Translations under genes and position numbers: made by a program
The notes under the pieces: generated by a model
The model's database searches: none
What the model was told of the DNA's origin: nothing
The model's input: only the letters and a program-made list of their open reading frames with translations
Assembly (NCBI GenBank): GCA_963705305.1
Contig: OY970067.1
Span: forward strand, 1,248,001-1,312,000
DNA: 64,000 nt
Reading direction: 5' to 3'
Source: an uncultured Methylomirabilota bacterium
GTDB lineage: Bacteria > Methylomirabilota > Methylomirabilia > Methylomirabilales > 2-02-FULL-66-22
Part shown: piece after piece, positions 1 through 64,000 of the stretch
How the letters are laid out: each line of letters begins with the position of its first letter
How positions within the stretch are numbered: position 1 is the stretch's first letter

Positions 1-829
1 CTCTGCCTCGAGGCGCACTGCCATGAATTCTGATGTGGGAGCCTGCGGCCCGAGAACACGGTGGCGGCAACAGGGGCAGTGCCCTTCCTTTGCGCGTGCT
101 TAGCCAAGGTTCCCCCGACGATCATTTGGAGCCGGTTCCACTTCCTGATGGATTCGGGCTTCTTCGGCAATCGGCCCGTCGAGTTCCTCGAGTGGGAGAG
201 TTGCGGGTATATCGTCGTGGCCAAAGAGTATGCCGTCATCAAGACCCGAGCACAGGCCGTTCGGTTCGCGCATATCCAGAACGGCTGGGGGGCAGGGGAG
301 TTCCGTTACCAATTGCACCGCTGAGAGCAACTCCCTCGCTTCATGCTGGTCCGACGGCCTATCCCCGAGGACACAGCCGAGGCGGAGTAGATCACCCTCT
401 CCAAGGACGTGAAGTATGTGTACCACCTGTTTGTGACCCACCTGCCCCTCAGCCCCTGGTGGACCTATCGATTTTACAACCCCCCTGGCCACCATCGAGA
501 AGAACATCCGAGAGTTCTTGCACGACTATCCGGTGGGCAAGATCCCAACGGACAAAGGGACCGCCAATGTTGCCTTCTTCCGGCTCCTTCTGCTTGCCGC
601 GGACATTGTCCATTGGCCCAAACAACTCTGTTTGATCTCCACCTACCTCATGACCACGTTGGGCACCATCCGCATCGATTTTCTGGTGCTCATGGCTCGT
701 CTGGTGCGCGAGCACAAGCAGACTGTCGTCAAGCTGCCGCGGGATTACCACTACCGGACCGAGCTCCTGGCGGCGATGCGCGCCACCGAACGGATGCGGC
801 CCCCTCGCATCCTTCGTTTCTGCAAGTAA
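1..829 (+). pseudogene. IS1380-family transposase, frameshifted C-terminal part (truncated at window start)
   Basis: Pieces in different frames join into DSGFF...YIVVAK...YHLFVTHL...TIEKNIREF..DY....IPT....AN..FF.LLLLA, the IS1380 DDE C-terminal pattern; several stops and frameshifts. Confidence 0.75.
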
Positions 830-1013
830 GCCGGCTGCCCTCTCCGTCTAAGCCCGTGTCGAAAAAGTCGGATTCGTGCAATTTTGAGTTATATACACAC
901 CCTCCCTTGATTACCGGTTCTATCGTTTGGTGCGAGTTCTGGCTAGCACGCGCCCCCCCTTGCGCTCGGTTCCGACCAGCCGAGCGCGTACGAACAAGGC
1001 TTCCAGCGACAAC

Positions 1014-2039
1014 CTAAGCCTTCGTCATTTTCATCACCCTATCGACGAGATCGGCACCGATTTTGTCGCGAAACTCTGCATAGACCGGCTGCATCGCTTT
1101 CTGAAAGGCTGCGAAATCCGTGGCAGTGACCGTCATCCCGTTCTTCTCGCAGAATTTCCGACTTTCCTCCGTTCCATCCGCGATGAGCTTGCGCCAGATG
1201 GGCTGGACCTCCTTGGCTGCCTCCCGAATTGCCTCCTGCTCCTTGGGCTCGAGAGAGTCCAGTTTGGCCTTGCTGGCTGCCAGAATAGCCGGGTTGTAGA
1301 CATGGTTGCTCAGCGCGATGTACCTGGAGACCTCGTATAGCTTATAGCCGACCACTGCCACCAGAGGCATCTCACACCCATCCACCGTGTTCTGCGAAAG
1401 CCCCATGTAAAGCTCAGAGGTATCGAGCGTGATGGGGATAGCACCGGCTGCCTTGATCATTGCGGCAAATATGGGACTGGGCTGGATGCGGATTTTAAGA
1501 CCGTTGAGGTCGGCCGGCTGCTTAACTGGCTGTCTGCGCGTTTCGAAGTCACGCCAACCCAAGGTACCCCAGGTGAGGCCGTAGAGGCCCCCGGGGATCA
1601 TGTCGGTCAACAGTCCCTGTCCGACCGGTCCGTCCAGAAGACGCTCCGCGGAGGGGGCATCCTTAAAGAGGAACGGAAGATCGAAAACTTGCATTCGCGG
1701 GAAAAAGGATGAGAAGCTGCCCGTCGTTGTCTGCACGAAATCGACAATTCCCGTCTGCACCCCGGATATAACGTTCACGGTGGTGCCGAGCTGCGAGCCC
1801 GAGAACACGTGGATCTTGATCGCACCTGCTGTTCGCTCCTCGACTAGCTGGGCGAACCGCAACATGGCTTGATGGGCTGGATGCTGCGGGGTATCAGTAT
1901 GGCCGAGCTTCAGTATGATTGGCCGGGCAGCCCGCGCCACCCGGGGTGCAGCAAGGTTGAGGACCGTGGAGCCAACGCCGCCTGCCACTGCGTAGGTGAT
2001 GCTGCGGGTGATGAACTGCCGTCGGTTGATGCGTCTCAT
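1014..2039 (-). CDS. dctP: TRAP transporter substrate-binding protein DctP with twin-arginine signal
   Basis: NRRQF Tat motif; SQLG, DLPFLF, DLNGLKIR, ELYMGLSQNTVDG motifs; ATG 2039 after a GGAGG SD. Confidence 0.92.
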   Translation of the reverse strand: MRRINRRQFITRSITYAVAGGVGSTVLNLAAPRVARAARPIILKLGHTDTPQHPAHQAMLRFAQLVEERTAGAIKIHVFSGSQLGTTVNVISGVQTGIVDFVQTTTGSFSSFFPRMQVFDLPFLFKDAPSAERLLDGPVGQGLLTDMIPGGLYGLTWGTLGWRDFETRRQPVKQPADLNGLKIRIQPSPIFAAMIKAAGAIPITLDTSELYMGLSQNTVDGCEMPLVAVVGYKLYEVSRYIALSNHVYNPAILAASKAKLDSLEPKEQEAIREAAKEVQPIWRKLIADGTEESRKFCEKNGMTVTATDFAAFQKAMQPVYAEFRDKIGADLVDRVMKMTKA

Positions 2040-2622
2040 GGTCCCGCCTCCTTTGCTTGTCCGTTGGATCGTCTCCAAGTTGGTGAGATTGACACCCCCA
2101 TACGGGAGGCTCGACTTTCACTACCAAACGCCCAAAGGTCCGGGCCTTTTGATTCTATCGACCCCACAGCCGAGAAGTTGTCTGCATGTCGGCCAGCAAA
2201 CCCTTTCGGGCAAAGCACGCCGAAGACCTTGGTGGCGAGCGGACAGCGGGTGTCTGCAATAGATCGATAGATCTGTCGCCCTGGAATTCCCGATATGGTC
2301 CCATGTTCTCCTCTTCTTATGCTCCCTGAGCGCCGCCCCATCTCCACCCAGCCATTCGGCCCGTCCCTCAGAGGCGATAAAGACCCTTTTCGGACTGCCT
2401 GCCCACCATGGACCACATGCTCCAAGGCTCGCCACCGGTGAACCACCCGCGTCAGCAGCCCCTCCTCCGGCTCCGACCCCGCTTCTCACGACCCTCCCTC
2501 TGGATACCGTTGGCTGCGTGATGTCCGGTGGTGCGATGTCTCACCGAAATGCATCTTTTGGTTTGTCGCGAACCACACCGAATTTGCGCTCCCTTTGATA
2601 GATGGCGCTCTAACTGCTCACT

Positions 2623-3519
2623 TCATGTTCTAAGAGGCAAACCGATTGCGGCATGCGCTGCCACGCACTGCTTCGCCTCCTCTGGACTGAGTCGGGGGAG
2701 CGGGGCGACGACCGTGTCGCCCATCAGTCCGAGGGCGCGGGCGATGACCTTGAAAGTGTGGATAGGCGCCCGAGCCCGTAACGTCATCAATTCGTTGAGG
2801 CGGTCCTGCGCGGCCCAGACATTTGCCATCTCCTTTCGGAGCGCAGCATTGTACATACCAACCAACAGATCAGGCCAGATGTTGGCGTGGCCAGAGACCA
2901 GTCCGTCGGCATTGGCGAGCAGGCTAACTCCGGCGTACGCTTGGTTTCCCTGGAAGACGACGAAACCTGGCGGGCGTTGTCGGAGGAGGAGCATCTGATC
3001 TTCAAACCAGTCGCCCGCGGTGTCCTTAATTCCGACGATGTTCGGCACAGCGGCCAGCTCGAGCATCAACTCCGCCTTCATCGCGACGTGGGTATTCTGT
3101 GGAATGTTGTACGCAAGGATGGGCTTATCTGTAGCGCTCGCCACTCGGCGGAAATGCTCGCGCAAATCCCGAGGAGCGAAACCACCATAGTAGTAGGGTG
3201 TCGTCACAACGTAGGCTGCAATCTCGGGAAGGGCCAGCCGAGTCATCTCCTCGATCACTCGCTCGGTACCACATTCCAGCACACCGGCGATTACTGGCAC
3301 TCGGCCGGCCGCTGCAGCCACCGTCACTTCTGCCAGCTTCCGCCTCTCGGAGGGTCGCAGGAACGCTCCCTCGCCGATGCTCCCCAGGATGAAGAGTCCA
3401 TGGACGCCGTGCCCTATGAGAAAATTGACAAGACGTTCAACTGCCGGCCCGTCGATCCGCTCCTCCGGCGAGAGTGGAGTCAGCATCGGAGGAATGATGC
3501 CCGCAAATCTTGTGCCCAT
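2623..3519 (-). CDS. Dihydrodipicolinate synthase (DapA/NAL/KDG aldolase) family protein
   Basis: GSIGE, YNIPQNT and GIKDT (Schiff-base Lys) motifs. Confidence 0.92.
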   Translation of the reverse strand: MGTRFAGIIPPMLTPLSPEERIDGPAVERLVNFLIGHGVHGLFILGSIGEGAFLRPSERRKLAEVTVAAAAGRVPVIAGVLECGTERVIEEMTRLALPEIAAYVVTTPYYYGGFAPRDLREHFRRVASATDKPILAYNIPQNTHVAMKAELMLELAAVPNIVGIKDTAGDWFEDQMLLLRQRPPGFVVFQGNQAYAGVSLLANADGLVSGHANIWPDLLVGMYNAALRKEMANVWAAQDRLNELMTLRARAPIHTFKVIARALGLMGDTVVAPLPRLSPEEAKQCVAAHAAIGLPLRT

Positions 3520-3551
3520 CCAGCACTCCTTGCTTGGTTGTCGGAGTTGGC

Positions 3552-4412
3552 TTACGTGATGCTCAGCCTATAGGCTTTGATCGCGTTGCCCCCAAAGATC
3601 TTAGCCTTCGCCACCGACGATACGGCTCCCAGACATGAATCCAGCGCGGCCTTAATCCGGGCATAGGTTCCCCCCAGCAGACACACCGGCCAGTCGGAGC
3701 CGAATATGAGCCGGTCTTCACCGAACCAGTTTCTCACCGCCGTGACGTAGGGTGAGAAATCGGTTGCCTTCCAGCGGGCCAGATCGGCCTCCGTCACCAT
3801 GCCGGAGAGCTTGCACCACACGTTGGGCTGCTCCGCGAACGGTGCTATCCTGGCGCTCCAGACTGTCATCTCTCGTCCCGCTATGTCTGGTTTGGCAATG
3901 TGCTCGATCACGAACCGGAGGCTAGGGAAGCGACGCACGGCTTCAAGTGCCGCAGGCAGCTCACGCGGCCGGACGAGGAGATCGAATGTGATCCCTGCAG
4001 CTTGCACGGCGGCGAGGCCGCGCTGCACGTCGTCCCGAAGGATCCAGCTGGGATCCGTCTCGTCGTGAAGCTTGTGGCGCACGCCAACAAGATACTCGCC
4101 ACCGCGCCCGCTCTGAAGTTCCGCGAGGCCAGTAGCAACCGACCGGCTCGTCAGGTCCACCCAGCCGATCACTCCGGCAATGAAGTCGGTCTCGGCGGCA
4201 AGAGCGAGCCATTCTCGGGTCTCGTCCATGGGAATCCGCGTTTGGACCAGAATCGTCGCGTCGATTCCATTCTCAGCGAGCACTGGCCGAAACTCCTCCA
4301 CCATGAACCGCTTCTTCAGGACGAGTTTCGGCCCAGTCATCCACGGGTACTCGAAGTGGTCCGGATCCACGAAATGGTGGTGCGAGTCAACTACGGGAGT
4401 CTTTATCGCCAT
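3552..4412 (-). CDS. Amidohydrolase_2 family, sugar-lactonase-like
   Basis: DSHHHF, EHIAKP, CKLSG and FGSDWPVC motifs typical of L-fuconolactonase-like enzymes. Confidence 0.88.
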   Translation of the reverse strand: MAIKTPVVDSHHHFVDPDHFEYPWMTGPKLVLKKRFMVEEFRPVLAENGIDATILVQTRIPMDETREWLALAAETDFIAGVIGWVDLTSRSVATGLAELQSGRGGEYLVGVRHKLHDETDPSWILRDDVQRGLAAVQAAGITFDLLVRPRELPAALEAVRRFPSLRFVIEHIAKPDIAGREMTVWSARIAPFAEQPNVWCKLSGMVTEADLARWKATDFSPYVTAVRNWFGEDRLIFGSDWPVCLLGGTYARIKAALDSCLGAVSSVAKAKIFGGNAIKAYRLSIT

Positions 4413-4441
4413 CGCAGCGACTCCTTAAGGCCGGGCCCCGA

Positions 4442-5554
4442 CTACATCCGGCCGCCTGCGAGGTGAGGGGGAACCTCAAGGCACAACTCCTTGGCCAGGG
4501 CGAGCAGGTCCTGGACGACCGGAATCGGGACCTGAATGCCTCGCAGCCGCTGTTCCTCCGCCTTCCGCGCCTCCGGCTCCCCGGGGACGAGGATCTCGTC
4601 AACTCCTTCCATCCGCGGGGTCGCCTTTAGGAGATCGATCATCTGATCAACCCGCGCCTTGAAGGTGCGCAGGTCGCCGAAGTGTGCAATATCGATGGCC
4701 AGGTGGAAATGTCCATTGCCCACTGCAGACTCGGGCGCCGAAAACCAGTTCGGGATCTCGGTCAGGATCTTGGCGCCCGGCAACACGCCAGAGAAGATCT
4801 CGCCGATCACCGCAAGCCCGTACCCTTTGTACCCAAGGGGCAGGAGCGCACCTCCGCGGGGGAGATCGTTCGGATCGTCGGTCTGCTTTCCGTCCTTGTT
4901 GACAACCCAGTCGAGCGGAATTGTCTCTCCTTTCTTGGCAGCCAGCCGCACGCGGCCACCGGCTACCACGCTCATCGCCATGTCCAGCACGACGGGCGGG
5001 TGGCGAAGGGCCGGCACGGCCACCGCCAGCGGATTGTTGCAGATCCGATTCGTGCGTCCGCCCCACGGCGCCATCCCGGGAAAGCTGTTCGTCCAGCCAA
5101 CCCCGATCATGTCGGCGCCGAGGGCCATCATTGGATAATAAGCGCAGGCGCCGATGAAGTCGCTATTCCGCGCCACCACGCAGCCGATGCCTGCCACCCG
5201 CGCTTTTTCCACCGCGACCCGCATGCAGTAGATGGCCGTCACCTGCCCTAGCGCCCGGTCCCCGTCTACCACCGCCGTCGCGGCGTCGTCTCGGACGACA
5301 CGGACGGCCGGCCTGGGATTGGCGCCCCCCTTCTGCACGCGGGCGACCAGGAAAGGGAGCCGAATCACACCGTGCGAGTAGGTGCCCCGGAGATCTGCCT
5401 GGACCAGCGTGTCCGAGACCGCACCCGCATTCGCCGGATCGAGCCCGACGCGTTCAAACGCGGCTTGGGCGAGCCGCTGCAGGTCTTCGGCCGGAATGCG
5501 TACGCACCTCTCATCGCCGTCCCCCCTGCTAGAAAGGGCTGGAGAGGATGCCAT
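4442..5554 (-). CDS. Ldh_2 family oxidoreductase (malate/L-lactate/ureidoglycolate dehydrogenase-like)
   Basis: ADLRGTYSHG, NNPLA, LDMAMS, YKGYGL and PGEPE motifs; start placed at ATG 5554. Confidence 0.9.
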   Translation of the reverse strand: MASSPALSSRGDGDERCVRIPAEDLQRLAQAAFERVGLDPANAGAVSDTLVQADLRGTYSHGVIRLPFLVARVQKGGANPRPAVRVVRDDAATAVVDGDRALGQVTAIYCMRVAVEKARVAGIGCVVARNSDFIGACAYYPMMALGADMIGVGWTNSFPGMAPWGGRTNRICNNPLAVAVPALRHPPVVLDMAMSVVAGGRVRLAAKKGETIPLDWVVNKDGKQTDDPNDLPRGGALLPLGYKGYGLAVIGEIFSGVLPGAKILTEIPNWFSAPESAVGNGHFHLAIDIAHFGDLRTFKARVDQMIDLLKATPRMEGVDEILVPGEPEARKAEEQRLRGIQVPIPVVQDLLALAKELCLEVPPHLAGGRM

Positions 5555-5598
5555 AGCTCTCTTCCTCCTTGTCACGGCGTCTCTCTTCAGGTGTCCGC

Positions 5599-6405
5599 TC
5601 ACCGCCGCTCGCGCACGGGCGTGACGATCTGGTCGATGTATTGCTTGCACAAGTTCCGGAAGTTGACGATATCGTTCCGGAGGATGATCGCTTTCACCCC
5701 GTAGTTGGCAAGCTTCTTGACCTGCTCCAGGGTGGGCGGAGCTGCAGGGCTCATCAACGCGATCCTCCGTTCGCGTGCCTTGCGCACCAGCTTTTCAAAG
5801 CGCTCCAGAATCGGTGGGGCGTCCATCTGGTAGAGGAGCGAGAGGCCTAGCGACATTGCCAGATCGGTGGGTCCGAAATTGATCATGTCCAGGCCGTCTA
5901 CCTGAAAGATCTCGTCGATGTTATCGAAGAACTCCTTGTCTTCGGCGAGGCCGATCACCACTGTATCGTTGTTCGTCTTCTTGACGAACGCCTCCCAGTT
6001 GAAGTCTCTAGCCGCCGCATATTCGGCAGTCCGCACATCGGAAGAGGCCCCTCGAATACCGCGCGGCGGGAACTTGGCGAAGCGCACCGCCTTCTCAGCA
6101 TCTTCCCGAGTTCGCATGTGAGGAACGACGACGCCGTCCACCCCCATCTCAAAAGCGTTCCGCACGAGGTGCTCGTCGTTACCCTTCACCCGGATTACGA
6201 CCGACACCCCGGATACGTCGGCGGCGCGCATGATGTGCTCGAGGTGGCCGTCTACCGCTAGAGGGGTGTGCTCCGAGTCGAGGAAGATGAAGTCGAAACC
6301 GGAATAGCCGATGACCTCCACGATGGTCGGGCTCGACGTGTAGACCGCCATCCCGAAGATCGGTCCTTCGGACTGCAGTTTCTGTCGGAACTTGTTCTCG
6401 CGCAT
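5599..6405 (-). CDS. HpcH/HpaI class II aldolase
   Basis: GFDFIFLDSEH, KFPPRGIRG and GPTDL motifs; ATG 6405 after AAGGAGG. Confidence 0.9.
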   Translation of the reverse strand: MRENKFRQKLQSEGPIFGMAVYTSSPTIVEVIGYSGFDFIFLDSEHTPLAVDGHLEHIMRAADVSGVSVVIRVKGNDEHLVRNAFEMGVDGVVVPHMRTREDAEKAVRFAKFPPRGIRGASSDVRTAEYAAARDFNWEAFVKKTNNDTVVIGLAEDKEFFDNIDEIFQVDGLDMINFGPTDLAMSLGLSLLYQMDAPPILERFEKLVRKARERRIALMSPAAPPTLEQVKKLANYGVKAIILRNDIVNFRNLCKQYIDQIVTPVRERR

Positions 6406-6445
6406 GGGAGCCTCCTTGAGTGAGAGCGTGAACATCAACGAAAAT

Positions 6446-7306
6446 CTATGCTGCGCCGTCTTCTTCCGGAAAACTCTCTGTGAGAGACCAGCGGTAGACT
6501 GGTCGGTAGTTGAACGCCTTCTCTGCCTTGGCGCAACTGAGGAGAGAGTCATGCTCTGGCAAGGACCCCCGGATCTCCGTTCGGTCCCCGAAGTAGCGGC
6601 GCGCGAGCTCGTCCGCCGTCTCGGGGAGCACGATGCTGCCCGTGATATTGTAGGATCCAGGCGGCACGTCGGCCGTCTCCATCGCCAGCCGGCATGCGCG
6701 CGCACAGTCCCGGGCATCGTGTCGGGTCCAGAGCAGAAAGGTCCCAGTCTCTGGGCGCTGAGCGAGCTGCGCGATCTCGGCAGGTAGGCGTGCCGGCGTA
6801 CGCGCCGCCATGATCCGGAAGGAGAGGATTGTCAGCCCGTGGTTCGCTATGAAGTACTCCGCCGCCCGCTCGTTAGCGATTTTCGCAAGCGAGTACGGGT
6901 TGAGCGGGCGTAAAGGGTGCTCCTCATCCACCGGAACGTAAAGCGGCGGGTGTCGCTCAAAGCCGTAGACTTGCGCGCTGGACGCGGAGATGATCCGTCG
7001 GACCCCGAGGTCGGCGCACGCCTGGAACAGGTTGAAGGTGCCCTGCACGTTATCGGCGTAGGTGCGCGTGTGGGACACGATCCCCCAGTTCGACCACGCC
7101 CCCATGTGGACCACCGCCTCCGCTTTGGACATGGCCAGCGCCTCGTACACGTCACCGGCATTGATCAGGTCCGCACGCAGGTGCCGGCAGGACAAACCTG
7201 CGCCGGTCGAGCGCCCGATGCTCGTCACCTCATGGCCCGCCTGAGCGAACTCCTGGATAACGTACTGTCCGATGACTCCTGTCCCGCCCGTCACCAGTAC
7301 TCGCAC
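6446..7306 (-). CDS. NAD-dependent epimerase/dehydratase (extended SDR)
   Basis: TGGTGVIG and YSLAK motifs; GTG start after GGAGG. Confidence 0.88.
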   Translation of the reverse strand: MRVLVTGGTGVIGQYVIQEFAQAGHEVTSIGRSTGAGLSCRHLRADLINAGDVYEALAMSKAEAVVHMGAWSNWGIVSHTRTYADNVQGTFNLFQACADLGVRRIISASSAQVYGFERHPPLYVPVDEEHPLRPLNPYSLAKIANERAAEYFIANHGLTILSFRIMAARTPARLPAEIAQLAQRPETGTFLLWTRHDARDCARACRLAMETADVPPGSYNITGSIVLPETADELARRYFGDRTEIRGSLPEHDSLLSCAKAEKAFNYRPVYRWSLTESFPEEDGAA

Positions 7307-7365
7307 CGTCACCTCCACCTTCGGCCTGGGGCCGCGCCTGCTTGGCACTCGGCGCGCCCGATGAC

Positions 7366-7746
7366 CTACCTCACCTCGAGGATCCGCTTCACCCAATCCT
7401 TCCCGCCCACGCTCTTCGTGAACTCGTCGTACACGGGCCTCACGACCCTCTGCAACTCGCGCATATCAAGATGATGCCGTCGGAGGCCAAGGCGAGGGCG
7501 CTCTCCACCGCTCGCGGCGCCAAATCTACCAAGAACTCGACGCCGATGTGCCCCCCGGTTCATCGTAATGGAGAACCCGAGAAACGAAAGCGAGATGAAG
7601 AGGAACCGCACGGCCTCTTCGGACCAGGCCAGGGACCCGCCGAGGGCATAGCGCACGAGAACTTGCGCAAAGGCCACGGCGGTGATCACTGCATAGAGTA
7701 TCGAGACCACGATGCTCAAGCCTCTGTCGATCCATTTGAGGGCCAT
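7366..7746 (-). pseudogene. Deletion chimera: TRAP small permease DctQ N-terminus joined to a DctP C-terminus
   Basis: N-terminal QVLVRY...WSEE.VRFLFI..SFLG....GAH is DctQ-like; the tail VRPVYDEF...VG.DWVKRI resembles the end of DctP at 1014 (MQPVYAEF...IGADLVDRV). Confidence 0.7.
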
Positions 7747-7791
7747 CCAAACCTCCCTGCGCTATTTGCTGCTGCCGCGGTCCGGTCCTTC

Positions 7792-8553
7792 CTACCCCAC
7801 CATGCTTTCGCCGCCGTTCGGGCACAGCACCTGCCCTGCGTAAAACCCACCCGCTGTTGAGGCAAGGAGCACCGTCGTGAAGGCGATCTCGTCCGGGAGC
7901 GCCGCACGGCCCAATGGCACCTCGGCGTTCCGCCGCCGCCGCCACTCCTGCCCGCGGTGCGCGGCGATCTCCGTCAAGGTGGTCCCCGGTGCGATGCTAT
8001 TCACAGTGATCCCATGCGGCGCGAGTTCATGCGCTAGGGCCCTGGTGAAGGAGATCACGCCGCCCTTAGCCGCACAGTAGTGCACGAGGCCCATCACGAG
8101 CTTGAAGTTCTGTGCCGACACGGAACTGATATTGATAATGCGCCCCGCGCGCCGTGCGATCATCGAGGGCACCACCTCGCGGGTCACCAGGAACACCCCC
8201 GTCAGGTCCACGTCGATGGTCCGCTGCCATTCGGCGAGCGACATCTGTTGCAGGGTGCAGGAGGAGGCAATGCCGGCGTTGTTGACCAAGATGTCGATTG
8301 GGCCGAGCGCCGCGACTGCCTCTTCGACGAACCGCCTGACGTCCAGTTCCTTCGACACGTCTCCATGCACTGCCAGGGACCGGCAGCCCAGCCCCCGGAC
8401 GGCCTCCGCAACCCCGTTCGCCTGGTCCTTGTGCGTCAGGTAGTTCACCGCCACGTCCGCCCCGTGCCTCGCCAGCGCCATGGCGATGGCTTTCCCAATC
8501 CCCCGTGCTGCCCCGGTGACCAACGCCACTTTGCCTCGGACGGAGAAGCTCAC
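7792..8553 (-). CDS. Short-chain dehydrogenase/reductase, FabG-like
   Basis: TGAARGIG, NNAG, YCAAK and NSIAPG motifs. Confidence 0.92.
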   Translation of the reverse strand: MSFSVRGKVALVTGAARGIGKAIAMALARHGADVAVNYLTHKDQANGVAEAVRGLGCRSLAVHGDVSKELDVRRFVEEAVAALGPIDILVNNAGIASSCTLQQMSLAEWQRTIDVDLTGVFLVTREVVPSMIARRAGRIINISSVSAQNFKLVMGLVHYCAAKGGVISFTRALAHELAPHGITVNSIAPGTTLTEIAAHRGQEWRRRRNAEVPLGRAALPDEIAFTTVLLASTAGGFYAGQVLCPNGGESMVG

Positions 8554-8649
8554 CTCGGATCGGCTGCCCTGATCTTTCTCCCCGGCTCCCCGGCTCGCCT
8601 TCTTCGCGCCACCAGACCGTGCCCCCAATCTTCACACACCTCTCAGCCT

Positions 8650-8950
8650 TCACCCTTCGGCCGCGCCGGCCTCGAACCTACCGACAATCTGGCGCCGGAA
8701 GAACAGGAAGAGGATGATCGAGGGAATCGTCGTTAACGTCGCCGAAGGTGAGCCCCCTGACCAACATCGGCAGAACTTGTTTCGAATCGCTGCTGATGAA
8801 ACGAGCAGGTAGAGAAACATGGCCCACGACGTCACGAAGTTGTACGCGCCGGTGGCGCGAGCTCGAGCGCACAGCGGAAGGATGATCCGGAGGAACCTTC
8901 TTGTCCGAGACACGCCATCCATCATCGCCGCCTCTTCCGTTTCTCATAGC
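8650..8950 (-). pseudogene. Carbohydrate ABC permease C-terminal remnant
   Basis: EAAMMDG.S....F.RIILPL EAA loop and IP.IILFLFFRRQIV tail; no N-terminus. Confidence 0.65.
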
Positions 8951-9038
8951 TCGTCGCCATCCTCCGACTCGTCCTCCGCTCCCCCCTACGCCGTCTGGCC
9001 ATCAAGCAGGACGTGCTCACACGATATGAGTGCGCCGG

Positions 9039-9722
9039 TCACGGCGTCTCGCGTTCGGTAATCTGTTCGAGCAGGGCTCGCGAACTCATCTCGAGGTGCT
9101 CCCGCATCAACCGCTCGGCATGGTCGCCATCGCCAGCGCACATTGCCTCCAAGATAGACCGGTGATCCGAGGTCGATCGGGTGATGAAGCCCACGACGCG
9201 TGTATTCTGCGCCCGATAGCGGGCGACGCTGTCCCACAGGCCACGGATCATCTCGAGCAGCCGTCGGTTTCCGCTCTGTTCGTAGATGCTGAAATGAAAC
9301 GCGCGGTTGAGCGCGTCGATCCGCGCATAATCTGTTTGGTAGGGCTCGAGGATCGAGATCTCCTTGAGGTGTCCCTTGAGCGTTTTGATCGCATCGGCAG
9401 TGAGGTGCGAGACTGCCAACCGGGTAGCGAGTCCCTCTAAATTGATGCGGATCGTGTAAATCTCAACCACTTCTTGTGGTTCCAGTCCGAGCACGACTGT
9501 CCCGACGCATGGCTCCACGCGCAGATAGCCTTGCAGTTCTAACGTGCGGAACGCCTCTCGCACTGGCGTTCGGCTCACCTTCAACTGCCGGGCAACCTCG
9601 TCAAGGTTCACCTTTTGCCCGGCGACTAAGACTCCCTCGTGGATCGCGCGCTTGAGGGTATCCTCGACTAGCGTGCGTTTGCTCAAAAACCCCACGGCCC
9701 CGAGGGGGTTTATCTCCACCAC
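9039..9722 (-). CDS. GntR-family regulator with FCD domain
   Basis: VSRTPVREA helix; N..FH and H..I.EA FCD motifs. Confidence 0.92.
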   Translation of the reverse strand: MVEINPLGAVGFLSKRTLVEDTLKRAIHEGVLVAGQKVNLDEVARQLKVSRTPVREAFRTLELQGYLRVEPCVGTVVLGLEPQEVVEIYTIRINLEGLATRLAVSHLTADAIKTLKGHLKEISILEPYQTDYARIDALNRAFHFSIYEQSGNRRLLEMIRGLWDSVARYRAQNTRVVGFITRSTSDHRSILEAMCAGDGDHAERLMREHLEMSSRALLEQITERETP

Positions 9723-9748
9723 AGTGCCTCCATTCTTGGGTCTAGTTC

Positions 9749-10660
9749 TTATGGCATTCTCGTCTCAGCATCGGCTATGGCTCCCCGTGACAGGGCCGCG
9801 ACGAGTGGGATCACGTCACGGAGCTGTCGCGGCTTCTCCGTCGCACGCTCCACCACGCGGAGTGCGGCCGACCACTGCAGCTTCCGCCATGTCGCCTCCG
9901 TCATGACTGCATCAATCCCCTCCGCTCGGAGCAGCCTGAACACGCCCTCCATCTCCCCGGCGCGGCGGTGCGCGTGGACTGCGTGGCTCGTGATCAGAAG
10001 CTCGAAAAGCTGTTCTGGGGGTTGCGCCGCCAAGAACTCGACCAGCGACCGCATGATTGCTTCCCGGATCCCGAACGTCTCCGAAGCCACGAGGCATTCC
10101 AGAAGGACGGCCTCGAATCCTTTCGTGAACACGCTCCGGATCACCTTCAACGCAGAGGCCTGGCCTACCTCATGGCCAATCAACGTCAGCTGCATGTTGA
10201 ATCCGTTCAGAACAGACACGAGGGCCTCTGCTCGCGGGCCGGAAACCACGATCGGCACCCGGTGCCCGCTGAGCCGGGGAGACCCCAGGATCCCGCCGTC
10301 CACAAAGTCGCATCCTTGGGCCGCCACCAGACGCTCGATGTGTCGTTTCACAGCCGGCACGGCTGAGCTGAAGTCGGCGAAGATCTGGCCAGAGCGCAGA
10401 CTTGGAGCGACGTCGACGGCCGCCTCCAAGGCTGCAACTGGCACCGTGACCGAAATGATCACCTCGGCCCACTCGCCCAGGGTCTGGACAGTCTGCGCAA
10501 GTGGCACCCCCGTCTCCGCGCTCCGGCGCCGAATTCGTTCCCCGGCCGGTTCAACGTCCCAGTACTTGTCATACGCCATCACATCAGCACCGGCTAACTT
10601 TAGGTCTCCGGCGAAACAAGACCCAACCTCACCGAACCCAAGAATCCCAACGCGCTTCAT
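9749..10660 (-). CDS. NAD(P)-dependent oxidoreductase, 3-hydroxyisobutyrate/6-phosphogluconate dehydrogenase-like (DUF1932-type C-terminus)
   Basis: GILGFGEVG, GQASALKVIRSVFTKG and HA.RR..EM motifs. Confidence 0.85.
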   Translation of the reverse strand: MKRVGILGFGEVGSCFAGDLKLAGADVMAYDKYWDVEPAGERIRRRSAETGVPLAQTVQTLGEWAEVIISVTVPVAALEAAVDVAPSLRSGQIFADFSSAVPAVKRHIERLVAAQGCDFVDGGILGSPRLSGHRVPIVVSGPRAEALVSVLNGFNMQLTLIGHEVGQASALKVIRSVFTKGFEAVLLECLVASETFGIREAIMRSLVEFLAAQPPEQLFELLITSHAVHAHRRAGEMEGVFRLLRAEGIDAVMTEATWRKLQWSAALRVVERATEKPRQLRDVIPLVAALSRGAIADAETRMP

Positions 10661-10773
10661 GACCGCCTCCGCTGCATGGCACGTCGCTGTGACAAACGGC
10701 AGCCTTAGCCTATGATTTGCCGGAGTTCGCCCGTCGGCGTCGGCTTCATGGGCCTCCGTTCGTGGGCGAAATG

Positions 10774-11754
10774 TCACGGCTTCTCGAGCACCTCGGGATT
10801 AACCGGGAAGGCGGGCCGCCGCCCGGCGAGGACGTCAATCACGCCTTGGGCCGCGGTCTGTCCCATGTTCTCCATCGACTCCGTCGTGAAGGCACCGATG
10901 TGCGAGGTCGTCACGACGTTTTCCAGCATGAGGAGCGGGTTCCCGACCGGGGGCTCCTGCTCGAACACGTCCAAGGCGGCCCCCGCGAGTTCCTGCTTCA
11001 CCAACGCGTCGTACAGATCCGCGCTCGACACCACCCCGCCGCGAGCGATATTCACGAGATACGCCGATCGCTTCATCATCCCTAGGTGTGCCCGTGTTAC
11101 CAGGTTCTCGGTGCTCGCCGCGAGCGGCACGTGTAGCGTGATGAAGTCGGCCTCCCGGAAGATTGTGTCGAGCGGGACGTACGTGAGACCAACCTGGCGC
11201 GCGAACTCGAAGTCTCGGACGATGTCGTACCCGAGTGTCTTCATCTCGAAACCACGCGCTCGGCGTGCAACGCCCTTACCGATGTGGCCGACCCCCACGA
11301 TGCCGAGAGTTTTCCTCCATAACTCGGCCCCGATGAACTTTTCCCAGCGGCCTTGCCGGGTGGCGTTGTGCGAGAATGGGATCCGCCGTGCGACGGCGAG
11401 CATCAGGCCGAACGTCAAGTCGGCCACTGCATTCGAGTTCGCGCCCGGCGTATTCGTGACGAAGATGCCCTTGGCCGTGGCCGCGGCCACATCGATTTGG
11501 TTGACACCGACCCCATTCTTGGAAATCACCTTAAGGCGGTCTGCGGACTCGATCACCTTCCGGGTCACGTCATCTTCGCCGACGATGATGCCGTCAACGC
11601 CCCGGACGAGTTGAATGAGTTGGTCTTCTTTGAGGTTCTTTCCAGCCTGAAGATAGGGGTTCTCGGCAATCGTCATCGCGGCCGCTTTCAGCATGTCGAT
11701 CGGCTTCATGACAGTGGTGCCGATTACCCGCGAGGTGATGAGAACGGTAGGCAT
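10774..11754 (-). CDS. D-isomer-specific 2-hydroxyacid dehydrogenase (phosphoglycerate dehydrogenase-like)
   Basis: GVGVNQID, GVGHIG, NIARG, DVFEQEP and HIG motifs. Confidence 0.93.
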   Translation of the reverse strand: MPTVLITSRVIGTTVMKPIDMLKAAAMTIAENPYLQAGKNLKEDQLIQLVRGVDGIIVGEDDVTRKVIESADRLKVISKNGVGVNQIDVAAATAKGIFVTNTPGANSNAVADLTFGLMLAVARRIPFSHNATRQGRWEKFIGAELWRKTLGIVGVGHIGKGVARRARGFEMKTLGYDIVRDFEFARQVGLTYVPLDTIFREADFITLHVPLAASTENLVTRAHLGMMKRSAYLVNIARGGVVSSADLYDALVKQELAGAALDVFEQEPPVGNPLLMLENVVTTSHIGAFTTESMENMGQTAAQGVIDVLAGRRPAFPVNPEVLEKP

Positions 11755-12057
11755 TGATTGACCCTCCCATAGGTCCAGGACGATTATCGACAGCGTCCGG
11801 GAAGTTACTCACGTCTCTCAAGGGCATGTATGTGTTGGAATAAGCTGAGACACAATGGGGCGAAGCGACAAGATGGCGGTCGCGACGCGACAAGACACTG
11901 ACACAAAGAGAGCGTTTTGCTTGTCATCCTCATAGAGCATGTGATGACTCAGCATGGATAGATAATGTTTGTCGGACCAGCTGAGAGGGAAGCGACTGCC
12001 AGATGACAACAAAATTATCTCCTATTAATTCGATCTTTATGGCTGTAGCTACGAGAT

Positions 12058-12080
12058 ATGTAACATGTAATATGTTACAT
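12058..12080. promoter_or_regulatory. Perfect palindrome ATGTAACAT-N5-ATGTTACAT, candidate GntR operator
   Basis: 9-bp perfect inverted repeat in an AT-rich stretch upstream of the minus-strand operon that contains a GntR gene. Confidence 0.5.
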
Positions 12081-12209
12081 GAATTTAAAAAATCAAGGCA
12101 AATAATCCGAAGGGAAATTGAAAAACTGAGAATTGATGAAGTTAAATAGAAACAAGCTGTTACTGACATTTTGCAAGGAATTTTGTCCAGTGATAGAGTG
12201 ATATTTCTG

Positions 12210-12530
12210 GAGAACCGGTCCTCCCGGCCGGGCGGATACACCACCGATCCGGCCCACCGCCCGCTCGACATGAACGCTTTTGCCTGGCGGCCGGCCCGGC
12301 TGATCCGCTGGGCGGGCACCATCGGGCCGAACACAGCGCGGCTCGTCGCCGCCATGCTGGCGAGCCAGGCCTACCCCGAGCGGGTATATCGCTCCTGCCT
12401 GGGCCTTCTCCGACTGGGGGCCCAGCATGCCGTCGAGGAGATGGAGGCAGCCTGCCATCAGGCACTACGCCGCGGGGCCACGTCGTACAAGGCCGTCGAG
12501 CTGCTCCTCCGGACTCGACGGCAGACGAGC
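12210..12530 (+). pseudogene. IS21-family IstA C-terminal fragment
   Basis: TTDPAH.P...W.P.RLI.WA..IGP.T...YRSCLGLLRL...EAAC..AL......YK.V is the characteristic IstA tail; no N-terminus and no istB. Confidence 0.8.
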
Positions 12531-12568
12531 GGCCGCTCGGAAACTGCGGCGGCGGGACGGCTGAAGCG

Positions 12569-12859
12569 TCAGACCGTGTGGTCGCGGGAGCGTGCCAGGC
12601 GTCGCAGCGTTGCTCGGTCGCCTGCGACGAGCGTCTCTTTCTTTGCCCGGGACCAGCGCTTGACCTGCGCCTCCCGCTGTCGTGCGGCCGAGCAGGTGGG
12701 CAACTCCTCGATGTAGACGAGGGCGATGGGGGGGTCGAGGCGCGTGGTGCGGCAGGCCTGCCCCGCTCGGTGCTCTGCGTAGCGCCGATCGAGATCGGTG
12801 GTGGCGCCGGGGTAGAGCGCGCCGGAGCGGAGGCGAAGGACGTAGCTCCAGGTCGGCAT
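12569..12859 (-). CDS. Small GIY-YIG nuclease-family protein (UPF0213-like), 96 aa
   Basis: SYVLR...LYPGATTDLDRR..EH..G...T....P..LVY.E.....A..RE.QVK.WSRAKKE.L pattern. Confidence 0.88.
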   Translation of the reverse strand: MPTWSYVLRLRSGALYPGATTDLDRRYAEHRAGQACRTTRLDPPIALVYIEELPTCSAARQREAQVKRWSRAKKETLVAGDRATLRRLARSRDHTV

Positions 12860-12907
12860 CGGGCCCCTCGACATCGCTCGGGGCCATTTCGCCGCGGCTC
12901 CAGAGGA

Positions 12908-12970
12908 GCCTTGAGCAAGACGCAAGACGGCGGCAGCACCGTGGTGCCGCCGCCGTCGCGTCGAAATGGC
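12908..12970. repeat. REP-like/terminator-like long GC hairpin abutting the tRNA fragment
   Basis: GCCTTGAGC-aa-GACGC...GACGGCGGCAGCACC-GT-GGTGCCGCCGCCGTC-GCGTC-GAAATGGC; nested stems. Confidence 0.55.
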
Positions 12971-13061
12971 TCCCCGGGTAGGACTCGAATCCGCCTGCGG
13001 CGGATTTCGGCTGGTGCCTCAACCCAACCGAGCGGTTAATCCGCCGACGGCGGACTCGCTC
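12967..13061 (-). pseudogene. Degenerate tRNA-Asn 3' fragment carrying two TCCGCC-N3-GGCGGA hairpins
   Basis: 12967-12989 is identical to 13117-13139 (23 bp); similarity resumes as AACC.AGCGGTTAA...CTCGCTC; hairpins at 12990-13004 and 13040-13054. Confidence 0.7.
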
Positions 13062-13116
13062 CCCCAAAAGCCAGGACCCGCAGCGCGTACGCTCCGGGTC
13101 CCTGTCGAGCACCTGC

Positions 13117-13181
13117 TGGCTCCCCGGGTAGGACTCGAACCTACAACCTAGCGGTTAACAGCCTCTCGCTCAATGTTGAGC
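13117..13181 (-). pseudogene. tRNA-Asn(GTT) 3' portion, att-site duplicate rather than a functional tRNA
   Basis: Minus strand reads GGCTGTTAACCGCTAGGTTGTAGGTTCGAGTCCTACCCGGGGAGCCA (anticodon arm, T arm, CCA); the 5' acceptor strand (CTAAAGG) cannot pair with CCGGGGA. Confidence 0.85.
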
Positions 13182-13221
13182 AACCTTTAGAATAAGCTAG
13201 TTACAACATTCAAAAAGGTCG

Positions 13222-13244
13222 GTGGCGGTTTCAGTGGCGGTTCG
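13222..13244 (+). repeat. Tandem GTGGCGGTT repeats, putative tyrosine-integrase arm-type sites
   Basis: GTGGCGGTTTCAGTGGCGGTTCG, starting 54 nt after the anticodon-arm core ends; near-identical copies at 44935 and 45081. Confidence 0.7.
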
Positions 13245-13452
13245 TTTTTTCCCCGTGAGCGCGGTATTTTGGTTTTTCGGGAACCACAGGTGTGCCTTGG
13301 CTTACCCGGAGACTTGGGATGCGGATGCCAAGAACGATCTGAGGACACCCAGGTCGTCCACCTCACCTCGCACCTTCGGGCACCTCAATATGACAGCATT
13401 CCCTTACCCACTGGACCAATTTCCGGGGGCAAGGTCACAGAGACATTTGGAC

Positions 13453-13482
13453 TTGACAGGGGTCATATGGTCATATTATAAG
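13453..13482 (+). promoter_or_regulatory. Sigma70-like promoter with GGTCATAT direct repeat (candidate FadR autoregulatory site)
   Basis: TTGACA at 13453; TATAAG at 13477; GGTCATAT twice (13461-13476) between them, upstream of the FadR gene. Confidence 0.55.
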
Positions 13483-13508
13483 CATACAACATTTGAAAGG
13501 AGCAGCTG

Positions 13509-14270
13509 ATGCCCCTGGTAGAGCGCGAGGGTCTCCCAGAGAAAGTCATCGCCCAGGTCCGGCACCTCATCGCTTCAGGCCAGTGGCAACCTGGAACCAA
13601 ACTCCCGCCCGAGCGTGAACTGACCACCCTGTTCGGCGTGAGTCGCACGGCTCTCCGAGAAGCCTTCAGCATCCTCTCCGCTTATGGCATTGTCCGTATC
13701 CGTCATGGCGAAGGCATCTATCTTGCCCAATCCCTCGACGAGTCGATCTTTGAGCCCCTCGGTTTTGCTCTGCCTGTCGGCGAGACCACCCTGCTCGAAC
13801 TCATGGCCGTCCGGAAGCTCCTCGAAACAGGCGCGGTGGAGCTAGCGACAAAGCTGGCAACTGAGACCGATCTCGCTGAGATCAAACAGGCAGTCGCCGA
13901 CATCCAGGATAAGCATGCTCCCCTCCAGAAGCGTGTGCAGGCGGGGATTCGCTTCCATGTTGCAATCGTCAAGGCTGCCCGGAACAAGTTGATGCAGCGA
14001 CTCATTGCAAATCTCATCGGCCTCTTCGTTGCGAGCCATCGTGTGACGTTGAGCTTCGAGGAAGGTCAGTTGACAGGTCAACTCGATCACCAAGAGATCC
14101 TCGATGCAATCCAGAGCCGAAATCCCGAAAAGGCCAAACTGGCGATGCGTCGTCATCTCGAGGTGACAGAGCGGCAACTCCTACGGATCATCGCTCCTCC
14201 CACAAAGAGAAAAGGAGCGAAGCGTGAAGCCGGTGCCAGACCGGAACCACAACGGCGTCACGCCGAATGA
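13509..14270 (+). CDS. FadR/GntR-family transcriptional regulator
   Basis: KLPPEREL...FGVSRTALREA and FCD motifs. Confidence 0.93.
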   Translation: MPLVEREGLPEKVIAQVRHLIASGQWQPGTKLPPERELTTLFGVSRTALREAFSILSAYGIVRIRHGEGIYLAQSLDESIFEPLGFALPVGETTLLELMAVRKLLETGAVELATKLATETDLAEIKQAVADIQDKHAPLQKRVQAGIRFHVAIVKAARNKLMQRLIANLIGLFVASHRVTLSFEEGQLTGQLDHQEILDAIQSRNPEKAKLAMRRHLEVTERQLLRIIAPPTKRKGAKREAGARPEPQRRHAE

Positions 14271-14575
14271 GTCATGTCAATCACCGGACCTTTTTCTGGG
14301 CAAGGGGCTTCATAGTCCGCAGGAACCAGGACCGATGGCGAGGGCTGCACGTGGGGTGGGCGATCGCTCGCGTCTCCAAGCACGAAGCGGTACGAGCAAT
14401 CTAGCTTTCATCTGGGTACGGGTGGCAGCTTTTCGGCCCCGCCACGTTTCCCTCCGACACGTCTTGAACCTGGGTCGGTGAGTCGGGGGGGCCCCTGAGA
14501 GATAGCGCAAGCGACCCGCAAGCTGGAGGATGGAAGGGAGAGTCCGCCCAATTCACCCAGAAAGGAGGAGCCATC

Positions 14576-15622
14576 ATGAATAGCGAGCGATTGTATGGAT
14601 GGGGCTACAGGTGTCTGGTGGCCATTATGCTAGTGGGGCTAACCATGGGCTATGGCCAAGGGGTGGCCGCGGCCGTGAAGCCCGAATACACCATGCGTTT
14701 CGGAGGGTACCTGGCCGGGAACGACCCAACCAACGTTACCATGAAGAAGATGGCCGACCTGGTTGAGAAGAAGACGAACGGTCGGGCCAAGATCGAGGTG
14801 TTCACTGACGGTTCGCTGGGCAACGAGAAGGAGGTTACGGAGGGGGTCCGGGTGGGAACGGTGGAACTCGTGGCCAGCCTGGGCACTGGCCTGGCACAGT
14901 ACGTGCCGGAGGTTGGCGTCCTGGAGCTTCCCTTCACATCCACGGATAGCCGGGTGGCCACCAAGATGTTCCTGGATGTCATGCCGGACGTGGCCAAGTT
15001 GTCGGTGCCCAAGGGTTTCCGCCCGCTGACCGCCTGGGATATTGGGATGCGGGGGATCCTGACCAAGAAGCCGGTGCGGAGACTGGAGGACCTCAAGGGG
15101 ATGAAGATCCGGGGGCCCGCCCCGCTATATCTCGGCACGCTCCAGGCCCTGGGCGCCAATCCGATCTTCTACGCCTGGACGGACATCTACATGGCGCTGC
15201 TAACCGGTGCCGTGGATGGAATGGAGGCCTCCCCCCAGATGATCTACCCGTCCAAATTTCAGGAGGTCGCTAAGTGCTTCACCGTGAGCCGGCACATTGA
15301 CCCCGGTTACTACCTCTTGATCAACGAGAAATTCTGGGAAAAGCTGCCTCCCGACATCCAGAAGGCCGTCAAGGAGTCGGCGGATGAGGCCTTCTCCTAC
15401 ATCCAAGAGAACGGGGACAAGATCTGGAACGAGTACGCGGAGAAGATGAAGCAGGCGGGGGTGGAGTTCATCGAACTACATGACTATCCGAAGTGGGTCA
15501 AGGCGGTGGAGCAGTTCCGGGTTGACTACGCGAGCAAGCTGGGTCCGGCGGCCCCCCCGCTCTATGAGAAGGTCAAGCAGTCTGTGGCCAAGTGGGAGAA
15601 GTTCTACGGGATCAAGCGGTAG
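14576..15622 (+). CDS. dctP: TRAP transporter substrate-binding protein DctP
   Basis: Signal peptide; SLGNE, ELPF, DLKGMKIR and ALLTGAVDG motifs; AGGAGG SD. Confidence 0.92.
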   Translation: MNSERLYGWGYRCLVAIMLVGLTMGYGQGVAAAVKPEYTMRFGGYLAGNDPTNVTMKKMADLVEKKTNGRAKIEVFTDGSLGNEKEVTEGVRVGTVELVASLGTGLAQYVPEVGVLELPFTSTDSRVATKMFLDVMPDVAKLSVPKGFRPLTAWDIGMRGILTKKPVRRLEDLKGMKIRGPAPLYLGTLQALGANPIFYAWTDIYMALLTGAVDGMEASPQMIYPSKFQEVAKCFTVSRHIDPGYYLLINEKFWEKLPPDIQKAVKESADEAFSYIQENGDKIWNEYAEKMKQAGVEFIELHDYPKWVKAVEQFRVDYASKLGPAAPPLYEKVKQSVAKWEKFYGIKR

Positions 15623-15712
15623 GACCTCCACCACGTCGGCGAGGATTCCACGGGGGTTCGGTCTGGCACGCCGTGCCCACGCGCCCGATCCTGGAATTTC
15701 CAGAAGGAGTCA

Positions 15713-16930
15713 ATGATGTATGAGTACGAGGTAGTCGCCAATCCAACCTTCGACGATGTCCCTGCCTCGGAATTCCAGGCCCGGGCAGCGAGGCTCCGAG
15801 ATGGCATGCGGCAAAGGAATCTCGACTGCCTGTTCATCTTCGCCTCGTACAGCGAGGCGACCTACGCCCTCTACGTGGGGAACTTCCGTCCGTTCACCAC
15901 GTCTGCAGCCATTATCCTTCCACTGGAAGCGGACCCAGTCATCTTGTCCACCTGGGGGCAACTCGAGGGCGTTCGTAATCAAACCTGGATCCCGAAGATC
16001 CGCTGGGTGGGGGGACTCCTGAGCGATCTGTATGGGGGAAGCACGGCAGAGGCAGAACATACCAACGCTCTGGCAGAGGTGTTCCGGGAATTGCAAATCA
16101 GCCGGATGGGACTCATCAACGAGGCCAAGATCCCCTGGCCGGTCCTGGGGCGGCTCAAGGCCGCTCTACCGGGAGCTCAGTTCGAGGATGCGTCGGATCT
16201 GCTACACCGGATGATGATGACCAAGAGCCCGGCAGAGATTCGACTCCTGCGGCGTGCAGCGGAAATAGGCGACCAGAGCATGGAGCTGGCTTTCGGACTC
16301 ATTGCCCAGGACCGCGAGCGGCTGACCGAGATCGACGTGTGGGCCGCGGTCCAGGCGGCCGTCTTGAAGAAAGGTGCGGAGGTGATGGAGTCCAATTACA
16401 CGGTGGCAGCCGGCCCGCCGGGGATCCCCGGCCGCTGGGCCAGCACCCGACACTTCCGAGAGGGTGACCTCATCCGCCTTGATTTCCACTGCCGCTACAA
16501 GGGTTACTTCAACGACTGTGGGCGCATGGTGAGCCTGGGACCCCTGCCCCCGGAACATGCGGAGATCATGCAGGTCGGTGCAGAGGCTATCCGGCTCGTC
16601 ATGAATCAAATTCATCCAGGCATCCCGGCCAAGGCTGTATACGCGCCTGTGGCCAACTACCTGAAGGGGACTCGGTTCTACCCGTACTTCCAGAACGACG
16701 GTGCGGTTGGACACCACATCGGGACCTTCTTCTATGGCCACTTGGGCTATGGTGGGTTCCTCTTGGACGGCGAGACAGAGGAACTCGTGCAACCCGGCAT
16801 GGTGCTGGCTGCCCGCCTGGCACTTTGGAAGTATGAATATGGACCATTCCTTATCGAGACCTCGGTTCTAGTCACGGAGGAGGGTCTGGAGCCTCTCAAC
16901 AAGGTTAGTCTCGCGCCAATGCAGCTATGA
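15713..16930 (+). CDS. M24 (pita-bread fold) Xaa-Pro peptidase/creatinase-like enzyme
   Basis: Creatinase-type N domain; KSPAEI..LRRAA, D....YKGYFND, GHHIG and IETSVLVT motifs. Confidence 0.82.
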   Translation: MMYEYEVVANPTFDDVPASEFQARAARLRDGMRQRNLDCLFIFASYSEATYALYVGNFRPFTTSAAIILPLEADPVILSTWGQLEGVRNQTWIPKIRWVGGLLSDLYGGSTAEAEHTNALAEVFRELQISRMGLINEAKIPWPVLGRLKAALPGAQFEDASDLLHRMMMTKSPAEIRLLRRAAEIGDQSMELAFGLIAQDRERLTEIDVWAAVQAAVLKKGAEVMESNYTVAAGPPGIPGRWASTRHFREGDLIRLDFHCRYKGYFNDCGRMVSLGPLPPEHAEIMQVGAEAIRLVMNQIHPGIPAKAVYAPVANYLKGTRFYPYFQNDGAVGHHIGTFFYGHLGYGGFLLDGETEELVQPGMVLAARLALWKYEYGPFLIETSVLVTEEGLEPLNKVSLAPMQL

Positions 16931-17034
16931 CCGAGTTTTGACGTGCCTCCGTCGGGTCCTGTGCCCTTCCCGAGGCCTTCTCCCCACGAGAGAAACGAGG
17001 GTTTCAGGCAAACATCAGCCAGGGAGAGCAGCCC

Positions 17035-17830
17035 GTGAGTCTCGAACAAGTCCAGCAGGTAATCTGTCAAATCACGACCCGTTTCGATAAGAGGGGGATG
17101 GCCTTTCTACCCCCGCTGAAGGGGGATCGGACTGCTCTTGTCGACAGCAGTGCAGCCGCCTCTCCCGGGGGCCTGATCCAACCAGCGGTAGCCGAGGTCG
17201 ATTTATCCCCCAGGGAATTGGACCTGATCCTGAACACGCACGCTTATCTGGATCATGTGGGGGGAGCAACCGGGAAATCCAGTCTGTCTCCGGCGCCTGA
17301 ATTCATCTCCACCCGGCGGGGTCTGCCGATAGCGTAATCGAATGAGGCACAAGTGGAGTTCCACACGGCCCCGTAAGGGCCATTCGGTTTCCCCCGGAGG
17401 CGGTGGAGGAGCAGACGGAGTTCGTCTTCCTAAACGCCGGCATGCTGGTGAGCCCGGATGTCCTCCTCAACGACGCTGATACCATCGACCTTAGGACAGG
17501 CGAGGTCCTCCAAGTCATCCATTGTCCAAACCGCCAGCCCCGGCCATGCGGCCTACTCCTGGGAGGCGGAAGGGATCTTGCTGACGGGTGATGCCGTTCC
17601 AGGCCTGGGAGCCTTCCCGAGAGGCTACTGCTATTACTTTGACGCGACCGCATATCAGCGGTTGCTGGAAAGGCTGCAGGGGATCCCGTGCTAAGCAGTG
17701 TGTTTCGGCCATGCCTCCCATGGGGCCACGTTGATCAACTGGCCCACGGGCAAGGGACAGGAGGTATAGACGGTCCTGCAGGACTCGGTTGCAGCGGCGG
17801 GTGCAATTCGCCAAGCTGTGGCCGCGGCCA
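17035..17830 (+). pseudogene. Metallo-beta-lactamase-fold hydrolase, degraded
   Basis: LVDS, ILNTHAYLDHVGG, SPGH and LLTGDA motifs spread over several frames. Confidence 0.65.
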
Positions 17831-17949
17831 TGAATCGTCTGCCCCCCGGGGCAAGCGTGGGATTGCTCTGGCCGCCTTCGCAGATTGGATTGAAGGGGTA
17901 CTTGCTGGCAGTTCTCCGGGGTAGGGAAGCTCGGACTGGGGAAGACGCG

Positions 17950-19869
17950 ATGGCGATGGGACAGATGGAGAGGGTAGAACAGGGCCAGGTGATTGGCCAG
18001 GAAAATCAGCGTGGACCTTACCGCAGATTCCTCTCCTTCCATCCGGCGATGGCGATTGACGTGACTCTCAAGACTGTTCTGGCCTTGGCAGTTCTCAGCG
18101 AGCTTGGAGTGATCTTCTTCAGCATCCTGAGTCGCTCGCTCTTTGGCAGGCCCTGGAATTGGACCAATGAAGTGGCGGAGTTGGCCCTCTCGACGATCGC
18201 CTTCTTAGGAGGGGCCTTCGCCTACCGGCGTGGTCAACACGCCTTCATCCGCATGCTGATCGACGCCTTGCCGCTTAGGTACCGCCGCGCCTGCTACGCG
18301 CTGGTCGAACTCCTCGTCCTCGCGGTCGCGATCACGACCGGACTGAACGGTTTCCCACTCCTCGTTGCCCAATGGGACGAATTCACATTAGTCCTCCGGA
18401 TGCGCGCGACTTGGTTCGCGCTCCCGCTCGTGGCCAGCATGGGCATACTCGCCGTGACCGCGATTGAGCGACTTGTCGCCCAGCACCGTCCGACCGTGCT
18501 CGCTGTGGGGACCGCGTTCTCCACTCTTGTCCTCATCCTCGCGCTGGCGCGTAATGTATGGCGGCCCTGGTTTACCAGCGACGCCGCCCTCACCCTTGCA
18601 CTCTGCCTCTTCCTCTTCACCATCCTGATCGGACTACCCGTCGGCTTTGCGCTGCTCCTCGGTGCCCTCGCCTACATCTATGCGTCCGGCACGGTGCCGA
18701 TGATCGCGCTCGCCACCAGCACACTTAGGGGGGTCGGTAGCTTCGTGCTCCTCGCTATTCCCTTCTTCATCTTTGCAGCCATGATCATGGAGCAGGGCGG
18801 CATCAGCCTGCGTCTGGTGCGCTTGGTTCAGGCGTGTGTCGGCCATTTCCGTGGCGGACTCCTCCAGGTGATGGTTGTGAGCATGTACATCGTCTCCGGC
18901 CTGTCTGGCTCGAAGTCGGCCGACATTGCTGCCGTGGGTTCGGTCATGCGCGAGATGCTGCGCCGGCAAGGCTACAGCCTCGAGCAGGCTACGGCCGTAC
19001 TCGCGGCTTCGGCTGCAATGGGCGAGACCGTGCCCCCGAGCATAGCCATGCTGCTCCTCGGCGCAGTCACGACGCTCTCTATCGGGGCGCTCTTCCTAGC
19101 CGGCCTCATCCCAGCGGCGCTAGTCGCGATCTGCCTCATCGCGCTGATCTATTTCCAGGCCCGGCGGTCACAGAGTCAGCGCGCGCCCCGCGCTAGCCTC
19201 CGGGAGCTCGCGAGGGCAGGCGTCGAGAGCGTGTTGCCGTTCTTTATGCTGGTGATTCTCTTCGGCGGCATCATTCTCGGGATTGCCACACCGACCGAAG
19301 TCTCCTCCTTCGCGGTAGTTTACGGCCTCGTGCTTGCCGGCTTCATTTACCGCGGCTTTGGCGTTCGAGCATTCGTGCGCATTGCGATAGATTGCGCGAC
19401 GGCGTCCGGCATGATCCTCTTTATTCTGGCTGCGGCCTCGAGTTTCTCGTGGACGCTCACCATTGCCCACCTGCCCCAACGCCTCGTCGGCGTCCTGACC
19501 GGCGCGCATCAGAGCCAATGGCTGTTCTTGCTCGCGTCGATCCTGCTCCTTATTATAGCCGGCTCGATTCTCGAAGGCTTACCCTCCCTCCTCATCCTAG
19601 CGCCGATTCTGATGCCCATCGCGAGTCAAGTCGGCGTAAACGAACTTCATTATGGCATCGTCCTCATAATCGCCATGGGAATCGGGACCTTTATACCGCC
19701 GATCGGTGTTGGCTTCTATGTTACCTGTGCCGTCTGCGAGACAACAATTGAGAAATCGGCGCGAGCAATGATTCCGTACGTGGTCGTGTTGTGCGTTGGG
19801 GTCTTGCTGGTAGCGCTAGTGCCGTGGTTCACTCTGTTCCTACCTGCGCAATTCCATTTCGGCGGCTGA
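17950..19869 (+). CDS. Fused TRAP permease DctQ-DctM
   Basis: N-terminal DctQ helices (W.NEVA) followed by DctM motifs LAIPFFIFA, SGS..AD.AAVG, PPSI and ATPTE. Confidence 0.9.
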   Translation: MAMGQMERVEQGQVIGQENQRGPYRRFLSFHPAMAIDVTLKTVLALAVLSELGVIFFSILSRSLFGRPWNWTNEVAELALSTIAFLGGAFAYRRGQHAFIRMLIDALPLRYRRACYALVELLVLAVAITTGLNGFPLLVAQWDEFTLVLRMRATWFALPLVASMGILAVTAIERLVAQHRPTVLAVGTAFSTLVLILALARNVWRPWFTSDAALTLALCLFLFTILIGLPVGFALLLGALAYIYASGTVPMIALATSTLRGVGSFVLLAIPFFIFAAMIMEQGGISLRLVRLVQACVGHFRGGLLQVMVVSMYIVSGLSGSKSADIAAVGSVMREMLRRQGYSLEQATAVLAASAAMGETVPPSIAMLLLGAVTTLSIGALFLAGLIPAALVAICLIALIYFQARRSQSQRAPRASLRELARAGVESVLPFFMLVILFGGIILGIATPTEVSSFAVVYGLVLAGFIYRGFGVRAFVRIAIDCATASGMILFILAAASSFSWTLTIAHLPQRLVGVLTGAHQSQWLFLLASILLLIIAGSILEGLPSLLILAPILMPIASQVGVNELHYGIVLIIAMGIGTFIPPIGVGFYVTCAVCETTIEKSARAMIPYVVVLCVGVLLVALVPWFTLFLPAQFHFGG

Positions 19870-19888
19870 GGTATCGTGCACACCCACC

Positions 19889-21135
19889 TGACCTCCGCAA
19901 ATATTCTCGTACATGAGTCACGCCACCAACCGCTCGAGGCCATACTCGTGGTGCAGGCCGCCAAGAATCGATCGCGCCACGACCCGCATGTCTCGCGGGA
20001 GATGATGCCCGGCGATCGGCGCGACCGGGAGCCCGGGCGGCGGGGCCGGCAAACCGGGCCCGAGGGATGGATGAGGGCGGCCCCGGTTATACTGGACTTG
20101 CCACAAGCGAAGCACGCGGCGCACGTGCTCCTCCCCGAACGGGATCAGGAACTCCAAGCATTCCCGGCGTAGAGAACCCAGCAGTCGCTCGCAGGGCGCG
20201 TTCGCCGTCGGCGCCTGGGCGGGCGTTCGGAGGACCCGGACGCCCATCGCGGGCACCACGGCATCGAGCCCCGCCGAATAGATGCTGTCCCAGTCATGGA
20301 GGATGAACCGATAGGCGTGCGGTGCGGCGAGGATCTCCCGGAACTGCTGTAAGGTCCACGCGGCAGTCGGGTGGGCGGTAACATTGACGTGCACGAGCCG
20401 GCGGCTGCCCACCTCAAGCGCCACGAAGACGTAGAGGACTCGGAACGTTGCGGTCACCGCGACGCAGAAGTCGCAGGCAACGACGGCGTGGGCGTGGTTG
20501 CGGACGAAGGTGGGCCACCGCTGCCCGCTTGCGCCGACCGGGTCCCCGTCCCCGCCCCTCGCGCGGTCCAGGTCCCGGCGGACGGTGCGGGGCGACACCC
20601 GGATCCCAAGCTTGAGCAGCAACTCCGCCGCAATCCGCTCTTCGCCCCACGTCGGATTGTCCCGGGCCATGGCGGCGATCAGGCGTTGCAGCTCCGCGGG
20701 GAGCGGGGGGCGTCCCGGGCGCGACCGCCAGCGCCAGAGCAGGCGGAACGCCTGGCGGTGCCAGCGGATCAGGGTGGCCGGCTGGACGATCGTGAGCGCC
20801 TCGCGCCAGGCGAACCATCGCGCGAGGAGGACGAGCGTGAGCCGGAGCGGGTCCGACGCCCGCCGGGGGTTCCCCGGCCGCTCGCGGTAGAGGGCCAGCT
20901 GTTTCCGGAGGAAAAGATTCTCGGCGGCCAGGCCGTCCGCGATCGGAGGCTGGTCTGCACGAACCGCACGAGATCGATCGCGAGCCCGACCAGAACGCGG
21001 GCACAGTGACCGCATGGCTGTAGAGGTTGCATAAGCTCGGATTCCCCTCTTTCAGGCGTGAATTGGTGATACCAATGAGGGCGGGGAAGTTTAGCAGGGC
21101 GGCGCGGGGTGCGGATCAATTATTTGCGGACGACA
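19889..21135 (-). mobile_element. IS with rve integrase-core transposase (IS3/IS481-like), frameshifted near the 5' end
   Basis: ORF 19918-21015 (WGEERI..EL.KLGI, ACDF, HD.DS.Y, ER..GSLRRECL); imperfect IRs TGACCTCCGCAAATATT / TGTCGTCCGCAAATAAT; no TSD seen. Confidence 0.8.
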
Positions 21136-21343
21136 GGACCGACATAGGGATGGTCACCACCAGCGAGTAGGGCAGGATGTACAGGAAGAGCCGGAGGACC
21201 GTCCAGATCCCGACGCCCTTGTTGACGATCAACTCGACCAGGCGAAGGATGTTATTCGTCAGAAGGACGAAGGTGAAAATCATGAGGCCGAGGCCGAAGG
21301 CCATCCCCATCTCTTTCAGCATGGCGCGATCTATGAGCGTCAT
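21136..21343 (-). pseudogene. lptF: LPS export permease LptF 5' fragment truncated by the IS
   Basis: LIDR..LKE....F.LGL.IFTFVLL...ILRLVELIVNKGV......LFLYILP..LVVTIPMSVL; ends exactly at the IS IR. Confidence 0.8.
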
Positions 21344-22058
21344 GTCGATTCCCCATGCTCAGGCCGAAGATGCGCGGAGATTCTATTTATGAAATTGGGG
21401 GTGGGCCAACAGTTTCTTGATGTATTTCTTTGATGTAATGTTGCAGTAATGTTCCTGCAAGGTTTCGTGCTCCCGGTGAGGTGGTTCATTTGTGAGGAAC
21501 GCGGCGGTGGAGCGACCGACCGGAGGCCAGCTAGCTGGACCAGACTTGGCGCCCGATCAATGTTATGCCTGCCGGCACATGGGGGTCTTTGAGCGCACCT
21601 TCCCTTCTATCCAGCCGGATTCTATTTGGAAGACAGGAGATTCACCCTTCATGGGGGAGCCATGCGGGACTCGAATGTGCAACCGCGCGGTGCGCTACGC
21701 CAGCAGGCCGCGGTGGCTGGGGAGCGCCAGGGGTAGTGGCTCGCGCTCCCCGCCGTTGGGTGCCGGGGTGGGAAGCAATCGAGAGGAGAACCAGGGTCGC
21801 ACGCGGTGATTTTGTATCACTCCCAGGAGGTCTTCTTGCTATCTCTCCACGTTTTCTGTATTCTCGATTCGCTACAGGCATCGGGCTGAAAGGCGCTGTG
21901 TGGTCGCCGGCCCTGGAGCCCCTCTTCCCGCACCTGGCGCGACGGCGCCTCGACCGGGGGGCTGCAGAGCCCTTGAGACATCCACCGAGGGCGGGTCAGG
22001 GGAAGGGCCAATCGCGCGTCCCAAGGCGTACCGATACCGAGGAGAGCGAGGAAGCAGC

Positions 22059-22310
22059 ATGACGATGAAGGCCGCCGCTCGCCACGCATTGTTGGGGTGC
22101 CTGGTGTTGTTGCTGGTGGCACCGCCCGGCGCCCTGGCGCAGGCTCCCCCCCCGCCCCCCGCGGGTGCCCCGGCTCCGCCGACCTTCTACGCGGAAGAGC
22201 TGGATCAGCTCCTGGCGCCGATTGCCCTGTATCCCGATGCCCTCCTGGCGCAGATCCTGATGGCGGCCACCTACCCGCTGGAGGTGGTCGAGGCCGCCCG
22301 CTGGGTCCGC
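22059..22310 (+). pseudogene. DUF3300-family protein N-terminal fragment
   Basis: Signal peptide then ELDQLLAPIALYPDALLAQILMAATYPLEVVEAARW; cut off by IS701 sequence. Confidence 0.8.
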
Positions 22311-22670
22311 CCCGGCCAAGTACTGGGTGGCCGACCTCCGCGGCGAGCCCCTGGGCCTCCGCCGGCTCGTGCCCCTGGCGAAAGGTCGCTGGCGGATCGA
22401 GCAGGAGTTCCGGGAGTTGAAGGACGAACTCGGGCTCGATCACTTCGAGAGCCGCTCCCGGACCGGCTGGCATCACCACGTGACCCTCGTGAGCATGGTG
22501 TACACGTTCCTCATGCTCGAGCGGGCCCGCGCCAAAAAAACCTCGCAGCCGACGTTGCCCCAGATCCGGCGGCAGCTCCAGCAGCTGCTCCTCCAGCTGG
22601 GTGAGTGGTGTCCGTAGTGTGGTTCGCGGTTAGAGTGCGACACGTCATATACTTAACGTAGTAATACTGG
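22311..22670 (+). pseudogene. IS701-family transposase C-terminal fragment
   Basis: AK.RWRIEQ.F.ELKDELGLDHFE.RS..GWHHHVTL motif. Confidence 0.85.
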
Positions 22671-22699
22671 CCCCTTGCGGGCGGAAAGGATGGCCGAAC

Positions 22700-23365
22700 T
22701 TGGTGCAAGCATCAGGGATCTCCGCAGAGGCGATGGCGCTCCTCAAAGAAGCGACAACAGGCATGGTCAACGATGCCTTGGCCCTGGCTGGGATCCAGGG
22801 CAGCGTGGTCGGCATTCGGCCGGCTCGCGGCTTCGAGGACACCAAGATTATCGGGCCTGCCTCGACGGTCTTTCTAGCCCCGCCGCATCCGGATACGCCG
22901 GCGGCCAGCATGTACGGCACGATCCGGGAGCAGACGGCGGGGAACGTGCTTGTCATCGATGGGGGCGGATGGGACGCCAACTTCACGGGGGATAACAACG
23001 GGGAATGCGCCCGGCGCCAGGGCTTAGTTGGGGTCATCGTGAACGGCGGCGCGCGAGATGTGGCCGGATTCCGGGCCATCGGGTTCCCGCTCTTCTGCAG
23101 GGGACCGGAAACGCGTATTGGAAAAGTTCAGATCACCGGGGTCAATCTCCCCATCGAGGTGGGGGGAGTGACCATCCGGCCGGGGGACATCATCGTGGCC
23201 GATGAGGATGGTGTTGTGTCTATTCCGGCCAGTCAACTTTCGGCGGTCCTCGGCCATCTGCCGACCATTTTCGATGTGGAACGCGGCATGGAAAACGCCC
23301 TCAAGCGGCACGCGCCGGTGCCGGAGATCACCGCGATATTGGCTCGGAAAAAGCCGAGGAATTAA
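22700..23365 (+). CDS. RraA-like / HMG aldolase family protein
   Basis: T..V.DAL, GPAST, VLVID, G.ARD and PGDIIVADEDGVV motifs. Confidence 0.88.
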   Translation: MVQASGISAEAMALLKEATTGMVNDALALAGIQGSVVGIRPARGFEDTKIIGPASTVFLAPPHPDTPAASMYGTIREQTAGNVLVIDGGGWDANFTGDNNGECARRQGLVGVIVNGGARDVAGFRAIGFPLFCRGPETRIGKVQITGVNLPIEVGGVTIRPGDIIVADEDGVVSIPASQLSAVLGHLPTIFDVERGMENALKRHAPVPEITAILARKKPRN

Positions 23366-23675
23366 GCCGGCTAGTCATCCGCCTGGAGAGGAGCCTTGGA
23401 CGTGGGCGAAGCTAGGGCGAGCACTTCCGGGCCGGGACCGGGTCGTGTGCGGAATCGGACAACCGTGGGATTCGTTGCCCTTCGGGTCGGGGAATCCGTG
23501 ATTGAACGGGCGTCTCAGAGGGAAAGGGGGAGGAAACGAGGCGACACTTGTTCGTGGCGAGCGTGATCCTGACCGTAGCGGTCCTGATTGCCATGGCCCT
23601 CGTCGTTCCCTAAATTGATTGAAAGAGCGACAACCACGACGAACGAAAGGCGGATAGAGGCAGGGGAGGAAACCG

Positions 23676-24866
23676 ATGCGATACGACCTACTCCTAAAAA
23701 ACGGAACGGTGATAGACCCGAAGAACAATCGATACGAGCGGCTGGACGTCGCCGTACGGGACGGTCGAATTGCCGCGGTTCAGAAAGTGATTGCTGAGGC
23801 AGATGCGGTAGAGGTCATCGATGTCGCCGGCCGATTTATTACGCCGGGTCTCATCGACGCCCACCTGCATGTCTACTGCAATTCCTGCGATTTGGGCATG
23901 CATACGGACATCATATGCGCGCCCAGCGGTGTCACGACGGTGTGCGACGGAGGGAGCGCGGGTGCCCTTGCATTTCCGGGATTCCGAGAGTTGATCGAAC
24001 GCGCGCTCCGTGTCCGCTGCAAAGCGTTCCTCAATCTCTCCTTGATCGGCATCACAGGTGTCGAGGTGGCGGGCGAATTGACCAACCCAAAGTACGCCGA
24101 TCGCGAAGCTTGCGTTCGCACAATCTGTCAAAACCGCGATCTCCTCATCGGAGTGAAACTGCGGTTGGGACCCGACGTCACTTGGAACCCCTTGGAAGCC
24201 CTGCGGGTCGCCCGCGCAACCGCGGATGCCGCCGACGTGCCCCTCATGGTACATGTGACGAATTGCCCGTTGCCGCTCCCCACCGTGCTGGAGCATCTTA
24301 GATCCGGGGACGTGTTGACCCACCCCTTTCACAACTTCACGCATGGCATCCTGAATCAGGCGCGCACGGCTATTCTCGAACCGGTGTGGGAAGCGCAAAA
24401 ACGAGGCGTGTGGTTTGACTCGGCGCATGGGCGCATGGGCCATTTCAACTTCGGCATCGTCCGGAAGGCGCTCGACCTTGGCTTCCTGCCGGACGTGATC
24501 ACGACCGATCTGAGCCTTCCGAGTGCGTTGTCTGGGCCTGTTTTCGACTTGGCTACGACTATGTCTAAGTTTCTCGCTCTCGGCATGCCGCTGCCAGAGA
24601 TCATTTTGCGCACTACTGCTAATCCTGCGAAATTGCTAGGGCTGGCAGGCGAGCTAGGCCATCTGAGCGTCGGCGCACTTGGAGACATCGCGATCCTCGA
24701 GGTGCAGGATGGTGAGTTCGAGTTCACGGATACCGACAATAATACCATGAAAGGGCAGAAACATATCATAGCGGTTCAGACGTTCAAACAGGGGCGCATG
24801 TGGTATCGAGCGGGGGAAAAAGCAGGGGCAACGAACCGGAAGAGGCGAGCTTTCCTGGCCTTCTAA
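23676..24866 (+). CDS. Amidohydrolase/deacetylase, dihydroorotase-like metallohydrolase
   Basis: PGLIDAHLH, GVTT..DGGSAG, GVKLR, MVH, GDVLTH and ITTD motifs. Confidence 0.9.
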   Translation: MRYDLLLKNGTVIDPKNNRYERLDVAVRDGRIAAVQKVIAEADAVEVIDVAGRFITPGLIDAHLHVYCNSCDLGMHTDIICAPSGVTTVCDGGSAGALAFPGFRELIERALRVRCKAFLNLSLIGITGVEVAGELTNPKYADREACVRTICQNRDLLIGVKLRLGPDVTWNPLEALRVARATADAADVPLMVHVTNCPLPLPTVLEHLRSGDVLTHPFHNFTHGILNQARTAILEPVWEAQKRGVWFDSAHGRMGHFNFGIVRKALDLGFLPDVITTDLSLPSALSGPVFDLATTMSKFLALGMPLPEIILRTTANPAKLLGLAGELGHLSVGALGDIAILEVQDGEFEFTDTDNNTMKGQKHIIAVQTFKQGRMWYRAGEKAGATNRKRRAFLAF

Positions 24867-25099
24867 GAAAACCGACTGCCCGGTGACAGGCACGAGTTGG
24901 AAGCCGAGGGCCCGGGCTTGTGCATGGAGTCGTGACTCCGTTCGCTGGCGGTATACACGTTCTGCCTGCGCGAGCTAGCTCCCGGCGTACAGGCCTCGCC
25001 CGTGGCCAGCAGCTGGCAGACGATCCCTGCACTTGTGGGCGGTAGCAATGACCGCCTGGGGGGTGCCGAGTGCGCGCAGCCTCCAATTGTGTTGAAGCT

Positions 25100-25945
25100 T
25101 CAAGTTGTCATTGGAACCCGGACATTCGGGACACCACAAAGCAGCCGCACAGCGTTCCCTCGCAGGATTGCCTCAGCAACAGCAGGGGCAAGATTAAAGC
25201 ATTCCACAGCTACTGCCAGCTTCTTCAAATTTACCTCTGCGTTCAGCGTGGGGCCATCACTGCCAAAGAGAACGCGGTTCGCGCCTAACTGCGCTGTGGA
25301 AGACACAAAAATAGCCTCAGGTTGGTCTGCGGTCTGTGAGGTGTCCAGATAAACATTCGGTGTTTCTTTGACAATGGATGGAACGCGGGTGCAAAGATCC
25401 TGATCCAATCCAAAGTGACCCAATATGATCTTAGCTTTAGGGAAAATACGAGCCAGCGCTACAATCTCATATGGCGAGCATACCTTGGAGTTGAAATCTG
25501 AATGAATAAACATGAAAACACCGGTGGCCTCAACCTCGGCCATCAGCTGCTCCATCACCGCACCCCCCAAGCTGTACCGCCCATGCAGGTCCGGATGCAT
25601 CTTGATTCCGCTTACACCGCCTCGAAGGCACCGATGGAACTCCTCGATTGCGAAATCCCCGTGGGCCGGTGTAACCGTGCACATGCCCACCAAACGCTCG
25701 GGGCACTCCTTTAACGCGCTAATGATATAGTCATTCGCTCTCCGGAATTGATCATGATCAAGCAGTCCCGTCACAAACGGGCATACGACGGCCCGCGAAA
25801 TTCCGTCACGGTCCATTCGCGCTAAGGCATTAGCGAGCGGGTACTCCTTTCCCTGATACACGCCAATGTGCGAGTGAATATCAAAAATGTCGGTCCATTT
25901 TCCCTGGTCCCTTCCGTTGAACAAAGCAGATTCTGCACCATTCAT
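25100..25945 (-). CDS. Amidohydrolase_2 family TIM-barrel metallohydrolase
   Basis: DIHSH, GIKMHP, ILGHFG, YLDTS and FGSD motifs; ATG 25945 after AAGGAG. Confidence 0.88.
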   Translation of the reverse strand: MNGAESALFNGRDQGKWTDIFDIHSHIGVYQGKEYPLANALARMDRDGISRAVVCPFVTGLLDHDQFRRANDYIISALKECPERLVGMCTVTPAHGDFAIEEFHRCLRGGVSGIKMHPDLHGRYSLGGAVMEQLMAEVEATGVFMFIHSDFNSKVCSPYEIVALARIFPKAKIILGHFGLDQDLCTRVPSIVKETPNVYLDTSQTADQPEAIFVSSTAQLGANRVLFGSDGPTLNAEVNLKKLAVAVECFNLAPAVAEAILRGNAVRLLCGVPNVRVPMTT

Positions 25946-25964
25946 TTTCGACGCTCCTTCGCCT

Positions 25965-26800
25965 ACCTCCCCTCCCAAGAGTGTCAAGGGAGCGGGAACT
26001 CCGGACAGTAATGGTCGATCTTTGCGATGTGCATCCACGTCATCCGAAAGTCGAACGCCCAATGAATAGTCACCTTCACTTTGTTGCTCATACCATCTAG
26101 CCCGGCGCCGGCGAACCGGAGGCCGGTCCACGCTGAGATACCATCGAGCTATGCTTGGAGGGACCTTGCCATCTTCACGAACGGGGCAGCTTGCTGTATA
26201 GCCTGCCCGCTGGAGCCCTCGTTGAATCGATAGTTCCAGAACCGCCGGGGCACCCCTTGAGCAGTGGCGCCCGCACGATGGGCGGTTTAGGTGGAGGGCC
26301 CCCCGGGAAACGAGTTCGCTCTGTCCTCATATTCTCTGAGTTCTTCAGCCAGAGGGGCCACATACGCGTGCAGGTGGGCCACTCGGGCTCCGCCAGCTGC
26401 CGCCACATCTCCCGGTGGGTGGGTCACCCGCTGCCACTTCTCGACCCAGGGCACTCGCTTGCACCCAAAGGCCACAAATCAGACACCTCACCCCCCGCGG
26501 GGCGTAGACGAGCTAGAGAGGCTGGTGCCCTGAGGTGAGTCCCTACCCGCGATACCCGTGGCTGCGGATCGACGTCACCTTGGGGCCGGGCAGGCATTCG
26601 ATGTGGGCAATCAGACCTCCATTAAGGAGCTCCTCGGTCTATGCCTCGGTATGCTCTTTCGTTCCGAGCAATTTCCCGTTAAGCCCTTCCAAGCCCATCG
26701 GGTCTGGACCTCCGCTCTCTCGATAGCGATTTCAGAGAAGGATGACCAACCCACCCTCGCCATTCTCCTCTTTGTCACTACACCTTCAGACAGTTTAGGG
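25965..26800 (-). pseudogene. Degenerate, internally deleted ISL3 copy
   Basis: 25970-26100 aligns by eye with the 3' end of the ISL3 at 40474-40600; EKWQRVTH matches EKWQRATH; 26600-26760 matches its 5' region. Confidence 0.7.
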
Positions 26801-26825
26801 TAGCATCCCATTATTCATGCAGTCC

Positions 26826-28094
26826 TCACTCTTTCATAAGGCGTTCCATTTGGGCCGCTGCCTCATCCAGAAGAGGTTTAGGTTGGCCCTTCCCGTAAAG
26901 GACCGTCTCGACGGCCTTACCGAAAATCGCGGCCAGTTCCAACGTCCTGGGGTGGTTGTAAGCGGGAGCTGCGGGCCGGGATAGCATCTCCTTGGTTGAG
27001 AGGTAGTCAGGTCGTGCCTTCATGTATGCCGACTCCAGATTTACCTTCCACGTTGGTATGAGCCCGTCGAGTTCATGCTGCTCTAGATCATCTTTCGCGT
27101 TGCTAATAAACCGCAGGTAGTCCCAGGCTATCTGCTTATTTGGACTATTCTTGTACACCATAACCGAAAACGGAAAGAGCGATCCTGGGCCAGGACAGAC
27201 CTTCCCGCAGGGGAGTGGGTGGACTCTCATAGAGATGTCGGGTGCGTTCTTTTCGACCCAACCATAGAACCAGGACTCTCGGGTAATCATAGCGGCACGC
27301 TTGTGGGTGAAGGCATCCGCTGGCATGCCGAAGGTGAGGCTTGACACTTTCTCCTTGTTCACTAAATCGCCAAAGAACTGGAGAGCAGCTACCATCTCTG
27401 GACTATTGGCAAAGCCCAATGCTTTTTTACAGTCCGGACTCAACAGGCGCGCGCCGAAGGCATGCGCGAATGGGAGGAACTTGTCCGTAATCCCTTCCGG
27501 ACTGCTCATATAACGTACTCCGTATCCAACTTGGACGGGTTCCCCTTTGGTATCATAAATGGTAAGCTTCTTCATGTCCGCGACCCATTCATCGAGTTTC
27601 TTTATCTGCTTGTCTGGATTAAGGCCTGCCTTTTGAAACATCCCAGCGTTAATATACAGTTGTTGGAAATTGCCGCCTTCCATCGGCATTCCGTACCAAA
27701 TGTCCTTACTCTGACCCGCAGGATCTAAGTAACTAAAGACATTCTCTTCCAACCTCTTTGCCAGGTCTGGAGGCATCTTGTCGCAAAAATCGTACTGTCC
27801 ACACCAGCCGAAGGTATTCCCGATGAAAATGTCCGGAGCATTCGTCCTGCCCATCATGGCAGACACGTACTTGGCGTTATACCCCTGTGTCGGAATTATC
27901 ACCGCTTCAACTTCGTACCCGCTTTTCTTGGCGAAGTCCTTGCCCCGTGTTGCGTACCAATGCGCAAAAGTTGGACTCTGTTCGAACATGGTCCACAACA
28001 CAAGCTTCTTCTGCTGCGCAAGGGCAGGATGGACGACACCGATCGCTACTACGGCCAAAATCACAGAAAGCGTCACGCAAACTCGTCGCACCAT
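26826..28094 (-). CDS. Carbohydrate ABC transporter substrate-binding protein
   Basis: Signal peptide, APDI, YGMP, LYIN..MF.KAGL and AWDYLRF motifs. Confidence 0.88.
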   Translation of the reverse strand: MVRRVCVTLSVILAVVAIGVVHPALAQQKKLVLWTMFEQSPTFAHWYATRGKDFAKKSGYEVEAVIIPTQGYNAKYVSAMMGRTNAPDIFIGNTFGWCGQYDFCDKMPPDLAKRLEENVFSYLDPAGQSKDIWYGMPMEGGNFQQLYINAGMFQKAGLNPDKQIKKLDEWVADMKKLTIYDTKGEPVQVGYGVRYMSSPEGITDKFLPFAHAFGARLLSPDCKKALGFANSPEMVAALQFFGDLVNKEKVSSLTFGMPADAFTHKRAAMITRESWFYGWVEKNAPDISMRVHPLPCGKVCPGPGSLFPFSVMVYKNSPNKQIAWDYLRFISNAKDDLEQHELDGLIPTWKVNLESAYMKARPDYLSTKEMLSRPAAPAYNHPRTLELAAIFGKAVETVLYGKGQPKPLLDEAAAQMERLMKE

Positions 28095-28476
28095 TTTATC
28101 CTCCTTCCCACTTGAGTCCATGACCCTCCACCCAACGCGACTTCCATTCCTTGCTCACTCAGGGTAACGTCGCTCGTGGTCGCGCCTGTTACACGCTTAT
28201 TCGCTGAGAAAGTGAGACTGTAGTAATCGGCCCTAGAGTGGTATCTGACGGCGATTCTGTCTGAGCGAGCCTTCCGATCTTGGCCTTGGCGAGGCTCGAC
28301 TCGGGCTCCTCCGAATCGCGGCATCTTCGGAGGTCGTGGTGGCCACCCTCGAGGGTCCGGAGCTGGCATCCGACGGGGCAGCCCGATGCCGTCTTGGGCC
28401 ATGCTTTCCCCGGTACTGGTGTAGTGGAGGCTATGTCATACGGGACCTCCGACGTCGAGCGCGACGAAGCCGAGGA

Positions 28477-29066
28477 AGCCCTGCCCTCTGGGCAGGGGGG
28501 AATCGAATCCTTGCCGGGGGATTATAAAGGGGGCCGGAAGTCCCCTTTATCCTCCTCCTTGATGGCCGGGGGGAGTCGTGGCATACTCGCACTATGGTCT
28601 GGCGAGCGCGCAGCCACGCGAAGTATGACTGCAAGTACCACCTGATCTAGTGCCCGAAACGGCGGCGCCGGCTCGGCGAAGCGGAGCTCCGCGCGTGGGT
28701 GGCGGAGACCTTTCGTGCAATCGCCGAGGAGTTCGGGTTCGCGATCGAGGAACTCGCGGTCGAAGTGGATCATGTCCATCTCTCCCTCGAGTTCCCGCCG
28801 AAATACTCGGTCGCGCGCGTAGTCGGAATTCTCAAGAGCATCTCCGCGAGCCGTGCTTTCCGCCAATTCCCGTGGCTGCGAGCGTGGTTCTGGTCGGGCG
28901 AACTCTGGGAGGACGGCTACGCGGTGCGCACGGTAGGCGACCGGGTTACCGCCGACCTGATCCGCCGGTACATCAAACGCCACGAGGAGGAGCAGGCCAC
29001 CAATCAGCTGCAGCTGTTCTGAGCGACGGCTGACGACGCCCCGCCCTTTGGGCGGAGAGGGTCACT
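28477..29066 (+). mobile_element. tnpA: IS200-type element; tnpA 28594-29022 inactivated by an in-frame TAG
   Basis: H.KYDCKYHLI*CPK, DHVHL (HuH), LW.DGY and YI..H motifs; terminal hairpins GCCCTGCCCTCTGGGCAGGG and GCCCCGCCCTTTGGGCGG. Confidence 0.88.
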
Positions 29067-29560
29067 CGCGAGACCGGCAAGTTTACTGGCGCAAGCATCC
29101 ACCGGTGGGGGCAGCTGCTCGGCCGTGAGTCGTACCTCCGGGCCCCGCGCGTGTTCATCCGCGCGGATGTCGGCGAGCGAAAAGGCGGGCGCCTCCAGAC
29201 GTGGAAGGTGCACTCTCAGACGCTCGCGGATCGGCTCGGGCTTCCGGTGGACGTCTGTCACTACCCGCCACGCACCAGCAAGTGGAACAAGGTGGAGCAC
29301 CCGCTCTTTTCCTTCATCAGCATGCACTGGCGGGGCAGCCCACTCCTCGGTTTCGAGGGCTTCGTCAATCTCAGTGGGCGCACCCGCACTAAGAGGACGC
29401 CCAAGGTCAAATCCGTGCTCCGGACCATCGCCTGCGAGTCGGGCGTGAAGATCGCGGACGACGCAACCCCCCCCTGCCCAGCTCACGCCTCACACGTTCT
29501 ATGGCAGCTGGAACCACACCCATCGGCCGCACCCGACAGCCTAACAATCCGCATCGCAGC
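29067..29560 (+). pseudogene. ISAzo13-family transposase C-terminal fragment
   Basis: WK......AD..GL...VCHYPP.TSKWNKVEH.LFSFIS..WRG.PL motif. Confidence 0.8.
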
Positions 29561-29606
29561 CACTGTCCTCAACATGGCGTTTGTAAATATTTCTATATGA
29601 CAACAC

Positions 29607-30518
29607 CTAACCTTTGAGTCCGCTCATGATCACCGCTCGGACCACCCACTTTTGAAGTACGACGAAAACAATCATGATTGGTACGACACTAATTACCGCC
29701 GCCGCCGTGACTAGGTTATACTCAATATAGTACATGTTCGTGAAACTTATGAGTCCCATGGTCACCACGCGCATTTTCGGTGAATTCACAACAACCAGCG
29801 GCCAAAAGAATGAATTCCAGGTCCACATGAACTTGATGATGGCCAGTGTCGCAATTGCAGGTTTTACACTAGGGAGAATAATGCGCCAAAATATGCCAAT
29901 CTCCCTGCAACCATCAATGCGAGCTGCATCGATATAATCACTAGGTACTGACTCAATACTTTGCCGCATCAGGAAAATGCCAAAAACACTCACTAGATCT
30001 GGCATCAGCAATCCGATGAACGAATCCAAAAGACCGAATCGGCTCGCCCATAAATAGAGGGGAACAACCACTGACTGGAAAGGAACCATCATGATAGAGA
30101 TGATCGCGAAAAAATAAATAGTCTTGCCAGGAAATTTGAATTTCGCAAAACCATATCCTGCCATCGAGCATACCACAACACTACACAGGCATGAGATAGA
30201 GGCGAGGAGTGCACTATTCGCCAAGAACCGAGCAAACGGTTCCTGCCTGAACACTTCGACGTAATTTGCAAAGTTACTCCAGTTCTCAGGTAAAATATGA
30301 AGCGGGACACGTTGGATCTCAGGCGGCGTCTTGACTGAAGTTACAGCCATCCAGAAGAGAGGAAAGATAACAGTTATAGCGCCACAAGCGACCAGGACTA
30401 TGCTGATCCAGTGTGCGAAGACTGAACTAACTTGAACGCGTGATGGCCTATGAGAACCAAGTTGAAAGCGCTTCGCTCGGGCAGTAGCCTTGGGGCAAAA
30501 TAGCCAATGGCCGACCAT
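29607..30518 (-). CDS. Carbohydrate ABC transporter permease (MalG-like)
   Basis: P..WM..TSVK, AGYGFAK and DAARIDG EAA loop; start uncertain. Confidence 0.9.
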   Translation of the reverse strand: MVGHWLFCPKATARAKRFQLGSHRPSRVQVSSVFAHWISIVLVACGAITVIFPLFWMAVTSVKTPPEIQRVPLHILPENWSNFANYVEVFRQEPFARFLANSALLASISCLCSVVVCSMAGYGFAKFKFPGKTIYFFAIISIMMVPFQSVVVPLYLWASRFGLLDSFIGLLMPDLVSVFGIFLMRQSIESVPSDYIDAARIDGCREIGIFWRIILPSVKPAIATLAIIKFMWTWNSFFWPLVVVNSPKMRVVTMGLISFTNMYYIEYNLVTAAAVISVVPIMIVFVVLQKWVVRAVIMSGLKG

Positions 30519-30851
30519 CTTTGCCGCCTCTCCTGACTAGCGAAGCTGTGCCTCAAACCGACGAGTAACTGATTGACAGCGAGGTCGCTTTGATACCGAC
30601 TCTAGCCCGCGGGTCGCCTCCGGTACGCAGGCGCTGAACTCACGACAGCAAGAATACGTTGACGCCCTCGGCGCGGGGGGACGGGTTTTTCGAGCCACCG
30701 ACGCCGTGCTGTCCCGTCCCTGCGATCGGGGATACGAACCGCGAATCTTCACGCTCAGTTCACCCCCGCCCCTTTTGGGGGGAAGGAGGTTTTGCATTGT
30801 CTGGACCCCGTACGCCGACACGTTCGTCCACACCATAACCCTACAAGACGG

Positions 30852-31760
30852 CTAGTATTCGACGGGCCTCCGGAGGAAGCGCCATTGTAGCAGGGTTAGA
30901 ATGAGTAGGGAAACAAACACGAACACGGCCATCACCGACGCCTCGCCAAAGCGGAAGTACTTGAAGGCTGTCTCGTACAGTAAGACAATGATAGTGGTAC
31001 TAGCGCCCAATGGCCCGCCCTGAGTAGTTGCATAGACCTGATCAAAGACTTGAAAATTATAAATCGACTCCAGGATACAAACCATTAGGATTTGTGGATT
31101 AAGCAGCGGCAGCGTGATGTGAAAGAATGCTTGTTTCCAATTCGCCCCATCGATATTAGCGACTTCGTAGTAGTCAGCTGGGATGGACTGAAGAGCCGCG
31201 AGGAAGATCATCGTATCAAAGCCGACTCGAATCCAGACATTGATGCTGGCCAGCGAAGGGAGGACCAGTTCTAGGCTCTCTAGCCACTTCTGCTGCGGAA
31301 GACCCATGAGGGCAAGCAGATAGTTGGCGAAGCCGTAAACGGGGTCGTAGATCCACTGCCAAACAAGAGCCGCGGCAACTAGCGAAACGGAAAATGGCAA
31401 GAAATACATAACTGCCCAGAGACTGCGCCAACGGGGGCTTACAAACTTATTGAGCCCAATAGCAATCAATAGTGCTAATAGAACTGTGGTTGGAAGGGAA
31501 ATGAGTAGCAGCATCACAGTGTTGCGGACACTGGACCAGAAGAGGGGATCGGTCAGAACACGCTCGTAGAGTCTGAGGCCCGCGAACTGGGAGAGACCGT
31601 CAGATCGCTGAAAATAGAAGGACTCAAGAATTGACTGGGCCATCGGGATCAAGAATACAAGAGAGAAGTAAACGAAGGCTGGCAGGATGAAGAGAAAACC
31701 TGCCTGTCGCTGCCGCTCAATATAGTTCCGGGGAAGTAGAAGTCGTATAAAACGCTCCAT
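30852..31760 (-). CDS. Carbohydrate ABC transporter permease (MalF-like)
   Basis: FILPA, AALQSIP.DYYEVA.IDGA and TQGGP motifs. Confidence 0.9.
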   Translation of the reverse strand: MERFIRLLLPRNYIERQRQAGFLFILPAFVYFSLVFLIPMAQSILESFYFQRSDGLSQFAGLRLYERVLTDPLFWSSVRNTVMLLLISLPTTVLLALLIAIGLNKFVSPRWRSLWAVMYFLPFSVSLVAAALVWQWIYDPVYGFANYLLALMGLPQQKWLESLELVLPSLASINVWIRVGFDTMIFLAALQSIPADYYEVANIDGANWKQAFFHITLPLLNPQILMVCILESIYNFQVFDQVYATTQGGPLGASTTIIVLLYETAFKYFRFGEASVMAVFVFVSLLILTLLQWRFLRRPVEY

Positions 31761-31972
31761 GCCGTATCCTCACTATACGCACAGAAGTGAGCGACTTTGC
31801 CAGTGGCCCACACTCCATGAAAGTGGGCAGTGAGACTTTTCGCTTTCCATAAGCGGTGCGATCCCCGCGGTCTCCGCCACTTTTTTGGGGCTCAACCAGT
31901 GCTTCGGCCGCCTCGGCTCGGGCGATCAACCCGGTCACCACCCGATTCAGGGCTAGGGCTTTGCCGCCTAGG

Positions 31973-33495
31973 GGGTTACCGCCATAGCATCGTGGAGTGA
32001 AATAGTTCGCCATTGCGTAGACTCCCCGAAACCTTACACGGGGAGGAGACGCAGTGGACGAGACAGGTAATTATGCGCGACGCTGCAAGGCGATTGCACT
32101 GCTGCGGCAGAGGGTCCGGTTCGCAGAGGTGGCTCGGGCGGTGGGCCGCAGCCAGAGCTGGCTGGCGAAGTGGTGGAGGCGCTGCCGTCAGGAAGGGCGG
32201 GTGGGACTCCACGACCGGAGCCGGGCCGCGCACCGGATCTGGCGCCGGACCGCACCTCACTTGGTCAGCCTGGTGCTGCGGATTCGCGCGGAGCTGGTGG
32301 CCCACCGGACGCGCCGGACGGCCTTTGCGGGTCGGGGCGCGGAGGCCATCCGCTGGGAGCTGGAGCAGCGCGGGGTGCACCGGCTGCCGAGCCTCCGGAC
32401 GATCGAGCGGCTCCTGCAAGCGCACGGCTGTACCCGCCGCGAGCGGCGCCGTCGGCGCGGGCGGGGCCAGCCCTGTCCGGCGCCCCGGGCCGCAGCCGTG
32501 GGGGCCGTGCAGCAAACGGACCTCGTCGGCCCGCGCCATGTCCGCGGCCCCCGCGGGGTTACCCGCTTCTTCGCCTTCCACACTCTGGAGTACGTCAGCC
32601 GAGCGGCGGCCGCCAGCTACTATGGCGCCAAGGGGACCGAAGCCTTCTGTGCGCACTTCCTGCACGCGTGGACACTCCTGGGGGTCCCGGCCGTCAGCCA
32701 ACTGGATAACGAGTTTGGCGTCGTCGGGGGCAACCCGTACGGGTTCACCTTCTCGCAAGTGGTGCGCCTGGGCCTGCTCTGCGGGGTCCACTGGTGGTTC
32801 ATTCCCCCCGGCGAGCCCGGCCGGAACCCGGACATCGAGAGCTTCAACGGCCTCTGGCAAGCGCGGGTGCTCTGGCGGCACCGGTGCGCCGATCTCCCCG
32901 CCGTGCGCCGCACGAGTGCGCGCTTCCTCCGGTACTACCACACCCGCAAACCGCATCGGCGCCTCACCGTCGCCACCCACGGCTCGCGGTTCCCGGGCGA
33001 GGTCCTGGCCGCCGCGCAGGCACTGCTTCGGCCGCTGCCCCCGGGGTTCGCCCTGGACCGCTACCGGGATGCCCGGGGGGCGCTCCACCTGCCCCTGGCC
33101 CGCGGCCGGATCTCCTTCGTCCGCCGGGTCGGCGACACGGGCACCATCGCGCTCCCCGGGGGCGCCTACCGGGTCGGGCGGCGCCTGGCCCGGCAGTATG
33201 TGGTGGCCACCCTCTACACGCATCGCCGCGAGATCGTCGTCAAACTGGACGGCCGAGTGGTCAAGCGCTTCTCCTGTCCGATCCACGAGCCGGTCGTCCT
33301 TCCCCTCTACCCGCTCCCGCGGGGGCGGTGCTGAGTCCCAGGAGCCCGCCCGCCGCGCTCGCTGCACCACACCGTTGGGCGTGCTGCTCGCTGCGGCGGG
33401 CTCTCCTGTGCCATGGGGAACGACCCCGACTGGTCTACGATGTTATGGCGGTCCACTGCCTCTGAAATCAGTCTACGATGTTGTGGCGGCGCCCA
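31973..33495 (+). mobile_element. IS481-like element, transposase 32054-33334
   Basis: HTH plus rve core (QTD, QLDN, IESFN); subterminal motif CCGCCAYARCATCGTRGA once at the left end and twice inverted at the right; CCTAGG on both flanks (31967-72, 33496-501). Confidence 0.8.
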
Positions 33496-33898
33496 CCTAG
33501 GAGATTCCTCATCTTGGAAGTGGGTCCATGCTTCTTCACGGTGAGGCCCGTCAGTTCACCGCGCACCCGCTACGGCCGCGAGATCGTCAGGTGCGAGGCG
33601 TACAGCCCTCCGCCGCAGCAGTGCTCTGATCGCCCCAGGCGCCGTGCAGATATCCGTTTCCCGGAGGATCACGTGCTTGTACTGCATCGTAAAGCGTCAC
33701 CGCATCGCCTTGGCCACCACCTCGACCTCGTTTGTGTCTGGTTTTGGAACTGCCACCTAAAGCAGCGCAGTCATTTGCCAATGTCTCCCTCCCCTCTACT
33801 CTAAACTCTGAAGGGGGGAGTGTCTAACTCATACCGGCACAGGGGGCGTTTTCATGCCGGATTCAGGTCAACTTAGCGGCAATCATCCCTTGTTTACC

Positions 33899-35542
33899 CT
33901 ATGCTATCTCCAGGCCAGCCCCCTTAGTCGCTGGCAAGGCGTGGACCTCCCATGCCCTGCAAATGCTGGTCCTCTTGGTCTTTAGCGGAGGCCGTCTCCA
34001 GTGGCTGAGCCGCCGTTTAATCTCCTCGTTATCGAGTTGTATGTTCAATATCCTTCCCTCAACATCAATCTCAATTAGGTCTCCGTCCTCCACTGCGGCG
34101 AGGGGTCCTCCCACCGCAGCTTCGGGGGTGATCTGCGTAATAACGGGCCCATACCCGCTGCCTCCGCTAACAGTGCCATCCGTCAGCATGAATACATGCT
34201 CGCGGCCCACCCCCACTCGATCCTCCATTTCCCGCATCACGTGCGGCATGCCCGGCCCGCCACGTGGCCCGACGTATCTCACGACAATAACGTCACCGCT
34301 TTTTACCTTTCCTTTAGTAATTCCATTCCAATACTCCGGGATGGAGTCAAAAACAACGGCGCGGCCCCGAAATTTCATCATGTCGGGAGGAGTGACCGAA
34401 TTTCGACATATGCCCGAAGTACACAAGTTGCCCCGCATGACGACTAGCGATTGCGCGAGGACCGGGTCGTTCACGGGGTGGATGACTTCGCTCCGACGCA
34501 CCCGTGCCCCCCTGATGTTTTCCCTCAGAGTTTTTCCTGTCACGGTCATCACATCGAGGTTTAGGTACCTCTCCCCCAGTTCATTCAGAACGGCCGGAAC
34601 GCCGCCGGCCTCATCGAAATCCGTGATCGTGTACTCCTTCTCCCCATACCCAGCGCCTCCAACCGGCGCGACATTCGTGATGACCGGGACCTCCTTGCTA
34701 ATTCTATCAAACGTCTCTATCGTGATCTCATCATCCAAATCCAGCTCTCTAGCCAACGCGAGCATGTGCCACACACAGTTCACGGATAGACCCATCGCGT
34801 TCATTAGCACGATCGCGTTCTCAAGTGCCGCCTTGGTCATGATGTCCCGCGGCCGGATATTCTTCTCCGCGAGTCGGACTATTTGCTTCCCCGATTCGTT
34901 GGCAATCCACTTCCTCTTTGTCGCAACAGTCGGGATGGTGGAAGCACGCGGGAGGGTCATACCGAGCCCTTCACTCAAGATTTGTATCGAGTTTCCCGAC
35001 CCGAAGCTGCCGCAGGTGCCGATCGTGCATTGCATACCGTGAAATTCACATATCGGGGACTCGTAGTCCTCATACCGTCCCTGCAATGCGGGGCCCGCAG
35101 GGACGATTATCGACGGGAAATTACATCGAGCCGCACCAAGCAAGAGGCCCGGTCCACTCTTGTCGCAGCCCCCCATGAAGACAAGACCGTTTTGAGACAT
35201 TTGCGCTATATTCTCTATTGATCCCGCAAGCACATCTCGTGTTACCGCGCCGTGCCAGGGGACGTCCTCGCCAGACACTTTGGACAGGCATCCGAGCGAC
35301 GGGGTGTTGTCGAGGCATTCCCCGTATACATTGTATTCAAATGGGACGCCGCCTGACGCCCAGATTCCCGCCCGAACAAACTCGGCAAGGCTCCGCAAAT
35401 CAATATGCGCCACATTGCCTTCGTTCCACGTGTTGATGATGGCAATATGCGGCTTCGTCTTGAGATCGTCCTCAGTATACCCCATGATCATCGCTAACGT
35501 AGTCCTTCGCAGACCGATCTTCTCTCCATCATGCGTGCCCAT
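33899..35542 (-). CDS. Dihydroxy-acid dehydratase (IlvD/Edd family), divergent
   Basis: KP.IAIINTW, GCDK, GTC, GP.GGPGM, TDG..SG and PEAAVGGPLA motifs. Confidence 0.9.
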   Translation of the reverse strand: MGTHDGEKIGLRRTTLAMIMGYTEDDLKTKPHIAIINTWNEGNVAHIDLRSLAEFVRAGIWASGGVPFEYNVYGECLDNTPSLGCLSKVSGEDVPWHGAVTRDVLAGSIENIAQMSQNGLVFMGGCDKSGPGLLLGAARCNFPSIIVPAGPALQGRYEDYESPICEFHGMQCTIGTCGSFGSGNSIQILSEGLGMTLPRASTIPTVATKRKWIANESGKQIVRLAEKNIRPRDIMTKAALENAIVLMNAMGLSVNCVWHMLALARELDLDDEITIETFDRISKEVPVITNVAPVGGAGYGEKEYTITDFDEAGGVPAVLNELGERYLNLDVMTVTGKTLRENIRGARVRRSEVIHPVNDPVLAQSLVVMRGNLCTSGICRNSVTPPDMMKFRGRAVVFDSIPEYWNGITKGKVKSGDVIVVRYVGPRGGPGMPHVMREMEDRVGVGREHVFMLTDGTVSGGSGYGPVITQITPEAAVGGPLAAVEDGDLIEIDVEGRILNIQLDNEEIKRRLSHWRRPPLKTKRTSICRAWEVHALPATKGAGLEIA

Positions 35543-35848
35543 TCCTACGCTGCCTCCTCTCGCTTGTCCGAATTATCTCCTCGATATTTCTCGGTGCACT
35601 CTTCTCTTGCCGTCTTCGATATGCTATTGGATCCTACATGCCCGTGGTCGGACCGCACTCTTCGGACGGAAAATCTAGTATTCATTCATTTTGGTGACAC
35701 CCTTATCAGCTTGATCGGGAAATTGTCGGCTTCCCCCCACCGGTCATAACAAGAGACTTCAAGAAAACGGCAACAGCCGCAGCACTCCAGTCCCCCGCAG
35801 CAACTGTCTCCGCCCTAGCCTCCTCTTAGCACACTCCGCCGGTCGGGG

Positions 35849-36643
35849 TTATATCTTTGGTTGTTTTGCAGTCGCGTGTGCGCGTATTTGACCAATTGTG
35901 TTTGCCGCACTGGTCATGAGTATTGACACTTCGTTCGAATACGGAACAAGCCGAATACCTTTGTTGATCCAGTACATGGCTGACTCTAGATCGGGAACCA
36001 AAAGGCCTGGAATCTTCCCTCGGCGGTGACACGCTCTAATCATCTTGTCCACTTGACGCATGACCTCTGGATGTTTCGTCTGCCCGATGAATCCAAGCTC
36101 ACTGGAGAGATCCCCCCGTCCAATGACCGCGCCGTCGATACCGTCCACCATGAGGATACGGTCCAGATTCCGAATCCCCTTTCGGCTTTCGATCTGTACG
36201 ATGAGTAGCGTTTCGGCGTTAAAGACCCGAGCAAACTGTTTCGCCTCGATGGGTACAAATCCGGTGTGCACCGTCTGAATATTAAAGCCGTGCTCGCCTA
36301 AAGGCGGAAACTTGGTGGCTCGGACAACCGCCTTGGCCTGTTCCTCCGTGTCGACGTGTGGGATTAGCAAACCGAGTGCTCCGGCGTCTAGGGGCCGCGT
36401 GAGGAGGTGCGGGTCTTTCGCGGGCGGCCGGACGATAGGCACCAAGTCGCGCGCGAGGGCTGCCGCGCACAATCTACCTACCGTTTCGATCGAGAAACCG
36501 GAGTGCTCCATATCGAGATAGATGAAGTCGAAGCCGGCCGATGCCAGCACTTGCGGGAGCAGTGGACTGCCCAAGGCGGTTACCCACGTGCCGATCTGGA
36601 CTTTCCCCGCAATCAATTCTCTTTTGACTCGATTTTTGATCAT
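35849..36643 (-). CDS. HpcH/HpaI class II aldolase (second copy)
   Basis: GFDFIYLDMEH, LDAGA.G..IPHV, QIES and G.GDLS motifs. Confidence 0.92.
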   Translation of the reverse strand: MIKNRVKRELIAGKVQIGTWVTALGSPLLPQVLASAGFDFIYLDMEHSGFSIETVGRLCAAALARDLVPIVRPPAKDPHLLTRPLDAGALGLLIPHVDTEEQAKAVVRATKFPPLGEHGFNIQTVHTGFVPIEAKQFARVFNAETLLIVQIESRKGIRNLDRILMVDGIDGAVIGRGDLSSELGFIGQTKHPEVMRQVDKMIRACHRRGKIPGLLVPDLESAMYWINKGIRLVPYSNEVSILMTSAANTIGQIRAHATAKQPKI

Positions 36644-36717
36644 TCCCTCATCCGTGCGTCTCAGCATGTCCTTAACCCGGAGCCGTGAGTCCGGATCTCA
36701 TCACTGGGCCGACTGCA

Positions 36718-37400
36718 CTAGGCACCTGCGAACGCACACTCACTGATACCGCGCACATTGCCGCGCTGCAGCAGGAGGAACACGATAAGGGTTGGTATCA
36801 GCGTGATCAGGAGAATGGCACTGAGTGTACCGAATGCAAATGCCTGCCCCTTATCCTCGAGGATGCGCAAGCCAGTATTGATGTTAGCGATCTTAGGGAT
36901 GATGGCCAAGGCAGAGGCGAGTAAGACTTCGTTCCAAACCTGAAGGAAGGTGAGCAGCACGACGGTACCCATGCCACCCTTGGCCATCGGGAGGTGCATG
37001 GACGAGAACACCCATAGTTCGCTCGCGCCGCTGATGCATGCCGCCCGCCTCAGCCCGGGCGCCGTTCTAAGAAAGGCCTCTCTCATGATCCATGCCGCAA
37101 GCTGTATGAATAATGTAACATATAGCAAGATAAGCCCTTGGCACCGCGTGCCGCGTACAAACAATTCGTCGGTCTCTGTTCCCATGTCAAAGGAATTGCA
37201 TTAAACGTCGGCGCGAGGATCGACGATTCCGGGCACGGCAATGTGTCCCCTGAGGGGAAACGATCGCATCGCCTGCTCCGCGGGGATTGACTCCTGTTCC
37301 GCTGCCACTCGCCCCGAACGTGCTCCCCGCCCGTGACGCCGTCCCAATTGTTCTTCAGGTTGATCACCCGCCCGTTTTTCAGGAGCAGGTCGCACCGCAT
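36718..37400 (-). pseudogene. Deletion chimera: amidohydrolase N-terminus joined to ABC permease C-terminus
   Basis: MRCDLLLKNGRVI...PGIVD...CNSFDMG parallels the gene at 23676, then runs into AA.ISGAS...F...WNE...IP.LIVFLLLQR permease motifs. Confidence 0.7.
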
Positions 37401-37456
37401 TGCTCTTCTCTGCTTGTCGCCCTGCATTCAATCCTGCGGAGCCTCGCGTGTTGGCG

Positions 37457-38167
37457 TTACACGATACCACGATCCCGCAGCATATTCCTCAGTGTGCCGA
37501 CCGAGAGCTCAAACACATCCAGGGCGACCGGGCAGACTTGGTTACACTGCCGACATTCGGTGCAGGCCCGCACCCCTTCGCTTATCGCTTCCAGTAGACG
37601 ATCGGCCTCATCGCGGGGGTCCAAGGCGAGACGGGCGAGATCCAGCATATGCAAGGGATTCAGCTGCTCCTGGCTGTTTCTAATCGCCTCTGCACAGGCC
37701 TCGACGCAAATCCCGCACCTGATACAGGCCGTGTACTTGCCCAGCAGTTCGGACTCCCGTCCAGTCGCTCTCCCGCCGTGGGCTCCAACCGCCATTGCCT
37801 CGGGGAACGGCCGCAAGCTAGCACGCTCGTACAGATCCACCGTGAAATCCACCATGAGGTCCTTAATCAGAGGGTAGCAGGTCAGTGGCTCGATCACGAG
37901 CAAGTCGCGTTCCCTGCGCTGGTACACGCGCTCCTTGCACGCTAGCACAGGCCGACCATTGACATTCACGGCACAGATGCCACACTTGAACATCCGACAC
38001 TCTCGATGGAACGCAAACGGTTCCCCATGCTCATACACGTATTCCAGTAGGTCCAGGACAGTGGTGTGCTCGTCATAGGAGACCACGTACTCCTGGTAGG
38101 TTGGGGCTGGATCCTGTCCAGGGTCAAAACGGAACAGTCGCACAGTCAGATTTTCTCCCCGGTTCAT
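37457..38167 (-). CDS. SdhB/FrdB-like iron-sulfur subunit
   Basis: ECRMFKCGIC...LAC (2Fe-2S), CIRCGICVEAC, CTECRQCNQVCP; start overlaps the stop of the upstream flavoprotein. Confidence 0.9.
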   Translation of the reverse strand: MNRGENLTVRLFRFDPGQDPAPTYQEYVVSYDEHTTVLDLLEYVYEHGEPFAFHRECRMFKCGICAVNVNGRPVLACKERVYQRRERDLLVIEPLTCYPLIKDLMVDFTVDLYERASLRPFPEAMAVGAHGGRATGRESELLGKYTACIRCGICVEACAEAIRNSQEQLNPLHMLDLARLALDPRDEADRLLEAISEGVRACTECRQCNQVCPVALDVFELSVGTLRNMLRDRGIV

Positions 38168-39846
38168 CGCATATCTCTCGCTGCTGACATGAGGCACCCC
38201 CGCATGCGCGTTCCATCACTGTAAACCAAGATGCTCTTCGTCCACTCGGCCGATTCCTTCGGAAAGTCTATACGATAATGAGAACCCCGTGATTCTTGGC
38301 GTTGCAGCGCAGCCATGATCAGCATCTTCCCAACGTCCAGTAAGCTAGCATTCTCGATGGCCTCCACCCACTCGAGGTTCGCCGTCGGATTCTTCGAGCG
38401 GATGCGCGTGCGCCCCAAATCCACGTGTTCGATTTCCTCGAGCGTGTGTTGGGCATCGAGCAATCCGGCCTCGCTTCGAACAAACCCGACTCGTTCCCAC
38501 ATTGTCGTCTGGATTTTCCGCCGGACTCCGCGCGCGGTGTACGGGCCTTCCTGCTCGAGCACGGCGAATAGGCGCTTCGCCTCTTGGGCGACCTCCTCCA
38601 CATCAATCTTCTCGCGGGCCCGGCTCTTCGCGGCAAGGGCTGCTGAGCGGCCAGCGCGCTTCCCAAAGACGACTGCCTCGGCCATCGCGGTCGACGCTAG
38701 TCTCTCCGCACCATGGAGTCCACCCGACGTTTCTCCTGCCGCGAACAACCCCGTGATACTCGTCTCATGCCGTTCGTCAACAACGACGCCGCCGGGGAAG
38801 AAGTAAGGAGCCAGAGTGACTTCAACTCTTCCCTCTGCGGCGATGGTCTCGCTCATTGACCTGAGCACCTGCTGGACGAACGGGAATGAGGGGCCCAAGG
38901 GGTCGAGATTGGTGAAGTCGTACCAAACACCGCCGTGCGGTGAGCCGCGTCCCTCTCGCTGCTCCAGCGAAATGCCGCGCAGGTACATGTCCTTGGTATA
39001 AAGAGTCGCTTCCGGGTAGCGCTGCTCCATGAAAAGCTCACCAGCAGCGTTGTACAGTCGGGGCTTGGTACCGGGCAAAGTGGATGGTTCACCCAGCACC
39101 TTTCCCCTAAGCCCCGGCGGATATGCGAGGCCTATGGTGCAGGACACGAATTCCATGTCCCGTAGCCTCGCACCGCATCGATATGCCAGGGCGTATCCGT
39201 CCCCCGTGGCCGATGCCGCGGCGCTCTCGCCGAAGAGCTGGCCAGCATTACCTGTAGTGAGAACAATGGACTTGGCCCGGATTAACTCCACACGGCCGGT
39301 TTTTATATTCAGGCCGACGGCCGCGGTAGCGCGATCCCCAGTCCTGAGCAGTTTCGTGATGAGGATCTGATCGATGATACGGACACCCTTGCGCACGACT
39401 TGGGGAATCAGACCATACCGCAGGATTGTTGTCGCATTAAGCCACGTGGCCATGAGCATCCGCGGAAAGGAGTGGCCCCCGACACGCAGGATGCGAAAGT
39501 TGGCTTCGCCGTCTCGATCGAAGGTCACGCCGTACTTTTCGAGACCCACAACCTCACCATTCTTGATCTCGGTGACAAAGAGTCGGACCAATGCAGGATC
39601 GTTCAGATACCGGCCGCAACGGAGCATGTCATCCACGAAGCACTCTTCGTTGTCTGGCGGTTGCAAGACGCCGGCGATCCCTCCTTGTGTAGAGGCCGTG
39701 ATCCCCGTCCTCCCCACCAATCCCTTACTTGCGAGTAACACCTCCGCCCCGCAAATTCTGGCTTCCAGAGCGGCCATACTTCCGGCTGCACCGCCGCCGA
39801 TAACCAGTACGTCGGTGTCATACGTGGGAAGAAATCTAAGGTCCAT
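38164..39846 (-). CDS. SdhA/FrdA/NadB-superfamily flavoprotein with atypical active site
   Basis: GGGAAG, GGHS.PR, TGDG, GLFAAGE, HGA.RL and RQESRGSHYR.DFP motifs. Confidence 0.9.
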   Translation of the reverse strand: MDLRFLPTYDTDVLVIGGGAAGSMAALEARICGAEVLLASKGLVGRTGITASTQGGIAGVLQPPDNEECFVDDMLRCGRYLNDPALVRLFVTEIKNGEVVGLEKYGVTFDRDGEANFRILRVGGHSFPRMLMATWLNATTILRYGLIPQVVRKGVRIIDQILITKLLRTGDRATAAVGLNIKTGRVELIRAKSIVLTTGNAGQLFGESAAASATGDGYALAYRCGARLRDMEFVSCTIGLAYPPGLRGKVLGEPSTLPGTKPRLYNAAGELFMEQRYPEATLYTKDMYLRGISLEQREGRGSPHGGVWYDFTNLDPLGPSFPFVQQVLRSMSETIAAEGRVEVTLAPYFFPGGVVVDERHETSITGLFAAGETSGGLHGAERLASTAMAEAVVFGKRAGRSAALAAKSRAREKIDVEEVAQEAKRLFAVLEQEGPYTARGVRRKIQTTMWERVGFVRSEAGLLDAQHTLEEIEHVDLGRTRIRSKNPTANLEWVEAIENASLLDVGKMLIMAALQRQESRGSHYRIDFPKESAEWTKSILVYSDGTRMRGCLMSAARDMR

Positions 39847-40485
39847 GACTGCTCCCTCAGACGGGATGCCCCCTTTATGGAATATGACGCATCCGCAGGC
39901 CACGCCAACGGAGTAGGTGGGCTTGCCGCGAGTGCGACCCGGAGAGACGGTCCCCCGGAACCTCCTTGGTTGCAGGGTATTTGCGGTAAGGTAGGACCAA
40001 GGACGAAAGACAGGACAAACACCCGTTCGAGTCAATGGTAACTCGTTCTCTCAATGCTCCATCTGGCAGGTGGCCACGAGAGAGAGCTGTGATCTCAAAA
40101 GGCAAGAGTCCTTCTCGCAGCATTCTTCTTTCCATCCGTCTTTCTGCCTAGTGGACTTGGGCAGCTTAAAGACTAAAGACCAGCTAGTTTACCTAATTGC
40201 CCGCCACCCCTTGTGTCCATCCATCAGCCCTTGCCAGCAGACTACATCAGAATTCCCGCCTTAGGCCATAGGGGGTCCTCCCTTGCCGCTTCTCTGCCTA
40301 GATCGCATTCATAGTTGCGAACAAAAATACCTTCCGACCTTCCTTCTCGAGGGTGGGGCGGTAATCTTTTTCAGACGTGACATCGCGATGGGTGCTGGTC
40401 CCTTCGGCTAACTCAGCATGGCTTGCATCCGTATCCGTACTGTCCAATAAATAGGAAGCAGTTTTGGGCTCCTCTCCCAAAAGTG

Positions 40486-41700
40486 TTAGGGGAGCGGGAG
40501 CTGCGCACAGCAGTGGTAGATGGTCGAAATGTACGTCCACGTCGTCCGGAAGCCGAACGCCCGATGACTGATCGCCTTCGCCTTGCTGCTCATCCCCTCC
40601 AGGGCCCCGTTGGTGACTCGGAGGGTCGTCCAGGCCAGGATGCCATCGAGATGTACGCGGAGGGTCTGGGCCAGTTTTACGAAGGGGGCCAGCCGGCTGT
40701 GGCTCGCCCGCCAGAGCCGCTGCCGGAGGTGGGCCGCGGCCCAGGCCGTAGAGCGGTAGTCCCAGAACCGCCGGAGGTCCTCCTTGAGGAGGGCCGCCCG
40801 TACGATGGGGGCGTTCAGGCCGACGAGCGCCGACAGCCGGGTCCGTTCCGCCCGCTCCAGGTTCTCGGGGTTCTTCAGCCAGAGGAGCCGCGTCCGCGTG
40901 CAGGCCGGTTTCTCCGCCTCGGCCAGCTGTCGCCCCAGCTGCCGGCGCACGGTGTCCACAGCCTCAGTCGCATAGCGGGTGAGGCGGAACCGATCGAAGA
41001 CCACCATCGCCGAGGGCACGGCCTGCCGGACCACCGCCAGGTACGGCCGCCACATGTCGCAGCAGACGACCTGGATCGCCCGGGCGCGGCGTTTCCCCAG
41101 CCAGGCGAAGAACCGCTGGAGCGTGGCCTCTTCCCGCTCTTTCCCCACCCAGACCACGCGGCGGCGCGCCAGGTTGGAGTCGAGCGTCTGGTACCGCAGG
41201 CCCTTCCGGCGGCTCACCTCGTCGATCCCCATCAGATGGAGCGGGACCCACCGGCGATGGGCCACACCCCACAGGACGGCCGCCTCCACGACACTGGCCA
41301 CCATCTTCCAATTCAGGCGGAAGTGGGCCGCGACGCTACGCCAGTCGAGCTTCCGGGCAAGCGTGGCCACGGCCCGCGCCAGGCTGTGGGTCGCCCGCTG
41401 CCACTTCTCGGCCCGGGGGATCCGCTCGACCCGGAGGCCGCAGATGGGGCACCGCACCCAGGCCGGGGCATAGATCGGCCAGAGGGGCTGGTCCCGCACC
41501 GACAGATCATGCAACCGGCGGGCCGGCCGGCGGGTGTCGGCTACCTGGGACGGGGGCCGTCCGCACGCCCCGCAGGCCAGCCGGCGGCCCGGCAGGCACT
41601 CCACCTGGGCCACCAGGCTGCCGTCTGGTTGCTCCTCCACGTGGGTAACAGTATGGGCTTTCATTCCGAGGGATTTCCTGGGCCGCGTTTCCAGGCGCAT
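40486..41700 (-). mobile_element. ISL3-family transposase
   Basis: Zn-finger CGAC/CPIC, GIDE, CCDMW.PY, FDRF and TNG.LEG...K motifs; ends not resolved. Confidence 0.88.
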
Positions 41701-41870
41701 CGGGCCTTGGCCTCCTCTCTTCGGGTTGCGACCCCCGAGGAGGATAGGCGAATCTCCCGATGCGCTTCTACTTTTCGATGCTTACGCGCTCAGGAGGTTT
41801 TGGGGTACCAACCGAGATTTGAGTGAGAGTATGGCACTCACAATCAACGCTGTCAAGACAACGTATCGCG

Positions 41871-43391
41871 CCCTAATCTCCGGCTAAGCGGTGGCCAGCC
41901 GGGCGATCTTGCGCCGCGCCCGGACGAGCAAGGCGTGCTGCAGGGCGCCCGAGAGCCGCAAGAGCGTCCGTCGGGCATGCGCGACGACCTTCCCGACGGT
42001 GTTGAACAGCAGGAACCGGAGACGCTTCGGCCGGGCGGTCCGGAGATCTCCGGGTAAGGTCAACCGCTTGAGCGCGGTGAGCAGGTTGTAGGTGAGCACG
42101 TTCAGCCGGAACCAGGCGGCGTTCGCCCCGAACTTCCCACTGGGCAGCGCGGCGGCCGCCAGCTCGGTCTTGAGGACGTGATGGGTGTGCTCGATGGTCC
42201 CTGCTTTCTCCCGGTGCCACCGGAGGATCGTGAGCCCATCCTCCGGCCGATTGGTGACCACGGCGAAGTACTGCACGCTACTCCCGTCGGCGAAGAGGCT
42301 CCCCTGGCGTCGCTGGATACGCACCGCGAGGTAGCGGCGAACGCACGGCCGCGCCTTCCGGTGATCGCCATCCTCGGGGACGTAGGGGACTTCGGCCCAG
42401 GCCCGGATCGCCTCGGGCTCCTCCCGCTCGAGCTGCCAGGCGGCCGCGGGGAGGCGCCGGATCTCGGCCTGGAGCTGCGCGGACATATCGGCGCTAATCG
42501 CGTAGGCGATTTTCTTCTCCTCGCACCAGCGGAGGACCTCCGTCTCGTAGAGGGCGCTGTCGGCCCGCAGGGAGATGCGGTCCACGCCCTGGGGCAAGTT
42601 GGCCACCGCCTGTTCGAGGACGCGCACGTTGCCGCACCCGGCGGGCACCTGGCCATCGCGGAACTGGTCGTGCACGATGACATCGTGCTCGGCCCAGAGG
42701 ACCACGACGGGCTGGTAGCCCCGGGTCCCGTCGTAGGCCACGGTCGCCGCGTCCTTGTGGCTCTCGACGAGCGTCGCGTCCACATCCAGGGTGGCCGTCG
42801 CCGCCCGGGCCCCGCGCTGGACGCCCGCGACCAGCGTCCGGTTCGCCTGTCCGAGGCCCGCCAAGGGGGCGGACTCCAGGGGGACCGTGGCCGCGGGCCC
42901 GGCCACCCAGAGCGGCCCGTCCTCCACGTGGAAGGCCTCGAGGAAGTCCCGGACCGTGGTCGCGGCCGGCAGGGGGTAGCCGAGCAGCGTGGCCAGGGCC
43001 TGATCCTCCCGGAGCGTCGTGAGGTCCTGGCAGCGGTCCCCGCCGCTCGTCCACAACGCGACGAGACTCTCCACGAGCTGCGAGGGGGGTAATCCGCGCT
43101 GCCGCTGCTTGACCGCAACGTGGGTGTCGACGGCCTGGGCCACCCCGAGCTGGCGGAACAGCTCGATCACGAGCGGGACCCCGGCCCGGCCCGTGACCAG
43201 CGTGGGGTCGATCGCGTCATCGATCTCGAACGGCAACCGGGGCGAGGTGTCGGGCATCGCTCTCCTCCTTGTGGTGTTTGCACCCACTGGGTGAAACCAA
43301 GCAAGGCCGATGCCAACCCCGCGGGCCGCGCGCACTGCGGGCCGCTGCGTGATTCGCGATCCCCCTCAACTTCTTAGCCGGAGATTAGGGG
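41871..43391 (-). mobile_element. IS1380-family element, apparently intact (transposase about 41884-43257)
   Basis: 18-bp perfect IR CCCTAATCTCCGGCTAAG; 4-bp CGCG duplication; LDVDAT, LRADSA and IE..H..LK motifs. Confidence 0.92.
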
Positions 43392-43397
43392 CGCGCC

Positions 43398-44748
43398 TGT
43401 CTTTGCTCAGCAAACTTGTCCGCCCCTAACTGTTCAGCCATTCTGTCCGCTCTCTTACCCATGCAGAGGAGGACAGACGGCACTGACCCCAGAGGAAGGA
43501 CGCCGCTTGCATCTCCTCAATCTGCTCGAGCGGGGGCAGATCACAACCGCCCAGGCGGCCGAGGCGTTGGAGCTCACCCCCCGCCAGATCCGCCGGCTCC
43601 GAGGGACGCTCCGGCAGGCCGGCCCCGCCGGGCTCGCCCACCGGAGTCGGGAGCGACCGGCGCACCATCGTCTCGCCGCCCCGCTGCGCGCCCAGGTGGT
43701 CGCCCTCGCCCGGGGCCGGGACTGCGGGGCTCAACGATGTGCACCTCACCGAGAAGCTCACCACCCTCGAGGGGCTGCCCGTCAGCCGGGCGACGGTCCG
43801 CCGGCTCTTGCGGGCCGCCGGGGTCGCGTCCCCGCGCCGCCGCCGCCCACCCCTCCATCGCCGTCGCCGGGCCCGCCGGGCCCAGGCCGGGCTCCTGTGC
43901 CAGCTCGACGGCAGCCCCGACGCGTGGTTTGGCTCCGCCCAGCCCGTCTGCAGCCTCCTGGGGGCCATCGACGACGCGACAGGGACCCTCCTCGCGGCCA
44001 CCTTCCGGGCCCAGGAGGATGCGGCGGGCGCCCTGACCCTCCTCCGCACCCTCGGCCAGACGGTGGGGCTGCCGGCGGCCGTGGCCACCGACCAGCACGG
44101 GATCTTCCTCCGGAACGATGCCCACTGGACGCTCGCCGAGGAACTCCAGGGCCACCAGGACCCGACGCAGGTCGGCCCCGCGCTCGCCACGCTCGCGATT
44201 GCCCACCTCGTGGCCCAGAGCCCCCAAGCGAAGGGGCGGATCGAGCGGCTCTGGAACACCCTGCAGGACCGCCTGGTGGCGGAGCTCCGGCTCGCGGGGA
44301 TCACGACGCTCACGGCCGGGGCCACCTTCCTCGCCACCACGTTCCTGCCCGCTTTCACCGCCCAGTTCGCCGTCCCCCCCACGATGGCCGCGAGCGCGGA
44401 CCCGCCCGGCCCCCCGGGGCTGGGATCTGGCCCGCATCTGGGCGTTCCATTACGCGCGGGCCGTGGCCGGGGACAACACAATCCGCGTCGAGGAGGTCCG
44501 CCTCCAACTCCTGCCGGGGCCCGGGCGCCGCAGCTACGCGAAGGCCGCGGCCGATGTCGTCCAGTGCCTCGACGGGTCGTGGCGCGTCTACATCCGCGAC
44601 CGGCTCGTGGCCATCACCCCCGCACCGGCGGACCCTGGGCAATTGCGGGCGCGGCGGCGCCGGTGACGTCTCCGGTTCCCTGGCTCCGGCCCTCGGGGCA
44701 GACATTTTTGCTGACCAGTTAGGCGGACATTATCGCTGAGCAGCGACA
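43398..44748 (+). mobile_element. IS1202-group (ISNCY) element, frameshifted transposase, 16-bp direct repeat
   Basis: TGT-starting long IRs with internal repeats; QLDGS..W, IDDATG, SPQAKGRIERLW.TLQDRL; DR GACAACGTATCGCGCC at 41857-72 and 44749-64. Confidence 0.82.
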
Positions 44749-44934
44749 GACAACGTATCGCGCCTGTAGTAGATGCTCAGTGAATTTGTCCTGTCCTTCC
44801 TGAATACTGGTAATTACTATCGCGGTTGATCTTTCCCACGATCTGCTGCAAGCTGCCCGCCTCTGATCATTCCCTCTTGGATGAATTTCGGGAGGGAGAT
44901 GTCTTACGATGGGTTAGAGGTGGTAAATTTCGGA

Positions 44935-45103
44935 GTGGCGGTTCCGGTGGCGGCTCGATAACAGTGCCAGAAATGCGTACTTCGTCATTGCCCGCGGACC
45001 GCATTCTGGCGGTTGTCAACCGCTAGGGCACTGTTTCTGACACTAGTAAATCGAGGAGTTGGGAGTCTTCTCGGGGCGGGGTGGCGGTTTCGGTGGCGGT
45101 TCG
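44935..45103. other. attP-like junction: arm repeats - palindromic core - arm repeats
   Basis: GTGGCGGTTCCGGTGGCGGCTCG (44935-57); core CTGGCGGTTGTCAACCGCTAG (45006-26) resembling the tRNA-Asn anticodon arm; GTGGCGGTTTCGGTGGCGGTTCG (45081-103). Confidence 0.65.
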
Positions 45104-45120
45104 ATTCGCAGTCCGGGCGT

Positions 45121-45834
45121 CTACACCCCCGACACCCCCGCTTCCACCATCTGCCGGAGGCGCTTGAGAATGACCACCAGACGCGCCTGGCTCGCCGTAT
45201 CCGGGGGAAGATGGGCGGGGAGGGCTTCGACGAACAGAGGGGTTGCCAGGAGCGTTGCCAAACGCCTACCGAGGAATTGGCGAAGCTCGGGATTGGCCTG
45301 CGCAACCTCGTCAATGATCTCGGCCCGGCCATCGATGAGCGTAACAATGTCCTCAAGATCGCGGCTAGCGAGATAGTCCCCGCCACCGCGCCCGGCCAAA
45401 GCTTCCAGCTTCGTGGCCAGGAAGTATGGGGCCGTCACAGCACGGATCTGCTCGCCGCCCGGGAGGACGATCGCCTGTGCATTGATGAGGGCCGGCCGGT
45501 ACCACCGATTGCCGAAGCCCAACACACGCTCGTCCGTCGGCATGATATCGAGAATGATCTCCGACGCTCGCCACCGGCAGAGAGGGGCACTCGGCGTTCG
45601 GTCCTCAACGAAGCCGGCCGTCCGAAGCTCGCCTGCCAGCTGATAGTACTCCGCCAGCGACCCCACCTCGGTGATGACGTCGACATCCCGTGTGGGACGG
45701 ACCTCGGGAGCCGCCGGATCGGTCAGGAGGAGGGCTGTCGCGCAGCCGCCCAAAAAGACCATGCGATCAACAAGGGGTCCAAGGTGGGCCACAGCCCGGG
45801 CGATGAGGACCAGGTTCGGATCAGTCGGCCGCAT
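45121..45834 (-). CDS. Nucleotidyltransferase, AbiEii-like toxin
   Basis: VFLGG...RPT.DVD...F.ATKLEA...R....S.D.EDI motifs; start overlaps the stop of the upstream gene. Confidence 0.8.
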   Translation of the reverse strand: MRPTDPNLVLIARAVAHLGPLVDRMVFLGGCATALLLTDPAAPEVRPTRDVDVITEVGSLAEYYQLAGELRTAGFVEDRTPSAPLCRWRASEIILDIMPTDERVLGFGNRWYRPALINAQAIVLPGGEQIRAVTAPYFLATKLEALAGRGGGDYLASRDLEDIVTLIDGRAEIIDEVAQANPELRQFLGRRLATLLATPLFVEALPAHLPPDTASQARLVVILKRLRQMVEAGVSGV

Positions 45835-46351
45835 CTGAGGCCTGGAGTCGTTCCTCGAGGAGCCGCACGGCCAGCGCCCGCTCGCGGGCCCCGCTCCCGC
45901 GCACTGCGTCCACCAGCACCAGGAGCTCGTAGAGCTTCGGATCCTTGCGCGCCGCCCGGGGTGCCGCCTTGTACAGGGGGGAAAAGGCAAGCCCGCGCAC
46001 CTCACCCTCCGGGTCCGGCCACACCGGGGGGAGATCGCTCGACGGCGCCAGCTCGTCACGGAGCGGCGGCGCGGCGTAGGCGGTTGGCATTCCGCGAGTC
46101 GGCGCGCCGCGCTCGGGGACGAACGCATACTGCACGCCGTGAGTGAGAAACTCCTTGAGGGCGGAAGTGACGGGGGCGACAAGGTCGTCACGGGGCGTGG
46201 CGAGACGCGCCGCCACCGCCCGCTTCACCGCCGCATGGACTTCCGACGGACTCATGCCCAGGTCGGCAGCGAGCCCGTTGTAGCTCCATCGCGCTCGACC
46301 GAGCGAAACGAGCTTGAGGAGGACAAGCACGTCTTGCGGTTTGAGAACCAT
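45821..46351 (-). CDS. HTH protein, putative cognate antitoxin (AbiEi-like)
   Basis: LKPQD..VLLKL...LA..LGMS.SEV wHTH; HG.QY.F and LY.LL.LVDA.R.G..RER; coupled to the NTase gene. Confidence 0.75.
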   Translation of the reverse strand: MVLKPQDVLVLLKLVSLGRARWSYNGLAADLGMSPSEVHAAVKRAVAARLATPRDDLVAPVTSALKEFLTHGVQYAFVPERGAPTRGMPTAYAAPPLRDELAPSSDLPPVWPDPEGEVRGLAFSPLYKAAPRAARKDPKLYELLVLVDAVRGSGARERALAVRLLEERLQASDAAD

Positions 46352-46939
46352 CGGGCTGTTCTCCATTCGCGAATAGAGAATACACCAGCCATGCTCTGAG
46401 GTGAACAGAAAAAGAGCGACCCGCCCAGGTAATTGCAAGATCCTCGACAGACCTACTGGATGGTGGCAGCGCGGGTGGCGGTCCATGAACTTCCCTCCTC
46501 TCAGACTATCAAACACCAATTGTTCCGATGACGTGAATGGATGTAATAACAGACAGTTGCCACATTGCGGTAGCAACGATAGCTGCCTTACTACGCCTAT
46601 ATCGTAACTGGACTGGTTTTCCCATCCATCCACTATGCTTGGGAGAAAACCGAAGGCTGAGGGTCTGAATCTTACTCGCGGACCCTGCGGGTTTCCAAGT
46701 TCCGCCTTGTTCTTCGCGTTAGCCTTTGTGCATACTTGTGTTGCCGGGGCAACAAAAGGCTGTCTTGCGGGCGCGCGTTGGCGCGTACCTCCGGCAACGA
46801 TCCGTCAGGATCTCAATTTGCATGGCGACCAGACCGGAGGGTCAGGGGATGAGCCGCAGTTGCTATGTTTCTACACAGTTGCCTTTGTGCTGGATGTCGC
46901 CAGTTGTGACGATATGCTTCCTCCTGCTATTCTATCGTC

Positions 46940-47437
46940 ATGCAGCACAAAGCGAAGCAGGAGTTGGCGATCTCCAAAGGGCAGGCAATGGGGCTCTGCT
47001 GGTTGCTGCAACAGCCCCTCGGATCGGGCGGGGAGGTCCTTGCGGGGCTCACGCGGACGCTGGCCTTTAGCAGGCCACTGAGCGGCACAGAATGGTCCGC
47101 GGTGCCACCCGCGGACCGGGAGCGGGAGACGCGGGCCTTTCACCAGCGGGTGCTGCGACTCTTCAGCAAGGGCATCCCGATTCGCTGCCCGGTCGTGGCG
47201 AGGGTGTCGCCCACCGCACGGGGGCTGAAGGTCGAACGGTTCCGGGACGCGAAGGCGCGGGATCAGGGGCTGCTGCAGCTGCTGGAGGCCCGAGGCAGCC
47301 GCCTGCGCCGATGCCGGCTCTGCGAGTCATGGTTCTGGCGGGAGCGCAAGCGCGAGTACTGCGAGCCCTGCTTTCAGTCGGGCACGGCTCGCAGCAAGGT
47401 CCACCGGGCGAAAGCGAAGGCGGCGCAGGCAGGCTGA
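46940..47437 (+). CDS. Hypothetical protein with C-terminal CGNR-like zinc finger
   Basis: RLRRCRLC..WF......EYC..C followed by a basic tail. Confidence 0.55.
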   Translation: MQHKAKQELAISKGQAMGLCWLLQQPLGSGGEVLAGLTRTLAFSRPLSGTEWSAVPPADRERETRAFHQRVLRLFSKGIPIRCPVVARVSPTARGLKVERFRDAKARDQGLLQLLEARGSRLRRCRLCESWFWRERKREYCEPCFQSGTARSKVHRAKAKAAQAG

Positions 47438-47527
47438 GGCGAGACAATCTCCATGGCGCTGGGGAAAGGGGAGCGAATCTTTCCGCCGAGCGCCGTGGAG
47501 CAACGCAAGCGCCGGGCATAGCCCCCC

Positions 47528-48694
47528 TCACGCCATCTTCCTGCGCTGTCCCCGCTGCTTCTGACACGCCATGCAGAACGTCGCACCGGCGAAGAACCGC
47601 CGGGAGTACTCCGCAATGCGCTGGCTCACCTGGCTGCCACAGGAGCCGCAGCGCAGGGAAATCTCTGCCGGCTTGGCCGGAGCGGGGGGCTGGGGTGCGC
47701 TGGCAGTCTCGGCCTGGAGCATTGCCTCCGTTGTGGGCGTTGACGACTCGGGGATCCTCGGCTGGGTCTCGCCGGGAGTCGTCGCCGCTTTTGGGGCCGG
47801 CGCAGGGGGCGAAGTGACGCATTCGGGAAGCACGGCGCCTGTAGTGGCCGACTGCTCGTCCATGGTAAGAACACTGGACACGGTGCCGGCCGCGGGCGTG
47901 CTACCGGGGGCCCGGTTGGACGCGGCGGGGGCACCATGGATGATTGCATCGGGACTCACCGGGGCGAGAGTGTCCTCCGGCACGGCCACGTCGAAGGGAA
48001 TCGGCGGCGGCAGGGCCTTGTAGCGAACGATAGCCTCGGGGGACCCATCCCACTCGATCTGCAGGAGGTAGTGCGTCTTCTTCGTGCCCTCGCAGGAGAT
48101 GACGCAGGCTTCCCGGCGAATGGTGAGAGGGATGCCGCTGATCCGCCCGGCGGTATTCCGCAGATGGGCGAGGACCCCCAAGATGCGGGTGGCGTTGTGG
48201 ATGGAGCCCGTGTCAATCTGGTAGACCCCGGCGGCGTTCACCTTCGGGATGGAGAGCATGAGGTGTGCCTTGAGGCTACACTCCTTCGTCTGCAGCCGGT
48301 TGCAGGGGCAGGGCACCGTGACCTGGGTGTTGGGGGGATGGTTCCCCCGGATCGCGGCGCGCTGCTCCGGGTCGCAGTCGGCCCAGCGGCGGGTGGCCTG
48401 CTCGTTGTTCCCCTTGCAGCGGACGCCGCCCGCCCCGTACCACTTGAGCGAACAGTCGAAGACCCGGGTGAGGTCCTCGGTGGGGAAGTACACATCGGTG
48501 AGGGTGGTGGGGCTGTCGCCGAAGACGCGCTTGAGGTCCCCCCGCGTGTCGTCGAGGACGAACGTGTTGGTCTCGACGGGGCGGCTCTTGCCGGTGCTCG
48601 TGGGCGCCTTGACGCCCAGGCGGATCTTCCCGAGGCGGGGGAGGTGCGGGCGGAGCCCCTTGATCCCGGTGAAGTGACGCGGAAACGTCTGCAT
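47528..48694 (-). CDS. Phage recombination protein (Gp3-like/RDF family) with C-terminal Zn ribbon
   Basis: LPRLGKIRLG, C.G, CPC...C...L, GVYQIDTGS..; Pro/Ala linker; C..C...C..CQ tail; AAGGAG SD. Confidence 0.65.
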   Translation of the reverse strand: MQTFPRHFTGIKGLRPHLPRLGKIRLGVKAPTSTGKSRPVETNTFVLDDTRGDLKRVFGDSPTTLTDVYFPTEDLTRVFDCSLKWYGAGGVRCKGNNEQATRRWADCDPEQRAAIRGNHPPNTQVTVPCPCNRLQTKECSLKAHLMLSIPKVNAAGVYQIDTGSIHNATRILGVLAHLRNTAGRISGIPLTIRREACVISCEGTKKTHYLLQIEWDGSPEAIVRYKALPPPIPFDVAVPEDTLAPVSPDAIIHGAPAASNRAPGSTPAAGTVSSVLTMDEQSATTGAVLPECVTSPPAPAPKAATTPGETQPRIPESSTPTTEAMLQAETASAPQPPAPAKPAEISLRCGSCGSQVSQRIAEYSRRFFAGATFCMACQKQRGQRRKMA

Positions 48695-49028
48695 GGCGGA
48701 CTCCTTGCGGTGAGAGGGAGGTGGATTCCTCAGGGGCAATTGCTATTCCCTGGTTCTTGCGGTGGCGCGCAAGAACCACGAGTCAAACTTCTCAGGGGAA
48801 TCAATATCGCGCTCCCTTGGATTCACGCAGGGCGCGGGCGGTGCCCGAAACCCAAGGGTGGCAAGTTGGCAAGTTTGGTCGGGTGAAGGTTGATCGTCGA
48901 AGCGACGGCGGCCCGCCCCTGGACGCTCGAGGTCGGGGGAAGCTCTTGATCGGTCGCCTGCGGGGAGGTGCCCTGAGGGGCCCGGGCACCTGGCGCGATG
49001 AGACCCGCTTCTTCGCCGGGTGACGCCG

Positions 49029-50180
49029 TCAGGGGCTGGAAACCAGCTGGGGTGCGGGGGCGACCTTGACGGGATCGACCTTGAGGATCTCGACGGTCTT
49101 GGGGATCGTCGCTGCGCGGCGGATGGGGGCCGGGATGAGATCCTCGTTCAGGATCTCGCGGTGCTGGAGCACGACCTTGGCGACGTGGCCGCCGCCGAGG
49201 CCGCTCTTGGCGCCGGCGGCCTCCAGGGCGCCGAGGATCACGGGGCGGAGCCGCTTCGTGGTGGCCTCCGCCTGTGACTTCGCGCGGCTGGCCGTGTAGT
49301 AGTCGGCGAGGAGAGCGGCGAGTTCGTCGTCGAGTTTTGCGGACGGCGTGCGAGCCGCGACCTCCTGGTCGTAGGCGGCCCAGCACAATTTCCCCCAGCG
49401 GCAATAGCTGCAGCGCCACGAGTCGGCGCGGTAGGGACGGACCGGGAGGGTGCGGTGGGCGGCGTACGCCTCCACGGCCTCGAACTTGGCGACGGCCCCG
49501 GTGAAGACGCCGTCAAACACCTCGCCGGAGGCGTGGTAGGTCCCCTCGCTGGCGATGACCTCGAGGATGGTGACGCTGTCGCTGACGGCGTCGTACTGGA
49601 TCCGAAACTCGACGTACTGGGCGGTGTTCTTGTTCTTGATGAGCAGGATCGCCTCGCGAATGGCTTGCCTCGCCTGCTTGAGCCCGCGGAGGTAGCAGCA
49701 GCACTGAGCGACGTAGTCCATCGGGGGGACGCCCGCGAGGGCCTCCTGGAAGCTGAAGTGGTTGATCGCCTTCAGCTCCAGGAGGCGGGTGACGCCGAGG
49801 AGGTCATCGACGAGGGCGTCGATGTGGCCGTGCATGCGGTCGGGCGGGATGTATTCGCCGCAGACAGTGCAGATGAAGCCCTCGCCGATGGGGTGCGGGA
49901 GGAGGATGTCCACGGGGAACTGGCGACCATGGACGATGACGGCCGCCTTCTCCAGCCACTTGATGGTGAGATCCTCGTGGATCTTGCCGTCGTCGAAGAC
50001 CAAGAGAACCCGGCCCGGGAGGGGTGCGGCAGGCGTGTCGAGGCGGTGGTAGACCATCTGCCGGATGCACCGCCCCGGATTGTCGGGCCCGCTGGGACTG
50101 GCCATGGACGGACGCGGGTGGTACGGCTGCTCGTCGTCTTGGGTGGCCTGGGCGACTTTGTGGATGACATCGGCAAGCAT
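49029..50180 (-). CDS. Cas4-like PD-(D/E)xK exonuclease (phage type, not CRISPR-linked)
   Basis: RPS....C.RQ..Y, G...H, GHIDA, LLELK, Q...Y and CSYC.....C motifs; GAGGAG SD. Confidence 0.8.
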   Translation of the reverse strand: MLADVIHKVAQATQDDEQPYHPRPSMASPSGPDNPGRCIRQMVYHRLDTPAAPLPGRVLLVFDDGKIHEDLTIKWLEKAAVIVHGRQFPVDILLPHPIGEGFICTVCGEYIPPDRMHGHIDALVDDLLGVTRLLELKAINHFSFQEALAGVPPMDYVAQCCCYLRGLKQARQAIREAILLIKNKNTAQYVEFRIQYDAVSDSVTILEVIASEGTYHASGEVFDGVFTGAVAKFEAVEAYAAHRTLPVRPYRADSWRCSYCRWGKLCWAAYDQEVAARTPSAKLDDELAALLADYYTASRAKSQAEATTKRLRPVILGALEAAGAKSGLGGGHVAKVVLQHREILNEDLIPAPIRRAATIPKTVEILKVDPVKVAPAPQLVSSP

Positions 50181-50666
50181 ACAGGGCTCCTCGGTGAGGG
50201 GTTCACCGGGGACAGCGGCCATCCTATCGCGCGGCGGAGCCGCAGGGGATCGGGTAAGTTGTCGGAGTGCATAGGCGAGGTCCAAGCCGAGCCGACGAAT
50301 CTCTCCTAACATTGGATGTTTCGGAGGCGCGAACATACCCGACACGCCTAGACCAGTTACCAGCAATTACCGGCCGATGCCGGGGAGGACGGTACCACGA
50401 CTCGAACGGGCATTCCGGTTCTCGTGACCCTCCGATGATCCGCGGCCAATTGACCTCTCTGTCTCGCACGCGGACTTCACGAACTCCGTCCCGACCGCCA
50501 ACTGGACCAGCAAATGCGAAAACGCTCAACCAGCGTTGACGCTCCGAGGGTTCTCCTTTCGCCGTGCCCCACCTTGACTTTCCCCTGCGCAGTGATAGTG
50601 TTTCTCGTGAATCGCGCGAAGGCATGGCATCGTCCACAATATGTCAGGGCGAGTCGGGCGCTCGGG

Positions 50667-51461
50667 ATGGCGATCTCGGATAAGGCTCGGAAGATTCTCT
50701 GGGGGCGGTCAGGTAACCGGTGCGCAATGTGCCGGCGCGAGTTGGTCGTCGCCGCAACCTCTGCAGACGACGATTCCGTAGTCGGCGATGAGTGCCATAT
50801 CGTCTCCGCGGCCGGTCAGGGTCCACGGCACGATCCAGCGTTCCCGGAGAATTGCCTCGACGAACCTGCGAATCTGATCTTGCTCTGCCGCGTGCACCAC
50901 AAGATGGTGGACGATCAGCATGAGACCTACACGGCGGAAGTGCTTCGAACAATGAAGGCAAACCATGAAAGGTGGGTGGCGTCCACGCTGACCGAGGGAA
51001 AGGTCATAGCTCCGGTCCGCGTGCGGCGCTTGAAGGAGAATATCCCAAGCCATTTCGTGCGGCTCACATCGGGCCGGGATCTCTTTGCAGTTGTCGATGG
51101 CGCGTCCGGGTACGCTTTTCAGCACGACGAGCCAGCGTCGGAGGCAGAGGCACAACTTCTCGCCAGCTTCCTCCAGGAGATGCAAGACTACGGCGAATTA
51201 TCGAGTGACCTGGAAGCTGGAGACCGCGTCCAGGCAGCCTTCAGGTTGAGTGCTCTACTAGAGAACATCGAGCAGGCAGGCTTCTGGGTGTTCGGCGGAG
51301 GGGAGGTCCGGCGGCTTGAGGGCGGAGGCACCGCACCATCCCCATTTCCCGTCGCCATCCTCCAAGTGTTGCGCAAGGACAACCCTGAGATCCTCAGGGT
51401 GGATCTCAGGTCGGCGCCCGGTCAGGATCCCGAGGTGGTGCGGCATACGGTGCAGAGGTAA
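50667..51461 (+). CDS. HNH endonuclease domain protein
   Basis: K.LWGRSGNRCA.C...CHI....GPR....NLILLC..HH..VD at the N-terminus; unknown C-terminal domain. Confidence 0.85.
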   Translation: MAISDKARKILWGRSGNRCAMCRRELVVAATSADDDSVVGDECHIVSAAGQGPRHDPAFPENCLDEPANLILLCRVHHKMVDDQHETYTAEVLRTMKANHERWVASTLTEGKVIAPVRVRRLKENIPSHFVRLTSGRDLFAVVDGASGYAFQHDEPASEAEAQLLASFLQEMQDYGELSSDLEAGDRVQAAFRLSALLENIEQAGFWVFGGGEVRRLEGGGTAPSPFPVAILQVLRKDNPEILRVDLRSAPGQDPEVVRHTVQR

Positions 51462-51599
51462 CGACTTGCAGGCGAGCCGCCTGCCTACAACTTAGCTACC
51501 GGCTTTGCTTGCCTCGTACAAGAGGCGTCTGATACAGGGAACGATGCCCGACAAGGCCGGCCCCGGCGGCGCGCCGGGCGGACCGACATTGCTTTCGAG

Positions 51600-52370
51600 A
51601 TGCATAACGCGATGGAAGAGCCAATCGATTCCAGTATCTCGAATCCAATGGCGCCTTCCCCGGCCCCGGCGGACCAGCCGGGTGCGGCCCCTGTCGCGAT
51701 GGCCGACACGGAGGGCGTGTGGACAACTCCACGAATCGAGCTGAAGGCCTGGCTGTATCGGCATGCGCCCGGCTTATCTGCACTGTATGCCGGGGCAGTT
51801 CACCTGATCTTTGGTCTTCCCGTCCCCGGGCGTGTTCGCTTTATCGCTCATGCGATACGGGAGGTCTGTAACCGTCTGCCCGACGCCGTGTGCGGTGTGG
51901 AAACTGAACGTCTCGACTACGCCACGAGAATGGACGGGATTGCGGGAGCATGGGAGAGAAGCGGTCTTAGGCTCGACGCATCAGAGTACGCGGGTGAAGC
52001 ACCGGGGCCAGAAGGGCCGGGAAGAGTGCCCGTTGATGCCGCCCTGTTCGCAAAACTGTTAGCGCTCGTTGGGGATCATGCCAGAGGACGTAAGAGACCC
52101 GAGGAGAACGCAGCGCGTTTATTTGAGGCGGTTTCACCGGGGAATCGCGCCTTGCGCGAGATGTTGGCGCCCGTGATACGGCAGTGGGTTGGGGTAGGCC
52201 GTTGGTCGGTAGGCAAAGCACACGACTGGAAGCTGCTGGACGAAGAGTACCCGGAACAGGACCTCCGACGAAAGTTCGAACTGTTCGAAACAACACTCAT
52301 GGCGCTGGCACTGGGCTTCTTTGAAGCCGTGGATGAGTTGGATGAAATCCTGGAAGAGACCAACTCCTGA
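51600..52370 (+). CDS. Hypothetical protein, HEPN/Abi-like helical domain
   Basis: LY.GA.......P.R..IAHAIRE and distal KAH motif; start uncertain. Confidence 0.55.
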   Translation: MHNAMEEPIDSSISNPMAPSPAPADQPGAAPVAMADTEGVWTTPRIELKAWLYRHAPGLSALYAGAVHLIFGLPVPGRVRFIAHAIREVCNRLPDAVCGVETERLDYATRMDGIAGAWERSGLRLDASEYAGEAPGPEGPGRVPVDAALFAKLLALVGDHARGRKRPEENAARLFEAVSPGNRALREMLAPVIRQWVGVGRWSVGKAHDWKLLDEEYPEQDLRRKFELFETTLMALALGFFEAVDELDEILEETNS

Positions 52371-55233
52371 TGAGGTGTCCCGGGCCGTGTCCCTCCTCGG
52401 TCACCCGGGGCAATACGGGTATTTCTTCGATCGACTTCAGAACCCGCTCTGGCTGGGACCACTGCTTCAAAAGGGCTTCTTCCGGCAGCCACTGACACCC
52501 ATATCCGACGCCAAGACTGGGTCCATTCGATTCCCGCCCTGGCCCGAATCCCGGTACTTGGCGCGGATGGCCACCCTCCAGGAAGCGCAGGAAGAAGTGC
52601 TGCAAGTCGTACTGAACATTCCTGACACGGAGAATACCGCCGTCCATGAAGATCTTGCGGATGTAGCTCTGGCGCTACCAGTGCAATTGTCAGTTCGGCT
52701 AGTCCCAAAGGCGAAGAAATGGGCTGAAGCACGCTACCAGTTGCGCCTGCCGGAGAAACTGGGTGCTGTGGTGGGGCGCCTCGCCCAGGGCGGGGCCGTC
52801 GACGGGGCCCTTGATCTCGCTCGGACGCTCCTAGCGGTCTTGCCTGATCCTCGCACTCTGCCTGCCGCCGAGCTTCCCGAAGCAATGCGGCTAATGCCTG
52901 AACCGACGGCCCGCTTCGACGTTTGGGATTATGAACAGATCCTCAAGAAGCACTTGGATCAACTGGCCGAAGCGGCAGGCGTGAGGGGGCTCTCGCTCTT
53001 CGCCGATCTCCTGGAGTCGGCCATCACGCTATCTCATCGGCGTGCTGATGGTGCGCCGCCGGAGGACTACTCCTGGATCTGGCGGCCGGCGATCGAGGAG
53101 CACGAGCAAAACCGTCGGGAATCGATCAGGACTCTCCTCGTCAGTGCCGTCCGCGACGCCGCGGAGGGATTGGCGAGTCGCGCGCCAGCCTCCGTGTCGG
53201 AACTCGTCCGATTACTTGAAGCGCGTGATTGGCCGGTCTTTCGCCGCTTAGCGTTGCATCTCCTGCGGCGCTACCCGGACTCCGCGATAACGCTCGTCGA
53301 GGAACGGTTCACGAACCGGAATCTTTTTGATGATCAAAGATTCCGTCACGAGTACGTCCTAATGGCCGCGGACGTGTTCGCCCGCGTGTCCGAATCTGCC
53401 CGGCAGACGTTTCTGGACTGGATTGACCAGGGGCCGGACCTGGTCGCCTTCCGAGCGAGGTATCGCGAGGAAGGGGGTGCGGATCTCGGCGACGGGGATG
53501 CTGTTCGCTACGGCAAGATCTGGCGTCGAGACCGCCTTGCGCCCTTGAGCGGTGCCCTTCCCCCGGAATGGAAACAGCGTTATCTGGAATTGGTCGCTGA
53601 TGTCGGCGAGCCACAACATCCGGAGTTCGCGGCCTACATGGAAAGCGGGTGGGTTGGTCCGACGAGTCCGAGGTCAGCTGACGACCTTCGAGCGATGTCG
53701 GTGGCGGACATCGCTGCCCTGCTGAACATGTGGACGCCATCGGGCGACTGGTTTGGTCCCTCCAAGGAAGGTCTCGGGCGTGAACTTGCCTCAGTGGTGC
53801 AGGCCGATCCTGAGCGATTCGCCAGGGAGGCTCGACTCTTTGCCGGCGTCAATCCCACGTACGTCCGTGCTGTCGTGCAGGGGTTGGCAGACGCAGCCAA
53901 GGAGGGCCGCGCGTTTGCCTGGCCGCCCGTAATTGATCTATGCCAATGGGTCGTTCGGCAACCCAGAGAAGCTGTGGCGGGCCGCCGCACCGAGGATGAG
54001 GATCCGGACTGGGAGTGGACGTGCAAGGCCATTGGAAGCTTGCTGTCCGCTGCATGCGAGCAGGGTGAGGCGGAACTGCCATTTGATCTTCGTGAACGTG
54101 CATGGGCAGTTCTTCGGACGCTCACCGACGATCCTGACCCGACGCCGGAGTACGAAGCCCGATACGGCGGGACAAATATGGAACCCGCCACGCTGTCGAT
54201 CAACACTACTCGCGGCGAAGCTATGCATGCGGTCGTTCACTATGCCCTCTGGGTTCGTCGGCACATTGAGCAACTTACGGATGGACCGGCGCTTATCGCA
54301 TCGGGGTTCGAGGCAATGCCAGAAGTTCGTGGAGTTCTAGAGGCGCATCTCGATCCAGCGAACGACCCGAGCCTGGCCATCCGGGCTGTCTACGGGCAGT
54401 GGTTCCCCTGGCTCGTGCTCCTCGATCGTGCGTGGGCAGCAGCTCAGATACTTCGTATCTTTCCGGCGGATAGGACAGACCTTCGGGGCGCTGCCTGGGA
54501 GACATACATCGTCTTTTGCAGACCGTACGACAACGTGTTCGAGGTTCTGGAGCCGGAGTATTCGAGGGCGGTGGAGCGGCTCGGCGATACCGCCCGGAGC
54601 GTCGGTCATCACCTCGGCGATCCCGAGGCGCACCTTGCTGAGCATTTGATGGTCTTCTATGGCCGCGGAAAGCTAACTTTGGATGCGCCTCCCAACTTAC
54701 TCGCCGGGTTCTTTGAAAAGGCGCCTGGCCTGATTCGGGGGCGAGCGATCGAATTCATCGGCCGCAGCCTCCGGGACGAGAAGGGGCAAATTCCCGCTGT
54801 CGTCCTGCAACGGTTTTCGGCACTGTGGGAGCGGAGGATTGAGCGGGCTCGTGCTGGGCCGGGCGATTCTGTTGATGAACTTGCCAACTTTGGTTGGTGG
54901 TTCGTGTCCAAGAAATTCGATGAAGCATGGGCCATTCACCAGCTTGGAGAAGCGTTACGACTAGCGAAGAAGGCTGAGCCTGATCACATGATCGCCGAGA
55001 CGCTGGCCGAGGTGGCTGTTCGCAGACCTCGCGAAGCTGTGGAGTGTCTTGCGGCTCTAGTTGAGGCCGATCGTGAGGGCTGGGGTATTCTTGGGTGGGA
55101 CAAACAAGCGCGCGCGATTCTGGCGGTTGCGATGGGAAGCGGCGACCGAGCGGCGCAAGAGGTGGGGACCACCCTGATTCACCGTCTAGGCGTTCTTGGA
55201 AGACTCGAATTTCGTGATCTGTTAAGGGTTTGA
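52342..55233 (+). CDS. Large (about 960 aa) alpha-helical hypothetical protein, defence-island type
   Basis: Long uninterrupted ORF starting PT.DEV....YFFDRL.NP.WL..L...GFF; overlaps the preceding ORF by 29 nt. Confidence 0.7.
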   Translation: MKSWKRPTPDEVSRAVSLLGHPGQYGYFFDRLQNPLWLGPLLQKGFFRQPLTPISDAKTGSIRFPPWPESRYLARMATLQEAQEEVLQVVLNIPDTENTAVHEDLADVALALPVQLSVRLVPKAKKWAEARYQLRLPEKLGAVVGRLAQGGAVDGALDLARTLLAVLPDPRTLPAAELPEAMRLMPEPTARFDVWDYEQILKKHLDQLAEAAGVRGLSLFADLLESAITLSHRRADGAPPEDYSWIWRPAIEEHEQNRRESIRTLLVSAVRDAAEGLASRAPASVSELVRLLEARDWPVFRRLALHLLRRYPDSAITLVEERFTNRNLFDDQRFRHEYVLMAADVFARVSESARQTFLDWIDQGPDLVAFRARYREEGGADLGDGDAVRYGKIWRRDRLAPLSGALPPEWKQRYLELVADVGEPQHPEFAAYMESGWVGPTSPRSADDLRAMSVADIAALLNMWTPSGDWFGPSKEGLGRELASVVQADPERFAREARLFAGVNPTYVRAVVQGLADAAKEGRAFAWPPVIDLCQWVVRQPREAVAGRRTEDEDPDWEWTCKAIGSLLSAACEQGEAELPFDLRERAWAVLRTLTDDPDPTPEYEARYGGTNMEPATLSINTTRGEAMHAVVHYALWVRRHIEQLTDGPALIASGFEAMPEVRGVLEAHLDPANDPSLAIRAVYGQWFPWLVLLDRAWAAAQILRIFPADRTDLRGAAWETYIVFCRPYDNVFEVLEPEYSRAVERLGDTARSVGHHLGDPEAHLAEHLMVFYGRGKLTLDAPPNLLAGFFEKAPGLIRGRAIEFIGRSLRDEKGQIPAVVLQRFSALWERRIERARAGPGDSVDELANFGWWFVSKKFDEAWAIHQLGEALRLAKKAEPDHMIAETLAEVAVRRPREAVECLAALVEADREGWGILGWDKQARAILAVAMGSGDRAAQEVGTTLIHRLGVLGRLEFRDLLRV

Positions 55234-55439
55234 GCTAAAGCCGGAGCTTCCCCGACATCGCTCATTCTGCCGTAGCATCGCTGGCCTACTGAGGATGAGG
55301 GCCTCCCACGGCCCCAACAGATTTACGAGCAGTTGTCCCATCTCCTCGTACCACGCGTCGTCCGGTTCTCCTTCGATGTGGAGAATCAGCGGTGGGTCCG
55401 TCGCCGTTTGTCGCTCGGGTCGGGTGCCGCCTTCCTTCT

Positions 55440-55799
55440 TCATGTCCGATCCTTCCACAACTCGATCTGGCGATCGAGGTCTGTCCGGTCAAAGAGCAGC
55501 TTCCGCAGCTCGCGGCGATTGGGAAGCGGAATCCGCACGCGGTGTAAAACGCCCGCCCACTCCAGGCTATGGATCGTCCAGGGCGAAACGCTGAGATAGC
55601 GTGCGGCTTGAGCGAGGTCCAGGAGCCGCGGGTCGAGCGGGAGTGGGGTGGGCTTCGGCACATCCTCTGGTTTGGGGTGCTTCCGGGGGCGCCCGGGTCC
55701 TCTCCGGGCGTGCAGCAAGGGTTTGTCGGGAGGATCGGCCTTCCTTCGTCCTCCATTCCAAGGGATCGCGGCAGTCGCTCGCGGTGCCGGTCGATCCAT
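55440..55799 (-). CDS. Excisionase-like HTH_17 protein with AT-hook-like GRPRK motif
   Basis: RLLDLAQAARYLSVSPWTI...LLFDR.DLD..I; RGPGRPRK upstream; start uncertain. Confidence 0.7.
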   Translation of the reverse strand: MDRPAPRATAAIPWNGGRRKADPPDKPLLHARRGPGRPRKHPKPEDVPKPTPLPLDPRLLDLAQAARYLSVSPWTIHSLEWAGVLHRVRIPLPNRRELRKLLFDRTDLDRQIELWKDRT

Positions 55800-56233
55800 C
55801 GGTCAAGTGCCTCTTTGTCAAAGCGCACGGACCGGCCCAGCTTGATCGCGGGCAGCCGATTCTTGATCCGCTAGCCTCGCCCCGCCAAAGATGTGCGCGA
55901 GAGCCCGAGATAATCCGCGGCCTCTTGGATCGTGAGGAGTCGTCCTCGCGGTGCCACCACTTTCTCTCCGTGGTCATTTCTCGCGATGCCAGTGCGTTCC
56001 GGCCGCCCTGGCCGGCTCACCGGCACCGCGACATCCGGCCGCAGATTGTCAGCAGCCTCTGCTCGGCGCTCCCGTAGGACTTCTTCTACTATTACATCGG
56101 CGATCAGCCTCACCCATATCTCAGCCGCCGGAGAAAGGCGCTCTTTGATCGACTCAGCCAGACCAATACCATCCTTCTGTGTTGCGTCCGCGGTCTGGGT
56201 CGAGTCGTCGGTCTCCTTCTCTGGTTCTCCCAT
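55760..56233 (-). pseudogene. Second excisionase-like HTH_17 gene, frameshifted
   Basis: RLLTIQEAADYLGLSRTSL in one frame continues as LPAIKLGRSVRFDKEALDRWI in another. Confidence 0.65.
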
Positions 56234-56376
56234 GATCACATGAGCCTCCTCTACGGAGCGCTGGCTACGGCGACCGTCCGGCCTGAGTCCGCGCTTCCTT
56301 ATTCGGTGGCAGTTCGTTTTGACACAACGTCGCCGTCTGGACCAATCCTCGGGGGGCAGGTCAGTTTGGCCGGCAT

Positions 56377-56952
56377 TCAGAGTTGTTTTAAGAACCCTAG
56401 ATACCCCTTGCGGGCCAGGACGGCCTCTATTTCAGCTCTTGTCAAGCCCCTCTTCCAGAAACTCTTCCAGAGAAGGCGCTTGGCCAAGGACCGGATCGTT
56501 CGCCAAGGAACATCGAGCTTGAGGACCTCGTATAGGTTTGCGATTAAGTTTCTGATGTCTATCTGAAATCGGCGACAAACGGATACAGCATGCCACAGGT
56601 CGGGGCCTGAAAGATCAACGAGAGCATTCCCCTCGAAGTTGCGACCATGTTTATGAATAGCCTCGGCAATGGCACCAGCAACAAGAATGCTGGACAGGCG
56701 GTAGGCTACTGGTTGTGCATTCGCCTTCAGGTGATTCGGGAGGCCGGCGAACAATAGCTGCCAGGAATCCCTACTAATGATTGCCCCAGCGAGAAGGTTG
56801 TCCTCTCCGTAGTCCATTATGGTAAGGCCGTTTCCCTTACGATCTATTGACGATCGAGTGCATGAGTATTCCGCAAAGTAAGCTGCAACAATGTGACCGG
56901 CTTCATGAAGAGTGGCATTTCTGATACTGTCGAAAAATCTACAGATGGACAT
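56377..56952 (-). CDS. Stand-alone zinc metallopeptidase, M41-like
   Basis: HEAGH, LVAG.IAE and S..D motifs; lower GC than its flanks. Confidence 0.7.
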   Translation of the reverse strand: MSICRFFDSIRNATLHEAGHIVAAYFAEYSCTRSSIDRKGNGLTIMDYGEDNLLAGAIISRDSWQLLFAGLPNHLKANAQPVAYRLSSILVAGAIAEAIHKHGRNFEGNALVDLSGPDLWHAVSVCRRFQIDIRNLIANLYEVLKLDVPWRTIRSLAKRLLWKSFWKRGLTRAEIEAVLARKGYLGFLKQL

Positions 56953-57245
56953 ATGAAGGCACCTTATTGTGTCGTCCGTTGCTTGAAGTCGTTCAAAGCT
57001 AGGGGATAGCCATGGTGCATGTCAAGGAGCGTCTGGCGCACTGCAAGAGGCGGGGCGCAGCCGGCTAGCCTCGCCTACCCCCGCCCCGGTTGCCCGACTA
57101 ATCTCGGCGCCTGTTGACCGGCTTCAGGAACCTCCTTCTCGACGCGCCCTCGATTATCGAGGTGAAATGGGCGGGGCTGGGGTCGAGGACACCATGAGGA
57201 GATCGCCGCTCTCCCACGATGATCCTCGCGACGGTGGGGGAGCTA

Positions 57246-58380
57246 GTGATCTGTAACAGAAATAGCTTTACAATCAGGTGCTGTATGTGTACAAGGGCTC
57301 ATGTTTACTCCAGCGCGGGCGCTCACGATCGACGAGAATCAGCGGAAGCGACTCCGGTTCCTGGCGAACTCGGGCAAGACACCGCAGAAGGTGGCCCTGC
57401 GGGCCCGGATCGTCCTGCTGGCCAGCGAGGGCGTCCCCAACAACGCCAGCGCGGCGCGGCTGGGCACCAGTCGCCCGACGGTGCTGCTGTGGCGGAGCCG
57501 GTTTCAGGCCCGCGGGGCGCCCGGGCTGCTGAAGGAGGCGCCGCGGCCAGGCCGCAAGAAGGCTCTCTCGCCTGCGGTCGTGAAGCGGGTGGTCGAGGCG
57601 ACCTTGCACAGTACCCCGCGGGGGGCGACGCACTGGAGCACCCGCACCCTGGCCAAGGCCCAGGGCCTCTCCCACATGACGGTCCAGCGGATCTGGAAGC
57701 AGCATGGGCTGCAGCCGCACCGGGTGGAGACTTTCAAGCTCTCCCGCGATCCCCACTTTGTCGAGAAGCTGCGCGACGTGGTGGGGCTGTACCTCGATCC
57801 GCCGGACCGGGCCCTGGTCCTGTCGGTGGACGAGAAGAGCCAAATCCAGGCCCTCGACCGGACCCAACCGGGGCTGCCGATGAAGCGGGGCCGCTGCGGC
57901 ACGATGACCCACGACTACAAGCGCCACGGGACCACCACCCTCTACGCGGCCCTCTGCCTGCTCGATGGCAAGGTCATCGGCCAGTGTCTGCCCCGGCACC
58001 GCAGCCAGGAGTTCCTCCGCTTCCTCCGTACCCTCGATCAGCAGACGCCGGCGGCCCTGGACCTGCATCTCATCGTGGACAACTACGGCACCCACAAGAG
58101 CCCCCCGGTCCAGCGCTGGCTCCACCGCCACCCGCGCTTCCATCTCCACTTCACGCCCACGGGCAGCTCCTGGCTCAACCTGGTCGAGCGCTGGTTCCGC
58201 GAGATCACCCAGAAGCGCATCCGTCGCGGCAGCTTCGCCAGCGTCAAGGAGCTCCTGGCCGCGATCCAGGAGTACCTCGATGAGTACAACCGCGCTCCCA
58301 AACGCTTCGTCTGGACCAAGAGCGCTGACATGATCATGACGAAGGTCGATCGTTGTAAAGCAGCGTTAGTTACACAACAC
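57246..58380 (+). mobile_element. IS630-family element, intact transposase 57301-58383
   Basis: TA duplication (57244-45, 58381-82); IR GTGATCTGTAAC / GTGTTGTGTAAC; VDEKSQIQAL, DNY.TH and SWLNLVERWF motifs. Confidence 0.95.
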
Positions 58381-59603
58381 TAGCTTCCCTCCCTTATCCT
58401 CTGCGCGCACCCGCGGCAGAGGTGTTCGGGAAGGCCAGCATGAACTGGGCATTGGTCCGGCGAACACGGGGACTCGTACCCGCAGAGGTACGCAAGGACC
58501 GTGCATCTATTCCCTCGCCAATTCCGACCCTGCAGGGGAGGGCACAGGTCCCGGATTCGGGAACCGCGGCGGAATACGCAGGTGTCGAAGGCCCGGGCAT
58601 TACACATCTCGGCCGCATACTCGAAGGACACGTCGAACTGTTCAAGGTAGGCCCCCTCCGGCAACCGCCGGTCGGCCTTCAGGGTATCGTGCCATTCGCG
58701 AAGCGTTCCGGGCAGCACAGGCCGGCCGAAGGCGTGCGTGAAGAAGAAACTGTTCCACACGTCTCCGGGGACTTCGAGCGCACTGAGCAGGGTGAGCCCG
58801 CCTCCCCGGAAATACTCGATGATGTCCTGACACCCTGTGGTCTGGAGGGCTGCCAGGAAGGGCGGCATGAGCGCACTGCCCGGCTTCACGTAGTCCCGGA
58901 ACGCCGCCCACACCCGCTTGAAGTACCGGTCGTCCGATGTCATCCAACGGCGGTACTCCCGCTCCAGCACGTGCGGAGAGCCGAAGAGGTCGGCTAATTC
59001 GCGATCCCTGGCATCGATGGCACTCGAGAAGGCAGTTGACCGGGAGGTGGGAAGCTTGTTGGAAGCGCTCCAGTACGTCAGGAGATAGAGCAGGTAGGCA
59101 ACTCGGTGTACCATATCGTCCCCACCGTGCTGGGCTGCGGCTCTCCAGAAGGCGGAATGGTCGGCAAGGTAGCGCATCACGTTCCGACCGTGGTGCGCGA
59201 GAGTGGCGAGCGTTGCGGCGATCGAGAAGAGGTGCATGGGGTAACGCGGCGCGACGCTGATCGGGTCCTGCCCATCCCGCTGGGTGAGGGAGGTGAGCAC
59301 GTCCACCTTCCGGTCCTTCTCGGCCGGGCGGGAGAAGGCGTGGAGGACCGCCAGTGGAGGCCGTCGCGCCTGCGCGTAGTCATGCACCAGTTCAGCGAGA
59401 ATGGGGCCACCTTTCTCCCACACCTGCTGATACGAGCGCTGGGCATCAAGGATGTAGCAGAGCCAATGGGTCAAGACCTGCTCGGCGGGGGGAAGGCGCT
59501 CAAAGACAGGGCCGGGGATCTGACTCTCCGTCCGGTACCAGCGAGCATGGTCTAGCCACGTGACGACCGGCCACATGTTCACCAAGACAGACGGGACTCT
59601 CAT
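58380..59603 (-). CDS. Hypothetical protein with Cys-rich C-terminus, possibly HhH-GPD glycosylase-like
   Basis: 407-aa ORF with GGAGG SD; KR.W...R, L..PGD.W and FD.SF followed by many Cys. Confidence 0.6.
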   Translation of the reverse strand: MRVPSVLVNMWPVVTWLDHARWYRTESQIPGPVFERLPPAEQVLTHWLCYILDAQRSYQQVWEKGGPILAELVHDYAQARRPPLAVLHAFSRPAEKDRKVDVLTSLTQRDGQDPISVAPRYPMHLFSIAATLATLAHHGRNVMRYLADHSAFWRAAAQHGGDDMVHRVAYLLYLLTYWSASNKLPTSRSTAFSSAIDARDRELADLFGSPHVLEREYRRWMTSDDRYFKRVWAAFRDYVKPGSALMPPFLAALQTTGCQDIIEYFRGGGLTLLSALEVPGDVWNSFFFTHAFGRPVLPGTLREWHDTLKADRRLPEGAYLEQFDVSFEYAAEMCNARAFDTCVFRRGSRIRDLCPPLQGRNWRGNRCTVLAYLCGYESPCSPDQCPVHAGLPEHLCRGCAQRIREGS

Positions 59604-59836
59604 CGTGGCCTCCGGTCCTTTCCTATCCTCTCCCGGCGCGGAAAATCTCGGGGACTCTCATACCTCTGAACCCGCTCGATCCTCTCCACCCAATCACGGT
59701 ACCGTTCATCAGGAGCAAATGCAGCCTGTCCGGGCATGTCGTCCTCGCAAGGTCGGCCGGGGAAACGATCAAGGCGTCGCCCGTCCTGCCCTGTCTAAGA
59801 AACTCGTCTCCACTCGCAGAGGCGCCTCCTCGGCAC

Positions 59837-61006
59837 TCAATTCGACACGGGATGAGCTCGCAGCCACTGATCGAGGGTGGTCGGCGGAGGAACCGTCGGC
59901 AGCCGGAGCAGCCGTGCATACCGATCGATGACCGATGCGCTGGGATCGACGATTGTCGTCCGCGCAGGCACGCAGGCAGTCAACAAGAGCGTCCATACCG
60001 CCGCATCCGCTGGCGGCAGGCTATACCCCACGATCACCGTTTCCTCTGCCGCACGTAGTGCGTCAGCCGCTTTCTTCCACAACCTTCGGAACACGGTGTT
60101 GCCGCTCTCCTCGCCGCCGTAGTCCTTTAGGAAGCTTGGATGAAGCAGAGTCTGGTCTTGGTCGGAGGGTCGTTCCGGCATTGAGGCATCGACCAGGGAG
60201 ATGTCGAGCGCCTGCAGGAACAGCGGGTCGAGAGAGATCTCGGTGCCAAGCGGTGCCGGCGAGAGCGCCTCGCGCGGCAGCGGTCCACCGCCTGCCGCCA
60301 CTGTCGCGCCAGGGCGAAGGTGAGGCTTGCGGTACCATCCCGCGGCCCCGTGCAGGTGCAAGACCTTTACCGCGGACTGCGGAAGCGCGACCGGCGTAGC
60401 AGTACACCTAGGATCGCAGAATACGAGTGTGGTCCCGTAGCCGTCTCTTGCCGACCACTTGCCTTGATGTAGAAGAGCCCGCTCAATGGTCGAGTCGTAG
60501 TTGAATGTGACGACGACATCGCCTGCGGCGAGTCTTTGCCCAAGACTCTGTAGCGCCATCCAGTCGGACGCCCCGTAGCGACCTCGGTCCTCTTCATGTC
60601 GATGTTGGAAATAGGCCTCCATTGCCCAGAGTAGAATCCGCCGGGTCCTCCGGTATTCCTCAATGTCAGGCGTCAGGCGATCGTAATTGGCTTCCGCAGC
60701 TGCGACATCGCCGGGGCCTTGCCTGCTTGCTCTCAGGATGTTGAGCAGCGCCTCATCGCCCAGGAAGTGAGCGAAGTCCAAGGCAGTGAAGATTTGTTCC
60801 AGGTTTCCGCTCCGATACGCCTCGCGAAGCAGCGGGTTGCCATTGCGCTGTAGCCATCCCAGTGTTGCCGGCCAGTCCGCATCGTATTGAAAGCGGTCGA
60901 AACACCTTTCGCAGCTCCGGACGTACCCGTCAATGGATTCGAGCAGCTGTCCGCCGAGCGGGTAGATCGGAAACGATGCTCCGGCTCCAAGGACATAGGT
61001 CCGCAT
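59837..61006 (-). CDS. SIR2-like domain protein
   Basis: LGAGAS, TFNYD..IE, LHLHG and VGYSLP.AD motifs; ATG 61006 after GGAGG. Confidence 0.85.
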   Translation of the reverse strand: MRTYVLGAGASFPIYPLGGQLLESIDGYVRSCERCFDRFQYDADWPATLGWLQRNGNPLLREAYRSGNLEQIFTALDFAHFLGDEALLNILRASRQGPGDVAAAEANYDRLTPDIEEYRRTRRILLWAMEAYFQHRHEEDRGRYGASDWMALQSLGQRLAAGDVVVTFNYDSTIERALLHQGKWSARDGYGTTLVFCDPRCTATPVALPQSAVKVLHLHGAAGWYRKPHLRPGATVAAGGGPLPREALSPAPLGTEISLDPLFLQALDISLVDASMPERPSDQDQTLLHPSFLKDYGGEESGNTVFRRLWKKAADALRAAEETVIVGYSLPPADAAVWTLLLTACVPARTTIVDPSASVIDRYARLLRLPTVPPPTTLDQWLRAHPVSN

Positions 61007-61046
61007 TTGGGCCTCCGGGGTGATCGGCAAGAGAGCTACAAGCTTC

Positions 61047-61970
61047 TCATCCGCCAACCCTTGTCGTCCCGACATACTCCGCGCCTTGAGCGATCGCGGC
61101 CCCGATGTGGCGGAATGCCTCCTGACCGAGCGCGAGGGGATGGACGTTTACCTGGACGGCAAGGGTAAAACGGTCCGCCGTCCGATCCAGCGCGATTGTG
61201 TTAACATGGAAGAGCGCGCCGACAATTAGGCCGTCCTTGGCAACGTCGAGGAGCGCCGCTTTCGTTGTTTCCTGTTCCGAGATCGCGAGGAGCATCCGGC
61301 TCAACCCCTCGGAGGCGCGGTGCTCGTCATAGTAGCCGAGGAAGCTGTCCCCCGGATTCAAGACCCGCGCGACGGAGACCGCGATCAAGCCGAAGGCTCC
61401 TGGCGGTCTGGAGGGGATCTGCCGCTTGAGTTGGGCGTGGGCTTGCTTGATGGCCCGGTCAACGCCGGTTGCCGCGAACGGACGCTTGCATTCGATGAGG
61501 ATCTCGGCCACGCCCAACCGGCAGGTTAGATCGGGATGCTCGCCAAGCTCGACGGGCAGGCCGCCCGCTGCGATCCGCGATGCCAGGTAGAGTTCGAACA
61601 GGGTGTTTCGTGCAGCATTGGTACTACTGGCGTTTTCGTCAGCGAGGAGCGGAGGACCACTCAATACAATCTCAAGCTTGCGCCGCAGGGCCTCGGGATT
61701 CACGTTCCGCAGTTGCTCCAGCGCCTCCGCAAACTCGAGCCCTTCGATCAGGGCCGTCGCGAAATGAACTTGATCATTATGGAGTCGCTCCGCCCTCTGT
61801 GGCGGGATGTCGTTGACGTTGCCGGGCTCGATCAACGAAATCAACTCCTGGATCTTCCGCCGGTGTTCGCTGAACCTGCCACGGCCTACAAGGTCGGCCA
61901 GCCCCACGGAGCGGCAGACTTCAGAAGCCCGGTCGAGCTTGTCCAACACATCCTGAAACCGAATAGGCAT
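61047..61970 (-). CDS. Hypothetical protein with PD-(D/E)xK-like motif
   Basis: FEL.LA....PDL......IECKR.........A..QL pattern. Confidence 0.6.
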   Translation of the reverse strand: MPIRFQDVLDKLDRASEVCRSVGLADLVGRGRFSEHRRKIQELISLIEPGNVNDIPPQRAERLHNDQVHFATALIEGLEFAEALEQLRNVNPEALRRKLEIVLSGPPLLADENASSTNAARNTLFELYLASRIAAGGLPVELGEHPDLTCRLGVAEILIECKRPFAATGVDRAIKQAHAQLKRQIPSRPPGAFGLIAVSVARVLNPGDSFLGYYDEHRASEGLSRMLLAISEQETTKAALLDVAKDGLIVGALFHVNTIALDRTADRFTLAVQVNVHPLALGQEAFRHIGAAIAQGAEYVGTTRVGG

Positions 61971-62042
61971 AGTCTCGTTCCTTGCACCGTCATTACGCCG
62001 ATGTCGCGCCCTGCGCAAGTTGATTCTGCTATTCCGCCTGCC

Positions 62043-62399
62043 TCAGGAGAGAAGCGGCAGGCCCTTCGGGGTCATCGCGTCTAGGATGGGGTGCGTCAGG
62101 AATGCGAAGCCGAGGGAAATCAATAGACGCTTTTGATTCGATTCGATGTCGGGGCGTTGCCACAAGCGGCGGAGGCCGGCGGCGGCAGCGAAGTTCAAAG
62201 CGAGTCCATGGACTAGCGCCCGATGGTTCGGATGAACGGCGGGCTCAAGCACGTCAGGCAGGCAAGCCAGCGCAGCCCCGGCCGCGATAGCGACCAAGAA
62301 TTCCCCAAGAGTCGGCTGTTCGTCTGCCATCTTGCAGAAACCCAGATATGCGACGCCGCCGACTGCGGCGCCTGCTACCGCGTGTCCCGATCTGTTCAC
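62043..62399 (-). CDS. YdjM/DUF457-like membrane metal-dependent hydrolase
   Basis: N-terminal H, LPD.LEP...HR...H and H..LD..T..G.P motifs; GTG overlaps the upstream TGA (GTGA). Confidence 0.85.
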   Translation of the reverse strand: MNRSGHAVAGAAVGGVAYLGFCKMADEQPTLGEFLVAIAAGAALACLPDVLEPAVHPNHRALVHGLALNFAAAAGLRRLWQRPDIESNQKRLLISLGFAFLTHPILDAMTPKGLPLLS

Positions 62400-63238
62400 A
62401 ATGCGGCCTCCTTCGCGGCTGCCCTGTCCTTTGCAGCACAGCAATGGCCATAGCTCTTGCCTGATCCGCACCGGCAGGGATCCTTGGAACCGAGGAATCG
62501 CAAGATTTCGGACGGCTCGTGGCCGACCACACTGCCTGGCCAGGCTTCTTCAATCCCGACACCGCGCTCCCGCGCCTCGACCCACGCCAAGTGCTTCCCG
62601 AGCCAAATAGCGGTGTAGTTTGCGTATTCGCGGACTCCACGCAGTGGCCATGTCCAGGCTCTATCGGCGGGGAAGAGGACGCAGAGGGCGTCGATGTCGT
62701 TGAGCATATGCGGGGGCGGTCCGCTCGGATGTTGGTGGTCAATCCGGGGCCACAGTGACCGTGCGATGGGACAGCCGGGTGGTCGCCGATATGCAATCTC
62801 GATCCGGAAGCCGCCCGCCAAGAGGCGCCCGAGGCGGAGTGCCGGACGTGGGAAATGTTCCCCTCCGCACTGCTCGTAGTGAGCGAGCGCCCCATCCGTC
62901 ATGACCCGGACAGGACGATCTTCATCCAAGTCTGCCACGATGGCCTGGATCTCCTCTAGATCCATCCCTTCGGGAAACGGGGTGATCGTGCCCCGCCAAG
63001 CGAGCACGAATTCCCCGCATTGTACGCGCTCGACCGCCTCTCGCGGAGTCTGGGGCTCTTCCTGACCGATGCAATCGCGACCCAAGGCGACGGCATGGAT
63101 GATTCTCTGCGGGTCGCGGTGACGACGCCGCACGATTGAAGTGAAAGATGGGTAGGCTGAGTGCATGGCGGTGACCTCCCGCTCCCACCAGGGGGTCAGC
63201 AGTTCAATTTCCCACGGGTTGAGCGGGAGGTTGGCCAT
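62396..63238 (-). CDS. Prokaryotic E2 (UBC-fold)-like protein with C-terminal SEC-C motif, 280 aa
   Basis: W.G.I.P, F.I.I.Y...P..P, PHM.....LC.L.P...W, WL..H..W....WPG; C-terminal DPCRCGSGKSYGHCC; ATG after GAGGTGG. Confidence 0.7.
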   Translation of the reverse strand: MANLPLNPWEIELLTPWWEREVTAMHSAYPSFTSIVRRRHRDPQRIIHAVALGRDCIGQEEPQTPREAVERVQCGEFVLAWRGTITPFPEGMDLEEIQAIVADLDEDRPVRVMTDGALAHYEQCGGEHFPRPALRLGRLLAGGFRIEIAYRRPPGCPIARSLWPRIDHQHPSGPPPHMLNDIDALCVLFPADRAWTWPLRGVREYANYTAIWLGKHLAWVEARERGVGIEEAWPGSVVGHEPSEILRFLGSKDPCRCGSGKSYGHCCAAKDRAAAKEAAL

Positions 63239-63248
63239 GTCATCCACC

Positions 63249-63368
63249 TCACCAGGTTCCATGCGGCCGAGGTGGGTGGACAACTCCGCCGGGCGGCTCC
63301 GGTCGCGGCGGGTGCTGCGGGTGGGGCGGATGGGGGTGCGGATGCTCCTGGTGATCGTCCTTCGACAT
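63249..63368 (-). CDS. 39-aa His/Pro-rich peptide MSKDDHQEHPHPHPPHPQHPPRPEPPGGVVHPPRPHGTW
   Basis: Translated by hand; AAGGAG SD just upstream; TGA at 63249-51 runs into the SD of the E2-like gene; lies under a consensus promoter. Confidence 0.7.
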   Translation of the reverse strand: MSKDDHQEHPHPHPPHPQHPPRPEPPGGVVHPPRPHGTW

Positions 63369-63464
63369 TTCAGACTCCTTCTGTGCTGAGCCCCTCCCCG
63401 GCGACGGGCCCCGTTTCGATGATGGATGCCGGGCTCCAGTATCGTGTACGGGAATTTCTCGCGT

Positions 63465-63493
63465 ATGATAATTCTTGCACGTGACACAGTCAA
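63465..63493 (-). promoter_or_regulatory. Sigma70 promoter TTGACT-N17-TATCAT for the peptide/E2 operon
   Basis: -35 at 63493-88 and -10 at 63470-65 on the minus strand; AATT(T)CTYG repeats nearby are candidate operator half-sites. Confidence 0.65.
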
Positions 63494-63566
63494 GGAGTAA
63501 TTTCTTGTCGGCGAGAATGACAGGACGTTGCGGAATATAGCCGCCTCGCGGCTAAAGGAGGTCTGC

Positions 63567-63956
63567 ATGCCGGAAGGCATCGACGTGGGGCAGTTGGGCG
63601 ATCGACTCAGGCGAGTCCGAACCGAACGGCGACTGACATTGCGAGAGGTCGCAGGGGCGACGGGTATCAGTATCCCTTCACTCTCACGGATCGAGCGTGG
63701 TGCGGCCAAGGAATTCAAGAGCGGAACGCTGCTTAGCCTTGCGCAGTGGTTGGGGACCAACCTGAATGACTTGACGGGCTCGCCCTCTCCCGTCACGCGC
63801 CGCCACGGTAAGATCGTCGAAGCGACTCCCGACGTGGTGGAACTGCATCTCCGCGCGGACAAGAAGCTGAACAAGAAGAGCGCTACCGCCCTCGCGAACC
63901 TGTTTCGCACGGCGTACGAACAGCTAGCCAAGACGGGTGACAAGGAAGAGCCGTGA
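63567..63956 (+). CDS. XRE-family HTH transcriptional regulator
   Basis: LTLREVA..TGIS..SLSRIERG; AAGGAGG SD before ATG 63567. Confidence 0.9.
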   Translation: MPEGIDVGQLGDRLRRVRTERRLTLREVAGATGISIPSLSRIERGAAKEFKSGTLLSLAQWLGTNLNDLTGSPSPVTRRHGKIVEATPDVVELHLRADKKLNKKSATALANLFRTAYEQLAKTGDKEEP

Positions 63957-64000
63957 TGTTCCTGCCGTTTAGTGAGCGAGGCAAGCGGTGGGAACCGGTC
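63956..64000 (+). CDS. Start of a translationally coupled ORF (MFLPFSERGKRWEP...), truncated by the window edge
   Basis: TGATG stop-start overlap with the XRE gene; too short to classify. Confidence 0.4.
   Translation, partial: MFLPFSERGKRWEPV

Follow-up and report, generated by a model that had tools for sequence, protein, structure and literature searches.

In the 64,000-nucleotide stretch of DNA analysed here (the window), a gene for a 39-amino-acid peptide directly precedes the gene for a stand-alone E2 enzyme with a C-terminal SEC-C motif. The peptide ORF is confirmed as real and beyond chance, and the peptide gene is under purifying selection. Conservation among the peptides, which are 32-52 aa long, is confined to roughly the last eight residues, and the composition of the body varies. 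From the sequences, and by analogy with characterized E2 enzymes, we consider it probable that the peptide is a tail-only tag, which the E2 would trim at Gly37 and ligate to lysines of target proteins under CapH/CapP-type control. The features of the locus are as follows.

63249-63368, minus strand: 39-aa His/Pro-rich micropeptide gene (candidate tag), conserved upstream of E2-SEC-C homologs, dN/dS 0.083
63258-63281, minus strand: conserved tail motif Val30-Gly37 (predicted recognition/cleavage site), from the alignment of 19 peptides
63252-63257, minus strand: Thr-Trp extension past Gly37, variable and predicted to be removed, from the tails of relatives
63375-63382, minus strand: Shine-Dalgarno-like AGAAGGAG of the peptide gene, 6 nt 5' of the ATG
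63244-63250, minus strand: Shine-Dalgarno-like GAGGTGG of the E2 gene, overlapping the peptide stop codon
63465-63493, minus strand: sigma70-like promoter, consensus match only (TTGACT-17-TATCAT)
62396-63238, minus strand: 280-aa stand-alone E2 (E2-CBASS family fold), from fold, profile and residue mapping
62043-62399, minus strand: YdjM-family membrane protein (PF04307, E 7.7e-10), start overlapping the E2 stop
63567-63956, plus strand: divergent XRE-family HTH repressor, CapH/ImmR-like (HTH_31 E 2.5e-12; capH E 4e-4)
63953-64000, plus strand: start of an IrrE/ImmA-like metallopeptidase gene, CapP-like (Peptidase_M78 E 3.1e-9; capP E 2.1e-5)

The peptide gene and its surroundings

The peptide is encoded on the minus strand from 63368 to 63249, and its product is MSKDDHQEHPHPHPPHPQHPPRPEPPGGVVHPPRPHGTW (39 aa), with 8 His and 3 hydrophobic residues; it has no Pfam or NCBIfam match and is likely unstructured. 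Its stop codon is a TGA, overlapped by the GAGGTGG of the E2 gene, and the E2 ATG (63238) lies 10 nt past the stop. The sigma70-like site (63493-63465, minus strand) lies about 100 nt 5' of the peptide and is the single match, with 0.4 expected in shuffled sequences, which probably makes the peptide gene the first of its operon; a scan of the promoter region for repeats found none of note. The first-pass annotation had described a strong Shine-Dalgarno sequence, first place in the operon and a stop abutting the next Shine-Dalgarno sequence, and these signals bear it out. A Shine-Dalgarno-like motif also stands ahead of the ATG in all 20 of the peptides located in homologous loci. Gene callers overlook the peptide, and some merge its +1 frame into the E2 gene as a false extension. 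The E2 reading frame is +1 relative to the peptide in 11 of 11 close relatives; the E2 start in the +1 frame is seen at 63249-63238 (minus strand) in the window and in L001-L011 and L020. In L005 no standard start codon is present where one is expected, so coupling or recoding at the peptide stop is possible.

Selection on the peptide frame was assessed in 11 close relatives, on the 23 codons up to and including the Gly. Of the 32 columns that vary, 22 are third codon positions. Where paired codons differ, the change in the peptide frame is synonymous in 481 cases and non-synonymous in 150, and the other two plus-sense frames give 34/620 and 29/620. The median NG86 dN/dS is 0.083 over 55 pairs, which are not independent of one another. 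Since selection acts on the peptide frame, the idea that this DNA encodes an N-terminal extension of the E2 is ruled out.

The operon runs from the peptide through the E2 (63238-62396) to the YdjM gene (62399-62043). A tblastn search with YdjM found no match in the other fetched loci, and we rejected this protein as a component of the system because it is locus-specific and outside the conserved core. The divergent IrrE-type peptidase gene runs past the window edge to about 64609 and adjoins the peptide operon; of the 11 other peptide loci tested, 9 likewise have a gene of this type next to the operon. Within 20 kb in this genome, a crude tblastn search (two cyclases served as queries) detected no gene for an E1, a JAB or a cyclase, and the nearest matches above cut-off to ThiF (E1) and JAB lie more than 1 Mb away.

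Three genes downstream of the operon (59837-61075, 61047-62018 and 58380-59603, all on the minus strand) belong to an island with a GC content of 0.61-0.63, compared with 0.66 for the genome. One encodes a SIR2/AbiH-like protein, recognized by weak matches; the products of the other two match nothing in Pfam, PADLOC or NCBIfam. A 360-aa ORF at 57301-58383 (plus strand) is presumably an IS630-family transposase. Beyond the window, after the IrrE-type gene (G000:C1, about 1312943-1317102), are genes that we take to be a type III restriction-modification pair.

Upstream partners across the E2 family

Searches with the 280-aa E2 yielded 23 close proteins and 171 representatives at E <=0.001, 150 of which were listed. 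Loci were collected from metagenomes (19), from genomes through an alignment query (two) and from further genome searches. The family is sporadic: strict cut-offs gave hits in 7 of 401, 8 of 401 and 1 of 301 genomes. Across 251 genomes of the organism's own phylum, 224 were matched, nearly all through the SEC-C motif alone, so only matches spanning the E2 domain were kept; one full-length E2 match remained besides this genome. A single-protein scan of genome contigs confirmed none of its 32 candidates. Viral contigs gave no match to the window E2 (A1) and four short partial matches to a distant E2 (L070-L073), and plasmids gave none in tblastn with two distant E2s. Once duplicate entries (L022, L057, L069) and the five loci of classical E2-CBASS were set aside, 34 loci of this E2 type remained besides the window, several of them on short contigs. 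One of these, L019, includes only 30 nt upstream of the E2, which leaves 33 assessable loci.

The check proposed in the first-pass annotation was a search for an ORF with a conserved C-terminal motif upstream of E2/SEC-C homologs, and it succeeded: a stand-alone peptide of 32-52 aa lies directly upstream of the E2-SEC-C gene in 22 of the 33 assessable loci. Removal of the near-duplicates L004, L013, L014 and L018 leaves 18. The linkage holds at loci whose E2 is 26-32% identical to that of the window, and the spacing and frame between peptide and E2 vary in distant loci (in frame, +1 or +2). A crude tblastn search found no E1, JAB or cyclase gene in the 23 peptide loci, several of which are short. 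In the fetched loci, no acceptor or effector gene is conserved downstream of the E2. In one subclade a small HNH protein (Pfam HNH) directly follows the E2 (L012:3001-3435, L016:2816-3232), and a similar ORF follows it in L015 and L018; the HTH and IrrE domains are fused in this subclade.

The consensus of the peptide tail is [VI]xP[PR][RP][PST][HF]G followed by 1-2 free residues (once 7). In an alignment of 19 peptides, which left out a peptide without the Gly (L026), all 19 carry V or I at -7, P at -5, H or F at -1 and G. Only Pro32 and Gly37 are invariant. Across the peptide loci Gly37 is kept in 22 of 23, and the residues beyond it vary freely; the endings after the Gly in relatives are TW, TR, SR, NQ, DR, DQ, S, AK, GR, SH and one 7-residue tail (L063). 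The first-pass annotation had singled out an HGTW ending; its G is conserved, the residue before the G is His or Phe, and the W occurs in this copy alone, with GTR as the ending in the closest relatives. Peptide bodies range from His/Pro-rich to Asp/Glu/Arg-rich, with widely differing numbers of Pro and from 1 to 10 His (5-10 in close relatives, as few as 1-4 in four peptides); at the only conserved His, 5 of the 19 aligned peptides have Phe. In a six-frame scan of this genome, the strict form of the tail motif matched once before 188,347 stops and the broad form ten times; no second copy of the strict motif was found.

Eight loci without a peptide instead carry a CBASS cyclase, a Pycsar-type cyclase or a DUF3892 protein with a similar tail. 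In L055 a CD-NTase that ends in VPRPTFGSDE stands beside SAVED, upstream of the E2. Five loci (L058, L062, L066, L067 and L068) have a DUF3892 protein with a related, Pro-rich tail directly upstream of the E2-SEC-C gene; one of these proteins has its Pfam match below cut-off, and the residue at the scissile position is Gly in two, Ser in one and Ala in two. The DUF3892 proteins are probably another class of conjugated modifier. At two loci the upstream genes encode Pycsar-type cyclases ending in SSWAT and KSFAE. The CdnG proteins of classical E2-CBASS, matched by the same profile, end in NTFYG plus 1-2 residues. No recognizable upstream partner was found in L008 and L056.

Some of these loci deserve description in their own right. 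L055 (27-2283) is a CBASS locus of SAVED, CD-NTase and an E2 of the SEC-C subfamily; the tail of its 299-aa cyclase nearly matches those of the peptides, and the protein is about 80 aa or more shorter than CdnG of classical E2-CBASS. In L059 (6-2972) and L060 (1405-3370) the Pycsar-type cyclase lies directly upstream of a single E2-SEC-C gene and its tail is an aromatic residue and Ala plus one residue; L059 also has a cNMP-TIR effector. The DUF3892 region of L058 spans 1097-2295. In L026 (1044-1977) a similar peptide, Lys/Asp-rich and lacking the Gly, stands upstream of an E2 with Gln in place of His177. This is possibly a natural inactive pair, and the joint loss of Gly and His177 is compatible with co-decay as well as with a non-covalent role.

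Of the 150 distant homologs listed, 15 have the E2 fused in frame to a Pro-rich leader that ends in the tail motif, and one further fusion (P0058) fits by eye. Among the matches listed, 20 have an N-terminal extension of at least 30 aa; 14 of these contain the motif, against a mean of 2.2 (maximum 7) in 1000 shuffles. At positions outside the search pattern, the fusions among the matches listed have V or I at -7 in 12 of 15 and K or R at -6 in 10 of 15. The P0158 fusion is present on 77 contigs, and the P0110 cluster has eight members, five of them full-length. A member of a fusion cluster, P0207, has Cys in place of the Gly. The fusions were seen as database proteins and not at DNA level, and for some cluster members the gene call begins at an internal start or is broken into two genes. 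In the predicted fold of the natural fusion P0158, the pLDDT of the leader is 45-57, with a mean of 57 over residues 41-50. With order in this tail predicted at such low confidence and Gly50 lying right against helix 1, the model gives no sign of docking in cis, and cleavage in cis looks unlikely.

A tree of the E2 domains (45 rows, near-duplicates and partial E2s left out) places the CdnG-type E2s in a separate clade (100/100). Fused and stand-alone forms interleave in two supported clades, one that joins fusions with L064, L065 and the CBASS E2 of L055 (99/92) and one in which their neighbours are L021 and the loci with DUF3892 (99/95). L026, which has a long branch, is the sister of the clade that includes the window. 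The peptide occurs across most of the tree, which is rooted for drawing only, and no order of events is therefore drawn from it.

The E2 enzyme and related systems

The window E2 belongs to the E2-CBASS enzyme family (PF26395). The best structural match of its AlphaFold model (pLDDT 93.4) is Serratia SmE2 (Foldseek rank 1, E 0.14). VIA also places SmE2 first, with Z 8.9, rmsd 4.9 and 143 aligned residues, in a tie with UFC1 at 8.5, and its best 50 rows are E2/UEV/RWD-type entries. The PADLOC models for CBASS E2s match the window E2 weakly (E 9e-5), and PF26395, named E2-CBASS, is precomputed on 18 of the 23 close homologs. The family profile matches the E2 of the E2-CBASS locus L033 with 96% probability, and that E2 in turn matches SmE2 (E 5.5e-23). 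A PDB sequence search with the window E2 matched SEC-C motifs only.

The main features of the enzyme are His177, Cys186 and His240, an insertion with His120, Cys124 and His128, and the SEC-C motif (253-268) that occupies its C-terminus. Through the L033 E2, His177 and Cys186 map to the catalytic His87 and Cys101 of SmE2; His240 was mapped by motif and sits after the same W-x-G as His152, the pH sensor of SmE2. The three residues are conserved in 99, 100 and 93 of 100 sequences, respectively. No equivalent of K159, the C-terminal lysine to which SmE2 links itself, was found, the only Lys-rich columns being K215 (87/100) and K261 (38/100). In the insertion (residues 103-128), His120 is kept in 82, Cys124 in 83 and His128 in 72 of 100 sequences, with Asp residues nearby; judged by these residues, it is possibly a second metal site. 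The His/Cys/His insertion is absent from classical E2-CBASS E2s and is not intact in DUF3892-linked E2s. Complex prediction for peptide and E2 scored 0.84, compared with 0.65 for an unrelated 39-residue control, and we count this neither for nor against an interaction.

The nearest known system is E2-CBASS, also called type II 'short' CBASS (Serratia marcescens CdnG and SmE2, PDB 8HSB/8YJY; PF26395). SmE2 is reported to strip the residue after Gly406 without cofactors, forming a Cys101 thioester and then an isopeptide; it accepts Ala for the Gly and does not accept Val or Leu, and His87 and His152 are described as specific to E2-CBASS (10.1101/2022.05.25.493364). The window locus likewise has a single E2 of the same fold with no E1 or JAB gene adjacent, retains the equivalents of His87, Cys101 and His152, and has directly upstream a gene whose product ends in an aromatic residue or His, Gly and 1-2 removable residues. 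It differs in that the upstream partner is a foldless peptide of 32-52 aa rather than a 400-aa cyclase, that peptide and E2 are in some cases one fused protein, and that the 280-aa E2 has a His/Cys/His insertion and SEC-C and lacks K159. The locus contains no CD-NTase gene, second messenger or effector (SAVED, patatin, TM) and is, for want of cyclase and effector, not a CBASS. The system would work like E2-CBASS but belongs to neither E2-CBASS nor Pup.

Pup is a small intrinsically disordered modifier that carries its information in its C-terminus and ends in GGE/GGQ; it is ligated through its terminal Glu by an ATP-dependent ligase of the glutamine-synthetase fold (PafA/Dop) and feeds the proteasome. 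The window peptide resembles it only in its disorder and in the location of the information at the C-terminus. Unlike Pup, it has a tail of [HF]G plus variable residues, its adjacent enzyme has an E2 fold, and it has no match to Pfam Pup. The type I Bub system (BubAB Ubl-E2; PMC11601596) offers another parallel, since its modifier is described as N-terminal to the E2 and freed at a conserved Gly, and CapH/CapP is reported to be frequently associated with it. In Bub the modifiers are beta-grasp Ubls, an E1 takes part, a JAB peptidase does the cutting, and the chemistry runs through Ser/Tyr oxyesters (PMC11601596). In the window, unlike in Bub or Bil, no Ubl fold, E1 or JAB is present nearby, and the predicted nucleophile is a Cys. 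A divergent HTH gene and an IrrE-type metallopeptidase upstream of the operon recall CapH/CapP, which is also reported beside DUF3892 and ubiquitin-related operons (10.1101/2022.04.27.489752); none of the operons described in the accessible part of that report consists of a peptide and a lone E2-SEC-C. The PADLOC capH and capP matches in the window are weak (4e-4 and 2e-5). All operons in the accessible E2 operon table of PMC1779556 include an E1, and SEC-C is absent from its text.

Proposed function and competing explanations

In the mechanism that we favour, which is modelled on CapH/CapP for its regulation and on SmE2 for its chemistry, the HTH/IrrE pair would relieve repression of the operon under stress, with DNA damage or phage as the likely inducers. 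The E2 would bind the tail of the peptide, cut after Gly37 and keep the energy of the bond as a Cys186 thioester. Residues 1-37 would then pass to a lysine of a target protein, forming an isopeptide, probably without an E1 or ATP. Once attached, the His/Pro- or acid-rich body could serve as a steric block, a degradation mark or a metal-binding handle.

A more general proposal, which we hold tentatively and with slightly less than even confidence, is that of two-gene, ATP-free tagging, in which the E2-SEC-C enzyme would be a transpeptidase that reads an 8-residue tail, cuts behind its Gly and ligates a foldless peptide, His/Pro-rich or acidic, to host or phage proteins during stress. The tail would then be a portable conjugation signal, borne by peptides, by CBASS and Pycsar cyclases and by DUF3892 proteins, and a fused E2 would carry its tag as a pro-segment.

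The first-pass annotation had proposed a disordered, Pup-like tag with a Gly exposed by trimming. At the level of sequence the tag and its trimming are well supported: the retention of Gly37, the free residues after it, the cyclases with the same tail, the E2 fusions and the SmE2 protease/ligase residues all point in this direction. The likeness to Pup stands only as an analogy, and kinship fails on the E2 fold of the partner and on a tail that ends at Gly. Several observations weigh against the tag: K159 has no equivalent, no effector is conserved, and SmE2 is reported to require a folded C-terminal CdnG motif and three non-covalent interfaces, with linkage abolished by R360D (PMC12948482). 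Since a bare peptide cannot supply the CdnG fold or these interfaces, recognition of the tail would fall to the E2 insertion or to SEC-C. The exceptions to the sequence pattern, namely L026, L008, L056, the Ser or Ala in three of the five DUF3892 tails and the Cys of P0207, also count against it, as do the P0158 model, the status of the fusions as database proteins, the short contigs of several loci and the E1 and JAB genes elsewhere in this genome.

The main rival reading is that the peptide is no tag for other proteins and instead a plug or pro-peptide seated in the E2 active site, which would silence a protease or effector function of the enzyme until released by some trigger; the plug might be non-covalent, a dead-end thioester or a self-isopeptide, like the inhibited CdnG-SmE2 adduct. 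The default product of SmE2 is reported to be a self-linked cGAS-E2 with lowered cyclase activity (10.1101/2022.05.25.493364), in-frame peptide-E2 fusions resemble pro-segments, an acceptor or effector gene is conserved nowhere downstream, and L026 retains a similar Gly-less peptide beside an E2 that lacks His177. However, a non-covalent plug would not need the scissile Gly found in 22 of 23 loci, where a non-cleavable residue would serve better, and the surroundings of the C-terminal loop show no conserved Lys that could act as a self-acceptor. That folded cyclases and DUF3892 proteins bear the same tail speaks instead for a portable conjugation signal, and we regard the plug as unlikely. It is more doubtful still that the peptide is a leader that steers translation of the E2, through stalling at Pro-Pro or His codons or through coupling, and has no later function. 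Its first position, the overlap of its stop with the next Shine-Dalgarno sequence, its many PP motifs and the constant +1 frame of the E2 in close relatives would suit a leader, yet in distant loci spacing and frame vary, His and Pro counts differ widely, 15 of 150 homologs among the matches listed have the peptide fused to the E2, and the conserved part resembles cyclase tails that are processed by enzymes.

The first-pass annotation had also offered a metal-binding peptide that acts with the SEC-C domain and the metal-dependent hydrolase. A His-rich peptide or metallochaperone for the SEC-C zinc site and YdjM would be in keeping with the 8 His in 39 residues here, the 5-10 in close relatives and an E2 that has a second His/Cys/His cluster besides SEC-C. 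This reading is weak because neither the Trp, nor the His run, nor YdjM is conserved: YdjM is absent from all other fetched loci, four peptides have only 1-4 His, and the conserved His gives way to Phe in 5 of 19. It leaves unexplained the invariant residues, Pro32 and Gly37, and the catalytic residues of the E2, and we give it very little credence; the peptide may bind Ni or Zn incidentally. Least probable of all is that the peptide is the functionless 3' remnant of a lost CD-NTase gene, kept as the ribosome-binding site of the E2. A genuine CBASS, L055, does have an E2 of the same family and a tail that is almost the same, but the dN/dS of 0.083 largely refutes a remnant, all 20 located peptides have their own Shine-Dalgarno sequence and ATG, length changes keep the frame, and the peptide is found across most of the E2 tree.

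A literature search found no description of an operon of a peptide and a lone E2-SEC-C; most subscription papers, bioRxiv supplements and extended-data alignments lay outside its reach, and operon tables there could hold such loci. What the bacterial E2 systems known so far attach is either a folded ubiquitin-like protein, as in Bil and Bub, or an enzyme, as with the cyclases of CBASS. Were a bare tail enough, a 39-aa peptide would be all that is needed as modifier and a single 280-aa enzyme all that is needed as ligase, E1, peptidase and ATP being dispensable, and the pair could provide a sortase-like tool for protein labelling. The peptide accounts for 'orphan' E2-SEC-C genes whose partner is missed by gene callers. 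If the tag proposal is true, no ubiquitin-like tagging system described so far would be simpler, and it would be a minimal form of ubiquitin-like conjugation that would show the CBASS tail to be a portable signal and would bear on the origin of ubiquitin-like tagging.
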